A stretch of 64,000 bases of DNA. Origin: Paramoeba atlantica (taxonomy: Eukaryota > Protista > Discosea). Location of the stretch: assembly GCA_977017575.1 (NCBI GenBank), contig CDRNVI010000012.1, positions 992,001 through 1,056,000 on the forward strand. Reading direction: 5' to 3'. The position numbers and the translations under genes were made by a program. Below are positions 1 to 64,000 of the stretch, in pieces. The stretch's first letter is position 1; every line of letters begins with the position of its first letter. Below the pieces are notes generated by a model. The model was not told the DNA's origin. It searched no databases and saw only the letters and a program-made list of their open reading frames with translations.

Positions 1-1
1 A

Positions 2-151
2 TCAAAGAAGACTGCTCCGAAACGCAAAGCGAGCCCAGCCAAAAAAAATTCTAAGAAGATAGTCAAAAAGGCAAGTAAAAAGAGCATGAAAAAGCCCATT
101 GCGAAGAAACTTGCCAAAAAATCAGTTGCGAAGAAAGTAAAAAAGGCGTAA
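2..151 (+). CDS. 3' end of a Lys/Ala-rich basic protein (histone H1-like or kinetoplast-associated-protein-like), truncated by the window edge
   Basis: Frame 2 reads SKKTAPKRKASPAKKNSKKIVKKASKKSMKKPIAKKLAKKSVAKKVKKA-stop (TAA 149-151). Not in the ORF track. Confidence 0.6.
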   Translation, partial: SKKTAPKRKASPAKKNSKKIVKKASKKSMKKPIAKKLAKKSVAKKVKKA

Positions 152-460
152 ACGCTCGATGCCAAGTACCGTTGTGCAAACAGACACGAAGTTGTAGGCT
201 GATGTCTATACTGTAGTCCACGTCGATGCTTTGTTGTATTACATTCCCCAACTACGAAGCGTTTTCGGCATCTGCGCCGAAGATTTGACCTGTTTTTATA
301 GTGTAACCGAACAGTCATTTCATTTTGTGTCATACTGCATAGAAAAAAATATCAATAGAACAAAGTTTTCTATTTGAAGCTTTTTCAGTGCATCGATTTG
401 AAGGAAATCATTCACTATTTTTAATTAAAGATTGCTTTCCTAATCGTTTTCTCTTTTTCG

Positions 461-1474
461 ATGAAAAAGTTGTTCCAACTGTGGCTTACGCCTACGTCCG
501 TCCTACCACTCCCCGGTCTCTACATATTTCGCGAAGCATTTTCTCCACAGAATGTCCCCAGTTGTTTACCTCCTTCAGAAGCGGCCGCGCGGTACGTCAG
601 CGGTTCGTTGCTTCAGTCATCCTCACCTGAGACCTTAATGATACAGCTCATGCGAGAGAACTTCTTACCATATCTTATTCAGCGCATTCGTAGCTTCCCC
701 TCCGACAATATACCCTCCGAGACGGAAGCTTCTCCCGTAGCCCAATACGCATCCCAGTTATACGCCCTGGAAACCATATCTGCACTGCGTCACAACTTAT
801 CCAAAGAAGACACGTTCCGCTCGGTCTTACAATGGTTTCAGTACCGTCAGGCGTTTCGATCCTCGGTACATCTAATCCGGGACAGTCGATGTTTACATCA
901 AGCGAGTCCCGAGATTTCGTATTTTGATTTCATCAAAGACATGGGTTCGTTGTGTGCGAAAACAACCGACCTGGACTCAACTTGTGTGAACGTTCTTGGT
1001 CTCACGGGAAAGGGGTTGGCAAACACTAGTCATCGAGACACCGCGGTGGGATGGGATCAGATGGGTCAATTCCTGTCTCGTAAACTCTCTCCTGAGATTT
1101 CCATGATTACACAAACCGCAAAAGACCTGCAGGCGCAGCAAAACAAAATGACACAGAAAAGTTTTGTTTGGTGCTTCCTGCGATTGTGGTGTTGTGTGGC
1201 GGTGGCCTGGCGTGGATCTTCCAGCATCGATGACCTGCAAAGTGTCTTCGCGTCCCACCAGTGGGTGTTGACCACACACTACATCACACGGACGTGTGAG
1301 GAGGTGAGGGGGAGGTTGAGCTCGGAGAAGGCGCTGTCCGAGACCCGCACGGGTTCTCCCTTGACGCAGGATGTCATGCACAAGTTGTTGTGTCGTACCC
1401 CGTTGGATGTGCCTCCGCCAGCGACGATACCGATCCCAGCGAAGCGTTTGCTTCCGACGGAGGAAGGAGTCTAG
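461..1474 (+). CDS. Hypothetical protein, 337 aa
   Basis: Long ATG-initiated ORF on the gene-cluster strand; no motif recognised. Confidence 0.65.
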   Translation: MKKLFQLWLTPTSVLPLPGLYIFREAFSPQNVPSCLPPSEAAARYVSGSLLQSSSPETLMIQLMRENFLPYLIQRIRSFPSDNIPSETEASPVAQYASQLYALETISALRHNLSKEDTFRSVLQWFQYRQAFRSSVHLIRDSRCLHQASPEISYFDFIKDMGSLCAKTTDLDSTCVNVLGLTGKGLANTSHRDTAVGWDQMGQFLSRKLSPEISMITQTAKDLQAQQNKMTQKSFVWCFLRLWCCVAVAWRGSSSIDDLQSVFASHQWVLTTHYITRTCEEVRGRLSSEKALSETRTGSPLTQDVMHKLLCRTPLDVPPPATIPIPAKRLLPTEEGV

Positions 1475-1680
1475 GGAAGTTGTGTAAAATCGTGTAGTAT
1501 AGAAAATAGGCTTAAAAAATCTACATTACTCGAAATTTTTCTCGCTGTTTCGTTGAATTTAGTTGTTGGAAATTTATTGCACATGTTTAGATCAAGCATT
1601 CTCGACGGATGAGACTCAAAAAATGGTAGTATATTTTTGAAGGTACGCACGAATCGTAAAGCGTTTGCATGTTCTTGCAG

Positions 1681-1717
1681 TCTACTTTTTTATACACCCT
1701 TTTTTTATATTACATAG
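1681..1717 (+). promoter_or_regulatory. Probable trans-splice acceptor (polypyrimidine tract + AG) for the V-ATPase e gene
   Basis: T/C-rich tract ending TACATAG at 1717, 19 nt before ATG 1736. Similar tracts precede 13068 (AG 13063-64) and 22337. Confidence 0.45.
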
Positions 1718-1735
1718 ACTTCAATCCGTGCAGCG

Positions 1736-1939
1736 ATGCTGTTCATTGGAACACTCGTTTTTATTTTCATTGGGACTGCACTGGCTGCAACGCTACACTT
1801 GTGGGCATCGGAACGCACTCGCCTTTTAAGGATCCTCATCCCCCTAGGACTTTTTTGTATGTGGCTATCCTACGCAATAATTTATGTGGCCCAGATTCAT
1901 CCGTTAATTATCCCGACGCGCATCAGGCAGTCTCATTAA
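1736..1939 (+). CDS. V-type ATPase V0 subunit e (Vma9/ATP6V0E-like)
   Basis: 67 aa, two hydrophobic helices, C-terminal CMWL.YAI.Y.AQIHPLI.P matching the subunit e MWL..a..y.aQ.nPL..P pattern. Confidence 0.85.
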   Translation: MLFIGTLVFIFIGTALAATLHLWASERTRLLRILIPLGLFCMWLSYAIIYVAQIHPLIIPTRIRQSH

Positions 1940-2291
1940 TGTTATGACTATTATAGTCTTAAGTCCTGTATATTACCACGTTGAGTCTGATGAAGCGTAG
2001 TATAAATATACATAATTCTGGTGTGCGTTTGGGCGCCTTTTTCTTAGTAAAACACGTAATTGAGTATTGGGACATTTCTTTGCCGCTTCCACGGGTGTAC
2101 CGAAGTGTTCAAACATTTGTAAAAATTAATTAAGCTATACATTTTAGAACACCCTTTCGGAATTCACACTCTTGGGATGCTGCTGAAGCAAACAAATTCC
2201 ATTTATTTGCAATAAATCAACAAATTTGCAACGAATCAATAAATACCTTTTGATTATTCAGGTATTTTACAACGACTATGCACTTGAGCAA

Positions 2292-2948
2292 ATGCTTCCG
2301 ACTATTTTATTTTTCAGTGTCGATGTCCCACTGCGAGCAAGTAGAGTGCGTGGCTCTGCCCTGCCCCAGGAATATATGCTGTCTCGATTCGTAAATACTC
2401 TGCTTATTAAAGACAAGTCATGGACTGATAATACACCTGCATGTGAATGGAAATTCGTCGAATGCGATACTGATAAGCATGTTACTTCGCTAAAGTGGCA
2501 AAGCAACATGTTTCAAGACTCTCTCGCTGATTCATTAACTATAAAGGGTGAACTGCAGTGGGTGTACACACCTCATACGTTGCTCTTCTTTAGAGCTTAT
2601 ATGCAGGCTTTATTTGGCTCTCTACATCTCTCTTTACTGCCGCCTCGTTTAATAACATTTGACATCGCTTTGAATAGATGTAGTGGGCATTTAGATCTGA
2701 CACATTTGCCCTGTTCATTGGTAACTTTGGATTTAAATTTCAATAAATTTGAAGGTGAAATCGATCTTTCGTGTCTTCCTGCGTCTTTAAAAACCCTGAA
2801 CCTGTGTTCTAATGAACTTTATGGTAATGTAGATTTGACTAAAATTTCTAAGGACATAGAAAGTATAAAACTTGCCAAAAATTACTTTTTCATACCCGAA
2901 ACTATACCCGAAAAAGTATTTTTCGGAATTCAAAAGAATAAACAATAG
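2292..2948 (+). CDS. Leucine-rich repeat protein, dispersed family copy 1
   Basis: SRVRGSALPQEYML, cap ACEWKFVEC, repeats like G.LDLT.LP.SL..LDL..N.F. ORF track starts at 2226; first ATG 2292. Confidence 0.85.
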   Translation: MLPTILFFSVDVPLRASRVRGSALPQEYMLSRFVNTLLIKDKSWTDNTPACEWKFVECDTDKHVTSLKWQSNMFQDSLADSLTIKGELQWVYTPHTLLFFRAYMQALFGSLHLSLLPPRLITFDIALNRCSGHLDLTHLPCSLVTLDLNFNKFEGEIDLSCLPASLKTLNLCSNELYGNVDLTKISKDIESIKLAKNYFFIPETIPEKVFFGIQKNKQ

Positions 2949-3365
2949 TTTGAGAATATTACATCAAATCTACTGTACAGTACTTGGTGTCTATGCCCTG
3001 TAGTACTTGGGTGTACATGCTCTGTGTATTGGGGGATAATACAGTATGTATGAGCTGCACGGGGTTTATTACAAAAACAAATTCGTAAGATACTACTGAG
3101 CTCCAAGAATAACATTTCGATAGCATTCATTGGCTTGCATTCTTTATTCATATTTATTGCGGGTGGCGGGCATTAAAAAACAGACCTTTCTTTGTTTTTT
3201 GTTTTATTTAAAATCACTCATAATTTACATACTTGTTATGTATGTATGTATGTACTTGTTATGAAAAGTTGTGAAAAGTTATGAAAAGGAGAGTACATTG
3301 TGCGTCTTTCGTATACAAAAAATACTTTTAACTCTTATTTTTCCACTTTTTCGTTTCTAGTACAC

Positions 3366-4313
3366 ATGGCCCTGCGCCGCTTGTTAGATTTATGCCGAAA
3401 GCATCATGCCACGACACCCATATCTAAAGTACGGGAAAGTTTATCCCAATTGGATTTTCATGGAGACATATATCCGCTCTTAACGGGAAATGAGTTACGT
3501 GGTAAGAATCAGTGTGACGAGAAAACAGTTACGTCAGGAAAAGCGGATAGAAAAAAGCGTTTTGAAACTTTTGAAGTAGCGAAATATCTTGCTGACAACT
3601 CTCCAATAAGGGGGGACAATGATGTAGACACACAATATAAAAGAATAGATTTCAACCCTCCGCACAAGAAAATACGTCGATCCGTTTTTCATGAAAAGGC
3701 AAAGTTTCTTAAAGAGGCCAATCAACGTTCGATAGGCACAGTATGCTTTTCAGAAAATGTTTGCCATAGTCTCGTGCTTTTCGCACTCCCCGCTCACACA
3801 ACTATTCCTCTTCACGATCATCCTTCCATGCACGTGCTTTTGAGAGTGTTGTGCGGTCGAATAAAAATTCGTGCATTTGACCCTATAGGTTCTTGCGTCG
3901 CGAAAAAGATTACAGGAACTTCTTCGGGACCTCCTTTTGGGAATTCAGTGGCTGTTCATTGTGTGTACGATAGATGGGTCTCAAGCGAAGAAAATGTACT
4001 CCAAATTCATCCCAATGCAAAAGGTGGGGTCTTTCACGAGATTAGTACACAAGATGAGGTTGGTGTCTTTATTGATTATATTACACCACCGTATTACACA
4101 GCACCATTACATCTTCCTTGTACTTATTATACCCTAGAAAACATTTCCGGGCCAATGCAAGTTAAACAAAATTCTAAAGAACAAAGCAGATCCTCTGAAT
4201 CTATTGATTCATCTACTCCCGAGTCATGTACTGAACAGATTTTTCATTTACAGGCTCTTTCACGAGAACCTAGCATCCCAATGCATTCTCTTTCGATGGA
4301 ACATTCAGCGTAA
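3366..4313 (+). CDS. Cysteamine dioxygenase / plant cysteine oxidase-like thiol dioxygenase (PCO_ADO cupin)
   Basis: IPLHDHPSMHVLLRVLCGRIKIRAFD, GGVFHEI, FIDYITPPY motifs. ATG 3366. Confidence 0.8.
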   Translation: MALRRLLDLCRKHHATTPISKVRESLSQLDFHGDIYPLLTGNELRGKNQCDEKTVTSGKADRKKRFETFEVAKYLADNSPIRGDNDVDTQYKRIDFNPPHKKIRRSVFHEKAKFLKEANQRSIGTVCFSENVCHSLVLFALPAHTTIPLHDHPSMHVLLRVLCGRIKIRAFDPIGSCVAKKITGTSSGPPFGNSVAVHCVYDRWVSSEENVLQIHPNAKGGVFHEISTQDEVGVFIDYITPPYYTAPLHLPCTYYTLENISGPMQVKQNSKEQSRSSESIDSSTPESCTEQIFHLQALSREPSIPMHSLSMEHSA

Positions 4314-4415
4314 GGAGGTACGTTCCTGAAGGAAAAAGCGCGTAATAATTTCGCCACGTAGAAGTGATATGTTTTTAATAGTTAGGTGTAAGGAATTTTT
4401 TAAAACGTTTATGAT

Positions 4416-5363
4416 GTGTGTTTCTATGGTGTGTGTTGCATACTCAATGTAGGTTTTTTATATTTTCTCCGACACTTTATGGAAGCGGGATCTACCTTCA
4501 ACCCTTTCTTGTTTTTCGGATTCCCCGACTGGTTGACTAATATTTTCACTTTCTTCAGTGAAGAGCAGATATTGAGCAGAAAACTGGTGAAATTGGCAGC
4601 CAAATGTGGTTGGTCAGGTCTGAGAGATCGTGCACTGGAACAGCCTTATTGTGATACAGCAGAATCCATATTTAGTTCCGTAAACAACAGAATTCGCGAT
4701 CGACTTCCACCTAAAAATATGGATGATAATAGTTCTGCTACTGAGGCCTCCAATGGCGAGGGGCAGGACACTGAAAAACTTGTTCTTTCCAGTGCATCAC
4801 TTTCTGCATCGGGAATACTTTGCAATCTGAAAGCCTCTTCGGCTTTAAACGAATCAGAGAATGCTTATCTAAACTGGTTTCGTCGCTTACCACACGGCAA
4901 ATGCAATTCGCATCTCATCTCTGTTAATGTTGAATTCGTAGAACAGTGGCCTAAAGCCCGGTATGTGGAATGCTGGCGAAACAAAGTGGAAATTCCCAAA
5001 GATTTCGAAAGCCAAATACCATCGCGGGCAGAGTCCACTTTTCCTGAAAGAAAATCAAGTCCAATGGAACCGGAATTTTGTATTGGGGAAATAGAGGTCG
5101 TACACCAAGCGTCTTCCGATGTCGATGATGCGAATCCAGAGAAGGGTGGATACGTAGTTGATTTCTCTACATTAAAGCGAAACGTATCATCCGTGAATAT
5201 CAATAAAAATGTAAGTACACGAGATCAGACGTTTTCCGTGGAGGATGACAAAAATTCTGGCAATGCTACGCAATTTCTGATCGTACCTGGACCGAAGACG
5301 GAACCTTTATGTCTTACCGTTTCAACTTATAGTGTATCCACCATTGTATCGTGCGGGTCATGA
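4416..5363 (+). CDS. Hypothetical protein, up to 315 aa
   Basis: Long ORF on cluster strand; true start probably a downstream ATG; no motif recognised. Confidence 0.6.
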   Translation: MCFYGVCCILNVGFLYFLRHFMEAGSTFNPFLFFGFPDWLTNIFTFFSEEQILSRKLVKLAAKCGWSGLRDRALEQPYCDTAESIFSSVNNRIRDRLPPKNMDDNSSATEASNGEGQDTEKLVLSSASLSASGILCNLKASSALNESENAYLNWFRRLPHGKCNSHLISVNVEFVEQWPKARYVECWRNKVEIPKDFESQIPSRAESTFPERKSSPMEPEFCIGEIEVVHQASSDVDDANPEKGGYVVDFSTLKRNVSSVNINKNVSTRDQTFSVEDDKNSGNATQFLIVPGPKTEPLCLTVSTYSVSTIVSCGS

Positions 5364-6217
5364 ACCTAGCCTCTAAAAGTCTAGCATTTATCATGGGACC
5401 TTCTTTGGTATTATTCTTTCTAACTAAGCACGTAATGCATGCAGCATAGGCTCTCATGTAACAAAGGTTTGCACATTTTAGCATATTCTAGTCTGTCCTA
5501 GATTTACTTTTATTTTTTTGATTCGGTTTCTCACACGTTTCAAAAATTTGAAATTGGAACTCTCTGGGTTGAGAATCATTGTATACTGAATTAAAATAGT
5601 GGCTACAGCACACTGGCATTCATGCTTCAATACGACTTGTCCGGAGTGTTGTGATGCGTATTAGCACTCGACAAACATTTATGTGAAGTGCACATACAAG
5701 ACTTGTTAGTTAAACTTCAGATAGGAATTTAGGAGCATTTTTCCTGGTGGGTTTTTTCATGATTGAGCAAGTGTAATAGAGTATCACTCAGATTTGTACG
5801 AACGTTCAATTTTATTTACTCCGACGGCAGCATACAAAAATGGCGCATATGGAATATACATGCAATGTATATACAACACATTGTACAATACAATGTATTG
5901 ATCCAGATTTTAGAAAAGAGAATATAGACTTGAGAAATTAATCTTTTTTCTCTTTTTTATTACATATTTTCTCATAATCATTATGAGAAAGTAAATACTT
6001 ATTAATAGCGAAGAAAATAGGCGCTTCAGACAGTATCAGTATCGTAGCTATTCTGTACCAGTATATGAACATGGGTACATCATACATAATATGGTCCATA
6101 AAATTTATATGGTCCATTTATCTTTATTGCCATCTTATAGTAAAATAACTATAAATAATCGCACTTATCGTTAGAGACAATGTTGTTAGGGTTTCTGGTA
6201 CTTGTACGCATCTATCC

Positions 6218-6934
6218 ATGACATCACTCGATTCAACTACCCCTTCAGGAGATTCAATATTTCTTGTCCTGACATATTTACACCCGGAGATGCTTCCCGA
6301 GCATCTAACGCAGCTTCTTTCCCCTTTTGCCCACATCACGTCAGTGGATATATGCCACAATCCACCCCCTTCACGTGGCACCGTTCAAGTGGAATCTACT
6401 GAGGCTGCAGATCTTCTCATCTCCGCGCTGCACGGTCGATATTCTCTGTGCGCGCATCCCCTTATTGTGGCGTACAGCGAGAAAACAGCCCAAATTTCGC
6501 CTTTTGGCATCGCGCACAGTGTCACTATCAGAGAGTTAATTGGCGGATCCGGACGACCCTCAGGAGTGCTATCACACTCTCCTCCCGGAGTGCGTTCATC
6601 TTTTCCCAATGAAGCTTCTGCGCTACGAACGGGCACAACTTCCGCAATGCCTTCAAACCCTGTTTACTCGGGAATTTTTAACCCATCACTACCTTCCCCG
6701 ATAGCTGAAGCGGTTCCCTTATCTTTTCACGTTGCACCCCCCTTAACCACGCACTTACATTCACATCCATATCGCAATTCTACATCACATCGAAACGAAA
6801 ACCCTGTTTTATTAACTGGCTTACATCGCGGAGTCAGAAGTACGAACGGAAATACCGGAGCAAGAGAGATGCAAAAATTAAATCCCAGTGCACAACCTTT
6901 TGAACCATCGCGCGCAGAGCACCAAAATAAATAA
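6218..6934 (+). CDS. RRM-containing RNA-binding protein with C-terminal PAM2-like motif
   Basis: N-terminal RRM-like pattern (IFLV..L..E...E.L.QL.SPF..I..V.I...RG..QV.S.EAA..LI..LHG) and C-terminal KLNPSAQPFEP. Confidence 0.7.
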   Translation: MTSLDSTTPSGDSIFLVLTYLHPEMLPEHLTQLLSPFAHITSVDICHNPPPSRGTVQVESTEAADLLISALHGRYSLCAHPLIVAYSEKTAQISPFGIAHSVTIRELIGGSGRPSGVLSHSPPGVRSSFPNEASALRTGTTSAMPSNPVYSGIFNPSLPSPIAEAVPLSFHVAPPLTTHLHSHPYRNSTSHRNENPVLLTGLHRGVRSTNGNTGAREMQKLNPSAQPFEPSRAEHQNK

Positions 6935-7184
6935 GTTATTTCAGCATTTTTTCTGTTCTTGAGAGATATTACTGTCGTAAAAAACTTTCTATGTGAAGTA
7001 CATTGATTCAGGTCCTTCTTCGGTTCTTTTTTATTCTATTTGTTAATCGCTGGGACTTCCTCGGATCACATTTACGAAAACATCACCTCGTTTTTCCTAC
7101 TTTGAGTAGCAGCGACGTAATCTTCTACTTTCCTTTATGATGATAGAAAACAAATGATGTATATTTCAGAAGTCTGACCCACTG

Positions 7185-8327
7185 ATGCAACGCACTTTGC
7201 TCCGTTTTCACGGGCTCCTTCAATTTCCCTGTGGCTCTGGTCACCTCACGATCGGTCGCGGAACTGAATTTATGGTCCCCAGCAACGACATTTACCACGA
7301 TCCCGTAGCGCTGCGTGAACGTCTCGACCTCGACGGCTTTCTATACTTTAAAGACATTCTTCCCCGTGACCACCTCACACGCTCCCTCCTCTCCCTACAA
7401 ACCCAACTCCAACACCTTGGTATACTTCTCCCCAACAGTTTTGAATTTAATCCTCACTACCACAACCTTAAAACCAACCCACCCCAAACAAACCCCCCAA
7501 ACCACCCGCCCTCCGAAATCCAACCTCAATGCCACAACAACAACAATAACAACAACAACAATGATAACAACAACAATAACAACAACAACAATGATAACAA
7601 CAACAACAATTGCAATAACAACAATAGCATCAACAACAATAATAATAACCACAACAACAACAACAACAGCAACAATAATAATCATGACCACAACCCCCTC
7701 CCCCCACCCCCCCTCGACCTCCCCTCCCTCACCCACGGCCCCAAACTCCTCTCCATCGTCCGCCACGTCTTCGGCGCCCCCGTCCGCCCCTTCCCCGCCC
7801 CCACCGCCGCCCTCCTCGAGGTCGCCCCCCGCGCCGAGCCCCACACCTTCCACATGGACGCCGTCTACCTCACCCGCGGCACCCGCCTCGTGTTAACCGC
7901 CTGGCTCCCCCTCACCGACACCCCCCTCCGTCGCGGCCCCCTCGTGTGTGTGCGCTCCAGCAACTCCCACCCCAGCACCGAGAGACTGCGCCACACCTAC
8001 GGGCTCTACGACGCCCACAGCGGGGCCGTCGCCGGGGCCGGGGGGTACAGCGCGGACCCCCGGGAGGTGGAGGGGATGGGTCGGGGGTGCGTGACGGCCT
8101 CGATGAGGGCCGGGGACCTGGTGTTGTTCGGGGTCTACACCATGCACGGGTTTCTAACGAACCAGTGTGCCGGGGTGCGGGTCTCCGCGGAGTCGAAGTG
8201 GTTTCTGGAGGGGGATGGGGCGGGACCGGATGAGAGGTATTGCGGGCATAGGGTGGGGGGTGGGGGTGGGGGGGTGGGGAAGGTGATGAGTTTGGAGGAG
8301 GCAAAGAGGACAGTGTGGGGTTTGTGA
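7185..8327 (+). CDS. Phytanoyl-CoA dioxygenase (PhyH)-like 2OG-Fe(II) oxygenase with poly-Asn insert
   Basis: LRERLDLDGFLYFKDIL, HTFHMDAVY (HxD), LTAWLPLTDTP..RGPL, MRAGDLVLF...MHG, RVSAE.KW. Confidence 0.8.
   Translation: MQRTLLRFHGLLQFPCGSGHLTIGRGTEFMVPSNDIYHDPVALRERLDLDGFLYFKDILPRDHLTRSLLSLQTQLQHLGILLPNSFEFNPHYHNLKTNPPQTNPPNHPPSEIQPQCHNNNNNNNNNDNNNNNNNNNDNNNNNCNNNNSINNNNNNHNNNNNSNNNNHDHNPLPPPPLDLPSLTHGPKLLSIVRHVFGAPVRPFPAPTAALLEVAPRAEPHTFHMDAVYLTRGTRLVLTAWLPLTDTPLRRGPLVCVRSSNSHPSTERLRHTYGLYDAHSGAVAGAGGYSADPREVEGMGRGCVTASMRAGDLVLFGVYTMHGFLTNQCAGVRVSAESKWFLEGDGAGPDERYCGHRVGGGGGGVGKVMSLEEAKRTVWGL
7536..7682 (+). repeat. (AAC/AAT)n coding microsatellite encoding poly-Asn
   Basis: About 48 mostly AAC/AAT triplets, including a duplicated AACAACAACAATAACAACAACAACAATGAT block. 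Confidence 0.95.
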
Positions 8328-8524
8328 GGAAAGGGGGGATGGGGGGAAATACGGGAAGCATGTTTTGAAATGGTTTTGATCACATTCAAGATAAAGCCCC
8401 TTTCTCAAAGAAGGTTTCTTCTTTTATATTCGTTATGTTCTTTTTTTGTCGAGACCATCCCATTATTTATACCAACCTATTCTCCTACACAATCTGTTTC
8501 AACTTTACACACACACACACACCC

Positions 8525-9235
8525 ATGCTCCACCGCACCTCTCTGCGACGCTGGTTGCGTAACCCCCACGGGGACAAGCAAACCCCACCCGAGACATTTT
8601 TTCCCTACCGAACGGAAAAAATTCTCTTCAAGTATTCCCACGGGGAGAAGTACGAGGGACCGTTGTGTCGACGACTAAAGAAGCCAGACAAGTACCGCCC
8701 CCATGGCATCCCGCGTGATCTCGGGGAGTACCCTCGGAACTACGTGCTGCGACATCTCTACTTCAACCAACCTATCAGTGCCCCCGGGTTATGGGAGGTG
8801 TTAAAGAAACAGCCCGACGTGCCGCTGGACTCCCGACGTCACCTTACGCTGCTGCTCAAGTGGGCACGTCTGGAGGACTGGGTTTTCTTTGAGAAGAACC
8901 AGGACAGCAATCAGTGGGTGTGTAACATTACACGGAATAAGTACCCCGAGGTTCAGACCCTGGTACGGGAATACCGTGACGCGGAGAGGAAGGCGGAAGA
9001 GGAAAAAAAGATGAGCCAGCGGCTGGAGGAAACAGAGAAGGAAAAGGAGGTGAGATTTCTTAGGAAGCAAAATATGCAGCTTTTACAATGGGAGCTTATT
9101 CAAGCCGCCGAGCGTTTATATGAGTATGACCCGGAGGAGTATCTTCAATTACCGTTTGTAAAAGAGCCGCACGTGTATCGTCTCCAATGGTATAAGCCGG
9201 ATTCTACTGAACTCTTAGATTTGTCTGGAAAATAG
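8525..9235 (+). CDS. Hypothetical protein, probably mitochondrial
   Basis: MLHRTSLRRWLR resembles a short Arg-rich kinetoplastid mitochondrial presequence; C-terminal coiled coil. ATG 8525 (ORF track 8435). Confidence 0.65.
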   Translation: MLHRTSLRRWLRNPHGDKQTPPETFFPYRTEKILFKYSHGEKYEGPLCRRLKKPDKYRPHGIPRDLGEYPRNYVLRHLYFNQPISAPGLWEVLKKQPDVPLDSRRHLTLLLKWARLEDWVFFEKNQDSNQWVCNITRNKYPEVQTLVREYRDAERKAEEEKKMSQRLEETEKEKEVRFLRKQNMQLLQWELIQAAERLYEYDPEEYLQLPFVKEPHVYRLQWYKPDSTELLDLSGK

Positions 9236-9276
9236 TATTGAACTTAAAAATATTTATTAAGTTGGAATCCTTTAGC

Positions 9277-9357
9277 TGCATGATGATTGTATCCAATAAT
9301 AGCGGAAACTGCCCTCGGGCCTTCATGAAAAGCTTTACTCCAAAGTGCACTGACGCA
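9277..9357 (+). ncRNA. Candidate C/D-box snoRNA
   Basis: Box C ATGATGA 9280-86; D'-like CTGC 9309-12; GCCC-TC-GGGC hairpin 9311-20; C'-like ATGAAAA 9325-31; box D CTGA 9350-53; short terminal TGC/GCA stem; intergenic. Confidence 0.45.
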
Positions 9358-9543
9358 AGGTTTTCCTACTGTAGAAGTAATATGGTAAATTATCCGAAAA
9401 GTTAGTTAGGAGTTAGTAATTTGCACTTTTATGTTCATTTCGCTTTCGAATTTGTATTCGGTTTTCTTCATTAATGTTGGTAACTTTGCAGTTAAGGCGC
9501 AACACATAGTTTCGCGAAGCCACTCAATCCGGAGACGCAGTAA

Positions 9544-10794
9544 ATGCTGGATAATGTGAACAGCTCATACTCTTCCCTTTTCTGGTTACCTACCATAGAG
9601 AAGGAATGTGCCACAGCGGGGTTATATGAGTCAGTACTTTGTGCACGGGAAGTAGAATATGACTCTCTCAGCAACACACCACGGTGGTGTAATGAGCTGA
9701 TGATAGTATCTGAGCGGATGTACTCTGACGCGGTAAAAATTAAAAGCAACGTTGCATCACTTTCTCCCAAAGCATATCGAATCCGACGAAATGTCCTCTT
9801 TCCTGAATGCTCTTCGGGATCGAGGAAATATCGTAATCGAGCTGGAGATAAATTGGAGGCAGTGTTAGAGGAAAGTGGTATACTGAATTTATTGCGATAT
9901 TCCACTGCATCTGAAAAAGAATTTGTTTTTGTGGATGTATGCGGCGGGCCTGGAGCATTTTCGGAAATGTTATTTGCGTGGGGCAAAGAAAATCTTCCGA
10001 ATTTAACCAGAATCATTGGTGTGGGGATTACTTTACGTCCTACGGAACAGGGAAGTGTTCCCAGCTCTGTAGCGTGGTATCCTTCGCTTCTAGCCAAAGC
10101 AACACCCAGTACCTCGGAGAGGAGTTCAACTTCTGTGACAGAGTGTTTTCTACCCCTCTGGGGTAACGACGGCACAGGCAACCTTCTTTTGTCGAAGAAC
10201 ATAAACTCTTTTACGGAGGAATGTCTGAAAAATACGGCTCGTTTACATCATTCCTTGCCTCAGACAGACTCCAGGAAATTTTGTTCAAAAAATGGCGTAG
10301 ATATAGTGGTGGCCGATGGTGGGTTCGATGTAAGTGGGCAAGAGGCCCTTCAAGAGGTCCTCTCGGCACCATTACTGCTTAGTGAGGTCATTCTGGCGCT
10401 GAAAACGCTACGACAGGGCGGAGCACTTGTTCTCAAAGCGTTCGACACAATAACCATGTTTTCGGCCAGCCTTTTATTCATACTATCGCATTGCTTCGAG
10501 CGTGTAGGCTTATGTAAACCACTTCGATCACGGGTTGTCAACAGTGAGCGATACATAGTTGCGGTTGGCTATCGAAAAAGTGATCTTGGCAGTGGTTTGG
10601 AAGACAAACTAATTCCTAGACTTATGACTTTTATTACTTACAGAGAGAGCGTGGAATTTCCACAAATTCCAAAGACACTGGTGGATGCCAAGGTAATTTT
10701 GAATCATAAAGCTTTTTTAAATTCACTCCGGGCGGCATCTATTTATTGGATGAATCGACAGATTAAAAGTTTACGTCTTATATTCGACGACTAG
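9544..10794 (+). CDS. MTr1: FtsJ/RrmJ-family cap-specific 2'-O-ribose methyltransferase (MTr1/CMTR1-like)
   Basis: FVDVCGGPGAFSE (SAM binding), VVADGGFD, GGALVLKAFD, KPLRSRVVNSERY: K-D-K-E tetrad context. Confidence 0.8.
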   Translation: MLDNVNSSYSSLFWLPTIEKECATAGLYESVLCAREVEYDSLSNTPRWCNELMIVSERMYSDAVKIKSNVASLSPKAYRIRRNVLFPECSSGSRKYRNRAGDKLEAVLEESGILNLLRYSTASEKEFVFVDVCGGPGAFSEMLFAWGKENLPNLTRIIGVGITLRPTEQGSVPSSVAWYPSLLAKATPSTSERSSTSVTECFLPLWGNDGTGNLLLSKNINSFTEECLKNTARLHHSLPQTDSRKFCSKNGVDIVVADGGFDVSGQEALQEVLSAPLLLSEVILALKTLRQGGALVLKAFDTITMFSASLLFILSHCFERVGLCKPLRSRVVNSERYIVAVGYRKSDLGSGLEDKLIPRLMTFITYRESVEFPQIPKTLVDAKVILNHKAFLNSLRAASIYWMNRQIKSLRLIFDD

Positions 10795-11190
10795 TGAAAT
10801 TCAACATGGGACGAGGTACGGCCGTATCCTAATGGTAGAATGCTTTTAAAAGTCAGATGCGGCGTTCTTTTTGAAATCACAAGTACACTCGTGAAACCGT
10901 AAAATTTAGTTCATAGTACCCCCCTCTAACAACTAATTATAAATTACCCTGTTGTCAGGATTTATAAATACTTCTTATTTATAAACAAAAATGAGTCTGC
11001 TCGAAAGTTAAAGCAAAACAAGATAACTTATCTGAGCGGCTCGGAGCGGCAAGGCAGTGAAAAATACGAAAATCTGAAATTTTTTTTCACCGCTTTCACT
11101 CTACATGTTAAGCGGGTGCCTCGGTGTACTATGTCTTCATCACGGAAGTAATAACCTCCGTTATCAGACAATTCGGCTATTTCCATTCTT

Positions 11191-11518
11191 ATTGAGTAAT
11201 ATGCAGCACTATCAGGCCACCACACTCAATGGTACCTTGGGCAGTACACTCATCTAGACCTTCGCCCAAAATTTTATGCACACATTTTTTTGTTCTACCA
11301 CTGGAGTATGTACATCGCCTGTGACGGATCAATTGAAATATCAAATACAGAACAAATACGTTTCTGTTCTAAATGTGTAGCAATGAAAAAAACAGGCATA
11401 TCTTTCCAAAATGTTCGAACTAAATAGGGGTATAAAATTTTGGGCGAAGGTCTAGATGAGTGTACTGCCCAAGGTACCATTGAGTGTGGTGGCCTGATAG
11501 TGCTGCATATCACTCAAT
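11191..11518. mobile_element. Foldback/MITE-like element with 87-bp inverted arms
   Basis: 11191-11277 is the reverse complement of 11432-11518 with one mismatch; 154-bp spacer; no TSD seen. Confidence 0.75.
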
Positions 11519-12576
11519 GGTACGAGTAAGATTGTCCTGCTTCAAGGGACCACGAATACTGAACTGTTCGTTGATTTTTCATACGCTAATAATGAAGAAT
11601 AATGCCACACAATGCTCCTAGCCGCTCAAAATGAGTGGATTACATGGGGATCTGAATTCGCCAGAGATGAACGGGGGAGGAGAGTTCGCGTCGCAAGTTG
11701 ACGAAGATCTTCTCTGTTAATGAGATTTGCACGATTTTAGAATGTACAGCCCATTAGGCGCACCTCGGAGCCCCAGAACACATACAGAGAACATCCAAAA
11801 AGAACGAGTTTTCCAAAAAGTCGCGCAACTCGATTCACAGGTGTTCTGGAGCTCTAAAGTCAGGTCAAATCGGAATGAGCAAGCATACCACAAGGTTAAG
11901 CCATTCCTTGGTCGACAGCATGCGTAGGCGCATATAGACATCAATCAAGGCACAAGAAAGAGTTCCGCTAGTATTCATTTGAAGGTACATACTTCGTTTT
12001 TATGCATCAGTAAATTGTGTTTTTCGTCTAAAAAATCTTACCTCGAAATTGCAAAAAAACTGTTCACATGTTTTTCTTTACTTGCATACGATCACACTTT
12101 TGTTACAAAGCCGATTGAGTCGGAAGCTCTATGGCAACATATACCTAGTACCCACGCGTACACTACTCTGATATACTACTTCAATGCACACGACACCTGG
12201 CCACAGGGAAACACCAACAACAAAAAAGTGTCAAACATGTGAACAGTTTTTTTGCATACTGTATGTTCCATTCCGTAGATGTTCATGAACGGATTATGGT
12301 ATTTTGCACGCCCATCCATAGTAGCTTCTCCTCTTCAGTGATGATTCTCTCCAAACTTAAAACGTGGGTCAACTGTCTCCACGAGGAAAGCTGCTCTAAA
12401 GCAAATTTTACGGTGTACAAAGGTTTCAATGCAACCCTTGTTTTCCAGATCAGCCGTGAAATCCAGCTTGTCGCATCACGAACCGTTACCTCACACTGTG
12501 GTTTCTTTATAACCTTGTCTTTAGTCCACTCTTTGATTTTTGAGTTCTTCATGCGGGACTGAAGATTTCCATTATC

Positions 12577-12641
12577 CACTACACTTTGTTCCAGGCAGTG
12601 GGAGTGAGTTTCGCTCCCACTGCCTGGAACAAAGTGTAGTG
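12577..12641. repeat. Perfect 28-bp hairpin (9-nt loop)
   Basis: CACTACACTTTGTTCCAGGCAGTGGGAG / CTCCCACTGCCTGGAACAAAGTGTAGTG. Confidence 0.95.
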
Positions 12642-12785
12642 AATCAGGATAGGCCGGTGTATTCTCAGTTAAAAAAAATCACGCCCGAATAAGCGGTGCA
12701 TGAAAATAAGGAAATAATATGAGAACAGAACCTGCAGTACAATCACTCACTAGATTTCATCGATCATCTCACAGGTCAAAGCAAA

Positions 12786-12866
12786 GGGACACTTAATTAC
12801 GGGACACTTTTGACCCAAAAGGGGGTCCCTTAATTAAGGTGTCCCGTAATTATGTTCCGCACTGTA
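12786..12866. mobile_element. Tc1/pogo-like transposon end remnant
   Basis: Ends in CACTG-TA (12860-66); internal inverted TAATTACGGGACAC / GTGTCCCGTAATTA motifs; no partner end identified. Confidence 0.45.
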
Positions 12867-13067
12867 CCTCTAAAATGTGTATCTCTAAAGAAAACAGTCA
12901 TACAAGATCACGTGACTTCACGCAAGATCCTATGCGTTAGATACAACCAATTTACTCATTTTATGTAGCTCACATAGTGTACATACATAGTGTATGTTGC
13001 TCACATGTTACTTTTTTCGCATTTTATCTAATTATTGGACTATTCTTTTTTAAATACCACCTAGACA

Positions 13068-14336
13068 ATGACAAAAGCTGAATCATTGCAATGTAGGCAA
13101 TGCGGATTCTTGCTGTCTTCGGCAAAGAAGGCCGCGGAGCACGCCACCCGCACAGGGCATACTGATTTTTGCGAAACAACTGAAATCATTCGTCTCGAAA
13201 GGTGTGAAGTGTGTAGAAAACCGTGTCAAACTCAGGTAGAAAAAGACATACATTCACGTGCCACAGGGCACACAACCTTTCTTCCATGCAATTCTTCACG
13301 TTCTTTGACGAGCAATCCAAAATCTGCGGCTACGTCCCCCCAGCAGCACGATAGTACTTCAAATCAGATAGTATTAAGCTCCTCTCTTCACGATGAGCTT
13401 CTGAGTATGGGGTATTCTTCAACTCGTTCTATCAATGCCCAATCGGCAGGGAATAACACATTGGAAGGTGCAATTGATTGGATTGCTTCTCATGAGAACG
13501 ATCCAATACTAGATGCAGAGCGTGATAATATATTCTTCGATGATCGTGAATCTCTCAGCAAGGTTGTTACATCCTCTTCTCAGGGCGACGAAAAGGAGCA
13601 AACGAAAAGTGAGATTAGAAATCGCATCCTCAAACAAAAAGAACTAAAGGAAGAAAAGGATCGAATTGATACCAGGGAAAGAGAAAAGCAGAGAATTCAA
13701 ATGCAAAAAGCTGTAGCTGAAGCCAAGGAGCGATCTGTTGAAATGAAACGAAAGTTGGTCTATGAAGAAATGCAACGAGATAAAGCAAATGACATAAAAA
13801 CACGAGAAAAGATTGTTCTAGATATGGCTATAGAAAGAAAAATGAAAGCAGGCTTAGATCTCCAAACAGCTACGCATGAAGCTAACAAAGATATTGAGCG
13901 GAGAAAAAAATCTTCAATAAGGAAAGAGGAACCGCTTGTGGAATCGAGAGCCGGACTTTCAGATAAAGGACCTGTGGAATGGAAGTTGTATTCTTCAGAC
14001 ACATCTGAAGATTCATTTCCTATAGAACAAGTCTTTACCGGATCATTTTCGTCTGTGACACGAAGCCATATCGGTAAGTTAGCACAAGCCTTAGATACGT
14101 TACAACGCACGCAAGTTGCCAAAATTTTGAAGAATATACTGCAGTACCCACTTGAACGTAGGTTTCGTAAATTAAATTGGCGCAGTCAGGCTTTCAAGGC
14201 TCTGATCACTGAGCAGTGCCTATATTTTCTTCAAGCCTGTGGTTTCATAAAAGAACATCATCACTTGAAAATTAAAGCTGTCTTGTTTGGTCGACTAAGG
14301 TACGCCCTTGAATGTCTAGAGGAAGCGGGAATCTGA
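13068..14336 (+). CDS. C2H2 zinc finger + UBA + coiled-coil + PUB domain protein (p97 cofactor-like)
   Basis: CRQCG..AAEHATRTGH, CEVC..H..ATGH, LLSMGYS..RS..A....LEGAIDWI (UBA), KILKNILQYPLERRFRKL (PUB). Confidence 0.8.
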   Translation: MTKAESLQCRQCGFLLSSAKKAAEHATRTGHTDFCETTEIIRLERCEVCRKPCQTQVEKDIHSRATGHTTFLPCNSSRSLTSNPKSAATSPQQHDSTSNQIVLSSSLHDELLSMGYSSTRSINAQSAGNNTLEGAIDWIASHENDPILDAERDNIFFDDRESLSKVVTSSSQGDEKEQTKSEIRNRILKQKELKEEKDRIDTREREKQRIQMQKAVAEAKERSVEMKRKLVYEEMQRDKANDIKTREKIVLDMAIERKMKAGLDLQTATHEANKDIERRKKSSIRKEEPLVESRAGLSDKGPVEWKLYSSDTSEDSFPIEQVFTGSFSSVTRSHIGKLAQALDTLQRTQVAKILKNILQYPLERRFRKLNWRSQAFKALITEQCLYFLQACGFIKEHHHLKIKAVLFGRLRYALECLEEAGI

Positions 14337-14518
14337 CGCTAATGAAAGCAGGCTGCAAAGATCTGTTTTGATATACCTCAATCCATCAAGATAGTAGTCT
14401 TCTAGTAAATGTGAAAAAGGAAATCTTTTCTATTTCTATATTTTCATGTTTCTCGAGGAGGCTCTATGTTATCATTGTGAACACACACGATTTTTCAATA
14501 TTCCACTCCTTCAATATC

Positions 14519-15211
14519 ATGACATACATGTATGTTGCTGAGGCATGTGATGCTACTCGATTAGGCCGAGTGCGAAGCGCTGCTCTTCCTCAGGAGTATC
14601 TTCTCCATCAAATGGTTGAAAACATCACTAATAAACAATTTAATTGGAATTCCTCTATTCAAGCATGTGAGTGGTCAGGAGTAGATTGTCGCGACTCGTT
14701 GTCGGTAAGTAGTATCCACTGGCATCGATTCGGCATTAGGGGAACCTTAGCCTACGAAAAATTGCCTTCCACGGTCCTAGAAGTCAATGTCAACGAAAAT
14801 TTCCTTGTTGGTAGATTGTCTCTCGAATTCTTTCCAGCTCAAGTCACGCTCGGACGTTTTTCTCGAAACCAATACATAGAAAATTTTGACTTTACAGTGT
14901 TACCAGAGGGAATGGTGCGTCTTGTTCTCACCTGCAATCTCCTCTCCGGAAACCCAGATTTCACGCAACTTCCTTCCTCCCTTGAATTTATATTTGCTGT
15001 TAAAAATCGTTTTCATGGATGTATTGATCTTTCCCAGCTACCTCCTTCCCTTGGTCTCCTGTCCCTGCGAGATAATCTTTTGACTGGAATCGTAGATTTG
15101 CGTGACCTGAGATCGAAAATTCGTATTGATCTTGTGGAGAATTGTTTTAAAGGGTTCATTCCAAAGGAAGGAGTCCCTGGAGTCAAAATAAAGCCTCAAA
15201 AAAATATGTAG
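14519..15211 (+). CDS. Leucine-rich repeat protein, family copy 2
   Basis: RLGRVRSAALPQEYLL, ACEWSGVDC cap, LRRs. ATG 14519 (ORF track 14411). Confidence 0.85.
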   Translation: MTYMYVAEACDATRLGRVRSAALPQEYLLHQMVENITNKQFNWNSSIQACEWSGVDCRDSLSVSSIHWHRFGIRGTLAYEKLPSTVLEVNVNENFLVGRLSLEFFPAQVTLGRFSRNQYIENFDFTVLPEGMVRLVLTCNLLSGNPDFTQLPSSLEFIFAVKNRFHGCIDLSQLPPSLGLLSLRDNLLTGIVDLRDLRSKIRIDLVENCFKGFIPKEGVPGVKIKPQKNM

Positions 15212-15591
15212 ACACTGAAAATATGTAGTACACTGAAGTTTGACTTTTATGATAAATGACTAAACTGTGTACAGTGCACACAATTATTAGTGTAATATTA
15301 ATTCGTAAACCAAAACTTAGTAAATTTTTAATCAGCAAAACATTTTGCAAAAATCAGCCTTTTTCACCGACGCCGCTATTAGGGCGTGCGCAGAGCGCTT
15401 GGTCGGCGTTCGCGGCTTCCAAGGAAACCTCTTTTTCCAAAATGAAATTTAGGGTACGTAGCACCTTCGATGAATTACTCATCGAAGGTTTCAAAAGCGC
15501 TTTTTCAAAAAAAGACGAAAGAAAATTTCGGATTGTAATTTTCGATTTTGTACTTTGTACAAATACTTTCTATTTTCGATTGTAATTTTCG

Positions 15592-16130
15592 GATTGTAAA
15601 AAGGTTCGGGGAAAGACACAAGCCTCTCGCCACAAGGGGGTTAAGGAAACTTTCCGCAACCTACTAATCCAGTACGGATTCTCCCCAGACCTAGTCGAAC
15701 CTAGATTCGATAACGGTCGGGGACCGGACATCTGTTTCCTTTTGGGGCGGAAACTAGTCCTAGTGGACGTGACGGTGGTAAAACCACTGGCCCCGTCCTA
15801 CGTGGATAAGGAGGCAGCTGAGCCCTCCTTCACCGTGAGGCAGGCAGAGCGCCTCAAAAGGCGCACTCACGAGGAAATGGCGGGGGCCAGGGAGATGGAT
15901 TTCTTCCCTTTGGCCTTCACCACGTACGGTGTCCCCGGCCCCGAGACCCTCCAGTTTCTAAATCTGGTAGCTCGGAAGGCCACCGGCGAGAAGAATGGTT
16001 GCCTCAGCCATTTTATCATGGCAATCGGGGTAGCCATCCAAAAGGGGAACGCCCAGATAGCGCATGCCGCGGTACAAAACTGGTACCGGAGGGGCTTGCG
16101 CTAATGGGCTCGGGGGACGACAAAAAAAAA
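15592..16130 (+). mobile_element. 5'-truncated CRE/SLACS-like retrotransposon fragment (RLE domain + poly(A))
   Basis: Homologous to the 3' end of 46855-48753 (GKTQASRHK..KETFRNLL.QYGF.PDL.EPRFDNGRGPDI, LVDVTVV.P, AE..KRR.H); stop at 16104, then short G-rich UTR and A-run. Confidence 0.9.
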
Positions 16131-16152
16131 GAAAGAAACTATCTGGAATTTA

Positions 16153-16482
16153 ATGTCCAACTTTATAGTGCAACTTAAGATTACTGTAGAAGACTGTCGC
16201 CCCCGAATCTGGCGAAGAGTTCACTTGAAAACTTCCGACTTCCTCGCACATCTACACGAGACCATTCAACGAGCATTAGGCTTCATTATTCAACGAGCAT
16301 TTATGGCTGGATTACCATCTCCATTCCTTCATCATCGCAAAGCGCAAATTCTCAATATGGCGAAGAATCCTGATGAAATCCACCGATTTCAAGAGGGAGG
16401 AGGAGGAGGAAGTGGAAGTGGAGAAGGGACGGAACAAAACGATGAAAAGACAAGACACAAGAAGGCGATGCATAAAATATAG
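16153..16482 (+). pseudogene. Plasmid pRiA4b ORF3-like (MM3350-like) gene relic
   Basis: VQLKITVEDCRPRIWRRVHL....LAHLHETIQRALG, continuing after a duplication/frameshift as WLDYHLHSF; the downstream YDFGD motif is not seen. Confidence 0.65.
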
Positions 16483-16955
16483 TCTAAAAGAAAACAAGGG
16501 ACTACCACCTAATGTCATGAAAGGGAAAATGTTTCAATCATTGTAAAAGAGAACACCCTTGTGCGAAAGTGATTCATTAAAAAAATCAAGAATTGGTTCT
16601 AGCGCAGAGCGCGCAAACATTAATTACGCGCTTAGAATTACCTGGAGAATAACACCGAGGATTTGGAAAACTCTGAGAAAAATCACAGAAAATGCTCAGT
16701 TACCACGAAGAAAAAATTATGTACAATAAGCCCCAACATTGTTAGATAACGAAAATTCTAACAATGCCCCTGACCTAAAAGGTACATTGTGAAAAGTTAT
16801 GTTCAAAAAACACATAATGCTCGTCGGCCAGACGGACCTCTTAAAACGTATGAATTATCGAAAATAAGAACGTACAATGCACGTCGGCCAATGCGCAGGA
16901 AACAAAGAATGTACAGTATTTGGTAAGTGGTCCTTTAGAGAACAGCAATAAAAAA

Positions 16956-17890
16956 TTACTCATCAGATGAAATATCATCTTCCTCGCCTGATAAGGCGCA
17001 CGAGCTAAAGCTCGCCACTTCCAACGCATCAAAGGGATGCTTTCCGTAAGAATCGCGGACACAATTCAAGATGTTAACAAACCTTTGTTGCCAAGATTCT
17101 TGTCGATCAGTGTCCCCGTCCCCGAACTTGACGCACTGCAACGCGGCGTTGCGCTTCAAGTCCATACAGGTGACACGATAATAGTATTGTTGACGCTTTA
17201 TCCAGTATTTGATGACTCGATAAGAAGCTTCAGCGTGGTTGGTATGGTAATCCCTGAGATTGACGAACTCTTTGATGTGGTTGACAGCGAAATGACGGCA
17301 ATAATCCTTCATGTGCAAGTACCCGCGCCATTGGTCGGTTACGACAATTGAGCGGGCACTTGTAAGGTGTGGAATGACAAGATCCTCTAAGGTTTGGGAA
17401 TCTCTACGCTCCGCCAACTTCCAGTGAAGGCGCCCCATTTCCCGGTTTCTCACCTCAGTAATTGTCACGAACCACCACCCCAACTTTCACAGATTTCCTC
17501 GATGGTACTTGCGTTTTCCAATGAAGGTTTCATCGACCTGAATTCGGGAAAAATTATACGTTGTATTTTCCTCAGTAAAGTGCTGCATTCCCCAAGTAGT
17601 GTAGAAATTGGGTAAAAGTTTTCTCGGGAACGCCGCAGTTTCGAGCGATCTGTCCCGTGGCCATGTTATTAGCGATGTCAGCCCAAATCAATACGAAAGT
17701 TTACAGACTAACCTTGGAGCGTGTAGAAAGGTACGGCATGAACTTGCAAATTTTAGCACGGCTAGTGCTAATTTTAGCGCGGCTAGTGAGAAGATCCGTG
17801 TCCTTTACAAGAAGGAGGAGAAAGCAAGCCATGATTACTCATCCAGGTTTCTAGGCGCCTACCCTCTGGAATATCACGCACACTTCGCCA
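16956..17890 (-). pseudogene. Merlin/IS1595-like DDE transposase, decayed
   Basis: IQVDETFIGKRKYHRG (upstream of in-frame TGA 17489-87), IVVTDQWRGY, HFAVNHIKEFVN, HTNHAE. Upstream HTH-like TGQIARNCGVPEKT lies in another frame; further stop and frameshifts. Confidence 0.85.
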
Positions 17891-18439
17891 CGTAAAGACG
17901 CATGCGAATCCCATGCATCCAAGGCACAAGGGACCAGGAAGGGGTGTGTCATACCACGTTTGTTGGTAATCCAAGTTATCGTCCTCAGATCTTTGCTGGA
18001 GTTCGCCTGAACTTTGATTTGGGGAGTGATTTGGGGAGAACTGTTCTCCAACAAGGACAAAAAGAGACGAAAGAGAAAGGCACAAGAATCAAAGTAGGTT
18101 TCTGGCTTTCAAAACAATGCGTTTTGAAACAAAGTTTCAAAACAATGCGTAATGTTACCAAAAAAATATGCCTTAAATCTATCGGTCTAGCCTCCAGACA
18201 CGTAAACTTTTTCTTAAACTAGGTGTCTCCAAAATAGGAAAACGAATACACAATCCTGCGGAAGTGGCACTAATTTTTGCGAGCACTGTATAAGCTTCAC
18301 GTGCAGTAAAACATACTTTTAACATTGCATAAAGGGGGTAGCACGAAAAAATGGAGGGTAATCAACATTCATAAAACTCCACCAGTTTCGTGAAGTAGCA
18401 CCGCATTCGAGAGCTCTTGCAGAGTTACGCGTCATCTAA

Positions 18440-19751
18440 GAGGGGTGGACAGCCGAAATTACGATTACTTGGCGCACCCGGGCGCACCCGCTGAAGCTAA
18501 GCTGTTTCAACGGGCAAAAATACTGGAATACGGGGAAAATACGGGGAATTTTTCGACACCTGTCCATATGGTCTGAGTGTTTCTTGAGTTTTTAAAATGT
18601 TGCTTTCCTTTTGTCGCTACCTCACTAACGTGATGCCTAGGTCGCTCGATGAGGTACGCGCGCTTTTATTAAGCCGAGATGCTTTTTAATTCCAAAATGT
18701 GCACCTTTTCATACATCTTCTGGTGATCATCTTCCAACTTCTTCACTTTGCTTTCGAGGTCATGTACTTGCTGATGTAGAACTATAATTTCGTCAGCAGC
18801 CTTTTTCGTCTCCGCTTGCGTTCCAAAAACGACCTGCTTAACGTCTCTGTGACGGTCGCGGTGCTTCTTGCTCGCTTCCACCGCGTCCCCACGCAAACTT
18901 CGCCACATAGTGCGAAACCATTCTGCCATGGCTTCTAAGGAGCGAGGAGAATGCTCATATTTCCCACCATAGTACTTCCCAAGGAAGTCACTCATATCCT
19001 TAGCCAACGATTCCACAGGCAAATCTTGTATAACAAGTTTCCATTTCCCTTCTGGACTATTCCATCGCCAAAAATTGTCTCATGCTCCTTGACGCCATGA
19101 AGTTCAGATTTCATGGCATCTTTGTAGAACATGAGTCCCGTGTCACGGGCCTTTGCCATCATGACCAATGCCTCAAGCAGGATAGTCTCATCGATTGGCA
19201 CTTCAAAAAGCGTCTTTGAGCAGGTTAGAAGCTGCTGGCGACGATTCAACAACCACTCAACGCAAGTATCCAATATGTTCTCCTCCATGCGTTCCATCAT
19301 TTCCGGCGCAGGAAGACGTGTGTCTGCATACTTGATCCTGTTCTTTTCTATATCAGAAAGGCCAGCAAATTTTAAGTTTACAATTTCTTTTCGTGTTAAA
19401 GGAACAATCATAGTTTCGCGTAACTTGTGGCCTACCCACTTGCGTAAACGGTCATAAGTGGGTGAAGAAGAGCTGGCATACTTGTCTTCAAGGAACACAG
19501 TGTCGTCAGGTGGAAGACCCATCAAAAGATTTGCAAGCTTAAAGTAAATTTTGGAACTAATTTTTTTCATCAAAATTTTATGTCACTAAAAGTAACGGGA
19601 ACGTGTACATCTCAAAATTCTGAACTGATAAGAGGGAGTATAAAACTGCTCAACTCCTGAATATCTAGGAGTGATCTTTTTCGGGGCACTGCATTTTTAC
19701 CTTGAGCCGCACCCGACCGCACCCGACCGCACCGAGCCCGGTTCACCCTTC
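18440..19751 (-). mobile_element. Non-autonomous PIF/Harbinger-like element carrying an unknown ORF
   Basis: TAA on both flanks (18437-39, 19752-54); imperfect TIR GAGGGGTGGAC / GAAGGGTGAAC; 10-bp CGCACCCG repeats inside both ends; ORFs 18992-19573 and 18669-19022. Confidence 0.65.
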
Positions 19752-19767
19752 TAATAATGCAGAAATA

Positions 19768-20671
19768 CAGGGGTGCAAATCAGATGCTAGGGGGGGGTCT
19801 AAAATTAGCAATGTTTGCGCAATTTTCGAAAATAATAGCGCATTCGAGAGCTCTCGCAGAGATCTATGTTTTGCCGCTATTATCACGTTAAAAGAAAACA
19901 AATTTGAAAAAGATATTTTTTTTAAAGGTTTTTTACCCCCCGAAAAGTTGCAGATTTTCCAATTTTTGCAGTTTTTTCCGTGTTTTTTTGTTTTTCAGCT
20001 CACTATTATGCCGCAAAAGCGATCCCGCTCTAAGCAAAACAGTAAAAGCTTATCTGATAGATCACATGAACCCCCGGGGCACACAAAATATTCACACATG
20101 ATGCTTCTCGTTAAAGATTACGAGAATACAAACTCTTACAGTGCCACTTGCCAAAGACAAGGCGTCCACGACAGCATGTTAAGTTGTGGGTTAAGCGATT
20201 TGAGGAAACCGGGGATGTTCTATTGAAAAGGCGGTTGATTACATTAAAACAGATGGTCATGACATGCTCATAAACACTTTAACAGCATGCCGCGGCGTTT
20301 CGACATAGTAGTAGAAAAAAGGGGGAAACTTGTAATTATTGAACGTGCAAAAATTTTCATTCATTTTTTGCATTTTGACGTTTTTGGGCTTCTCCTCAGT
20401 TGACCACCCCCTTACGCCCCTGGAAGCCGCCTATCCAAATCCAATGGCTTCAAAGCCACGGGCTTGTCACGAGAAGGGTTTTCTGTGGAAAAAGGACACA
20501 CTCATCACCAAAAGAAATGGAATTAGAGGATAGTGTGTGGCACTGTACTAAGAAATGCAAGGGTAGATTTCTAGATAGGGTGTAAAGCAATTTTTTTTCA
20601 AAAAAGGCGAATTTTGCTTTACTTTAACCCTAATTTTAGACCCCCCCCCCAGCATCTGATTTGCACCCCTG
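19768..20671 (+). mobile_element. Internally deleted Tc1/mariner element, 41-bp TIRs, TA TSD
   Basis: CAGGGGTGCAAATCAGATGCT(A)G-run-TCTAAAATTAG at both ends with TA flanks; frameshifted HTH remnant LWVKRFEETGDV near 20180. Confidence 0.9.
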
Positions 20672-20675
20672 TATA

Positions 20676-22002
20676 CTGTCCCCCCTACTTAAGAGTCCGC
20701 GGGTTACCCCCCCTACTTAAGAGTCCCTTTTGACGGAGCCTCGGGCTGCCTGCGGCGCGAAGCGCCGCCGGAATTTTTTTTTTTGATTTTGTTTTTGTTT
20801 TCTTTGATTTTGTTTTATTTATCTGCCCATTGCGTTTAGTTGAGTTTTCAATATTTCCAAGCAATTTTCCTTGGTACTCCGAGGAAGGAGCAGACTACGA
20901 GCAGGCATGGTACACAACCATCCTCAACCCCTTTCAACTCTCTCGCGAACTGAACGAAGTTCTTCTCCCCGCCGATCACCCTCCTCACACGAGAACGGCG
21001 AATCTGCCGACCAACCCCCTTCATCTATCACCCCACCCAACCACGGTAGCCCTCCGTTACCCCATTCCGGTAGCCAACCCCGTTCTCTTCTAGCCCCATT
21101 TCCTCATCAAGACAACCATCGTTTTCAACCCTCCTCACACCCCCACCTTCCCAACCCACCCGACCAACCCCGTACTCCTCTCTCCCCATCGCATCAAGGA
21201 AACCCTAACCTTCAGCCCCTTCACACCCCCGACTTCCCAACCGCCCGTTCCGACCTTCTTCGTACCTCAGACTTCCCAACACCCTTCTTTGCGGCCTTTC
21301 ACACCACGGTCGCAACTCGACTCACTCCCCACGCGAGTACGGTAAACTTCCTGATCAACCCTTTTCCCACTCCCGACTTCCCAACCCTCCCAACCGCTCC
21401 CCTTCCCACCCCCGCCTTCCCAACCCTCCCAACCGCTCCCTTTTTTGAACATGCCTCAGTGGCACGTCGGGCTAATGTCAAAATTTTCCGAGACAGGCTT
21501 ATTTCTCACTTAGAAATAAGCTCAAAAGACCCTTACTTGATGTATTTCGCCAAATGCCCTCAGCAAATGCCTGGCGAAAATACTTGCGGACTACACGTAG
21601 TAAATAACTTATGTTGTTCTCTTTTTGGTGTCGAAAAAGAGTATATTAGCAGATCAACACTATGCAAAGATTGGTCTCCACACCTTGACTAGACAATAAT
21701 TTTTATCAAATTCATAAAATTTACCACTCCTGATGTGAGTGCGTAATGGGGAAGTATGGTCGGGACCTCCTCGTGGTCTTCCCTGGCACTGCTATCTTAT
21801 CGATAGTAAAGACGCCGACCTTCATTAGACAAAAATAGAGAAAAAAAATAGAGAGAAAAAACTTAGACAAAAAAGGAACCGGCCATATTGAAATTTTATG
21901 AAAAAATGCTGACCCCCCCACTTAAGAGTCCGGAAAATTGTGAACCCCCCACTTAAGAGTCCAAATGCCCAAAATCGGCGGACTCTTAAGTAGGGGGGAC
22001 AG
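20676..22002 (+). mobile_element. TIR element (25-bp TIR, repeated subterminal motif) carrying a Pro-rich / Ulp1-like ORF
   Basis: CTGTCCCCCCTACTTAAGAGTCCGC at 20676 and inverted at 21978-22002; flanks TA and CA; extra CCCCCC(T)ACTTAAGAGTCC copies near 20706, 21913 and 21945. Confidence 0.85.
20871..21692 (+). CDS. Low-complexity Pro/Ser/His-rich ORF ending in a Ulp1/SUMO-protease-like catalytic Cys motif (transposon cargo, possibly pseudogene)
   Basis: KCPQQMPGENTCGLHVVNNL resembles the PQQ.N..DCG.fv motif; catalytic His/Asp not evident; PDFPT repeats. Confidence 0.45.
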   Translation: MVLRGRSRLRAGMVHNHPQPLSTLSRTERSSSPRRSPSSHENGESADQPPSSITPPNHGSPPLPHSGSQPRSLLAPFPHQDNHRFQPSSHPHLPNPPDQPRTPLSPSHQGNPNLQPLHTPDFPTARSDLLRTSDFPTPFFAAFHTTVATRLTPHASTVNFLINPFPTPDFPTLPTAPLPTPAFPTLPTAPFFEHASVARRANVKIFRDRLISHLEISSKDPYLMYFAKCPQQMPGENTCGLHVVNNLCCSLFGVEKEYISRSTLCKDWSPHLD

Positions 22003-22336
22003 CAGTTAGTTATCCACCGCCTGGATGGATAGCCCCCTCCATACAGTCTGCGAGGGCTGCGGTTCTGGAGGAGGCTATAACCCTTTTCCGCACATTTTCT
22101 CGCGGGTCGCTATCCCACTGGTGGATGAAAACGCAAACGCACGTGGCATGTGCTTAACTTCGACAGAGTACCATTTATTGTAAATGATGCGTACAGAGCT
22201 ACTGTATTATTCATATCGCAACGCGTAAGCAGTAAGTGCTGTAACACATATTTATAAACCATTCCTCTAAATACAATTCTAATACCTCTTTTTCCTTACA
22301 TTCTTAGCGCCTTTTCTTCCTTTCCCCCCCATTCTC

Positions 22337-23485
22337 ATGTTCATACCCACCCCCACCCCACTACGCCCCATCATCTTCTCCCCCGCCCGTGACCGTCTCA
22401 TGTTCCCCTTCAACAAGATCACCCAAACCTTCCCTTTAATCTACGAAAACAACCTCGCCTTCAAAGCCGGGCGCGGGTTCCCCTACTACACCGGGGCCAA
22501 GCCCCACGACCCGGAACTCCACCCCCACCCGAGTCTCCCGAAAACCATGATGAACTCCCGGCAGCCCACCTACACCACATGGGACATGAAACTGTGCCCC
22601 TCGCTGATCACCGGGGCCACGCTAAAGCCCACCGTGGAGTACGTGGGGCCGCGCACCGGGAAGTACTACCCTATGGTGGGGTGGGTGCGACACGGGACCA
22701 CCTGGAGGCACGCCGGGGGGTATGAAAAGGCATGGAGGGGGAAACGGTACCAGCACATTGGACGCTGGGTGGAGTACAGGATGACCCCGCGATGGAAGCT
22801 CGCGCCGCGGATTGGGGCATCGGGGCCCGGGGCACGGTGGAGAGGACGGTTGTTGTATACGAATCTGAGGTTGAAGAAACTGTTGTGGGCGGTGGAGACG
22901 GGGAGGCTGAACCCGAATGAGCGGATTACGTTGTATCATTTGGTGGAGGCGAAGGTGATGGCGCCGTGGGAGGTGGTGTGGCCCGGGGTGAAGTTGCTGG
23001 CACAGGATTTAGATACTCTGTCGCGGCCGTTGCATATTGAGCTACAGCAAGCCTCCGCGCGGGCGGTGGAGTTGATTGAACGCGCCGGGGGGAGCTTTAC
23101 ATGTACCTATATGAGCCCCCAGGGGATGTTCCAGGAGATTTTCCCAGAGGAGTTTCCGATTTTTACGGATCAACACATGCCGGATCGAGCCTCTTTTGAG
23201 AGTGCTTCAGCAAATCCTGAAAAGCGGGGGTATCTCGCAAAGTGGTATGAGGATGTCTCGAAGTATGCAGATCCTACCGCTGGGCGACGTTTGTCTCATT
23301 TTGTAGAGCCTCCTGTAGATCGCGATTTCCCCGCCACCTTGGAAGAGTATGATAAGGTTAAACATCACCAGAAATGGCATCTAGGACAACCTGGAACAGG
23401 CACAGTATTGCCATGGCTTTCAGAACGTTCCAATTTACGTCAGGACGACAAAGAAAATAACGATTTAGACAGCACGAGCTCGTAA
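22337..23485 (+). CDS. uL15m: Mitochondrial ribosomal protein uL15m (kinetoplastid type)
   Basis: NLRLKKLLWAVETGRLNPNERITLYHL, GVKLLA, IELQQASARAVELIERAGGSFTC: uL15 domain with long extensions. Confidence 0.8.
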   Translation: MFIPTPTPLRPIIFSPARDRLMFPFNKITQTFPLIYENNLAFKAGRGFPYYTGAKPHDPELHPHPSLPKTMMNSRQPTYTTWDMKLCPSLITGATLKPTVEYVGPRTGKYYPMVGWVRHGTTWRHAGGYEKAWRGKRYQHIGRWVEYRMTPRWKLAPRIGASGPGARWRGRLLYTNLRLKKLLWAVETGRLNPNERITLYHLVEAKVMAPWEVVWPGVKLLAQDLDTLSRPLHIELQQASARAVELIERAGGSFTCTYMSPQGMFQEIFPEEFPIFTDQHMPDRASFESASANPEKRGYLAKWYEDVSKYADPTAGRRLSHFVEPPVDRDFPATLEEYDKVKHHQKWHLGQPGTGTVLPWLSERSNLRQDDKENNDLDSTSS

Positions 23486-23878
23486 GCATACCTTCAAACT
23501 GAGAATGTTCGTACTTTTTACGCATCCCTGGGCAGAGACACGCCGCTTTACAGTGCCTTTGATGATCAAGTTTAATCTCTACCTTACGCAACTCGAAATT
23601 GAACGGAAAGTTTTGTAGTATACTGATTTCTTTTATGTAAAATATTTCTTAAAGTCTTTTTCCTTCTGCGGTAATACTGTAAAATCCCCCTAATAGGTGA
23701 CGTAGGCCATTTCTAGGTTTACTCCCAATAAGGTAGGTTAGGTCCAAGTGCTCTATACTTTATACTGTAGAGTCTACCGTACAATACGTGCGCGCGCTAT
23801 TCCAAGTTACACGCTTAAGCAGCTTCAGTTCTATTCATAAACTTCTCTTACCTTGAATGTAGCATTTAATAGCTTCGT

Positions 23879-25210
23879 ATGCGAGAAACTGTTTTGCACG
23901 CTACTCTTGTAAGCAGTACCTCTTCACTTAGTTCTTTAATAGTTCAGGCAGCTACTGCCGACAAGCAACAATCAGGTTACCGAAGATTTCGTGAAAAAGA
24001 ACCTTTTCAATTTGCCTGGAAAAGCACTCCGCCACCCTGGGTAGAAGCCGAAACGAGGGAGGGTATTGAAATTATGGACACTACTTTGCCTTATACGGAG
24101 CGAACACACGCTGAATTTTTTGCGCTCATGCGTTGGCTAGCGCCTTCTGAAGCGGAAACTCAGGTACGCTTATCGGTGCACCAGGAAGTGGTAGCTATTT
24201 TGCAACAAGTGGACCCCAACATACAGGTAGATATTTTCGGTTCTCTTATGTACGGCGTGGCGCTCCCAGTGTCAGATATGGATATGAACGTAACTTCGTC
24301 CTCTGAGGGGCTTCTTTCAGTGGAGAAATTAGGTAATGTTCTACGAGCTACAGGTCTCTACTACAAGTTCAAAGTACTTCGTAAGGCACGAGTGCCTTTG
24401 GTGAAGTGTACTCACAGGCGCAGCGCTACAGAACTTGACTTTACTATATCCAACAATTCTGGGCGAATAACGGGTCATGTCGCAAGAGAATATTTCGAGC
24501 GCTTTCCTGCAGCGCGTCCGCTCGTCGTGTTTTTGAAATATTTTCTACGTCAGAGAGGTCTAGAGGATGTCAGTCTTGGTGGACTTTCGTCTTATAGTAT
24601 TTGCCTTATGGTATTTTCCTACTTCCAAAATAGACCCCTGGAGAAGAAAGTCAAGGGCTACGGACAGCTTCTTTTAGAATTCCTGTATCTCTACGGTTAT
24701 GACTTCAATCATCGACGACTGGGTATTGATGTTGCAAGGCAGCGTTACGTCCCAAAACCTCCAACTATTCCTGCAGAACACCTGTACATCGTGGATCCTG
24801 CGGATGAAAAAAATAACGTCAGTCGTGCAACTAAAAAGTACGACTTTATTTATCGATCGTTCCGGATAGCGCATACTGTTCTTACCACAGTATTTCCTCC
24901 AAACATTGATAACTGTGGTTCTCTCTTTGGTCGACTCTTAAGAAACGATACGCACATGATATCACTTCGCCGATACATGTGTTCCTTTCCGGTGACTCAA
25001 TACTATCCTGCGTGGCCAATTGACTCCCGCAATTTTATTCCGTCAATGAAAAACCAGTTTTTTGCATCCCCGAACTTGACGTTTGCTGATATTTCTGTTT
25101 TTCCTAGAAGGGGGAAAAAGCGCTCGGGTCATGAATCAGATGAGGTTGATAACTGGAGAAAACGAAGAGTGAGAATTTCAGAGAATGAAGACCATAGCTG
25201 GGAAGAATAA
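23879..25210 (+). CDS. Non-canonical poly(A) polymerase / Trf4-like nucleotidyltransferase
   Basis: IFGSLMYGVALPVSDMDM, KARVPLVK, ELDFTI, LKYFLRQRGL..V..GGLSSY, LYIVDP.D..NNV. Confidence 0.85.
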   Translation: MRETVLHATLVSSTSSLSSLIVQAATADKQQSGYRRFREKEPFQFAWKSTPPPWVEAETREGIEIMDTTLPYTERTHAEFFALMRWLAPSEAETQVRLSVHQEVVAILQQVDPNIQVDIFGSLMYGVALPVSDMDMNVTSSSEGLLSVEKLGNVLRATGLYYKFKVLRKARVPLVKCTHRRSATELDFTISNNSGRITGHVAREYFERFPAARPLVVFLKYFLRQRGLEDVSLGGLSSYSICLMVFSYFQNRPLEKKVKGYGQLLLEFLYLYGYDFNHRRLGIDVARQRYVPKPPTIPAEHLYIVDPADEKNNVSRATKKYDFIYRSFRIAHTVLTTVFPPNIDNCGSLFGRLLRNDTHMISLRRYMCSFPVTQYYPAWPIDSRNFIPSMKNQFFASPNLTFADISVFPRRGKKRSGHESDEVDNWRKRRVRISENEDHSWEE

Positions 25211-25619
25211 CTATAGCTGGAAGTAACCGGACCCCAAACATAAAAATGATGCACTTACCATGTAATCGAAATATTGGGGTCTGTTTATTCTCATACGTAA
25301 GAAAACACATAGTAAGAGATTGTTATCGGAAAAGAGTTGTCAAAAAGCTAAAGATGTTGTAGTTGTAGTTCAATTGTAGTAAATAACTACAAAGAGAACA
25401 TCGAGAAATAAATTTATATTATGAATGATGTTAAAAACATCAACAAATAACATGCCTTAGTTCCATCTTATAAATATAAACTTTCCTTTTTTATCAAATG
25501 ACTAAAAACTGTAAGTAAGATAGCCGAAGCATAGCAAAGTATCAAAAAGTTGTGACATGTATTACTCCAAAGAAAAGAAAAGAATATTTCTTTTATTTAT
25601 TAGAGTATCCTACGCTTAG

Positions 25620-28600
25620 ATGAGCGCATTCGAACTTCCTTCTGCGACACAGGATTCCCCGGCGCAGGATGATTTTTCTACTCCTGTCCCCACATCTCGT
25701 AAGCCTGCGCCCATTGTACTTTCTGAAAAAAAGACTAATGTTATGGGTACTGTCGAAGAAGCAAAAGATTTAAAACGACGACTACATGAAGTCGAGTGCG
25801 CCTTGCGAAGATCACACGTAGAAAATCAACGCTTACGCGACCGCTTCAAGGAAAAGATAAAAGCACGCCAAGAAGAAGCCGTTGAGAAAAAGAGACAACG
25901 AGATGAGGCAAATATACAAGATAAGAAGCACGCACACGACATGTTTCAACAGCTTAAAGATGAGCGCGCAAAGAGCGACGAAATAGCATTAGAAAACAAG
26001 CGACTTCAAAGAGAGCTGCAAGAGGAAAAGGAAAAGAATACCCAGGTAACCACTGATCTAGAAAATATGCAATCCGAGAGAGAGCAACTTTTAGAAGGAA
26101 AAGGACAATTGGATGCAAAAGTACAACAGACTTCAGTGGATTTTGGGCTTCTAAACGAAGAATTAAGCAAACGAAAGCTAATGTTGGATACTACTCGAGA
26201 GAAACTTGCCTACATAGAAACAGAAAAAGACACATTGCAGGAAAGGTTGAATGAGGCACTTGAACACACACAACGGGCCGAGGGATTACAACGCCAGCTT
26301 ATGGATGAAATCACTGAGGCTCGTCTGGAGGAAGTCCGGGCTAAAGATTTATCGGTTCGGCTACAGAACACATCAGCAACGCTTTCTGAAAAAACTTCTG
26401 AGGCCACAAAGTTAAAAGAGGAAGTGAGTCAGCTTACAGTTGCTAATCAGGATCTTAAGCATCAGTGCGAAGCCTTATCCAGCGATCTACAAGATATTAC
26501 TGAGAGTCTGCAAGCTTCGAAGGCTGAGAATGAATCACTTCAAGACAGCTTAGCTCGAGAAAGCCAAGAGAGTCAAACTTTACGCGGGCGTCTTGAGGGT
26601 GTCGCACAGAATAGTGACGAGCAGGGTAAGGAACTGTCAGCCAAAGAATCTGAAACTAACATGTTACGCAGCACTATTGAGTTTTACAAAAGCGAGGTGG
26701 AAAATTTGAAGAATCAACTTCAAGAAAGTCGGAAACGTGTTTCAGAGCTCGAAGACTCTCACGAGCAGGCGACGGGAGATATCAAAGATCTGCAAGATAA
26801 ACTTGACGAATCTAGTCGTGCATGTGAGTTGGATGCATGCTTGACGAGTCAGTACCGTACAGACCTCGAGGAGCGTCGCAGCGCACTTTCTGCACTCGAG
26901 AGAGAGTTAAAAAAGGTTGACCAAGAGAGAGTTGACATTCAGTCGCAGCTTGAGCATGAGAGACTACGAAACACCGCTCTTGAAAAAGCCCTTGTGCGAG
27001 CCCAGGAAGATGTCAGTGACCAATCACAGCGCCGCACAGCTGTGTCACAATCCCTGGAGAAAGAAGTGTCAAAATACCATGAATTAGAGGGTCAAAATAC
27101 AATCTTGGAGCAGGAATTACAGGCCGTGCACACTGAGCTAGATACTTTTGAGCAAGAAAACGAGGCCTTGAAAACGGAGCTAAGCACAGTACAAACTCAA
27201 CTTCACACGCGTGAGGAGGAAATCTCCAATGCTACCCGTCGATCTCAATACCTTGACACCGATGCAAATATCAAAACTCAGCAAATTCATGATCTTCGTG
27301 AAAACTTACAGCGATGCACCGATGAACTCGATACAAAGCGTGTTCAGCTTCACTCAACAGAGACGCAACTCTCCGCGTCCCAAATCACTCTTAAAGAACT
27401 ACGTACTAAACTTGAGCAGAAACAATCTGAAGTATCCAGTATGGAGTCTACTTTGGATTTGAGTCGCAAAGCCCTTCTCGAAGAGCAGCAGAAGCTCGTT
27501 ATGCAAAAGTCGGAGTTTGTATTCGCGCAGGGAGAGTTAGCCAACGAGCGACAATTACGTCAAAGTGATACTTCTCGGCTTCAGCGCGAGATAGAGGACT
27601 CGCAAAATGCACTTGAGGAGGTCCGCGCGCAGTACGATAGTCTTGTGACAACTCTTCACGAGTTTGAGGATGTCGTTTCCGAGCGTGAAGCTACTGTAGC
27701 TGACATGCAGAATCAAATTATTTCTCTAGAAGGCGGAAAACAATCTATCGAAGAGCGGGCTTCTGTTTTACAACACGATGTTGATAAGCTAACAACAGAA
27801 AGAAATCGCCAAGAAACAGAGATTGCAGAAATGCAAAGTCGACTTCAAGATTCCGCCAAACAGGTACATCGATTGATGCGAGATTTGCGTGACGCACATG
27901 GGGAAGTTACCGATGTAGTACGTTGGAGAGATGAGGAACGTTCGTCGCATGACACACTTCGCAAAGAATACAAATTATACCGCTCCGAGCTGGACAAAGA
28001 ATTGCAGGAAACGAAAACACGCATTATCACGCTTACCAGCGATTTAGATTTACTTCGGAGCCAATTAACTGAAGCACAACAGCGTGTGGCACAACTCTCA
28101 GAGAGTTTAATGGAAGAAGAGTCGACATCCCAACAATTACGAACTCAACTAGACTGCGCGGAGAAAGAACTTCACGTGGAGTCCGGTGCTCGAAAGGAAC
28201 TGGAGCAACGATACGTTGAGACTATTCAAGAGTTACAATCGTCCAATGCCACTACGGCAACACTTCTGGAGGAAGCCTCAGAATTGCGCGAATCAGTCCA
28301 GGAAGCTCAGAAGAAGATTTACAATACCGAAGTTGCGTTTTCCCTTGAAAAAACTCGTGCAGAGCGATATCTCGCCTCTCTCGATTCTGCAAACGGGGAG
28401 CTACGAGACTTGCGTTCAACAAAAGAGCAATTACTCTCCTCTTTGCGCATGCAAGAAACAAAATGTTCCGAATTGCTCCGGACAGAAGATGTTCTTCGGG
28501 AATCGGTACAACAGAGAGCACGCGAATTGGAGGAGAGCATCTCGAAAAATCGCAGAGAGCGAATGGAAAATGATGAACAGGTTTCTCTCCTAAGATCCCA

Positions 28601-29033
28601 ACTTCGCACGCTTGAGGCGGACTTCACCGGTGCAAAGGAAAATGCGATTCAATTACAAGCCACACTGGACCGTACGCAAGAAGACCTGAACGATAATCGG
28701 TCTCGGGGTTTCGCCCTTAACCGGGAGTTTGAAGAGTTTAAAGAAACGTGTGATGAGACTACGCACAAGGCCCGTGAAGAGCGGGATCTCTTTATTCAGA
28801 AGTATCATTCAGCGTGTTATAGAAACATGCAAGTCGAGCGGGAGGCGCATGAAGCCCGGCAAAACTACCTGAATGAGTACGAATCATTTGAGCAATTACG
28901 ATTAAACCATGATGCCGTGTTGGGCCGTCTTCGCGAAAAAGTTGCTGAGCGAGAGGAGAAATTTCGCGCCGCTTTGGACCAAGAAAGAAAGCGCATTGCT
29001 GAACTTGAATCCCTACTTCACCAAGGGCGTTAG
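25620..29033 (+). CDS. Long coiled-coil protein, 1137 aa (paralog A)
   Basis: Continuous E/Q/L/K-rich heptads; C-terminal ERDLFIQKYHSACYRNMQVER motif shared with the next gene. Confidence 0.85.
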   Translation: MSAFELPSATQDSPAQDDFSTPVPTSRKPAPIVLSEKKTNVMGTVEEAKDLKRRLHEVECALRRSHVENQRLRDRFKEKIKARQEEAVEKKRQRDEANIQDKKHAHDMFQQLKDERAKSDEIALENKRLQRELQEEKEKNTQVTTDLENMQSEREQLLEGKGQLDAKVQQTSVDFGLLNEELSKRKLMLDTTREKLAYIETEKDTLQERLNEALEHTQRAEGLQRQLMDEITEARLEEVRAKDLSVRLQNTSATLSEKTSEATKLKEEVSQLTVANQDLKHQCEALSSDLQDITESLQASKAENESLQDSLARESQESQTLRGRLEGVAQNSDEQGKELSAKESETNMLRSTIEFYKSEVENLKNQLQESRKRVSELEDSHEQATGDIKDLQDKLDESSRACELDACLTSQYRTDLEERRSALSALERELKKVDQERVDIQSQLEHERLRNTALEKALVRAQEDVSDQSQRRTAVSQSLEKEVSKYHELEGQNTILEQELQAVHTELDTFEQENEALKTELSTVQTQLHTREEEISNATRRSQYLDTDANIKTQQIHDLRENLQRCTDELDTKRVQLHSTETQLSASQITLKELRTKLEQKQSEVSSMESTLDLSRKALLEEQQKLVMQKSEFVFAQGELANERQLRQSDTSRLQREIEDSQNALEEVRAQYDSLVTTLHEFEDVVSEREATVADMQNQIISLEGGKQSIEERASVLQHDVDKLTTERNRQETEIAEMQSRLQDSAKQVHRLMRDLRDAHGEVTDVVRWRDEERSSHDTLRKEYKLYRSELDKELQETKTRIITLTSDLDLLRSQLTEAQQRVAQLSESLMEEESTSQQLRTQLDCAEKELHVESGARKELEQRYVETIQELQSSNATTATLLEEASELRESVQEAQKKIYNTEVAFSLEKTRAERYLASLDSANGELRDLRSTKEQLLSSLRMQETKCSELLRTEDVLRESVQQRARELEESISKNRRERMENDEQVSLLRSQLRTLEADFTGAKENAIQLQATLDRTQEDLNDNRSRGFALNREFEEFKETCDETTHKAREERDLFIQKYHSACYRNMQVEREAHEARQNYLNEYESFEQLRLNHDAVLGRLREKVAEREEKFRAALDQERKRIAELESLLHQGR

Positions 29034-29418
29034 TTTTATATTTGATAGGCATTAGCATGCATTTTACGGAGTAGCCAGCGTACTAGCGGTACCTCTAGAG
29101 TACTTTTTCTATAAATTTAAGTAAAAGTTGGGTTTTTTATATTAGTAGTATAGAATTTTCTAATATTAAGTATTTTCCTGCGTTGTGTCAACAACGTATA
29201 ATTTATTGTCTGTTGAATTTTTTATTGAATAGACTTGGGGGATCGGATCATAGATTCCTGTTTTGTACAGCTTCATGAATTATTCAATATAGTTATAGAC
29301 AATTCAGAAAAACAACAGTGTACTTTATTTACACGTCAGACCCTTATTTCACGTACTTCTTTCATAATTTTTGACTATGCTCAGTAATTACAACTGCTTT
29401 TAGTTAGATTTTCATATT

Positions 29419-32400
29419 ATGTCGAATTTGGACCCTGAACACCTAGAAGTTGATTTGTCGGATGGTTCTCTTCATACTCCGCAACGAGCATGTACTTCCG
29501 GACATGCCACTTCGATTTGCAGGTCAAGATATCGCCTCGGCGAACGCTCTGCTTCAAAGCCAATTGGGAAACTAGTTACTACCCAAGATCAGGAAATAAA
29601 GGATTTAAGAAGGACTCTTAGCGAATCTCAGTTCGAGGCACGGAAGCAAACAAACGAATGTGAACGACTTCGGGAACAGTTGTCAAACGTTTTCCGCCTA
29701 AAACAAGACGAAGCTACTCTAAATCGAACCGCCCGAGAAACAGGAACGGTGCGCGAAAGGAAAATACATCGAGACTGGATTAAAAAAGCTAAGCAAGAAA
29801 AGCGTACCGCAACACAGCTTTCATCAGCAAATGAAGAGCTAAAGAAACAAATTTCGGTATTAGTGTCTCAATTAGAGCAAGAGCGTTCTTCCTGGCAGAT
29901 TAAAATGACAGAAATGGAAGGCGAGAAAGAGAGTTATTGTCAGAATCGTATTGCACCGGCATTCCAAGAACTGCGTCAAACCATACAGGAACGAGATAAT
30001 GCCCAAAAAAGTGCTGAAAACTCAAAAATTTTATTCGATCAGCTGCAAAAGGATTTCGAAGAATTACAGAAAGCTCTTCATCACACAGAGAATCAGCTTT
30101 CGAGATCTCAAGTTCAGAAGAAGGAACTTATGGATGAGATTACCAGCTTGAGATTGGGAAACGACTCCTGTAGCGAAGCGCAAAAGCGGCTTGCAGAAGT
30201 TACTGAAGCTCTCGTTACGAAAGATGACATCATGTTGAAATTATCACAAGAAAACCAAAAACTTACATACTTGCAAACAAATCTTGAAAAGGAAATCGGC
30301 AGAAGTGCTCCTAGATGTGAAGAATTGAAGAAGGAAGTGGAGCAACTCAAGGAAAGGGGGAATAATCTTGACGCACAGTTATCCGCTGCTCTCTCTGAAA
30401 ACGAGAGTTTGCGAGACAAGAACATAGCGATATCTCTCAGTCTTACAAATGTTCAATCACGGTATTTGACGTGTCAAGGAGACCTTCACACTGTTGAGGC
30501 AGATCGAGATATGTGCAAGTTTGAGAATAAACTTTTCAAAGAAGAACGGGAGACGAAAGTGGAAGTAAACAAAGAATTACAAGAAAAGGTGCATCTTCAT
30601 TGCTTAAAAGAGGAAACCTGGGATTATGAAAAGAGAAAATTTCAAGAACGTTCCGCGGAAGAAAGTCAAGCAAAAGAAAGATACTTAGCAAGTGCGCAGT
30701 CACTAGAAGAGCGGCTACTAGAGAGCGAACAGGTACTGTGCAAGGCTAATGGGACAATCAAATTACTGCAACTTGAAGCGGAGAAGGAAAAAGGGGAATT
30801 CATTTTAATTCAAAACTCAAACAATAAATTGCGAGTTCAGCAAGAAATCGACAAGAGCTGTATTCAAGAAATAAGTCGGTCTCTTTGTGAAGCCCAAAAA
30901 GACAATTTAGAATTATCTTCCTCAAGTGCGGCTACTCAGAAAGAACTAGTGTATCTTCGAGAAGTTCATTCAAGGACACAGCTTGAAACCCAAGAAGTTG
31001 GCACACGTATTCGAAAAATTGAAAACGAGCTTTCCATCTCTAAAATGGAAGCTCAATCATTGCAAAACAGCCTTGAAGAGGCTCGTTTGATCATTAACGA
31101 TACCTCATCTGAGAAGGAAAGACTGATTACTGAAACACATGAATGTAATTCTGAAATTCGGCGCTGTCGCTTAGCATTGGCCGACTACGAAATGAAGCTC
31201 GATCAAGAAAATCATCGTTTTCAAGATCAGGAACAGAGTCTAAAGAAAGGAAGAAGTGAACATTTGGCTCTTCAAGAGCAGGCAGAGAAAAACGGGAAAG
31301 AGCTTCAGGGTTTGCAAATGTGTGTTACAGCCCTTGAAGGCGAGACAGAAAGGCTTGCTCAAGAACGCGAAGTCTATCGAAAAGAACTACAAAACTGTAT
31401 TCAGAAAGCTCAAAAACTTTTTACTAGTTTTCTGGAAAATAATGCAAAGTGCGTCGAATTTGAGAAAATCGTAGAACTGCAAGAATCTTCGTTAAAAGAA
31501 AAAGATAGTCTCTATAAGAAAATGGAAATTAAGCTCGAAATGTTTGAAAGTCAAATTTATGAATACAGAAAAGAACGCGACGCTCAAAAACGCTTGGAGT
31601 CGGATTTGAAATCAGAAATTAGAAACCTGAGTGCGCATTGCGAAAAATTAAAGGAAAAAATAGCTTGCAATGAGATGGAAATGGCGAATCTTTATTCCAC
31701 TCACAAATCCATTGAAGAAAAATTGTTAAATACAGCCAAATCATTACATAAGGAAAACAAAACATCTGAAATTACTAGAAGTAATCTCTCCAAGGCTCTT
31801 GAAGAAAAGGAACAAACAAAAGCAGCTCTTCAAAACTCGCTCCTTAAAATAGATTCTTTGCAAGGCGAAATAGGAACAATACGATTAGACTTTGAAACAT
31901 GCCAGTTGAAGAATCAGCGACTTTCGGACGATATAGAAAAATTTGAATGTGATTGCTGCATCAAGGAGCAAAAACTCTTTGAATGTGAGGAAAGTCTTGC
32001 TACGAAAGATAGACTTATCTCCGTTACCCAACAGAAGTTGGAAGAGAGTGATATTCAGTTACAATCTATGAAGTCTCAAGCGGAAGACCTGAAATTGATT
32101 GAAGAATCTCTCCGGAATGAAGTTCTTAGGACCTTAACTCTGCTTGGGAATGAAAAGTCACGAAATTCCGAATTGGTACATGCACTTAAAATTTCTGAGG
32201 AAAACGAGATGTGCTGCCAATCGAAAGCGGACGCCTCGGGTGTCAGAGTTCAAGCTCTACAAGAAGAGATTTACCAAGCTACGCAAGACAAGCATTATGT
32301 GCAGCTTTCGATAGATAGAAAGATATCAGAAATTGATGGCATCAAAATAGAAAATGAAAATTACTGCAAGAACATACGTAGCTTAGAAACGCATCTCTCA

Positions 32401-32952
32401 CGACGAACGCAAATGTTTGAGAAAATGCTATGCGATAGCCGAGCTTTACTGCATATAGCTGAAAAATCTCTTTGCAAAGAAGCAGAGAGTTGCGAGCGAA
32501 ATAAGAATATTCTAACCGAAGTGCAGGAACGTGGAAAAGTTGTCGTGGGCGAGGTTAGCTACCAAGCTTCCATTTTTCAGCAAGAGCGAGATCTTTATAT
32601 TAAAAAGTATCACTCAGCATGCTATAGAAACGTTCAGGTTGAGCGTAACGTTCATGATGCGAGGCAGAAATATCTTTGCGAATATGAAACGTTGGAAAAA
32701 TTGCGCGAATCACACAAGGACTTTTTTCTGAAACTTCAGAGCGCCACTGCATCGCGTGAGGATAAATTTCGTATTGCCATCGACAATGAAGCGGTAAAAT
32801 GTCATGAAATGTCTCAGCTTGTCTTGCAATTGAAGAGAGAACTTAAAATTGCCAATGAAAGGCTCTTTACATCAGTTCGCCCGACAACTCCGGCACGTAA
32901 ATCTCGATCCAGTTCTAAAGGAAAGCCATGTGTTTTCGAAGGTAGCACGTAG
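29419..32952 (+). CDS. Long coiled-coil protein, 1177 aa (paralog B)
   Basis: Heptad-rich; ERDLYIKKYHSACYRNVQVER motif; basic S/T-P tail. Confidence 0.85.
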   Translation: MSNLDPEHLEVDLSDGSLHTPQRACTSGHATSICRSRYRLGERSASKPIGKLVTTQDQEIKDLRRTLSESQFEARKQTNECERLREQLSNVFRLKQDEATLNRTARETGTVRERKIHRDWIKKAKQEKRTATQLSSANEELKKQISVLVSQLEQERSSWQIKMTEMEGEKESYCQNRIAPAFQELRQTIQERDNAQKSAENSKILFDQLQKDFEELQKALHHTENQLSRSQVQKKELMDEITSLRLGNDSCSEAQKRLAEVTEALVTKDDIMLKLSQENQKLTYLQTNLEKEIGRSAPRCEELKKEVEQLKERGNNLDAQLSAALSENESLRDKNIAISLSLTNVQSRYLTCQGDLHTVEADRDMCKFENKLFKEERETKVEVNKELQEKVHLHCLKEETWDYEKRKFQERSAEESQAKERYLASAQSLEERLLESEQVLCKANGTIKLLQLEAEKEKGEFILIQNSNNKLRVQQEIDKSCIQEISRSLCEAQKDNLELSSSSAATQKELVYLREVHSRTQLETQEVGTRIRKIENELSISKMEAQSLQNSLEEARLIINDTSSEKERLITETHECNSEIRRCRLALADYEMKLDQENHRFQDQEQSLKKGRSEHLALQEQAEKNGKELQGLQMCVTALEGETERLAQEREVYRKELQNCIQKAQKLFTSFLENNAKCVEFEKIVELQESSLKEKDSLYKKMEIKLEMFESQIYEYRKERDAQKRLESDLKSEIRNLSAHCEKLKEKIACNEMEMANLYSTHKSIEEKLLNTAKSLHKENKTSEITRSNLSKALEEKEQTKAALQNSLLKIDSLQGEIGTIRLDFETCQLKNQRLSDDIEKFECDCCIKEQKLFECEESLATKDRLISVTQQKLEESDIQLQSMKSQAEDLKLIEESLRNEVLRTLTLLGNEKSRNSELVHALKISEENEMCCQSKADASGVRVQALQEEIYQATQDKHYVQLSIDRKISEIDGIKIENENYCKNIRSLETHLSRRTQMFEKMLCDSRALLHIAEKSLCKEAESCERNKNILTEVQERGKVVVGEVSYQASIFQQERDLYIKKYHSACYRNVQVERNVHDARQKYLCEYETLEKLRESHKDFFLKLQSATASREDKFRIAIDNEAVKCHEMSQLVLQLKRELKIANERLFTSVRPTTPARKSRSSSKGKPCVFEGST

Positions 32953-33367
32953 GCATTTACTATTCAGGATTCGTTAAAAATGGTCATCTTTTTAGGTCTT
33001 TCTCTTTCATATCATTTTTTTGTATTATTCTTCCGGTGTATGATTTGAGTTAAAGAAGACAAAACGATAATCTAATCATAAATTTTAGTCCCTTTCTACT
33101 ACCCCGTTAAAACTACTTCCTAGGAGCAGCGCGAAATTTTTAAACTTGCTTATGCGCAACACATCTTGCTGCGTAGAAAAAAAATCTGCTTTATTGATCT
33201 TGTTTTTCTTGCTATTATTTATTTATGCTTTTCAATATTACAAGTTACATGATGTTTATGAGTTTCGATTTTGAATGTTTTATCAGTGCCGTGTACTAGA
33301 CTAGTTTGGAATCTCAGTGGCACGTTAGTACAGTATTAGAACGCATTTTTTTATAAACGTGTATTTG

Positions 33368-34759
33368 ATGCTCTGCATTTCGCAGTTTTTAGTTTTATCT
33401 CCTAAAGGCGATCGTATAGTCTTCAAAGACTACCGCGGTGAACTACCGTCTCAGACGGACGAAATCTTCTTCCGCAAGTACAAATTCTGGGACTCAACGC
33501 TCAATAAAGAGAAAACCTGTGCCACGCGCAGCACCGAATGTCCCCCTTTCTTTTCCGTAGATGGCATCTTATTTGCCTTTGTGCGCAAAAATGGTCTTCT
33601 CCTCGTCGCCACCTCCTGCCGTAACTACAGCCCCTCTCTCATGGCCGAATTCATCCTACGCCTGGCACAAATCATGAAAGACTACCTCGGGGTACTTAAC
33701 GAGGAGGTCCTTCGACAAACCCCCTTCCTTCTCTATGAAATCCTCGAAGAAGCCGTCGACTACGGCTACCTCCAAGACCCCGGACCCGAGCGTCTCCGTG
33801 CCCTGCTGTGCGAGACCGCCTACCTCACCCCCCCCGACCGCACCCCCTCCCCCTCCCCCATCGCCTCCCTTCGCTCCGCGGTCGCCCAGAACCTGTTCCT
33901 GGACCACACCCGGCACGGCACCGCGGCCCAGGTCTCGCTGCTCACCGCCTCCGCGGAGCGCCGCAATGAGATCTACGTCGACCTCGTGGAGCGCCTCGCG
34001 CTTACGCTCACCCCCGCGGGGAGCTGTGTCGCGGGGGAGATCGAGGGGGCCGTCGTGATGAAGTCCCTCCTCGGGGGGCTCCCCCAGCTGCGTGTGGCGT
34101 TTGGGGAGGAGGGGGTGGGGGGAGGGGGCGTCGGTTCTCGTGCTCAAGCCTCTCCGGTGAGCTTCCGTGGGGTAAGCTTTGGGGATCGTGTGGATAGTGC
34201 CGCGTTTGAGAACTCCCGAGTGTTATCGTTTTACCCCTGCGATGGGGAGTTTGTGGTGATGAAGTATCGGGTGGCGGCGCCGGCGACGGTTCCGTTTCGT
34301 GTGGTTCCGGAGTTAAGGAGTCCGGGGGTGTATAAGCTGGAGTTGGGGCTGCGTATCCGTGCGTTGTTTGGGGAACATCTGCAGGGGACGGAGGTAGAGG
34401 TACGGGTTCCAGTACCAGCGTGTACGACTAGTGTGGTGGTGGAGGTGGATAAGCCGGCGCCGGCGACGCACTCGTATGAGTACATAGAGGCTCAGAAATG
34501 TTGTGTTTGGCGAATACAAACGTTTCCTGGAGAGGCCGAGTTCGGGTGTACCATGCGTATGTCGCTTGGGACGGTTGTCACAGCAACTGTGGAGAAGGAG
34601 GTGGGACCCGTAGTGTTGGACTTTGAGATACCTAATTACAGTACCAGTGGGTTGTGCATCCGTTCGCTTCAGATCGAGGAAAAAAGTAAATCATACAATC
34701 CCTCAAAGTGGATACGAAGCTTTACTCGAGGTTCGAGTTATGAGTGTCGTGTTCGATAG
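33368..34759 (+). CDS. AP4M1: Adaptor complex mu subunit, AP-4 mu-like
   Basis: ISQFLVLSPKGDRIVFKDYRGE, FRKYKFW, YEILEEAVDYGYLQ, NEIYVDLVE, PCDGEFVVMKY, FEIP.YSTSGL.IR.L, KWIR.FT. Confidence 0.85.
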   Translation: MLCISQFLVLSPKGDRIVFKDYRGELPSQTDEIFFRKYKFWDSTLNKEKTCATRSTECPPFFSVDGILFAFVRKNGLLLVATSCRNYSPSLMAEFILRLAQIMKDYLGVLNEEVLRQTPFLLYEILEEAVDYGYLQDPGPERLRALLCETAYLTPPDRTPSPSPIASLRSAVAQNLFLDHTRHGTAAQVSLLTASAERRNEIYVDLVERLALTLTPAGSCVAGEIEGAVVMKSLLGGLPQLRVAFGEEGVGGGGVGSRAQASPVSFRGVSFGDRVDSAAFENSRVLSFYPCDGEFVVMKYRVAAPATVPFRVVPELRSPGVYKLELGLRIRALFGEHLQGTEVEVRVPVPACTTSVVVEVDKPAPATHSYEYIEAQKCCVWRIQTFPGEAEFGCTMRMSLGTVVTATVEKEVGPVVLDFEIPNYSTSGLCIRSLQIEEKSKSYNPSKWIRSFTRGSSYECRVR

Positions 34760-35451
34760 GTCCAGTTTGTGTTGTGATGTAGTATGATCACTAAAGCAGG
34801 CGGCGGAGATGCTATTGAAGGGTTTGGAGGTCACCAGATTTTTATGTTGTTAAGGTCTGAAGAAGAAAGAAATCGGGTTACTAAAAGTGGTCCCTCTATA
34901 GGGTCATGTGCTTCACTGGACTTTTGACTGAACAAAATTGGATACCAATTAACCTTGCAACGTTGCATAGAATCTCTCAGCATTACAACCTCCGTGCAAG
35001 CGTAGTGATGAAGGGTTCTCGGAATAGGTGCCAAAGCATTTGGCGAACGCTTTACGAGTCTCCCGTTTGCTTGAAAGACACGCTGGTAACACAGCGAATT
35101 GCTTTTCGTTGTCTTTCAAGTGAATTACACATAATGATACACGTAGAGCTATCTCACCATTGAACAATTCACTCCGCACTTTGAAATAATGTATCTTTTT
35201 TGTCCGCATGATGCTTTCCTTAGGAATCAAAAATGTCAAGAGTGGAATATCCCCTAAATTGCTTAAACCTAAAATTTGAGTGGCTGAAACATAAAAAATT
35301 AACCTTTTTAACCATTTTAAAAATGGTTCGAATTAATAAGTATTTACATTTAAAATTCTAGGATTTATCATTATAGACTAGAAATTGTCTGGAGAGGGCG
35401 GCACACGCATGACTTCTCCATGTCGTTATTAACTTTTAGTTCTCGCAGTTA

Positions 35452-36366
35452 ATGACTACTCCCATCCTTATTAGACGTCTTGTCGCACTGACTCCTACGT
35501 GCAGACAGCAAGCACAACCGTTTTTCTTCACGACTACGCGCTATGTCACCGAATTCTACGACAAAAACGACATCCCACATACTCCTAGTGGAGGTGATCC
35601 TTACATTATCTTTGGTCTTCATCCCGCTTCAGCAACGCTCAAAATAATTGCAAAGCAATACAAACGTCTGGTCGTAGAAAATCATCCTGACCGTCCCGGG
35701 GGGAGTACTGAAAAAATGGTAGAGATCAACGCGGCGTATAAAATTCTAAAAGAAAACCACGAGCGAATTCGCGCTCACATCAAGCGCACTGCGCACACAC
35801 CCCGTCAAGCCGCGGAACACTCTCGGTCCTTTTACGAGAAAGCTAAGGCGCAACGCGAGGAGACTTTACATCGCTCAGGGGGAATTCGCGACACGGACAG
35901 TGAGGCATGGAAATCCCAGCGTAGCTCTCGCGAACGGTGGGCTCGATTTGAAAAGGAGACACGCCATGCTGTGGAGTGCATGAAGGCTCGTTTTGACCTC
36001 GCATGCATACAAGGGTTGCACATGCGCAAACCGCGCAGTTTATCTGAACTTGTGGCACGAGAGAGGTGGTTGCGTCGGGGCTACATACAGGAAATGAGAT
36101 CTGCGGTTCAGAAATTGAGCTTAGATCAGTCCTCTGATTCGCTTCGAAGACGAGTAGAAGAGTTTGGCACGGCGATGGAGCGGGAATTGGTTGCTTCTAT
36201 AGAGAAAAAGGAAAAAGAAATAGGACGTGCGAATTGGTATCAAAGCCTACGTACGGCATCCGGAGTCGTTCTTATTCTTGGTGGATGCGTCCTACTTGTC
36301 TACTGGTACATTTTTATTCGATATATTCCCAATACTTTCTTTATGAAATACAAGGACGCCATGTAA
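35452..36366 (+). CDS. DnaJ-domain protein, probable mitochondrial membrane protein
   Basis: DPYIIFGL...KQYKRLVVENHPDRPGGS.EKM.EIN.AY.IL (HPD); Arg-rich N-terminus; C-terminal hydrophobic helix. Confidence 0.85.
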   Translation: MTTPILIRRLVALTPTCRQQAQPFFFTTTRYVTEFYDKNDIPHTPSGGDPYIIFGLHPASATLKIIAKQYKRLVVENHPDRPGGSTEKMVEINAAYKILKENHERIRAHIKRTAHTPRQAAEHSRSFYEKAKAQREETLHRSGGIRDTDSEAWKSQRSSRERWARFEKETRHAVECMKARFDLACIQGLHMRKPRSLSELVARERWLRRGYIQEMRSAVQKLSLDQSSDSLRRRVEEFGTAMERELVASIEKKEKEIGRANWYQSLRTASGVVLILGGCVLLVYWYIFIRYIPNTFFMKYKDAM

Positions 36367-36621
36367 AAGAAGTACCTTCTGTTCATCAGGTAAGTTTTCA
36401 CACGGCGGGCGGCGTTATACAGCAAGATACTTTGTAGCGCTCGCCTTGTTAAAACATGAAGGGGGGAAAACATAAGGATGTAAATAATCATCCCACCGCA
36501 ATTACAGCAAAACACGTCATAAATAACATGGACAACAAAACATTAATTTTTCTTTGTTTTTTAAAACAAATTTTTCTTATTCATCATTTTTTCTTACTGC
36601 GGTGAGACCATTCTTTTATTT

Positions 36622-36993
36622 ATGGCATCACGTCTTGGTAACAGTGGTCTAGGAAATCAATTTTCTGTTACTAAATTTGGAAAGCCAAGTTTTCCTTACC
36701 CTGTTCCTACTGGAGACAAAGAGCGACTTCGCTTGGCTAATCAAAAACACATCCAACAGGACACAAGCCGAGAAAAGGTGTACACATTTTGTAAGAAATG
36801 CGGCAACACTCGAATGACTGTGAACTTTAACAATCTTCCCAGTGCTCGTATCGGTCTATGGACAAAATGTCGAAATGGTATGGACTATCGACATCACGTT
36901 TGGGTACAAATACTTCGGGAAGATTATATTAAAATGAAAGAAATGGAATTGAAGGAACGTCTGAATTACTATATTTTTGACAGGGATGAATAA
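36622..36993 (+). CDS. Small Zn-ribbon protein, probably mitoribosomal bL33m
   Basis: KVYTFCKKCGNTRMTVNFNNLPSARIGLWTKCRNGMDYRHH aligns by eye with Zn-type L33 spacing (C-x2-C...N...R.L..KC...H). Confidence 0.5.
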   Translation: MASRLGNSGLGNQFSVTKFGKPSFPYPVPTGDKERLRLANQKHIQQDTSREKVYTFCKKCGNTRMTVNFNNLPSARIGLWTKCRNGMDYRHHVWVQILREDYIKMKEMELKERLNYYIFDRDE

Positions 36994-37488
36994 AGATGAA
37001 CATGTTTGCAACAACCCTAAAATACGTTTAATGCAAACAGTTCAATATCGCATCATTTATTGTGATACAATTGTGCGTTGAAGTGCATTGAATTTTATTC
37101 AATGCGCTTAGTTCATGCAGTTACACTGCGTGCTGCGTTTTCCATTGGGCATTACATGTCCACAAAGCTATATTTCATTATAGTTCCGTCAATTTTCAGG
37201 AGAATCCGGAAGTATTGCGTGCGAATGTCCCGAAGCCAGGCACACCTGAGCGCGAACATTCAATTTACCTCATACTAGTGCCATCCCCATTTACACTTGT
37301 GTATGTGGGGTGAACACCCCTTTATACTTCCGTTATATCAAAATCCATTCGAATATCGCAAAACAGTATCTCGCAATGCTTTCCAAATGTCTTTTGATTT
37401 GTCCTAATTTTCTGTTGTATCAGGTCGATGACCAGAGTCCGTCGTGTAGAGACAATGAATTTTTGTTCTGAGTAAATCCTTGTTCAAT

Positions 37489-38889
37489 ATGCCACCTGAT
37501 TTCACAACGGAAATTGTATCAAAAATGGGAGCTGCCGGATGCTCGACTTTATGTATTAAATCCTTTTTACAATCACGAAAAAGGGTTAAAGAAACAGAAT
37601 CTTATATATCCGAAATTTCTATCTGTCCTGTGCGTGATATTCTCTGTTACGAATCTTTGTCAACCGGTCAAACTGACAACCAGAAATCTGCTGCATGCGC
37701 TGTCCTAAAACTTAACGGTGGTCTTGGAACCTCTATGGGTTTGCAAGGGGCTAAATCTCTGATAGAAGTAAAACCAGGAGCTTCTTTTCTTGATATTATA
37801 CTCCAACAATTGACTTCTATAACACCTACTCCGCATCTACTATTGTTAAACTCGGTACAATCTCAAAAATCGGTTCAAGATTATCTCAACAATACGCATA
37901 GCTCTTCTTCCGGGGGTTCCTTATCCGTTACGCCATTGACGCAACACAATGTACCCCGACTGGCACCAGATGGCAAACCAATATCGTGGATGAAGGATCC
38001 AGCGGAGGAGTGGTGTCCACCAGGTCACGGCAATCTCTACACTGTTCTTTACGAAACCGGAAAACTTGAAACCTTGTTGTCCCGTGGTTACGAATGTATA
38101 TTTATTTCCAATAGCGATAACCTGGGAGCTACACTCGACACGAAGATACTCGAATATTTTATGGAATCTTCACATTGTTTCCTGATGGAAGTCTGCATGC
38201 GTCAGAAGAGAGATCGCAAAGGAGGACATTTGGCTCACAACATAGAAACAGGTGGTCTTGTTTTGCGTGAGAAGGCTCAGTGTGATGAAAGCGATATGTC
38301 TTTCTTTGAGGATATTGATAAGCATTCATATTTCAACACAAACAATCTATGGGTCAAAACACGACAGCTATATCACGTTCTGAAAGAGTCTGGCGGAGTG
38401 TTGCCTTTGCCCGTAATCCGGAATCCCAAAATTATAGGACACGGTAGCCAAGAGGAGAGACAACTGAGTTGGCAATTGGAGACTGCAGCAGGGTCAGCCA
38501 TATCTGTGTTAGGCTTACGCTCCGCTGCTATTTCTGTTCCTAGGAACAGGTTTCGTCCCGTGAAGCATCTTTCTGACTTATTAGTACTTCGGAGTGACGC
38601 GTATGCGATCACTCCGGATGGAGAACTACAGCTTTTGGCACCCGGCGAAGGCCCCGACGTACAGTTGGATGAACAGTACCGCACTCTAGAAGATATAGAG
38701 GATCTCACTCCTTTTGGAGTGCCTAGTCTAAGGTATTGTACTAGCTTAAGAATTCGGGGGAAGGTGATTTTTGAATCTGGAGTGATTATTCGGGGTGAGG
38801 TAATCATTGAGAACGAGAGACCAAATTTCAGATGTGTGGTGCAGGAAAACTGTTATGAGAATACCAATGTCGTATTTTCTTCTCACTAA
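37489..38889 (+). CDS. UGP: UTP-glucose-1-phosphate uridylyltransferase (UDP-glucose pyrophosphorylase)
   Basis: VLKLNGGLGTSMGL.GAKS, WCPPGHG, SNSDNLGA, KGGHLA, FNTNNLW, QLETAAGSAI, RF.PVK..SDLL.LRSD.Y. Confidence 0.95.
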   Translation: MPPDFTTEIVSKMGAAGCSTLCIKSFLQSRKRVKETESYISEISICPVRDILCYESLSTGQTDNQKSAACAVLKLNGGLGTSMGLQGAKSLIEVKPGASFLDIILQQLTSITPTPHLLLLNSVQSQKSVQDYLNNTHSSSSGGSLSVTPLTQHNVPRLAPDGKPISWMKDPAEEWCPPGHGNLYTVLYETGKLETLLSRGYECIFISNSDNLGATLDTKILEYFMESSHCFLMEVCMRQKRDRKGGHLAHNIETGGLVLREKAQCDESDMSFFEDIDKHSYFNTNNLWVKTRQLYHVLKESGGVLPLPVIRNPKIIGHGSQEERQLSWQLETAAGSAISVLGLRSAAISVPRNRFRPVKHLSDLLVLRSDAYAITPDGELQLLAPGEGPDVQLDEQYRTLEDIEDLTPFGVPSLRYCTSLRIRGKVIFESGVIIRGEVIIENERPNFRCVVQENCYENTNVVFSSH

Positions 38890-39059
38890 GTTGCTTACAT
38901 GAGATAACGATTTCTGTAGATATTGTTTACAGAAATCTTTTTTAGTAAAGATACAATATTAAAAGTACTTTTTTCACTTGTGGAATGCAACGATATTCGA
39001 TCGCCTAAGCTTACACTATACTTTTTCAGTGCAAAGTGGGTAGTTTTTTATATTTCTTT

Positions 39060-40532
39060 ATGGGCGACAAACATTACCTTTATGTGCACAATTGCTCACC
39101 TGCCATATCGGAGTCAGAACTGCGAGCAATTTTTGGATGTATCGGTCATGTTGAATCTCTCCGTAGACAATTTGATGCTCAGCACAATACTTTTCATTGG
39201 CTAGTTGAATACGTCGATGAACAGAAGGTTGCGACTGCAATTGATGCGCTACAGGGATATGAACTTCTTGGCATTCCACTTCAGTTGTGTTCTAGCCAAA
39301 GATCTCCAATACCAGTGGAACTTGCTCCAACTTCAGCTGAACCAGCCATTCCTTCGTCCGCTAAATTAAAAATCGTTGGTTTACACTACTTGGATGAACA
39401 GATGCGTACATTCTTGGATTTGGATCTTAAAGACCATATTCAGAGAAACGAAGCTCGAATTATTGAACTGACGCAGCAATTACAAAATTTTGATCCGGTT
39501 CCGGCACATAGAGTCCCCTTTCTGTCTGCAAATTGTGTAACTCTTCATAAAGTCTCTAATGAAATTACGAGAGAAGCACTAGAAAGTGCCATTGGGAGTC
39601 TTTGGCGGGATTCAATGTACGCTATCGAATGCCCATGTGATGATCCCATGAGTAGGCATTGGTTAATAGATTTGGGTAATACAGCAAACGTTAAAAAAAT
39701 TATACAGTGTCAAGTTTTGCGACTTCGGGATAACCCTCCGACCAGTGCCTTGTTACGTCTCCCAATTGAAAGTGAGGTCAAATATGCGAGAAGTCAAGTG
39801 TACCCGGAAGAGAATGCGTCTTCCGAATATACTGCATTCGCAAAGGCACAAAAAAGCGAATCTCTCGCTTCAATTAACGAAGGAGGAAAGATGACTGCAC
39901 ATCTAATTAAAGCGAAATCTGCAGAAGAGAATTTGTCAACGCGTGAGAGAACATCCGAAATAACGGAAGGTGCAGTAGTCTTAGATGATGCACATATTAA
40001 GAAGGGGTCTTCTAGTTTGCCGCGTTATAATCAACCTTTGCGTAGTTCTGCTTCTACTTCTAGGGATAAAAAAGCAAATGAGGCGTACCATTACTCGGCT
40101 TCTACTTACAAAAGGAAGACCAGTTTATCTTCAGAAGAGTTGTCACCTCTAAGTCAAAATCAGATGAACCGGTCGCACAGCCGCAGTCCTAGACGCCGCA
40201 GCCCTCGTAGACACGATCAAAGAAGTTACAGTCCTAGACGCCGAAGTCCTCGCAAACGCGAACATAGAAGTCGAACACCCAGAAATCGTAGTCCCAGAAA
40301 ACATAGCTCTCGAGACCGTAGTTCTTGTAGTCGAAATTCCAATAGGTATAGTTACCATCGAAGATCTCGAAGTCGTACGCCACCCAGAAGATACTCGCGG
40401 CATTCTCGCAGTCCGACAAGGAAAATATCGAGTGGGAGCAAGTATCGCAGTCCCACACCGACGAAAAGAAGTCGACAACGACATTACGAGCGTGTCTCGA
40501 GTCGCCACAATACTCACGGGAAAAGCTATTAG
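39060..40532 (+). CDS. RRM protein with C-terminal RS/RSP domain (SR-like)
   Basis: N-terminal LYVHNCSPAISESELRAIFGCIGHVES RRM; SPRRRSPRR repeats at 40180-40500. Confidence 0.8.
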   Translation: MGDKHYLYVHNCSPAISESELRAIFGCIGHVESLRRQFDAQHNTFHWLVEYVDEQKVATAIDALQGYELLGIPLQLCSSQRSPIPVELAPTSAEPAIPSSAKLKIVGLHYLDEQMRTFLDLDLKDHIQRNEARIIELTQQLQNFDPVPAHRVPFLSANCVTLHKVSNEITREALESAIGSLWRDSMYAIECPCDDPMSRHWLIDLGNTANVKKIIQCQVLRLRDNPPTSALLRLPIESEVKYARSQVYPEENASSEYTAFAKAQKSESLASINEGGKMTAHLIKAKSAEENLSTRERTSEITEGAVVLDDAHIKKGSSSLPRYNQPLRSSASTSRDKKANEAYHYSASTYKRKTSLSSEELSPLSQNQMNRSHSRSPRRRSPRRHDQRSYSPRRRSPRKREHRSRTPRNRSPRKHSSRDRSSCSRNSNRYSYHRRSRSRTPPRRYSRHSRSPTRKISSGSKYRSPTPTKRSRQRHYERVSSRHNTHGKSY

Positions 40533-40855
40533 ACTTTGCTTTAGTCGGACATTTTTTTGCTATAGATTTCTTCACGTTAGCACATGACACTACTTATTGA
40601 GGATTCTTAAAGTTTTATTACTCTAGTTACAGATGGGTAGACTTTGGATGCTTCTTCAGATTTTCACTTACACATTAAAATCTCTTTAAAATGTGTCTGT
40701 GCTTCTACACGATGCTATTCTACACGATACTCTGAGCACTACTCAAACTCGAAAAGCAAAGCAAGCGAGTTAGCGTAGCATGCCGCTCGTGTTCTTGGAG
40801 CTTTAGTGCTGAAGAATATTTACCAAAAAACTCAAGTGTTCAAGCAACGTCTTCC

Positions 40856-42739
40856 ATGGGACTTAATGTACCACGGGCAATACGAGGCATGTTGGGACCT
40901 TCTGTCGTATCTTCGCTTAATTCTCTTTTTGAGAACGAGCATTGGGTTCCTCCACGGGCTCTTGAGCGTCACCTAAATGCCCTTGATCAATCCCTTCTCT
41001 CTTTGCAAGATTTACTTCGTGATGATTCAAGATGGGAATCACGAGATTTCATGAAAGCGAGAAATGAGGTATTGCGTGACGTGTTCTACGACCCAAGTTT
41101 AGTGTGGTCCGATCGCGAGAAAGAAAGTGGACTAGGCGGTCTCGTGGAAAAGGGGGTATTAAAGGTGGCTCGAGTAGATGGAGAAACGCGATATCTTTTA
41201 GGGGAGTCGTCACGGGTCGCGTTAACTGACCTTATTATTGGTACTGCATCTTTTCCCGAGACCTCAAGCAATGTTATGGGGCGATGCGTGAAGCACAGTT
41301 CCCTCGGGAAGCCACTTGATAAGACCTGTGTAGCCTGTTTAAGAGCATCTATCTATTGGTACGCGAGTGACGTATTCAATCATGGTCTCATGTTCCGGGG
41401 CCTCAAAGGTGGAATAAACGTCCACGCTTCCACTAGTGAACATGAGAGTTCCCATGTAGCAAACAGTACATCCTTTAATATTGCCAATGGCACGCCATAC
41501 GATCGCAAGAATGGGATGTCAAATGTTTCTCGAATAGTCTCGAAGATCCCTGCACAGCTCAAAGTTGGATCCTCGAAAGAAAAGTTTATTGAAAATTTTC
41601 TATTTTTTTGCAAGAATCATTTAGGCTCCGGTTGGACTTGGTTAGTTTACGACACGAAGGGAGAAAAGGTCGATGTGCTAAACACGCCGAATCATATTTG
41701 TGCCCTTGCCGTAGGATTTTGGCCGCTCCTTTGTCTAGATATGTGGGAGCATGCCTGGGCTTTCACGGAGAAGGACTTTTTGTCATTAAAAACAAAGAAA
41801 AATTTTGACGACAACGACCCTCCACCATGGACTCGAGCAGCAAGAAGAAAAATTCGCGGACTGCCATCTCTTGCCGCAACCATAACCACCCCAGCGGTCT
41901 ACACTTCGTCCAGTCCGCAGGAGGAGAAAGAAAAATACGTCTTCTCTTATCTAGATTGTGTGGATTGGGAGTTTGTTTCAGGACAAATCCGTGCAGCGCA
42001 GTCGTGGCAAACTCGAAAAGATGTTGAAACACAGAAATGGGATTCATTCGTGCGCAGCGAACGCGACAAGGCGGAGGCAGAAATGAAAAAAGCAGCCTCG
42101 GTTGAAAAATTAAAGGAGGAAAGTTTGGACGAGGGTGTTCAGGACTCTGAAGACACTGCAGAGGCGTCCGAAGAGGAAGTAAAGGACGAGGACGACACGA
42201 GTTCAGGTCGAAATGAAGCTGAGCTAGAAGATAACGACGAGGAAAATGACAATAAGGAATCACATAAGGACATCAATGATTCTATCGCTCCGGGTTCTGT
42301 GGAGACCCAGCATAAATTTGAAAGTCAACAACCTTCCTCTGTTGGAGACGAACTGGGTGACGAAGCTGAAGGAATTTGTATCGGAGTAGGTAGTGAGGTT
42401 ACGTCCCGTGAACTTGTAAAGAAATCTCTCCTTGCAGAGAAAGGGGATGTTGAATCTTTCGTAAGTTCGAAAACGCCGGTCTCTAGTATTGTCTCATCCT
42501 GTGACGCATCTAGTGACACTCTATCTAATGCGGGAAAGGAATCTTTAAAAACATCTACATCCACCACATTAGAAGAGCAATTGTGGAATGATATGTTCTC
42601 CGACCAAGAGGATATATCTCCAAGCGCTTCAAAAACTGAACCTGATGCAGTCTCGCATACGGATGAGAAAGAAGATGAAGAAGACGATCTTCTTTATTCT
42701 TCGAAATTAAAGAAAGGGTCACCGCCGATGGATGAATGA
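40856..42739 (+). CDS. Divergent Fe/Mn superoxide dismutase-fold protein with insertions and long acidic tail
   Basis: VFNHGLMF, GSGWTWLVYD, VLNTPN, PLLCLDMWEHAW, YLDCVDWEFV; no clear N-terminal HH..HH..Y ligand region. Confidence 0.7.
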   Translation: MGLNVPRAIRGMLGPSVVSSLNSLFENEHWVPPRALERHLNALDQSLLSLQDLLRDDSRWESRDFMKARNEVLRDVFYDPSLVWSDREKESGLGGLVEKGVLKVARVDGETRYLLGESSRVALTDLIIGTASFPETSSNVMGRCVKHSSLGKPLDKTCVACLRASIYWYASDVFNHGLMFRGLKGGINVHASTSEHESSHVANSTSFNIANGTPYDRKNGMSNVSRIVSKIPAQLKVGSSKEKFIENFLFFCKNHLGSGWTWLVYDTKGEKVDVLNTPNHICALAVGFWPLLCLDMWEHAWAFTEKDFLSLKTKKNFDDNDPPPWTRAARRKIRGLPSLAATITTPAVYTSSSPQEEKEKYVFSYLDCVDWEFVSGQIRAAQSWQTRKDVETQKWDSFVRSERDKAEAEMKKAASVEKLKEESLDEGVQDSEDTAEASEEEVKDEDDTSSGRNEAELEDNDEENDNKESHKDINDSIAPGSVETQHKFESQQPSSVGDELGDEAEGICIGVGSEVTSRELVKKSLLAEKGDVESFVSSKTPVSSIVSSCDASSDTLSNAGKESLKTSTSTTLEEQLWNDMFSDQEDISPSASKTEPDAVSHTDEKEDEEDDLLYSSKLKKGSPPMDE

Positions 42740-42960
42740 AAGGTTTTCCCTTGAATATTGATTTTCCGAAACATTTTTTACTGACGTGCCACGGTTTCCT
42801 AAGCCTGTAGGAAGTCAGTAGGTCTTGATGCAATTTTATTTTTGGCTAGGCCTTGTTTTTTGTCTGACTACAATTGTCTCTTTGTTTTCAAATTTCTTAC
42901 AGTTGATTTTGCATTCAGCAGTAAGTAGCGTACAGCAGGAGGGTTGAAACCTGTCAGGTT

Positions 42961-43467
42961 TTGCCGGGTTTTGCCAGGTTTTGCCAGGACACCTATTTTG
43001 GGGGGGTCACTTTGGGAGGCGTGCCACGGCTTCAAGAAGGGGTATTTTCGACGAAACAGACCTGGAACTTAGGTGTCAGTGAGGTTCCTTTTGATGCCAT
43101 CACAAATCATATGATGGAATTTTTGAAGAAGTGTTATGGCGGGGTATATGAAGATAGCAAGCGGGATCGGGAGGTTGTGATTCAATGGTTCAAGACGATT
43201 TGGCGTGGTCTACGAGGTGGGACTATTGAATACGGCAGAGTGCACCGCGATCGCAGTAAAAATCTTAAGGAGAAGGTGCAAGAAATTTGTAGCCGCACGG
43301 ATGAGATTCTTGTAGAGTTCAAGAAGGTGCAAAGAGAGGTCGGAGAATTGCGGGATGAAGTACTTGCTCTACGGAAAAAAGTGATCCATCTTGAAATTCT
43401 GAGTATCAAGCAGACGACTGAAAGCATGGGTGAAGTCCATGGGGAAGGAATGAAGAAAGGAATTTAA
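42961..43467 (+). CDS. Transposon-associated ORF of unknown function (homolog of 18669-19022)
   Basis: MMEFLKKCYGGVYE.....QWFKTIWRGLRG....HRDR versus MSDFLGKYYGGKYE.....EWFRTMWRSLRG....HRDR; coiled-coil C-terminus. Confidence 0.55.
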   Translation: MPGFARFCQDTYFGGVTLGGVPRLQEGVFSTKQTWNLGVSEVPFDAITNHMMEFLKKCYGGVYEDSKRDREVVIQWFKTIWRGLRGGTIEYGRVHRDRSKNLKEKVQEICSRTDEILVEFKKVQREVGELRDEVLALRKKVIHLEILSIKQTTESMGEVHGEGMKKGI

Positions 43468-43469
43468 TT

Positions 43470-44040
43470 ATGATGGACGGGTGTCCTTTAGCATGGAGCG
43501 GACCATTTGAAGGGCGGATGCGAATGTTTCGCAAACTCTTCGATCCCTGGATTTTCGCATAAAAAAGATGAGTTATGGCCGATAAGGCATATAAACGTTT
43601 ATAAACGTACGACATTGTCTATGCCAAGAAAAGGGTAATGATATTGATGAGCAATTCGACATGGAGTTTCGGCGAATAAGAAATCGGATCGAACGCTTTT
43701 TTGCTCATATAGATCACCACAAAATTCTTCACTATAATCAACACCGCATTGATTTTGTCAAATCCGGCTTTGGACTGCTTTGGAATGCAGAATGCTTTCG
43801 GTGGAAATTTTGCAAGCGAGAATTGTAACGCGACACGGTGGTTATGTTAGATGCTGAGTCGAAGTTTGTAAACGAGTGGAAATCTAGGCCAGATTGTTTG
43901 TGTACATTTTTTAAGGATGATGCTAGAGACAAAGAAGCAATAAAAGATTACCGCGACAGTATAAAGCGAGAACTTTACATTTCTGGGATCAGGAATGTAG
44001 GAAAGTGCCCAGCACATGCCAAGAAATCGGATGTAACATA
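43470..44040 (+). pseudogene. DDE_Tnp_4 (Harbinger/ISL2EU/IS5-like) transposase relic
   Basis: LAWSGPFEGR, MADKAY, FDMEFRRIRNRIERFFAHIDHHKIL with stops and frameshifts; near-colinear homolog at 48769-49450 (-). Confidence 0.7.
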
Positions 44041-45155
44041 CAGGGGGGGTCACGAAAAAGGTGGGGGGTCTAAAATTTGTACCGTGCGAGCTTTTGACCT
44101 AATTCCTTCGGCATTCAACAGATCTCGAAATTTTAAGACTACTGGCACCATTGTTGCCGCCCCTGAAGCTGATATGACGTCATGATAAATTTTTACTGAA
44201 TTTTTTACCTGAAAATTCTGCAAGAAATCGGATTTTTATCATTTTTTATCATTTTAGCCCATTAATCTATGAATAAAATACCACTTAACTCTTTCTAACA
44301 CATCTTTTATGCCGAAAACACTTCGCCGCCAGAGGCGCACCCTCTCGACGCAACAAATCACTTATGAAACACGTAATTTGCGTCCATGAGGTACAAAACC
44401 AGGGACGTTCGATTACAGACACTGCTGCTCTTATGAAATGCAGTGAAGCAACTGTCTCTCGATGGGTTAAACGCCACCGGGAGACAGGAGGGTTAGAACG
44501 TATAAAATACATACGTAAGAATGCGATTGATAATGAAGAGTTTCGAATAATGTTAGAATCTATTGTAGATGAAGAAAATCAACGTAGTCCCATTGGCTGT
44601 CCATCTTGGAGGTGGGTTCACCGCCAGATCGATCAAACCAAGTACCCATGCTCTCTTTCATCTGTGAAAAGATCACTGAAAAGGAGCGGGTACATAAGCA
44701 GAAAAATGAGGAAAGTTCCTCATCTCACGCCTCAGCACAAATTCGACCGCCTGGAGTTGGCAAATCGTTTGGAGAGGTTCACCCCTTTTCAATACGCCCA
44801 TATTCTGTGGACGGATGAAAAGATTTTTAAATGCGGGTACCACTCACGCAATATTTGGTACATTTGCAAAAGGTCACATGAACCCCTTGAGGTACCAAAA
44901 GATGTTGAGAAATATTTCGGAGGAAAGGGGGTTCATATTTGGATGGCGGTGAGCCTTGAATGGGGGGTTCCCAAGGTTCACTGTTTTCATGAGTTTGCGG
45001 AGAATGAGACGGTCACTAATGAAACGTTTCTCTCTGCCATGACAAAACGAAATAGTTTCTACAACTGGTTAAAGCGTAAACCAGCGGCAACAGTGATCAT
45101 GGATAACGCTCCGGGCCATAATCACGCTCGCCGCGCTTTGTTTATACAAAGCTAA
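44041..45155 (+). mobile_element. Tc1-like transposon, 3'-deleted; transposase ORF 44364-45155
   Basis: TA-CAGGGGGGG...GGGGGGTCTAAAATT left end related to the 19768 TIR; HTH SEATVSRWVKRHRETG, LWTDEKIF (D1), IMDNAPGH (D2); third catalytic motif and right TIR absent. Confidence 0.85.
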
Positions 45156-45572
45156 CGAAAAGTGAAATTCAGAGGAAAAACGAAAAGTTGAAACTCATAC
45201 ACGATGAAGAACAAACTTCCAAGAGAAAGTTTCGCAAATATTCCAATCGGATGGACAAGAAAATGTTTAATCAGAACGAATAATTTATTCGTTCATTATT
45301 ATAATGTTATCAGAATCCGTGATACTATCCTCAGCTGTAAAAGAGTGGAGGAAGGCGGGTGTCCGCTAATTATTAGATAGGGTAATTTTTACTGAGAAAA
45401 AAGAATATCAGAATAATTTCAGTAAGGGCACGACGGAGGTCAACTATTCTTCACTATTTTTGACTAAGTACTTTTCTTCACTACGTCAGAGTGGACTTCG
45501 CGGTTTTTGCCAGGTTTTGCCAGGTTTTGTCTTTCGTAGGTTTCAACCCTCTAAGTTAGTTGATTTTTCACT

Positions 45573-46304
45573 ATGATACTACATACATGTATGATAGCTC
45601 CCGCGGACGAACCACATTGTAACCACTGCATCACGAAACCCCGCTGCGCAAGTAAAGTACATTCCAGTGTTTTACCTCCGGAGTACCGTCTTGCCCAGGT
45701 AGTACACAATATTTCCAATCCGGCACCATCTTGGAAGGTCACACACTCAGCATGTGAATGGGAAGGCGTCTCCTGTGACCTCCATGGCAGAGCTTCAAGC
45801 ATTGACTGGGAGTTGCCAACCCGAACCCTAAGCGGAACACTTGACATTATTCTACTTCCTGGTACTGTTGTCTCGTTTGATTGTTGCGAGAATGAAATTG
45901 TAGGTAAGGTGGATCTGATTGGTCTTCCGGAGGCTTTAAAAAAGATAAATCTAGCGTACAACTTTTTTACGGGAAAAGCTTCGTTGCATTCATTACCCAG
46001 CACATTGCAGCGTCTTGTTTTGGCCGAAAATGAGCTACAAGGCAGGGTCGATTTAACTCAGCTTCCTACAACACTGTCATTTCTTTCACTTCGTTGTAAT
46101 CATTTCTATGGAAAACTTAACTTTCTTCATCTTCCCCAACATCTTGCTGTTCTTTATCTGAACCAAAACAGGTTTTCTGGGTTAGCTAACATGCGCAATT
46201 TACCTCCAAAGATGCGTATCATAAATTTATGCGAAAATTGCTTCAGTGATATAGTACCGAGGCCCGCTCCGCTATGCGTGGCCACAATTGGAATGTTTGC
46301 TTAA
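45573..46304 (+). CDS. Leucine-rich repeat protein, family copy 3
   Basis: SKVHSSVLPPEYRL, ACEWEGVSC, about six LRRs. Confidence 0.85.
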   Translation: MILHTCMIAPADEPHCNHCITKPRCASKVHSSVLPPEYRLAQVVHNISNPAPSWKVTHSACEWEGVSCDLHGRASSIDWELPTRTLSGTLDIILLPGTVVSFDCCENEIVGKVDLIGLPEALKKINLAYNFFTGKASLHSLPSTLQRLVLAENELQGRVDLTQLPTTLSFLSLRCNHFYGKLNFLHLPQHLAVLYLNQNRFSGLANMRNLPPKMRIINLCENCFSDIVPRPAPLCVATIGMFA

Positions 46305-46356
46305 TCACTAGGCGAAAAAATACTAACAGGAAGAAGCAGAAGTATCAATGCTACTA

Positions 46357-46800
46357 TTAAACTCGATCAATACCAGCGTTAACGGCGGCCCCAAAGTACA
46401 TATACTTGTCAATACCTGTCTTTAGGATATCCCAGAGTTCATTTGCAAGAACAGATTCGTACTGATGCAGCTTTTCAGTCTTGGGAAAAAATGTAGGAAA
46501 TTGCTGAATTGTGATGTTAGATGGACATTGTTCAAGGAAAGACCGAACGTCAAGAACTGTTGCGAAGGAATGCTCATAAGCGCATGCATGCAAGGAACGG
46601 TGCGAGTAGCGTAAAATCCAGCCTCCTTGTTGCTTGTCAAGGCGACCTGGACGGCTGTAGCCTGCTCCGGCTTGACTCGGATTTCACATTCTCTCCTATG
46701 ATGATAATAATTTCGTGTCCGACAATGAGACTCGAAACGACAGCCAGGGGCAGTGCATTCGTAGCTGGCCGGAAGCTCTGATAAAATTCTGGAGATTCAG
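46357..46800 (-). pseudogene. Decayed ORF with a C2HC-like zinc finger, probably part of the interrupted transposon
   Basis: Minus-strand YECTAPGCRFESHCRTRNYYHHRREC, then a frameshift into the 46357-46593 frame. Confidence 0.35.
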
Positions 46801-46854
46801 CTCAAGGTCGCAAAGTTAGGAAAGTAGTAAATCTGTGAGAAGTAATTAATTATT

Positions 46855-48753
46855 AACCGGACTCCCCGGCGGGGCACCACTCTTCCTACAGGCCCATCGC
46901 CATGGGAGAGTGCATCCTCAAGGTGGCGGGGCTCCTTGCCCTGGAGAAAATCCGGGAACATCTCCCCACTTACTTTCAGGGCATCCAGTTTGGAGCCCAA
47001 TACACGCAGGGGTGTGAGCACATAATTTATAATGTGCGACAGCACTTCAGGGACAGGCCGAAGGAGGTCATCGTGGCGGCAGACCTCGAGAACGCCTTTA
47101 ATAGCATCTCACGGTCGGCAATTTTTAGGGCGGTAAGGGGGGATCCGAAACTCCTCCCCATTGAGGGCATCACCCTGTTCAGCTACGGCACCACCAGTAC
47201 CCTTCACCTTGGGGAAGGCCAATGCATCACGAGCTCAAGGGGGGTCAAGCAGGGCGACCCCATGGCTCCCATCCTATTTGCCATAGGGATCCAGGGGGCA
47301 ATCGCCAGAGTGGCGGCCAACTTCACAGGCACGCTGAAGGTCTGGGCGTACCTGGATGACGTCACCTTTGATGGTGAACCCAAGGTTTGCGCGGAAGCCC
47401 TAGAGGCCCTCCGCGAGGAGCTGAAGCATCTTGGGCTACGGTTAAATACTGCTAAATGCAAAGTAGCTACCAGACGCGAGGACCTCTTCTCCGAGTTCTC
47501 CGGATCTCGCATGGTCCACTCCCCCGGGGGGGTCAAACTACTGGGGGCCTTCATCGGGGTGTCGGAGGCTAGGGAGGAAGAATGGGTGCTTTCCAAGGCC
47601 CCCAAGGTAATCTCCTTCCTGGGGAAACTCAAGGACATTAGCAGGCAATGCGCCTTGCCCCTTTTAAGACTCTGTGGGAGTCCTCGATGGAACTACATCG
47701 TAAGGACCCACGACCCCCCGGTCACTAAAGTGGCCAATACCCAGGTCGACAAAGCCGTCCTGGCATGTGCTGAGGCCTTGCTCGGGGGGATGGGCTCCTT
47801 GGGAAAAACGCCGTTCTCCAATAACCTTTTCACGGCAGATTTCCTGGGGACCATCCCCTTCGCGCACAAGGCGGAAGACATGCAGGCCAAGGCGAAGAAC
47901 GCCCTACAGGGCCGACCCCAAGGCATGTCAGCCAAGGAACAGCGGCGCAACCTCTGTGAGGCCGCGTTGGGGAAAGCCCCGACGGCCACCCAACTGGTCT
48001 GCATGCGACAGACCCAGAACATTCACTCCACTAAGTGGATGAACGCATGGCCCAACAGGCCGGAGTATTACATGCGGGACCCGCAGTGGGAGACTGCGGC
48101 CCGTCTCCGGTACTTGGTCGCCCCCACCTCGGAACCTGAGCTCCAGTGCGTGTGCGGTGCAACCCTCCGCAATGAGGAGTTTTGCGTACACGCACTGGAT
48201 TGCAAAAAGGTTAAGGGGAAGACCCAGGCCTCCCGCCACAAGGAGGTCAAGGAAACCTTTCGAAACCTTCTTGTGCAGTATGGTTTCAAACCGGACCTAC
48301 ACGAACCGAGGTTCGACAATGGACGGGGGCCCGACATATGCTTCCAGCTGGGACGGAAGACTGCCCTAGTTGATGTCACCGTGGTGAACCCACTGGCCCC
48401 GTCCTACGTGGAGAAGGAGGCCGCAGAGCCCTCTCATACCCTGAGGATGGCAGAGGCCAACAAGCGGCGCTCACACGATGAGATGGCGACCGCCCGAGGG
48501 ATGGAATTTTACCCCTTGGCATTCACCACGTATGGGATCCCGGGCCCAGAGACTTTGAACTTCCTAACCAAGGTGGCCCGGGCTCACTCATCCGACAAGA
48601 ACGGATGCATGTCCCACCTTCTGATGGCCATAGGGGTGGCCATCCAGAAAGGTAATGCCCAGATTGTACAGGCGGCAGTACAGGACTGGTACCGCCGCGG
48701 GGTACGAGGCTAGCTGGGCGATGGGATTAGGGAAAAAAAAGGAAAAAAAAAAA
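46855..48753 (+). mobile_element. 5'-truncated CRE/SLACS/CZAR-clade non-LTR retrotransposon (RT + CCHC + restriction-like endonuclease)
   Basis: Frame open from 46857 to 48713: RPIAMGE, QFG, DLENAFNSISR, GVKQGDPMAP.LF, AYLDDV, GLRLN..KC, LLGAFIG, CVCG..H..DC, RH..EP..PDI..DVT..K. Poly(A) tail; TSD AATTAATTATT at 46844-54 and 48754-64. Confidence 0.95.
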
Positions 48754-48768
48754 AATTAATTATTCTTT

Positions 48769-49450
48769 TTAATTTGCTTCTGTTGCGCTTCTTTCTATTA
48801 TCCTGCCTTTTTTCAGACCTGCATGAGCAGCTTTCTGCGAAGCTGCCTTAGACTTCAGTTCACTCCTTGTTAATTTATTATGTCTCCTGATTTTTTTCCC
48901 ATGGGCGGAGCACTTCCCAAAGCGGGTGACCCCAATCTTCTTGAGAGCATGCGAATATTCCCCGATATTCCCCTGTATTCGCTGCGTCTTCCATGTCGTA
49001 CCTGTGAAATGTGCAATGGCACATGGGCCGGCTTTTCCATTCCTGTACAACGGAATGATCAAGTGGAATTTTTTCTATGGTATCGTGATAATATTTTGTT
49101 TCGTCAATTTTCCAACGAATGCATTCCGCATTACAAGTAAGCCCGAACACCAATCTAACGAATTCGACACGGTGTTGATTATAATGGAAAATTTTATGTT
49201 GATCCAGAAACGCAAAGAAGCGCTCTACACTATTTCGGATTCGGCGGAATTCCACATCGAACTCCTCGTCTATATCATCTCTCTTTTCCTGGCAAAGGCA
49301 ATGCCGCACACTTATGTAAGCTTTATCATCCATTATCATTTCATCCTGGGTCTGTGGCTAAGCATGGAAAACTTAGCGTCGCTGGACGTTTTAGTGTCCG
49401 CTTATTTGAGTGCATAATCAATTTCCGAAGGCCAGCATACCCATGCAGTT
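48769..49450 (-). pseudogene. DDE_Tnp_4 (Harbinger/ISL2EU-like) transposase relic, copy 2
   Basis: MDDKAY.SVRHCLCQEK.DDIDEEFDVEFRRIRNSVERFFAFLD..KIFHYNQHR, EWKSRP.C.CTF, GKC.AH.KK; frameshifted. Confidence 0.75.
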
Positions 49451-50280
49451 TTGGCTCGCAGTGGCTGGCAGCGTTTGACAGCGTACGGCAGCGTATGACA
49501 CGAATTTGAGAAAAATGAAATTAAATTATTGGCCGCACTTGTATTTGAAAAGGAAAAATTCTACTAGAATTTTTTGTTTTACAAAAACATCGCCTTTCAG
49601 GAACCTTTCACCTTCAATACTCAACTTCAATTCAGTCTGAACTTCAATTCATCACCGAATTCAGCACAGTCCCTTCAGATTTCAATCCTTTCCGCACTGA
49701 GTTCACGTTAAAAAGAGCACGAACGGCTACTTTCGTCTTTGCGCAGGTGACCATTGAGCCGAGCTTATATCACCGCCCCGTTTAGTTCCTGCAGCAAGAG
49801 CTGAAATTCTGCATAGATCCGCTTGCGTGGCATGCTACAGGCATCTGCGAGAGCGCCTAGGAGGCTTTTAGTGTTCTCATGCAAACATCCACCCGAAAGA
49901 CCTAGCACACATTGAAAGCTATCAGACCGGGATTTTTCCTGTTCTGACATATGTATCTTGTTTTCGTTCATAGTAAATCTCACCTGTGGCCCAGTACACG
50001 ACGTTGTCTGGGCCGGATCGACGAAAGGACCGTCCGACACACGTTTTTTCGTGAAGTTTTCGATGGTTCGAATTTCACTCAGCAAGCTTGACCGCACCGA
50101 GACCCCGCCGAGACCGTACCGAATCCCCACCCGCTGCCCCTGGCATGTTCGGGTAACCAGCTGGTTTGTCTTCAGGGAGAAAGGCTCTATCCTATCCTAT
50201 CCTATTAGGCCGATTTGCGTCGGCTGAAAGTGCGACTGCTTCGTTTTTCGTGAATTTTCTCTTAGGTGAGTCTTCTTCCT

Positions 50281-50617
50281 TCCTTTCGCTCGAACAGGTC
50301 TCCTTTAACCCCGCAGTTCCGGTCCAAAGCCCGGAGCCACCAACTGATATGGGTTTACCTTAACGGTACCTTGTCAGTTTAGCGGAAAGGGGATGGAAGG
50401 TTTACTTTGTTCAACGCTTCATTTCTTTAAAAAAAATCTTTGATTTTCCCATTCATGTAAAGCAATACGAACCGTCTAAAACAGAAGACGCAAACAGCCT
50501 AAAATGTAGGAAAGCTAACAACGCCCTTCAAGGCCTGGAAAAGAGGGGTAGACGGAAGTGCATTCGACACTGGCTTTGTACCAGCAGGGTTAAAGGAGAC
50601 CTGTTCAAGCGAAAGGA
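50281..50617. mobile_element. MITE-like element with 31-bp inverted repeats
   Basis: 50281-50311 versus 50587-50617, one mismatch; no clear TSD. Confidence 0.65.
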
Positions 50618-50851
50618 GGTAACGCATTACTACCCTTTAGGGACATTATGCACACTTCCTGTCCCACGATCGGGTCGAATGCACTCCGTAGTGAACTACG
50701 GCTTACTTGGGCCCGCAAATTTTGTTTTAGAAGTAACTAATTTGCGTTGATAAGTACACGTTAACGACTTATGAGATCGCTGCGCTACATACCGCGTTAC
50801 ATACCGCTACCTGCGCACGCACATACCTACTATTTATCAGGGGCTGGGCCC

Positions 50852-51462
50852 GTATGTAGCACGATCTACCGAGGGTGGACTCGTATGTAGCACGATCCAC
50901 CGAGGGTGGATTCGTATGTAGCACGATCCACCGAGGGTGGATTCGTATGTAGCACGATCCACCGAGGGTGTGTTCGTATGTAGCACGATCCACCGAGGGT
51001 GGATTCGTATGTAGCACGATCCACTGTGGGTGGATTCGTATGTAGCACGATCCACCGAGGGTGGATTCGTATGTAGCACGATCCACCGATGGTGGATTCG
51101 TACACCGAAGGTGGATTCACCATTCGGTGGGTGGATTCGTATGTAGCACGATCCACCGAGGGTGTGTTCGTATGTAGCACGATCCACCGAGGGTGGATTC
51201 GTATGTAGCACGATCCACCGAGGGTGTGTTCGTATGTAGCACGATCCACCGAGGGTGGATTCGTATGTAGCACGATCCACCGATGGTGGATTCGTACACC
51301 GAAGGTGGATTCACCATTCGGTGGGTGGATTCGTATGTAGCACGATCCACCGAGGGTGAATTCGTATGTAGCACGATCCACTGTGGGTGGATTCGTATGT
51401 AGCACGATCCACCGAGGGTGGACTCGTATGTAGCACGATCCACTGTGGGTGGACTCGTATAT
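50852..51462. repeat. 31-bp minisatellite (about 18 units) with internally palindromic unit and a higher-order duplication
   Basis: Unit CGAGGGTGGATTCGTATGTAGCACGATCCAC (period 31, e.g. 50901 and 50932); variant block repeated near 51085 and 51280. Confidence 0.95.
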
Positions 51463-51544
51463 AGTAAGCGTGCCACAATGCGCTCAGTGGGCTTATGTGG
51501 ACTCCATAATCACCGTTTAATTTATGTATAATATGTACATATTA

Positions 51545-52506
51545 TACATAAATAACCCCTCCGCACCAATAAGGCACCCACCCTTAACTTTTCAGACAAA
51601 TGTCGGTTTGGGCTCATTTTTGTTGCATTTTTCAGATCTCAACGCAAAGACTTTGCGCGTGAAGAAATGAGACAAAAAAAAACGAATACGTATACTTTAG
51701 AGAGAGATTACCATTTTGTCACCATTTCTCCGTTACTCGCTACGCAAGCTTTGAGGCAAGCATCGAAGTTCAAAACCGAATCATAAATAAAATCTTGAGA
51801 CAATTTACGCCAAGCTTTACGTACGCTTTTTATGAGATCTTCTTTATTTGCAAGATTGCATTCATCTACAAGATTTTGTACCATGCTCCACACGTTTTCT
51901 ATCGGTGAGAGATCGGGGGAGTTGGGCGGCCAATTTTTCAATAATTTCATTTTGCTGTCCTCAAGGTACACTTTTGTTTCCTTCGCAATGTGAGGTGTTG
52001 CTCCATCTTGCTGAAAAATACAGTTTGGGGTGCATGGTACTTTTTTTAATGTTTTAATGTACGAAACACATGTAATTGAGTTGGATGGGAGAATAACAAG
52101 GTGTCTTTGGATTCCTTTTTTTTTACTTCAGGGCTCAGAGAGTAAATTTTCAGGCGAATTGTTTTTCAAATATTTTCGAATATGTTTCACATTATACTCG
52201 CGGGTCATTAAACTCGCGGGCTAGTTGTCTTATCGCAACCCTTTGGCCAAACCTCATGCGCAATAACACTTTTCCACTTTCTGTAAGACCACCCCTGGGG
52301 AGTCGATATGCATTTCTTGGTATGAGAAGTGTGTTTTTCAAAAAAATACATCCAACTCTTTTTTAGTTTTCGAAATGACCTAAAGACAACGGGAACTTAC
52401 AGATCTCAAAATTTTGCACGATAAAGTGGTGCGATAACCCACCTAGCCCCCCTCGTACAAAAAATAAGGGTGGGTGCCTTTTTGATGCGGAGGGGTTTAC
52501 GTGTGT
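51545..52506 (-). mobile_element. Internally deleted Tc1/IS630-like element with DD35E spacing
   Basis: 32-bp TIR core 51555-86 / 52465-96 (2 mismatches); IFQQDGATPH...WPPNSPDLSPIENVW with 35 residues between D and E. Confidence 0.85.
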
Positions 52507-52685
52507 ATAGATACGTACGTAGGTATTCATGTAACCATGTGTACACCAAAGATGTCCACAGGCGATTCACTGAGATTCATGTCATAAGTGTGTGTACAGG
52601 ATCTTATAAGCTCACGTTGAGATGGACACATCGTTTACCAGAACTATTATTATCTGAATTACAATCCTTGTACTAGTTTTGTATT

Positions 52686-53774
52686 ATGGTAGACACTATT
52701 CCTGAGCTTGTCCCTGGGGTGAACAACGCCCCTTCCCCAAGGACCTCTTATATGGAGCTTTGCTCCATGAAGCGACTTGGTTTAACCGTGCAACGGGACC
52801 TCGTTGGGGTCCTTCCCGGCGCCATTCAGTTTGCCAAAGAATTCGTAAACATTGATCCCATACTGGAGCGCGCATCCGCATGCGCGGGCAACGGTGACTC
52901 AATCCGAGGTACTCAAGTGATTCGTCGTAACTTGAGTGCCTTGCAACGAGGTGACTTCTCCAGCACGGATGTAGCTCCCCAAGTACTGGTCAAACTGCGC
53001 GATGAACTGTGCGCAGAGGAATCTGCTCTGCTTCGCCCTCAGAGCACCGCTACTGTCCCCGTCGGACAGTCGGAAAAAAGCACCCCAAAAGACATCTGCG
53101 AAGCGTTCCGATCCTTGATCGGAACCCAGGAAGACCCTCGTTGTGGCCCGCAATTGCACGCATGCTTAACACAAACGGGGTTTAGCGGCGAGCCGTGGCT
53201 AACACAAGAGGTGAAGCGTCGAGTCTGTGACGCAGTGGGGGGGGGGGTCTGGACATTGCACTACGCCAAAAGTTTGGCTAGTATGCCGCCGGATACGCGA
53301 TTCCCGAACATCGAGGAGGACGGCGTTCGTCTCGGCCTCTGGACCCTCTTGTGCAAATTAGGGTCCATTCTCTTAACTCATTGCCTTCGTCATGAGGGCG
53401 TTGGGGTGGCCGCGGAGACCCTGGAACAAATTATGATGGGAGAAGCTGCGGACAACAATAATAAGGCTATAGTGTCCCACTTGGCCACCCATGCACGTGC
53501 GGTAGCGCAACTTCAGTCGCAAAAGCGCATCTTAAATTCTACTCCAAACCGTGTTGTAGTGGCCAAAAGGGCTCCCACAAATTCCCATGTGGAGTTCAAG
53601 CCGTGGAAGTTCCCTAAGGCGCCACCGGGTGTCTGCCGTCACTGCGGCAAACGAGGTCATGTGGCTCGGTACTGCAAGGAGTCAGCCACGAAAAATCCCA
53701 GCGATGGTAAGCCCCCACCAGAAAAGCGCTCGCTTATGGGGATGCATTACGTGAGCCGTTACAAGAAGGAGTAG
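52686..53774 (+). CDS. Gag-like protein with CCHC zinc knuckle
   Basis: 362-aa intact ORF; CRHCGKRGHVARYC = CX2CX4HX4C near the C-terminus; GC-richer than its flanks. Confidence 0.75.
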   Translation: MVDTIPELVPGVNNAPSPRTSYMELCSMKRLGLTVQRDLVGVLPGAIQFAKEFVNIDPILERASACAGNGDSIRGTQVIRRNLSALQRGDFSSTDVAPQVLVKLRDELCAEESALLRPQSTATVPVGQSEKSTPKDICEAFRSLIGTQEDPRCGPQLHACLTQTGFSGEPWLTQEVKRRVCDAVGGGVWTLHYAKSLASMPPDTRFPNIEEDGVRLGLWTLLCKLGSILLTHCLRHEGVGVAAETLEQIMMGEAADNNNKAIVSHLATHARAVAQLQSQKRILNSTPNRVVVAKRAPTNSHVEFKPWKFPKAPPGVCRHCGKRGHVARYCKESATKNPSDGKPPPEKRSLMGMHYVSRYKKE

Positions 53775-55043
53775 TCCTCTCTAAGAATAGATGATTATTG
53801 GCCATATAGTATCAATTGTTTATCGTGGCGTTTACATGCTTACAAGTCAGCCTGGTTTTCTTTATTTGTCTCACGGATCACCAAAAGAGCAAAAAAAAAT
53901 CTCTTATCTGTTTCACTGCACGCAGTCTAGTGCCAATTTTTGTTTTCATGCCTTTTATTAGAAGATAGTCATAAATTTATCATAGTTGATAGCTATCAAA
54001 GAAGCTAGAAGGAAAGCTATAGAAGAAGCTAGAAGGAAGTGTGCATAATGTCCCTAAAGGGTAGTAATGCGTTACTTTCGACCCACAACCTTGTTTAATT
54101 CCCTTGACCCTTTACGCTCTTCTCTCACTTCCTTAACGCATTCCGCTTCCCGGAGTGTTTTTCTGTCTTTAGATGACCCTGTTCCCGTAGATGATAAAAG
54201 CGGGGAACCCTTTTTGGTGCACATTCCTCTGCAGCAGTAGTGCATCCTTTTTTTGTAGAAGCAATGGGTAATGTGCTGTCATTTGCCGGAGTCTTTCGTT
54301 TTGGGCGAACGGAAAGACGCAAGTTGATGGATTCACGCAGCCGAGAGTCTTGAGCACTCAGCGTCTTCGTCCTCTTTGTCAACTGGGATGAAAGAGTTTT
54401 GTCAACCAAAGCATCAGCCTTATCATTATACGCATTTCCGTTGTGGGTTTTTCCGTTGACGAAGACGAATCTTCGATCTAAAATTCAAGAAGCTCTCAAA
54501 GGACGTTTTTGTCTCGCAGTGGCTGGCAGCGTTTGGCACTGGCTCGCAGTGGCGGTCTGCATGGGTTCCATTCGGCATGCGAGGTCAATCCCCCTCCACC
54601 TCATCATCATTAGGAGGTAAATCGCCTTCCATTAGACAGATAAAAATGTATACAGCAAATAATTGCTATTGAGGGAGATACTACTCCCTCGCTATCCTAT
54701 ATTAATAAACTTGGCCCGAAATTTGGCCCGACAAAAACATTTCCGGAAAAAGTGTTTTTCGCAAAGAATCAAAGGTAACACCATAAACTGATAGTTTTAA
54801 GAAAGAAAAACGTACCTTTTGGACGACTCGAGACCCCCTTCTTCGGAAGCGATTTGCAAACCCCAATTTGCCACATACATGCTTTTTTGAACTGGAAGTG
54901 TGGGATACGCAAGACCGTAGAGGAAGGAGGAGGCGCAACGCAAAAAGCAGAAGGCGGAGCCTTCTGCCTTTTTGCCGCAGCGACGACGATTTCCTCGCGT
55001 GGGAAGCTGTAAGGAGTCCTAGGGAACATGTTTTTACTGTGTA

Positions 55044-55225
55044 GCCTAGGGTAAACTGGAAGAGGGAGATACCAATAGTGTAGGTGCGGCAGTTTCCCAC
55101 AGGACAAACGGTATCCCCCTTATGGCATGAAGACAGGCGCCTAAAAAGGTGGAGATGCCGTTTGTCCTGTGGGAAACTGCCGCACCTACACTACTGGTAT
55201 CTCCCTCGTTCACTTTACCCTCGGT
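55044..55225. mobile_element. Hairpin MITE (50-bp near-perfect core arms, about 66 bp with mismatches), TA-flanked
   Basis: 55062-55111 versus 55158-55207, one mismatch; arms extend imperfectly to TA at 55042-43 and 55226-27. Confidence 0.8.
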
Positions 55226-55489
55226 TATTCTTAAGTGACGAATGTAAGTTATGAGACGTGAGTAGGGAAAATAACATCTGCAAAAAAGCGCATGTATTTT
55301 AGCGAAAAAAGGACAAGGTGCGCTCCCAAGCGCTCTCACCCAGTTTCAACCCTCTAAATATAGCATCTCATTTCGTCATTTTTTGACCAAAATTGATTAT
55401 TTCATTCTGTAAAAAGAAATATGTGGGGAGATTTTCCATGGATACAAAAACTAATACCGACAGCGAGAAACGATTATCGCTGCCTGGAG

Positions 55490-56935
55490 ATGAAGAAAGG
55501 CAATGAAAGAGAAGAACCGTCTTCTGCTCTCGATAATAATCCTCTATATTGTGAGCCACAAGGAAAGGCATTTTCGATGCAAAAGCGTGCAACAAAAAAA
55601 CGGAAACCTAATTTTGAAACATCAAGGACAAGCAAGCCTTCAGGAAAAGTGTTAAACCATGCTCAGGAGCACAAAGTCGACGTTTTTCAAGATTTGAGAG
55701 CGACGGGCTTTGCGCTGCCGTATGATCACCCCACTCCCATTCAAGCACAATCGATTCCAGTTGCGCTGCATGGCGCAAGTATTTTAGGTGTTGCGCCCAC
55801 GGGAAGCGGCAAAACACTAGCGTACGTTTTACCATTGCTTGCAAAAGCCAGAGAAGGATACTCTTCCATTGTGCTATTTCCCACTCGTCTACTAGCACTG
55901 CAATCGCTAGATGTTTGTAAGCAGATCAGTTTCCATCAAGAAAAACAGTCGAATAATACAATGTCTTTTACAAACATTTCCAAGTCCGCTCTTCAGAAAG
56001 AAAATATATTAACTTTCTGCTGTGTCGGAAATTTAAGTGATCAACGAGACGGGGATGTATCGCTCGTCACATTTTTGGAACAAAATCTTGTTCAAGAAGG
56101 GCGCGTACTTTTTACAACGCCAGGCGCAGTGCTTTCTCGATTGAAGAGCAAGGCACCCACTCGGTTATCCCTTCGCAAGTTTCTAAATAGCGCCGTTCAG
56201 ATAGTGGTTCTGGATGAGGTTGATAGATTGTTCGATATTGGAACACGGAAACGTGTATTCCACATACTCAGTCAAGTTTTGTTGTTAAATCAGGTCCTCG
56301 CTTTTTCAGCCACATGTAGCAAAGAAATAAAAGATGTCATTCAAAATAGTTTTCCTCTGGCTGTTTTCCATATCGTCACTGTTGGTCCAAATTCCGTTCC
56401 GTGCAGTAATGTAAAACAAAGCTTCACATTTGTTTCTTCGATGGTGCACAAACAGATTTTCCTACGTAACTATGTAAAATACATCCTGGAAAATGAGGAA
56501 ACTGCTCAAATTCTTGTTTTTTGTGGCTCCAAGTCAAATACACGGAATCTATATAACTTTTTAGCTCGGGAACTTCCTCAGTACGCCTCCCAGTGTACAA
56601 CTCTTTCATCTGATCTTTCTCAATGCGAACGAGAAAAACGTATGGAAGACTTACGTCAAACCAAAAAATTGCGTGTAGTGTTGGGGACTGATATGGTTGC
56701 TCGAGGACTCGATATTCCGTTAGTTGATTATATAGTAAATTTCGAATTCCCACGTAACTTGGTGGACTACGTGCACCGCGCCGGCCGTACGGGTCGGGCT
56801 GGGCAGACAGGCTATTTGCACACGTTAATACGTGATAGAGAAAAACCTTTTGTTCCTGCTCTGTGTGATATGCTTGAACGGCAAGGAATAGAAATTCCAC
56901 GCGATTTACTGTTTTATCGAAATACTGGAAAATGA
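55490..56935 (+). CDS. DEAD-box RNA helicase
   Basis: PTPIQAQSIP, APTGSGKT, VLDEVD, FSAT, TDMVARGLD, YVHRAGRTGRAG. ORF track starts at 55421. Confidence 0.95.
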   Translation: MKKGNEREEPSSALDNNPLYCEPQGKAFSMQKRATKKRKPNFETSRTSKPSGKVLNHAQEHKVDVFQDLRATGFALPYDHPTPIQAQSIPVALHGASILGVAPTGSGKTLAYVLPLLAKAREGYSSIVLFPTRLLALQSLDVCKQISFHQEKQSNNTMSFTNISKSALQKENILTFCCVGNLSDQRDGDVSLVTFLEQNLVQEGRVLFTTPGAVLSRLKSKAPTRLSLRKFLNSAVQIVVLDEVDRLFDIGTRKRVFHILSQVLLLNQVLAFSATCSKEIKDVIQNSFPLAVFHIVTVGPNSVPCSNVKQSFTFVSSMVHKQIFLRNYVKYILENEETAQILVFCGSKSNTRNLYNFLARELPQYASQCTTLSSDLSQCEREKRMEDLRQTKKLRVVLGTDMVARGLDIPLVDYIVNFEFPRNLVDYVHRAGRTGRAGQTGYLHTLIRDREKPFVPALCDMLERQGIEIPRDLLFYRNTGK

Positions 56936-57215
56936 CTAATGTGACGCATTCGTTTGTTGAAACTAGATTTACCAAAGCGTCTGAACATTGTTCTCGGGTG
57001 TTTTAATTAATTTTGAACAACACAGTACAGAGGTAAAATTTTTACTTCAAAACATTTGCTTTACGATATATTTTAAAAATTATATCGTAATGCAATTGTT
57101 TTGCTACTAAGAAAAATCCCTCCTCAAGAAATAGATTTCACTTTCTTTACAGCTATCTTCATCACGCCTGCACGGTTTATGTTTTGAGACCCACATTTCT
57201 ATTCCGCACACCCTC

Positions 57216-58580
57216 ATGGTGCTCTCTCGCAACTACAAGGGACGGATGAGTCCAATTAACCCACGAGAAGCTCTGCTTCGGCGCGTTCTCCTCCGTCGCA
57301 CCCACGAGACCCCGCAGTCTTGTTCACAGAACCCACCCGGCGCCAACCCCTCCGAAGTCATGTTATGGGTGAGGTCACATGTGCGTCGCCGGGAGGACAT
57401 GGCCCTTAGCGCTCTCGAGGAGAAACTTCGCCCATGGCGGGACGCGATGGAGAGCTCCACTGGAAAAGCCCTAGGCTCCCATCGCTCGCTAACCACCGAA
57501 TCCGACGGCAATCTTTTTACCCTGCGGCAGTTTCCCATGTACCCCGGGGAGTATGTCCCCGCGGGACACAAACCATTAGTCTCGCTGCGGGATGAACTCA
57601 CGAGCGATTTGTTAGCGCAGAATATTAAAACCGCCTGGCTTCAAGTCACCCAGGGGGAGTTTTTCGCCTCCCCCTCAGAGTATTACCGCAGAGTAGATGG
57701 TTTGGATGAGTCGCGATTGACGGATATCGTCGGGGCTGTGTTTCCCACTCTAGATGTTCATGAGACGCGTGCGCTGGTACGTAAAGTGTTGGAGTCGCTC
57801 TCTTCGGATGAGAATACGCCCTCGCGTGCGTTGGCACGAACCGTCACAGCGGAATCATTGGGGCTTGACGATGCCCCACAACATTACACGAATTTTCTGC
57901 AGTGGATGGGTCGTATGATGGATACCGTGGGGTTCAAAACTGAACATGCACTTTACCAATTTTGTCGTAAAAAATTCAACGCTTATGACTCCCGATTAAT
58001 GTACGAAAACTATCTCATGATAGGAAAGAACTACATGAACGCTGCACGTATTGATGGGTACAGTCACTATTATCTTATTTTGCAGGATTTCATTCGTAAA
58101 ATTACGGCTGGCGACACCAGGTCTCAGATTGGGGTCCGTATCGACCCTCCCGAGATGGATCCTCACACTGGATTAGCCGTCGGATGGGGCTATCACAGTG
58201 CACTAACGGTCATTGCACTAATGCGAGAAAACAACGCGCGTACTGGGGAGATGGTTCTTCAAGGGGAGCCCGTCGGAGAGTACTTTGATGATAAATCGTG
58301 GTGGATGGAATATTTGCTTCAACCCTTTGACGACGCTGGTGTGTGCGTGCGAGACTTTGATGTGTATTTGGCTGCGGAATTTTTCCACCCCGGTGGAGAT
58401 AAGAATAGGTTATGTCGAGCCGGTCGCATTGCCATTGCCATGGCATTAACGAAGCTAATGCCGATTACTCGGATACATATTAAGAAGGCGGGTATGCTTT
58501 CGTTCAGTAAACGGCGCAGATGGCTTCCAAAGCCCGGGAAAAAGGGGCTCAACCGCACTAGGCACTTCTACAAGCGTTAA
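57216..58580 (+). CDS. uS9m: Mitochondrial ribosomal protein uS9m (kinetoplastid type)
   Basis: C-terminal AGRIAIAMAL......KKAGML....RR..PKPGKKG.NR..HFYKR, typical S9 tail; long N-terminal extension. Confidence 0.75.
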   Translation: MVLSRNYKGRMSPINPREALLRRVLLRRTHETPQSCSQNPPGANPSEVMLWVRSHVRRREDMALSALEEKLRPWRDAMESSTGKALGSHRSLTTESDGNLFTLRQFPMYPGEYVPAGHKPLVSLRDELTSDLLAQNIKTAWLQVTQGEFFASPSEYYRRVDGLDESRLTDIVGAVFPTLDVHETRALVRKVLESLSSDENTPSRALARTVTAESLGLDDAPQHYTNFLQWMGRMMDTVGFKTEHALYQFCRKKFNAYDSRLMYENYLMIGKNYMNAARIDGYSHYYLILQDFIRKITAGDTRSQIGVRIDPPEMDPHTGLAVGWGYHSALTVIALMRENNARTGEMVLQGEPVGEYFDDKSWWMEYLLQPFDDAGVCVRDFDVYLAAEFFHPGGDKNRLCRAGRIAIAMALTKLMPITRIHIKKAGMLSFSKRRRWLPKPGKKGLNRTRHFYKR

Positions 58581-58966
58581 GTACGCGCTATTTATGAGTC
58601 ATCTACAATTTCGGGTCATCATACACTTCTGTAGACAACTACATGGCATAAAAGGTGCAATAAAATCAATGATGAAGCGGCATAGGTATGAACTGCCTTG
58701 CAGGAGATTGTTTGCTTAAATAACTTAAGAAATATATCTTTGAAAAAATATGTTTTAGATACATATTCGTGTACATTTTTTTCGCCAGTTTCGCTTCGGG
58801 AACTCTGGGTTAAGCTTTTTTGAAGTAACGAATCCTTTGATTTTTTTCAGGAAAAGTGTCACTTGAACTCACTTAGTCATACTAACTAGTGAGTCATACT
58901 AACTCTTGAAGTATTGATTTATTTCACTATATTTTCTCATTGACTCTCATTTTTTGATGAAATGAT

Positions 58967-61948
58967 TTGAAAAGAGTAGCAAACTTGGAATTGGTTACGA
59001 GCATGCCTGTGAGGCGAACCTGTAGAAAACGGAGCGAAGACAACAGCAAGCCGAAAGCAGAGAAGCGTCTCCGATCTGATATGGATTCATTGGATTTATC
59101 CCCGTACGTACGAGTTATTCCGTATGCTAAAACTGATGCAGTGTGCACCACTCCGGAGCTAGGAATCACGTCGTGTGAAAGTCATCAAAAAATCATCGAA
59201 AAATCTGAATCCTACTTGCGTTGCCTTTTCACGCATCCTGACACATTGCTTTACTTTCCTCCTCCCAGACCAGCAAATTTTTGGGATGACGTTTTAGAGC
59301 AAGTGTCAAAAACGGCGGAAGGCTACTTAGCGCAAATCAATGGGCAAGAAAAGATGCACTCCGCACTCTGTATATCCGCTCAGCGTCGTGTTGAGGCGTC
59401 TAAAAGGAAACCTGTGGAGCGTGCTGCTACACAGAAAAGAGCTATTAATCACGTGGCACGTAACCTGTGCGAGGCCTCTAAAGAATTCTGGGCTCCACTT
59501 CGCGCTGAGGCCCAGAAACAATGTACCAAAGCCATTAAAATAGTAAAAGAAAGGGAACTTCATGAAAGACAACTCAGGGCGCTGGAAGCTACTGAAGCGT
59601 TGGTTCGCACACGCAGTTCGCTTCACTTGGGTATGGGTAGAACGGTTCCACCCCTAAATTTACTTGAGGAAGTATCCACTGGATTGCGAGGCTATCAGAA
59701 GGTTGGTGTTGAATGGCTTATATCCTTACATGACCAATCATTAAGTGGTATATTGGCCGATGAGATGGGTTTAGGAAAGACAATACAAACCATAGCATTT
59801 TTTGCATTTCTTGCGGAGCATCGTCAAAATTGGGGACCTCACCTCGTTGTTGTTCCTATGAGCGTGCTACTAAATTGGGAGAGTGAGTTCAAACGTTGGG
59901 CTCCGTCGCTAGAGGTGCTGAGCTACTATGGAACCACTGCACGCCGAGCTCAGCTGCGAAAGGGGTGGAGCGGAGATTGGGCTGCGAACGTCGTACTAGT
60001 CTCGTACAACACTATTTTATCAGATCAAGCCCGGTTTCAGAGACGACGTTGGCGATATCTGGTTTTAGATGAAGCACATGGTATAAAAAATTGGGAGTCT
60101 CAACGTTGGCAAGTATTATTAAATTTGCATTCTGAAAATCGACTTCTTCTTACGGGAACTCCTTTGCAAAACAGCGCCATGGAATTATGGTCTTTGCTGT
60201 ATTTCCTAATGCCAGACTCTAATATATTTGATAGCCATGACGACTTTCAAGCGCTGTATGGCAGTTTGACTCCTCGTCCTGAGGAAATTCGAAGATTGCA
60301 TGACATACTACGCCCATTTATGTTACGTCGGCTGAAAAGTGACGTCGAAAAACAGCTTCCGAGGAAATTTGAAAAGGTTATTCTATGTCCATTGTCTCAG
60401 AAGCAGCGTATGATGTACAATGATTATATGCGACTTGATGAAACGAAAGAAATGCTTGCTTCGGGCAACGCTTTAGGTATTCTAGCTGTTCTAATGGGGT
60501 TACGAAAGGTATGTAATCACCCTCGTTTATTTGCAGCGAGAACAGCAGACGTTCCATACGTAATGTCGCCTTCAGTACTTGCACAATACCGTTGCTGTTG
60601 CGAAAGACTGCACGGGATGGCGAGTACGAAGGATATACTCCTTCAACTGTCATCAACAAGAAATATCCTGTATCATCCTTTGTCTTGGTTGTACCAAGAA
60701 GAAGCTCATTCTCCTCCCAAGATACCAGTTGAGAGCTATGATATTAGTAAGGTAGAGGAATTAGCATGTGAAACATTACATTTTCCTTTCACGCATCCAG
60801 AACTTGAATCATATGTTGATGAATACAAATCCCGAAAAAGGCAAGAACGGGAACTACGCTCTTTAGCATCGCTGAAACGCTCTGCTGATCACTTTCGTTT
60901 GATTAACATATGGGACGCACCTCCCCGCATGTTTTTTTCTTGCACACAAAAGGTCATGTTTGGGGATCGAAATCTTTGTAGCGTTCCCTTGATTCACGGT
61001 GATCACGACGTGGCACGCGAAATCTTCCCACTGTTAGATCAAATACCAGTTACACATAAGCGGTGCATAGCATCGAATAGTTTCGCTATGGGCTCTTCTA
61101 AAATTGTAGAAGCGGAAAAAATGAAATTTGATCCGCTGAATTGTGCACACCAATTTCGACAAGAAATTTCACGGCGACACTGCTTGGAAGACCCCGGCAC
61201 TCGTGGTTTGATTTTTGAATCAGGAAAGCTCCAGGTGCTATCAATTTTGCTGCCTCAATTGCATGCCCAAGGTCACAAATGTCTCATTTTTACACAGTTT
61301 ACCAAAGTGCTAGATATTCTTCAGGAATTTCTTACGGGTCTCACTCTTCCATATGTCCGGCTTGACGGAAAGACACCAGTCCGAGATAGGCATCGTTTAG
61401 TTACCCGCTTTAATAATAATTCACGCATTTTTGCTTTTATTCTTTCTACCCGAAGCGGAGGTCTCGGGCTAAACCTTACAGCTGCAGATACAGTTGTGTT
61501 TTATGACAGTGATTGGAATCCCACAGTCGATCTCCAAGCTCAAGACCGTTGTCACCGCATTGGACAAGCTCGAGATGTTACAATTTATCGTCTAGTCTCT
61601 GAACATACTGTGGAAGAACGTATTCTTCTTCGTGCGCGACAAAAGCGACGACTAAATCATCTAGTCTTGCGTACCGGCCGTTTCGATACCCTCGACCCTC
61701 AGGAGTGGTCCAGCGACTTTGGCGTAGAAGACAAAGACTCAGCCTCAGTGTTGGATTTCTTTCAAGACTTTCCCGGAGTTGAAGACGGGATGGAGAAAGC
61801 TGAGCGAAGAACTCACTTCGAAGACTTGCTCAGGCAAGTTGAGGACATGGAAGATCAAGATATTTCAACGTCTGCGCAAATATCTTCTCCTTTTCTCGGT
61901 GTTTTGTCACGCTACGGACTACGTTTATTGTGTGAAAATAGTTTATGA
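58967..61948 (+). CDS. SWR1: SWR1/SRCAP-family SNF2 chromatin-remodelling ATPase
   Basis: LRGYQKVGVEWL, ILADEMGLGKTIQT, DEAH.IKNW.SQRW..LL, LRKVCNHP.LF, split ATPase insertion, YDSDWNP..D.QAQDRCHRIGQ.RDV.IYRL. Confidence 0.9.
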   Translation: MKRVANLELVTSMPVRRTCRKRSEDNSKPKAEKRLRSDMDSLDLSPYVRVIPYAKTDAVCTTPELGITSCESHQKIIEKSESYLRCLFTHPDTLLYFPPPRPANFWDDVLEQVSKTAEGYLAQINGQEKMHSALCISAQRRVEASKRKPVERAATQKRAINHVARNLCEASKEFWAPLRAEAQKQCTKAIKIVKERELHERQLRALEATEALVRTRSSLHLGMGRTVPPLNLLEEVSTGLRGYQKVGVEWLISLHDQSLSGILADEMGLGKTIQTIAFFAFLAEHRQNWGPHLVVVPMSVLLNWESEFKRWAPSLEVLSYYGTTARRAQLRKGWSGDWAANVVLVSYNTILSDQARFQRRRWRYLVLDEAHGIKNWESQRWQVLLNLHSENRLLLTGTPLQNSAMELWSLLYFLMPDSNIFDSHDDFQALYGSLTPRPEEIRRLHDILRPFMLRRLKSDVEKQLPRKFEKVILCPLSQKQRMMYNDYMRLDETKEMLASGNALGILAVLMGLRKVCNHPRLFAARTADVPYVMSPSVLAQYRCCCERLHGMASTKDILLQLSSTRNILYHPLSWLYQEEAHSPPKIPVESYDISKVEELACETLHFPFTHPELESYVDEYKSRKRQERELRSLASLKRSADHFRLINIWDAPPRMFFSCTQKVMFGDRNLCSVPLIHGDHDVAREIFPLLDQIPVTHKRCIASNSFAMGSSKIVEAEKMKFDPLNCAHQFRQEISRRHCLEDPGTRGLIFESGKLQVLSILLPQLHAQGHKCLIFTQFTKVLDILQEFLTGLTLPYVRLDGKTPVRDRHRLVTRFNNNSRIFAFILSTRSGGLGLNLTAADTVVFYDSDWNPTVDLQAQDRCHRIGQARDVTIYRLVSEHTVEERILLRARQKRRLNHLVLRTGRFDTLDPQEWSSDFGVEDKDSASVLDFFQDFPGVEDGMEKAERRTHFEDLLRQVEDMEDQDISTSAQISSPFLGVLSRYGLRLLCENSL

Positions 61949-62209
61949 AAAGGCGTTGATTAAAGAAGTTCGTGCAGCCTTCATTGAACAGAGGTTTCAG
62001 TTGATATTCGCTCCGTAAAAAATCGAATGTTTTCCTCGGTTTTGCTTATTTTAAACTTCTTACTTCTGTGGGTAGTATGTTTTGCGCAGGGGCGAAAGAT
62101 GTAAAAAAAATCTCTTTATCTCTAGAGACAGCGTATGTAGAAATCTTCAAAAGTGTATTACAAGTATATTACAGGTTAAAAGGGTATTTTAGTTCATATA
62201 ATTTCGCCT

Positions 62210-64000: not shown

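Follow-up and report, generated by a model that had tools for sequence, protein, structure and literature searches.

A candidate dual-guide C/D-box snoRNA gene with predicted rRNA targets, next to an MTr1-like gene of a Perkinsela-related kinetoplastid

Results

Genes and features at the locus

Within the analyzed stretch of DNA (64 kb; hereafter the window), we examined a 308-bp intergenic gap that lies between two protein-coding ORFs of the same strand (8435-9235 and 9544-10794) and houses a C/D-box RNA candidate of ~80 nt at positions 9277-9357 (+), thus in the orientation of both flanking genes. Named homologues of the downstream ORF are annotated as cap-specific mRNA 2'-O-methyltransferase 1 (MTr1). 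The closest of them belongs to Perkinsela sp. CCAP 1560/4 (45% identity), with trypanosomatid and Bodo proteins being more distant, and by this protein affinity we regard the source of the DNA as a kinetoplastid related to Perkinsela. Contig ctg4015l of ENA ERZ24900291 carries the identical DNA. The features of the locus are as follows.

8435-9235 (+): upstream ORF, 266 aa, no Pfam family
9277-9279 (+): terminal stem, 5' half UGC, pairs with GCA at 9355-9357
9280-9286 (+): box C, AUGAUGA, perfect RUGAUGA (sequence read and layout finder)
9287-9302 (+): spacer with guide 1 (D' guide), 16 nt; core 9289-9300 = GUAUCCAAUAAU
9303-9306 or 9309-9312 (+): degenerate D' candidates, CGGA or CUGC, respectively (sequence read)
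9311-9320 (+): internal hairpin GCC-CUCG-GGC, between D' and C' (MFE and centroid fold)
9323-9328 or 9325-9331 (+): degenerate C' candidates, UCAUGA or AUGAAAA, respectively (finder, at most one mismatch)
9332-9349 (+): spacer with guide 2 (D guide), 18 nt; core 9338/9339-9348 = (C)UCCAAAGUGC
9350-9353 (+): box D, CUGA, perfect (sequence read and layout finder)
9355-9357 (+): terminal stem, 3' half GCA (sequence read and stem count)
9544-10794 (+): downstream FtsJ/cap-1 methyltransferase (MTr1-like) ORF, 416 aa (Pfam FtsJ, E = 4e-26)

The C-D'-hairpin-C'-D layout that a preceding sequence-only reading of this DNA had described ahead of the MTr1-like CDS is indeed present, with perfect boxes C and D and degenerate candidates for D' and C'. 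The latter two boxes are usually degenerate in C/D snoRNAs. Boxes C and D are 74 nt apart and the two guides are symmetric (16-18 nt), while the terminal stem is weak, as it comprises 3 bp only and is offset by 1 nt (unpaired C9354 after box D). Apart from this hairpin, which is small, folding does not exceed that of shuffled sequences (z = +1.07), as suits an RNA whose guides must remain single-stranded. Searches against Rfam returned no snoRNA family, neither for the window at the gathering threshold nor for the candidate at E ≤ 10, trypanosome families included; the best local match of the candidate was a partial one to archaeal sR46 at the C-box end (14.2 bits vs. a threshold of 50).

A search of sequencing runs for this stretch returned none recorded as RNA. 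Contigs of sequencing run X1, which is an RNA run by guess only, span 8575-9272 and end 5 nt before the stem of the candidate, and a pyrimidine tract with an AG is found at ~9460-9491, ahead of the MTr1 start codon (ATG). Together, these features place the candidate as a snoRNA processed from a polycistron would be placed. DNA contigs of this organism from other samples show no difference within 9277-9357, which is uninformative at a divergence of ~1 difference per 100 nt. Just after MTr1 (~10,840-12,000), the contig depth of the DNA runs rises about tenfold and many loose contig ends occur at 10,917-11,074, which points to an inserted dispersed repeat. In addition, a single contig from DNA run X5 connects position 10529 back to 8829 (1701 nt back), which may reflect either an artefact of assembly or a local duplication present in that sample.

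Chance expectation of the box layout

For an estimate of how often such an arrangement arises by chance, we used a layout finder that requires perfect C and D boxes 59-119 nt apart and a stem of at least 3 bp, with first-order Markov simulations as the null. The real 64-kb window contained two candidates of this C...D-plus-stem type vs. 1.35 expected by simulation. When C' and D' boxes in plausible positions were additionally demanded, the candidate at 9277-9357 alone remained, with 0.065 expected per 64-kb window. The box layout alone is not beyond chance, since 0.065 per window still amounts to dozens genome-wide, and the verdict on the candidate therefore hinges on its rRNA targets.

A reference set of kinetoplastid-type rDNAs

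We scanned metagenome contigs with a conserved LSU block that contains the complement of guide 2 (AAAAGCACTTTGGANNGAGAGT), which yielded at least 119 rDNA contigs. Five of these (L131, L053, L035, L015 and L051) carry the kinetoplastid SSU 5' signature ATGCTTGTTTCAAGGA, as used in kinetoplastid primers, and they constitute our kinetoplastid-type rDNAs. For two of them, L131 and L053, Rfam confirms the rDNA identity through SSU, 5.8S and LSU matches. Both guide targets were thus assessed on the metagenome rDNA of relatives. ORFs in the L131 rDNA have no identical counterpart in the other kinetoplastid-type rDNAs.

The kinetoplastid-type rDNA unit L131, which comes from a metagenome, is 11.7 kb long (stored as the minus strand; oriented 1001-11400). 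Its sarcin-ricin loop lies ~6.6 kb past the LSU start, so that long spacers probably interrupt the LSU, as they do in trypanosomatids; the Rfam LSU model aligned over 3.5 kb only.

With this reference at hand, another unit in the window can be described. At 49597-49655 (-), just after a CRE-like retrotransposon, we observed a 59-nt C/D-like unit (GTGATGA...CTGA...CTGA) with internal ATTGAAG repeats, whose D guide TGAAAGGTTC is complementary over 10 nt to the L131 5.8S rRNA. The unit may represent another snoRNA, or its match may be due to chance.

Guide 2 matches LSU domain I in the canonical register

The core of guide 2 is a perfect 10-nt complement to GCACUUUGGA in LSU domain I of L131 and L035, and a perfect 11-nt complement to GCACUUUGGA(G) in L053, L015 and L051. 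This match occupies the canonical register, positions 2-11/12 as counted upstream from box D, and position 5 faces the C directly before UUUGG in GCACUUUGG (LSU nt ~421 of L131). The duplex is predicted at -19.8 kcal/mol. With shuffled guides, 221 of 20000 trials (1.1%) gave a 10-mer match in this register; the match is, however, partly circular, as the rDNA loci had been chosen with a pattern containing the guide-2 complement. Judged from these contigs, kinetoplastid-type LSUs carry the complement of guide 2 in a conserved core block. The sequence-only reading had named GCACUUUGGA as a stretch of trypanosomatid LSU rRNA and proposed that the second guide pairs with it. The stretch is genuine, being a conserved LSU domain I block across the whole rDNA set with the kinetoplastid-type contigs included, and the proposed pairing agrees with an antisense match in the right register in all five kinetoplastid-type rDNAs.

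Guide 1 matches the SSU 5' domain of one relative

The core of guide 1 (9289-9300) is a perfect 12-nt complement to AUUAUUGGAUAC at SSU nt ~140-151 of L131, just 5' of the conserved GGAUAAC. With A9301 bulged and GCG at 9302-9304 paired as well, the duplex with the SSU extends to 15 bp at -20.1 kcal/mol, a value that none of 2000 shuffles reached. This match played no part in the selection of the rDNA loci. Matches of at least 12 nt were obtained for shuffled guide 1 in 30 of 5000 cases (0.6%), and only 0.1% of the natural 12-mers of the window have such a 12-nt complement. Among the five kinetoplastid-type SSUs the match is found in L131 only, and the sequence preceding GGAUA differs from lineage to lineage.

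Between the two possible D' boxes, we infer that CGGA (9303-9306) is to be preferred over CUGC (9309-9312), because it retains the GA that a k-turn requires and directly adjoins the SSU duplex, whereas with CUGC the target C would fall on the last position of the duplex, which is unfavourable. The CUGC that had been named as the D' box from sequence inspection is present in the RNA as the less favoured alternative.

Multiplying the layout (0.065), the guide 1 match (~0.01) and the guide 2 match in register (~0.01-0.04) gives a joint chance of ~1e-5 per window. The two rRNA antisense matches hence lift the candidate above chance and, together with the perfect boxes and the layout, they support its assignment to the class of C/D-box RNAs, as originally suggested.

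The spliced leader of the source organism

Guide 1 had initially been interpreted as antisense to the spliced leader (SL). Both halves of this comparison are sound as far as the letters go: the guide sequence TGTATCCAATAATAGCG is present at 9288-9304 as described, and the T. cruzi SL segment named for it, CGCTATTATTGATACAG, is genuine and printed in at least 11 T. cruzi papers. Guide 1 is the complement of this segment at 16 of 17 positions, with one extra base. The comparison that bears on function is the one with the organism's own SL. We recovered the latter by fetching related retroelements of the same assembly with the RT protein of the window and comparing their 5' ends; the RT protein itself had no identical copy elsewhere, and no canonical SL relics were found within the window. 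Four independent 5' ends (L008, L011, L012 and L132) read ...(ATAAAG)ATACAGTTTCTGTACCTTGTTG directly ahead of the element body. From these we obtained the 3' 28 nt of the SL, ATAAAGATACAGTTTCTGTACCTTGTTG, which is common in its full length to three of the four retrotransposon 5' ends and has the canonical kinetoplastid core CAGTTTCTGTAC. The recovered SL resembles the Perkinsela SL primer, AAAATAGTTCAGTTTCTGTACTTAATTG (PMC5601477), which likewise lacks the T. cruzi-type segment (PMC5601477). As a by-product, the 3' half of the source's SL can thus be read from its retrotransposon 5' ends.

Two of these ends show additional SL-derived arrangements. At L012:747-772, stacked partial SL copies occur at the retrotransposon 5' end (...CCTTGTTG followed by a second CTTGTTG), and at L132:~640-700, CACTGTATAAAGATACAGTTTCT is repeated ahead of the full 28-nt SL piece.

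At the position of T. cruzi TATTATTGATACAG, the source SL reads ATAAAGATACAG... in all four independent retroelement heads. Guide 1 accordingly pairs with GATACA(G) only, i.e., 6 nt plus one G-U pair, and the best duplex between the two (-8.4 kcal/mol) is matched by 395 of 2000 shuffled guides (20%). Furthermore, all five known bases upstream of GATACA mismatch guide 1, so that a contiguous duplex of at least 10 nt cannot form, whatever the missing 5' ~10 nt may be. The apparent SL match is explained by the SSU segment ACGCAUUAUUGGAUACC, which closely resembles the T. cruzi SL segment ACGCUAUUAUUGAUACAG. The own SL thus lacks the segment to which guide 1 had been thought antisense. We dropped an SL-targeting role of guide 1, given a duplex no better than those of 20% of the shuffles.

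Gene order in relatives

The gene order PhyH, unknown ORF, MTr1 is kept in all four relatives compared (39-46% MTr1 identity). In none of them did the gap before MTr1 contain an alignable C/D unit, and the motif formed by guide 2 and box D was absent from the loci of all four (~44 kb). With the C/D RNA missing from these syntenic gaps, the adjacency of the candidate to MTr1 looks lineage-specific and most simply incidental. In a contig of the Perkinsela CCAP 1560/4 type, a homopolymer of ~34 C lies between the PhyH gene and MTr1 (L003:3701-3730).

Discussion

We consider it probable (roughly 0.8) that the candidate is a solitary dual-guide C/D snoRNA, not annotated before, that directs rRNA methylation with both of its guides; that it is an rRNA-guiding C/D snoRNA of some kind, the variant with an active LSU guide alone included, appears highly probable. 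In favour of a real snoRNA weighs the expectation that a kinetoplastid genome should hold about a hundred C/D snoRNA genes, as compared with the 99 Nm sites of T. brucei (PMC13487219). Moreover, T. brucei is known to have intergenic snoRNA genes that are solitary and share the strand of the adjacent genes (PMC3273796, PMC13487219).

The snoRNA would be cut from a polycistronic precursor between the two protein genes, would assemble with fibrillarin/NOP1, NOP56, NOP58 and Snu13 on its C/D and C'/D' motifs, and would guide two ribose 2'-O-methylations of rRNA. Its D guide would pair with LSU domain I (GCACUUUGGAG) and specify Cm at the last C of GCAC (LSU nt ~421 in L131). The D' guide would pair with the SSU 5' domain at nt ~137-151, just upstream of GGAUAAC, where a CGGA D' box would direct Um to the U preceding AUUGG in AUUAUUGG and a CUGC D' box would direct Cm to the first C of CGC. 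Under this model, the 18S rRNA of the source would carry CUAUUAUUGGAUAC(A) at nt ~135-150 as the target of guide 1, and the organism's own rRNA would show the same or longer matches to both guides.

How firmly the SSU can be named as the second target depends on the weight given to a match found in L131 alone among five kinetoplastid-type SSUs, in a stretch that is lineage-variable. If this match were coincidental, the RNA would be a real C/D snoRNA with only the LSU (D) guide acting on rRNA and with a D' guide that is an orphan or directed to an snRNA, a tRNA or a pre-rRNA spacer; the degenerate D' box, which leaves the +5 target unfixable, would be in line with this. Such a coincidence is improbable in our estimate, since a 12-nt match by chance is rare (0.6% of shuffles, about 1% for natural sequence), and the match is antisense, falls within the mature SSU, uses the spacer between C and D', and is lengthened to 15 bp by the flanking CGC. 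Still less probable is that C- and D-like motifs have merely come together in intergenic DNA and that no small RNA is made. C...D with a 3-bp stem is indeed expected 1.35 times per 64-kb window, and neither an Rfam match nor a counterpart in the loci of the four relatives speaks for the candidate. For the full layout, in contrast, the expectation is as low as 0.065 per window, and it shrinks by a further factor of roughly 1e-4 once the two independent, suitably placed antisense matches to mature rRNA are taken into account.

The idea that guide 1 pairs with SL RNA as a methylation guide or chaperone, in functional connection with the SL cap methyltransferase encoded next to it, had an understandable appeal. 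The 16/17 complement with one extra base concerns a genuine T. cruzi segment, SLA1 sets a precedent for a small RNA acting on SL RNA (PMC3273796, PMC13487219), and the recovered SL stops short of its 5'-most ~10 nt. These points are outweighed by the own SL, which differs from that of T. cruzi in four retroelement heads, offers only GATACA(G) for pairing and precludes a contiguous duplex of at least 10 nt, the remaining one (-8.4 kcal/mol) being matched by 20% of shuffles; by the Perkinsela SL primer, which is also devoid of the segment (PMC5601477); by the SSU match that guide 1 has instead; and by the adjacency to MTr1, which is not conserved in relatives. We therefore regard an SL-directed function as very unlikely. 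Equally unlikely, in our view, is a combined role as an SL chaperone of the C/D type, in which the D' guide, besides SSU methylation, would form a bipartite, bulged pairing with the SL, using GAUACA and the unrecovered 5' ~10 nt, and so link SL maturation to the cap methyltransferase. The suggested tie to the cap enzyme is consequently not supported, whereas the rRNA-guiding snoRNA stands as our preferred reading.

If this reading is correct, a deep-branching and poorly studied lineage of kinetoplastids gains one previously unannotated snoRNA gene together with two predicted sites of rRNA methylation. At the same time, an idea that is attractive but unsupported is removed, namely that a C/D RNA coupled to the cap-4 enzyme acts on the spliced leader. 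To our knowledge, snoRNAs of the Perkinsela-related lineage are undescribed, and searches of paper texts and supplements for the guide or target strings, and for trypanosomatid Nm or snoRNA tables, gave nothing usable. Human SNORD26 and SNORD81 (28S Am389 and Am391) target the same LSU domain I block, GAAAAGAACUUUGAAG, with target nucleotides that presumably lie a few bases upstream of the predicted C, and their likeness to the candidate would be limited to the antisense element.

The comparison with SLA1, which pseudouridylates and chaperones the trypanosome SL RNA, reveals differences in both class and target: SLA1 is an H/ACA(AGA) RNA, whereas the candidate is of the C/D type and lacks significant complementarity to its own SL, leaving as the only shared idea that of a small guide on SL RNA. 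Closer parallels are found among the C/D snoRNAs of trypanosomatids (T. brucei and Leishmania; PMC3273796, PMC13487219). Unlike these, the candidate has no match to curated Rfam families, trypanosome ones included. It is like them in its RUGAUGA and CUGA boxes and its size (~75-80 nt), its C' and D' candidates are degenerate as theirs are, and it likewise carries two rRNA antisense elements with predicted targets set by the distance from box D. Its location, too, is that of trypanosomatid solitary genes, namely the coding strand of a polycistronic unit, between two protein genes.
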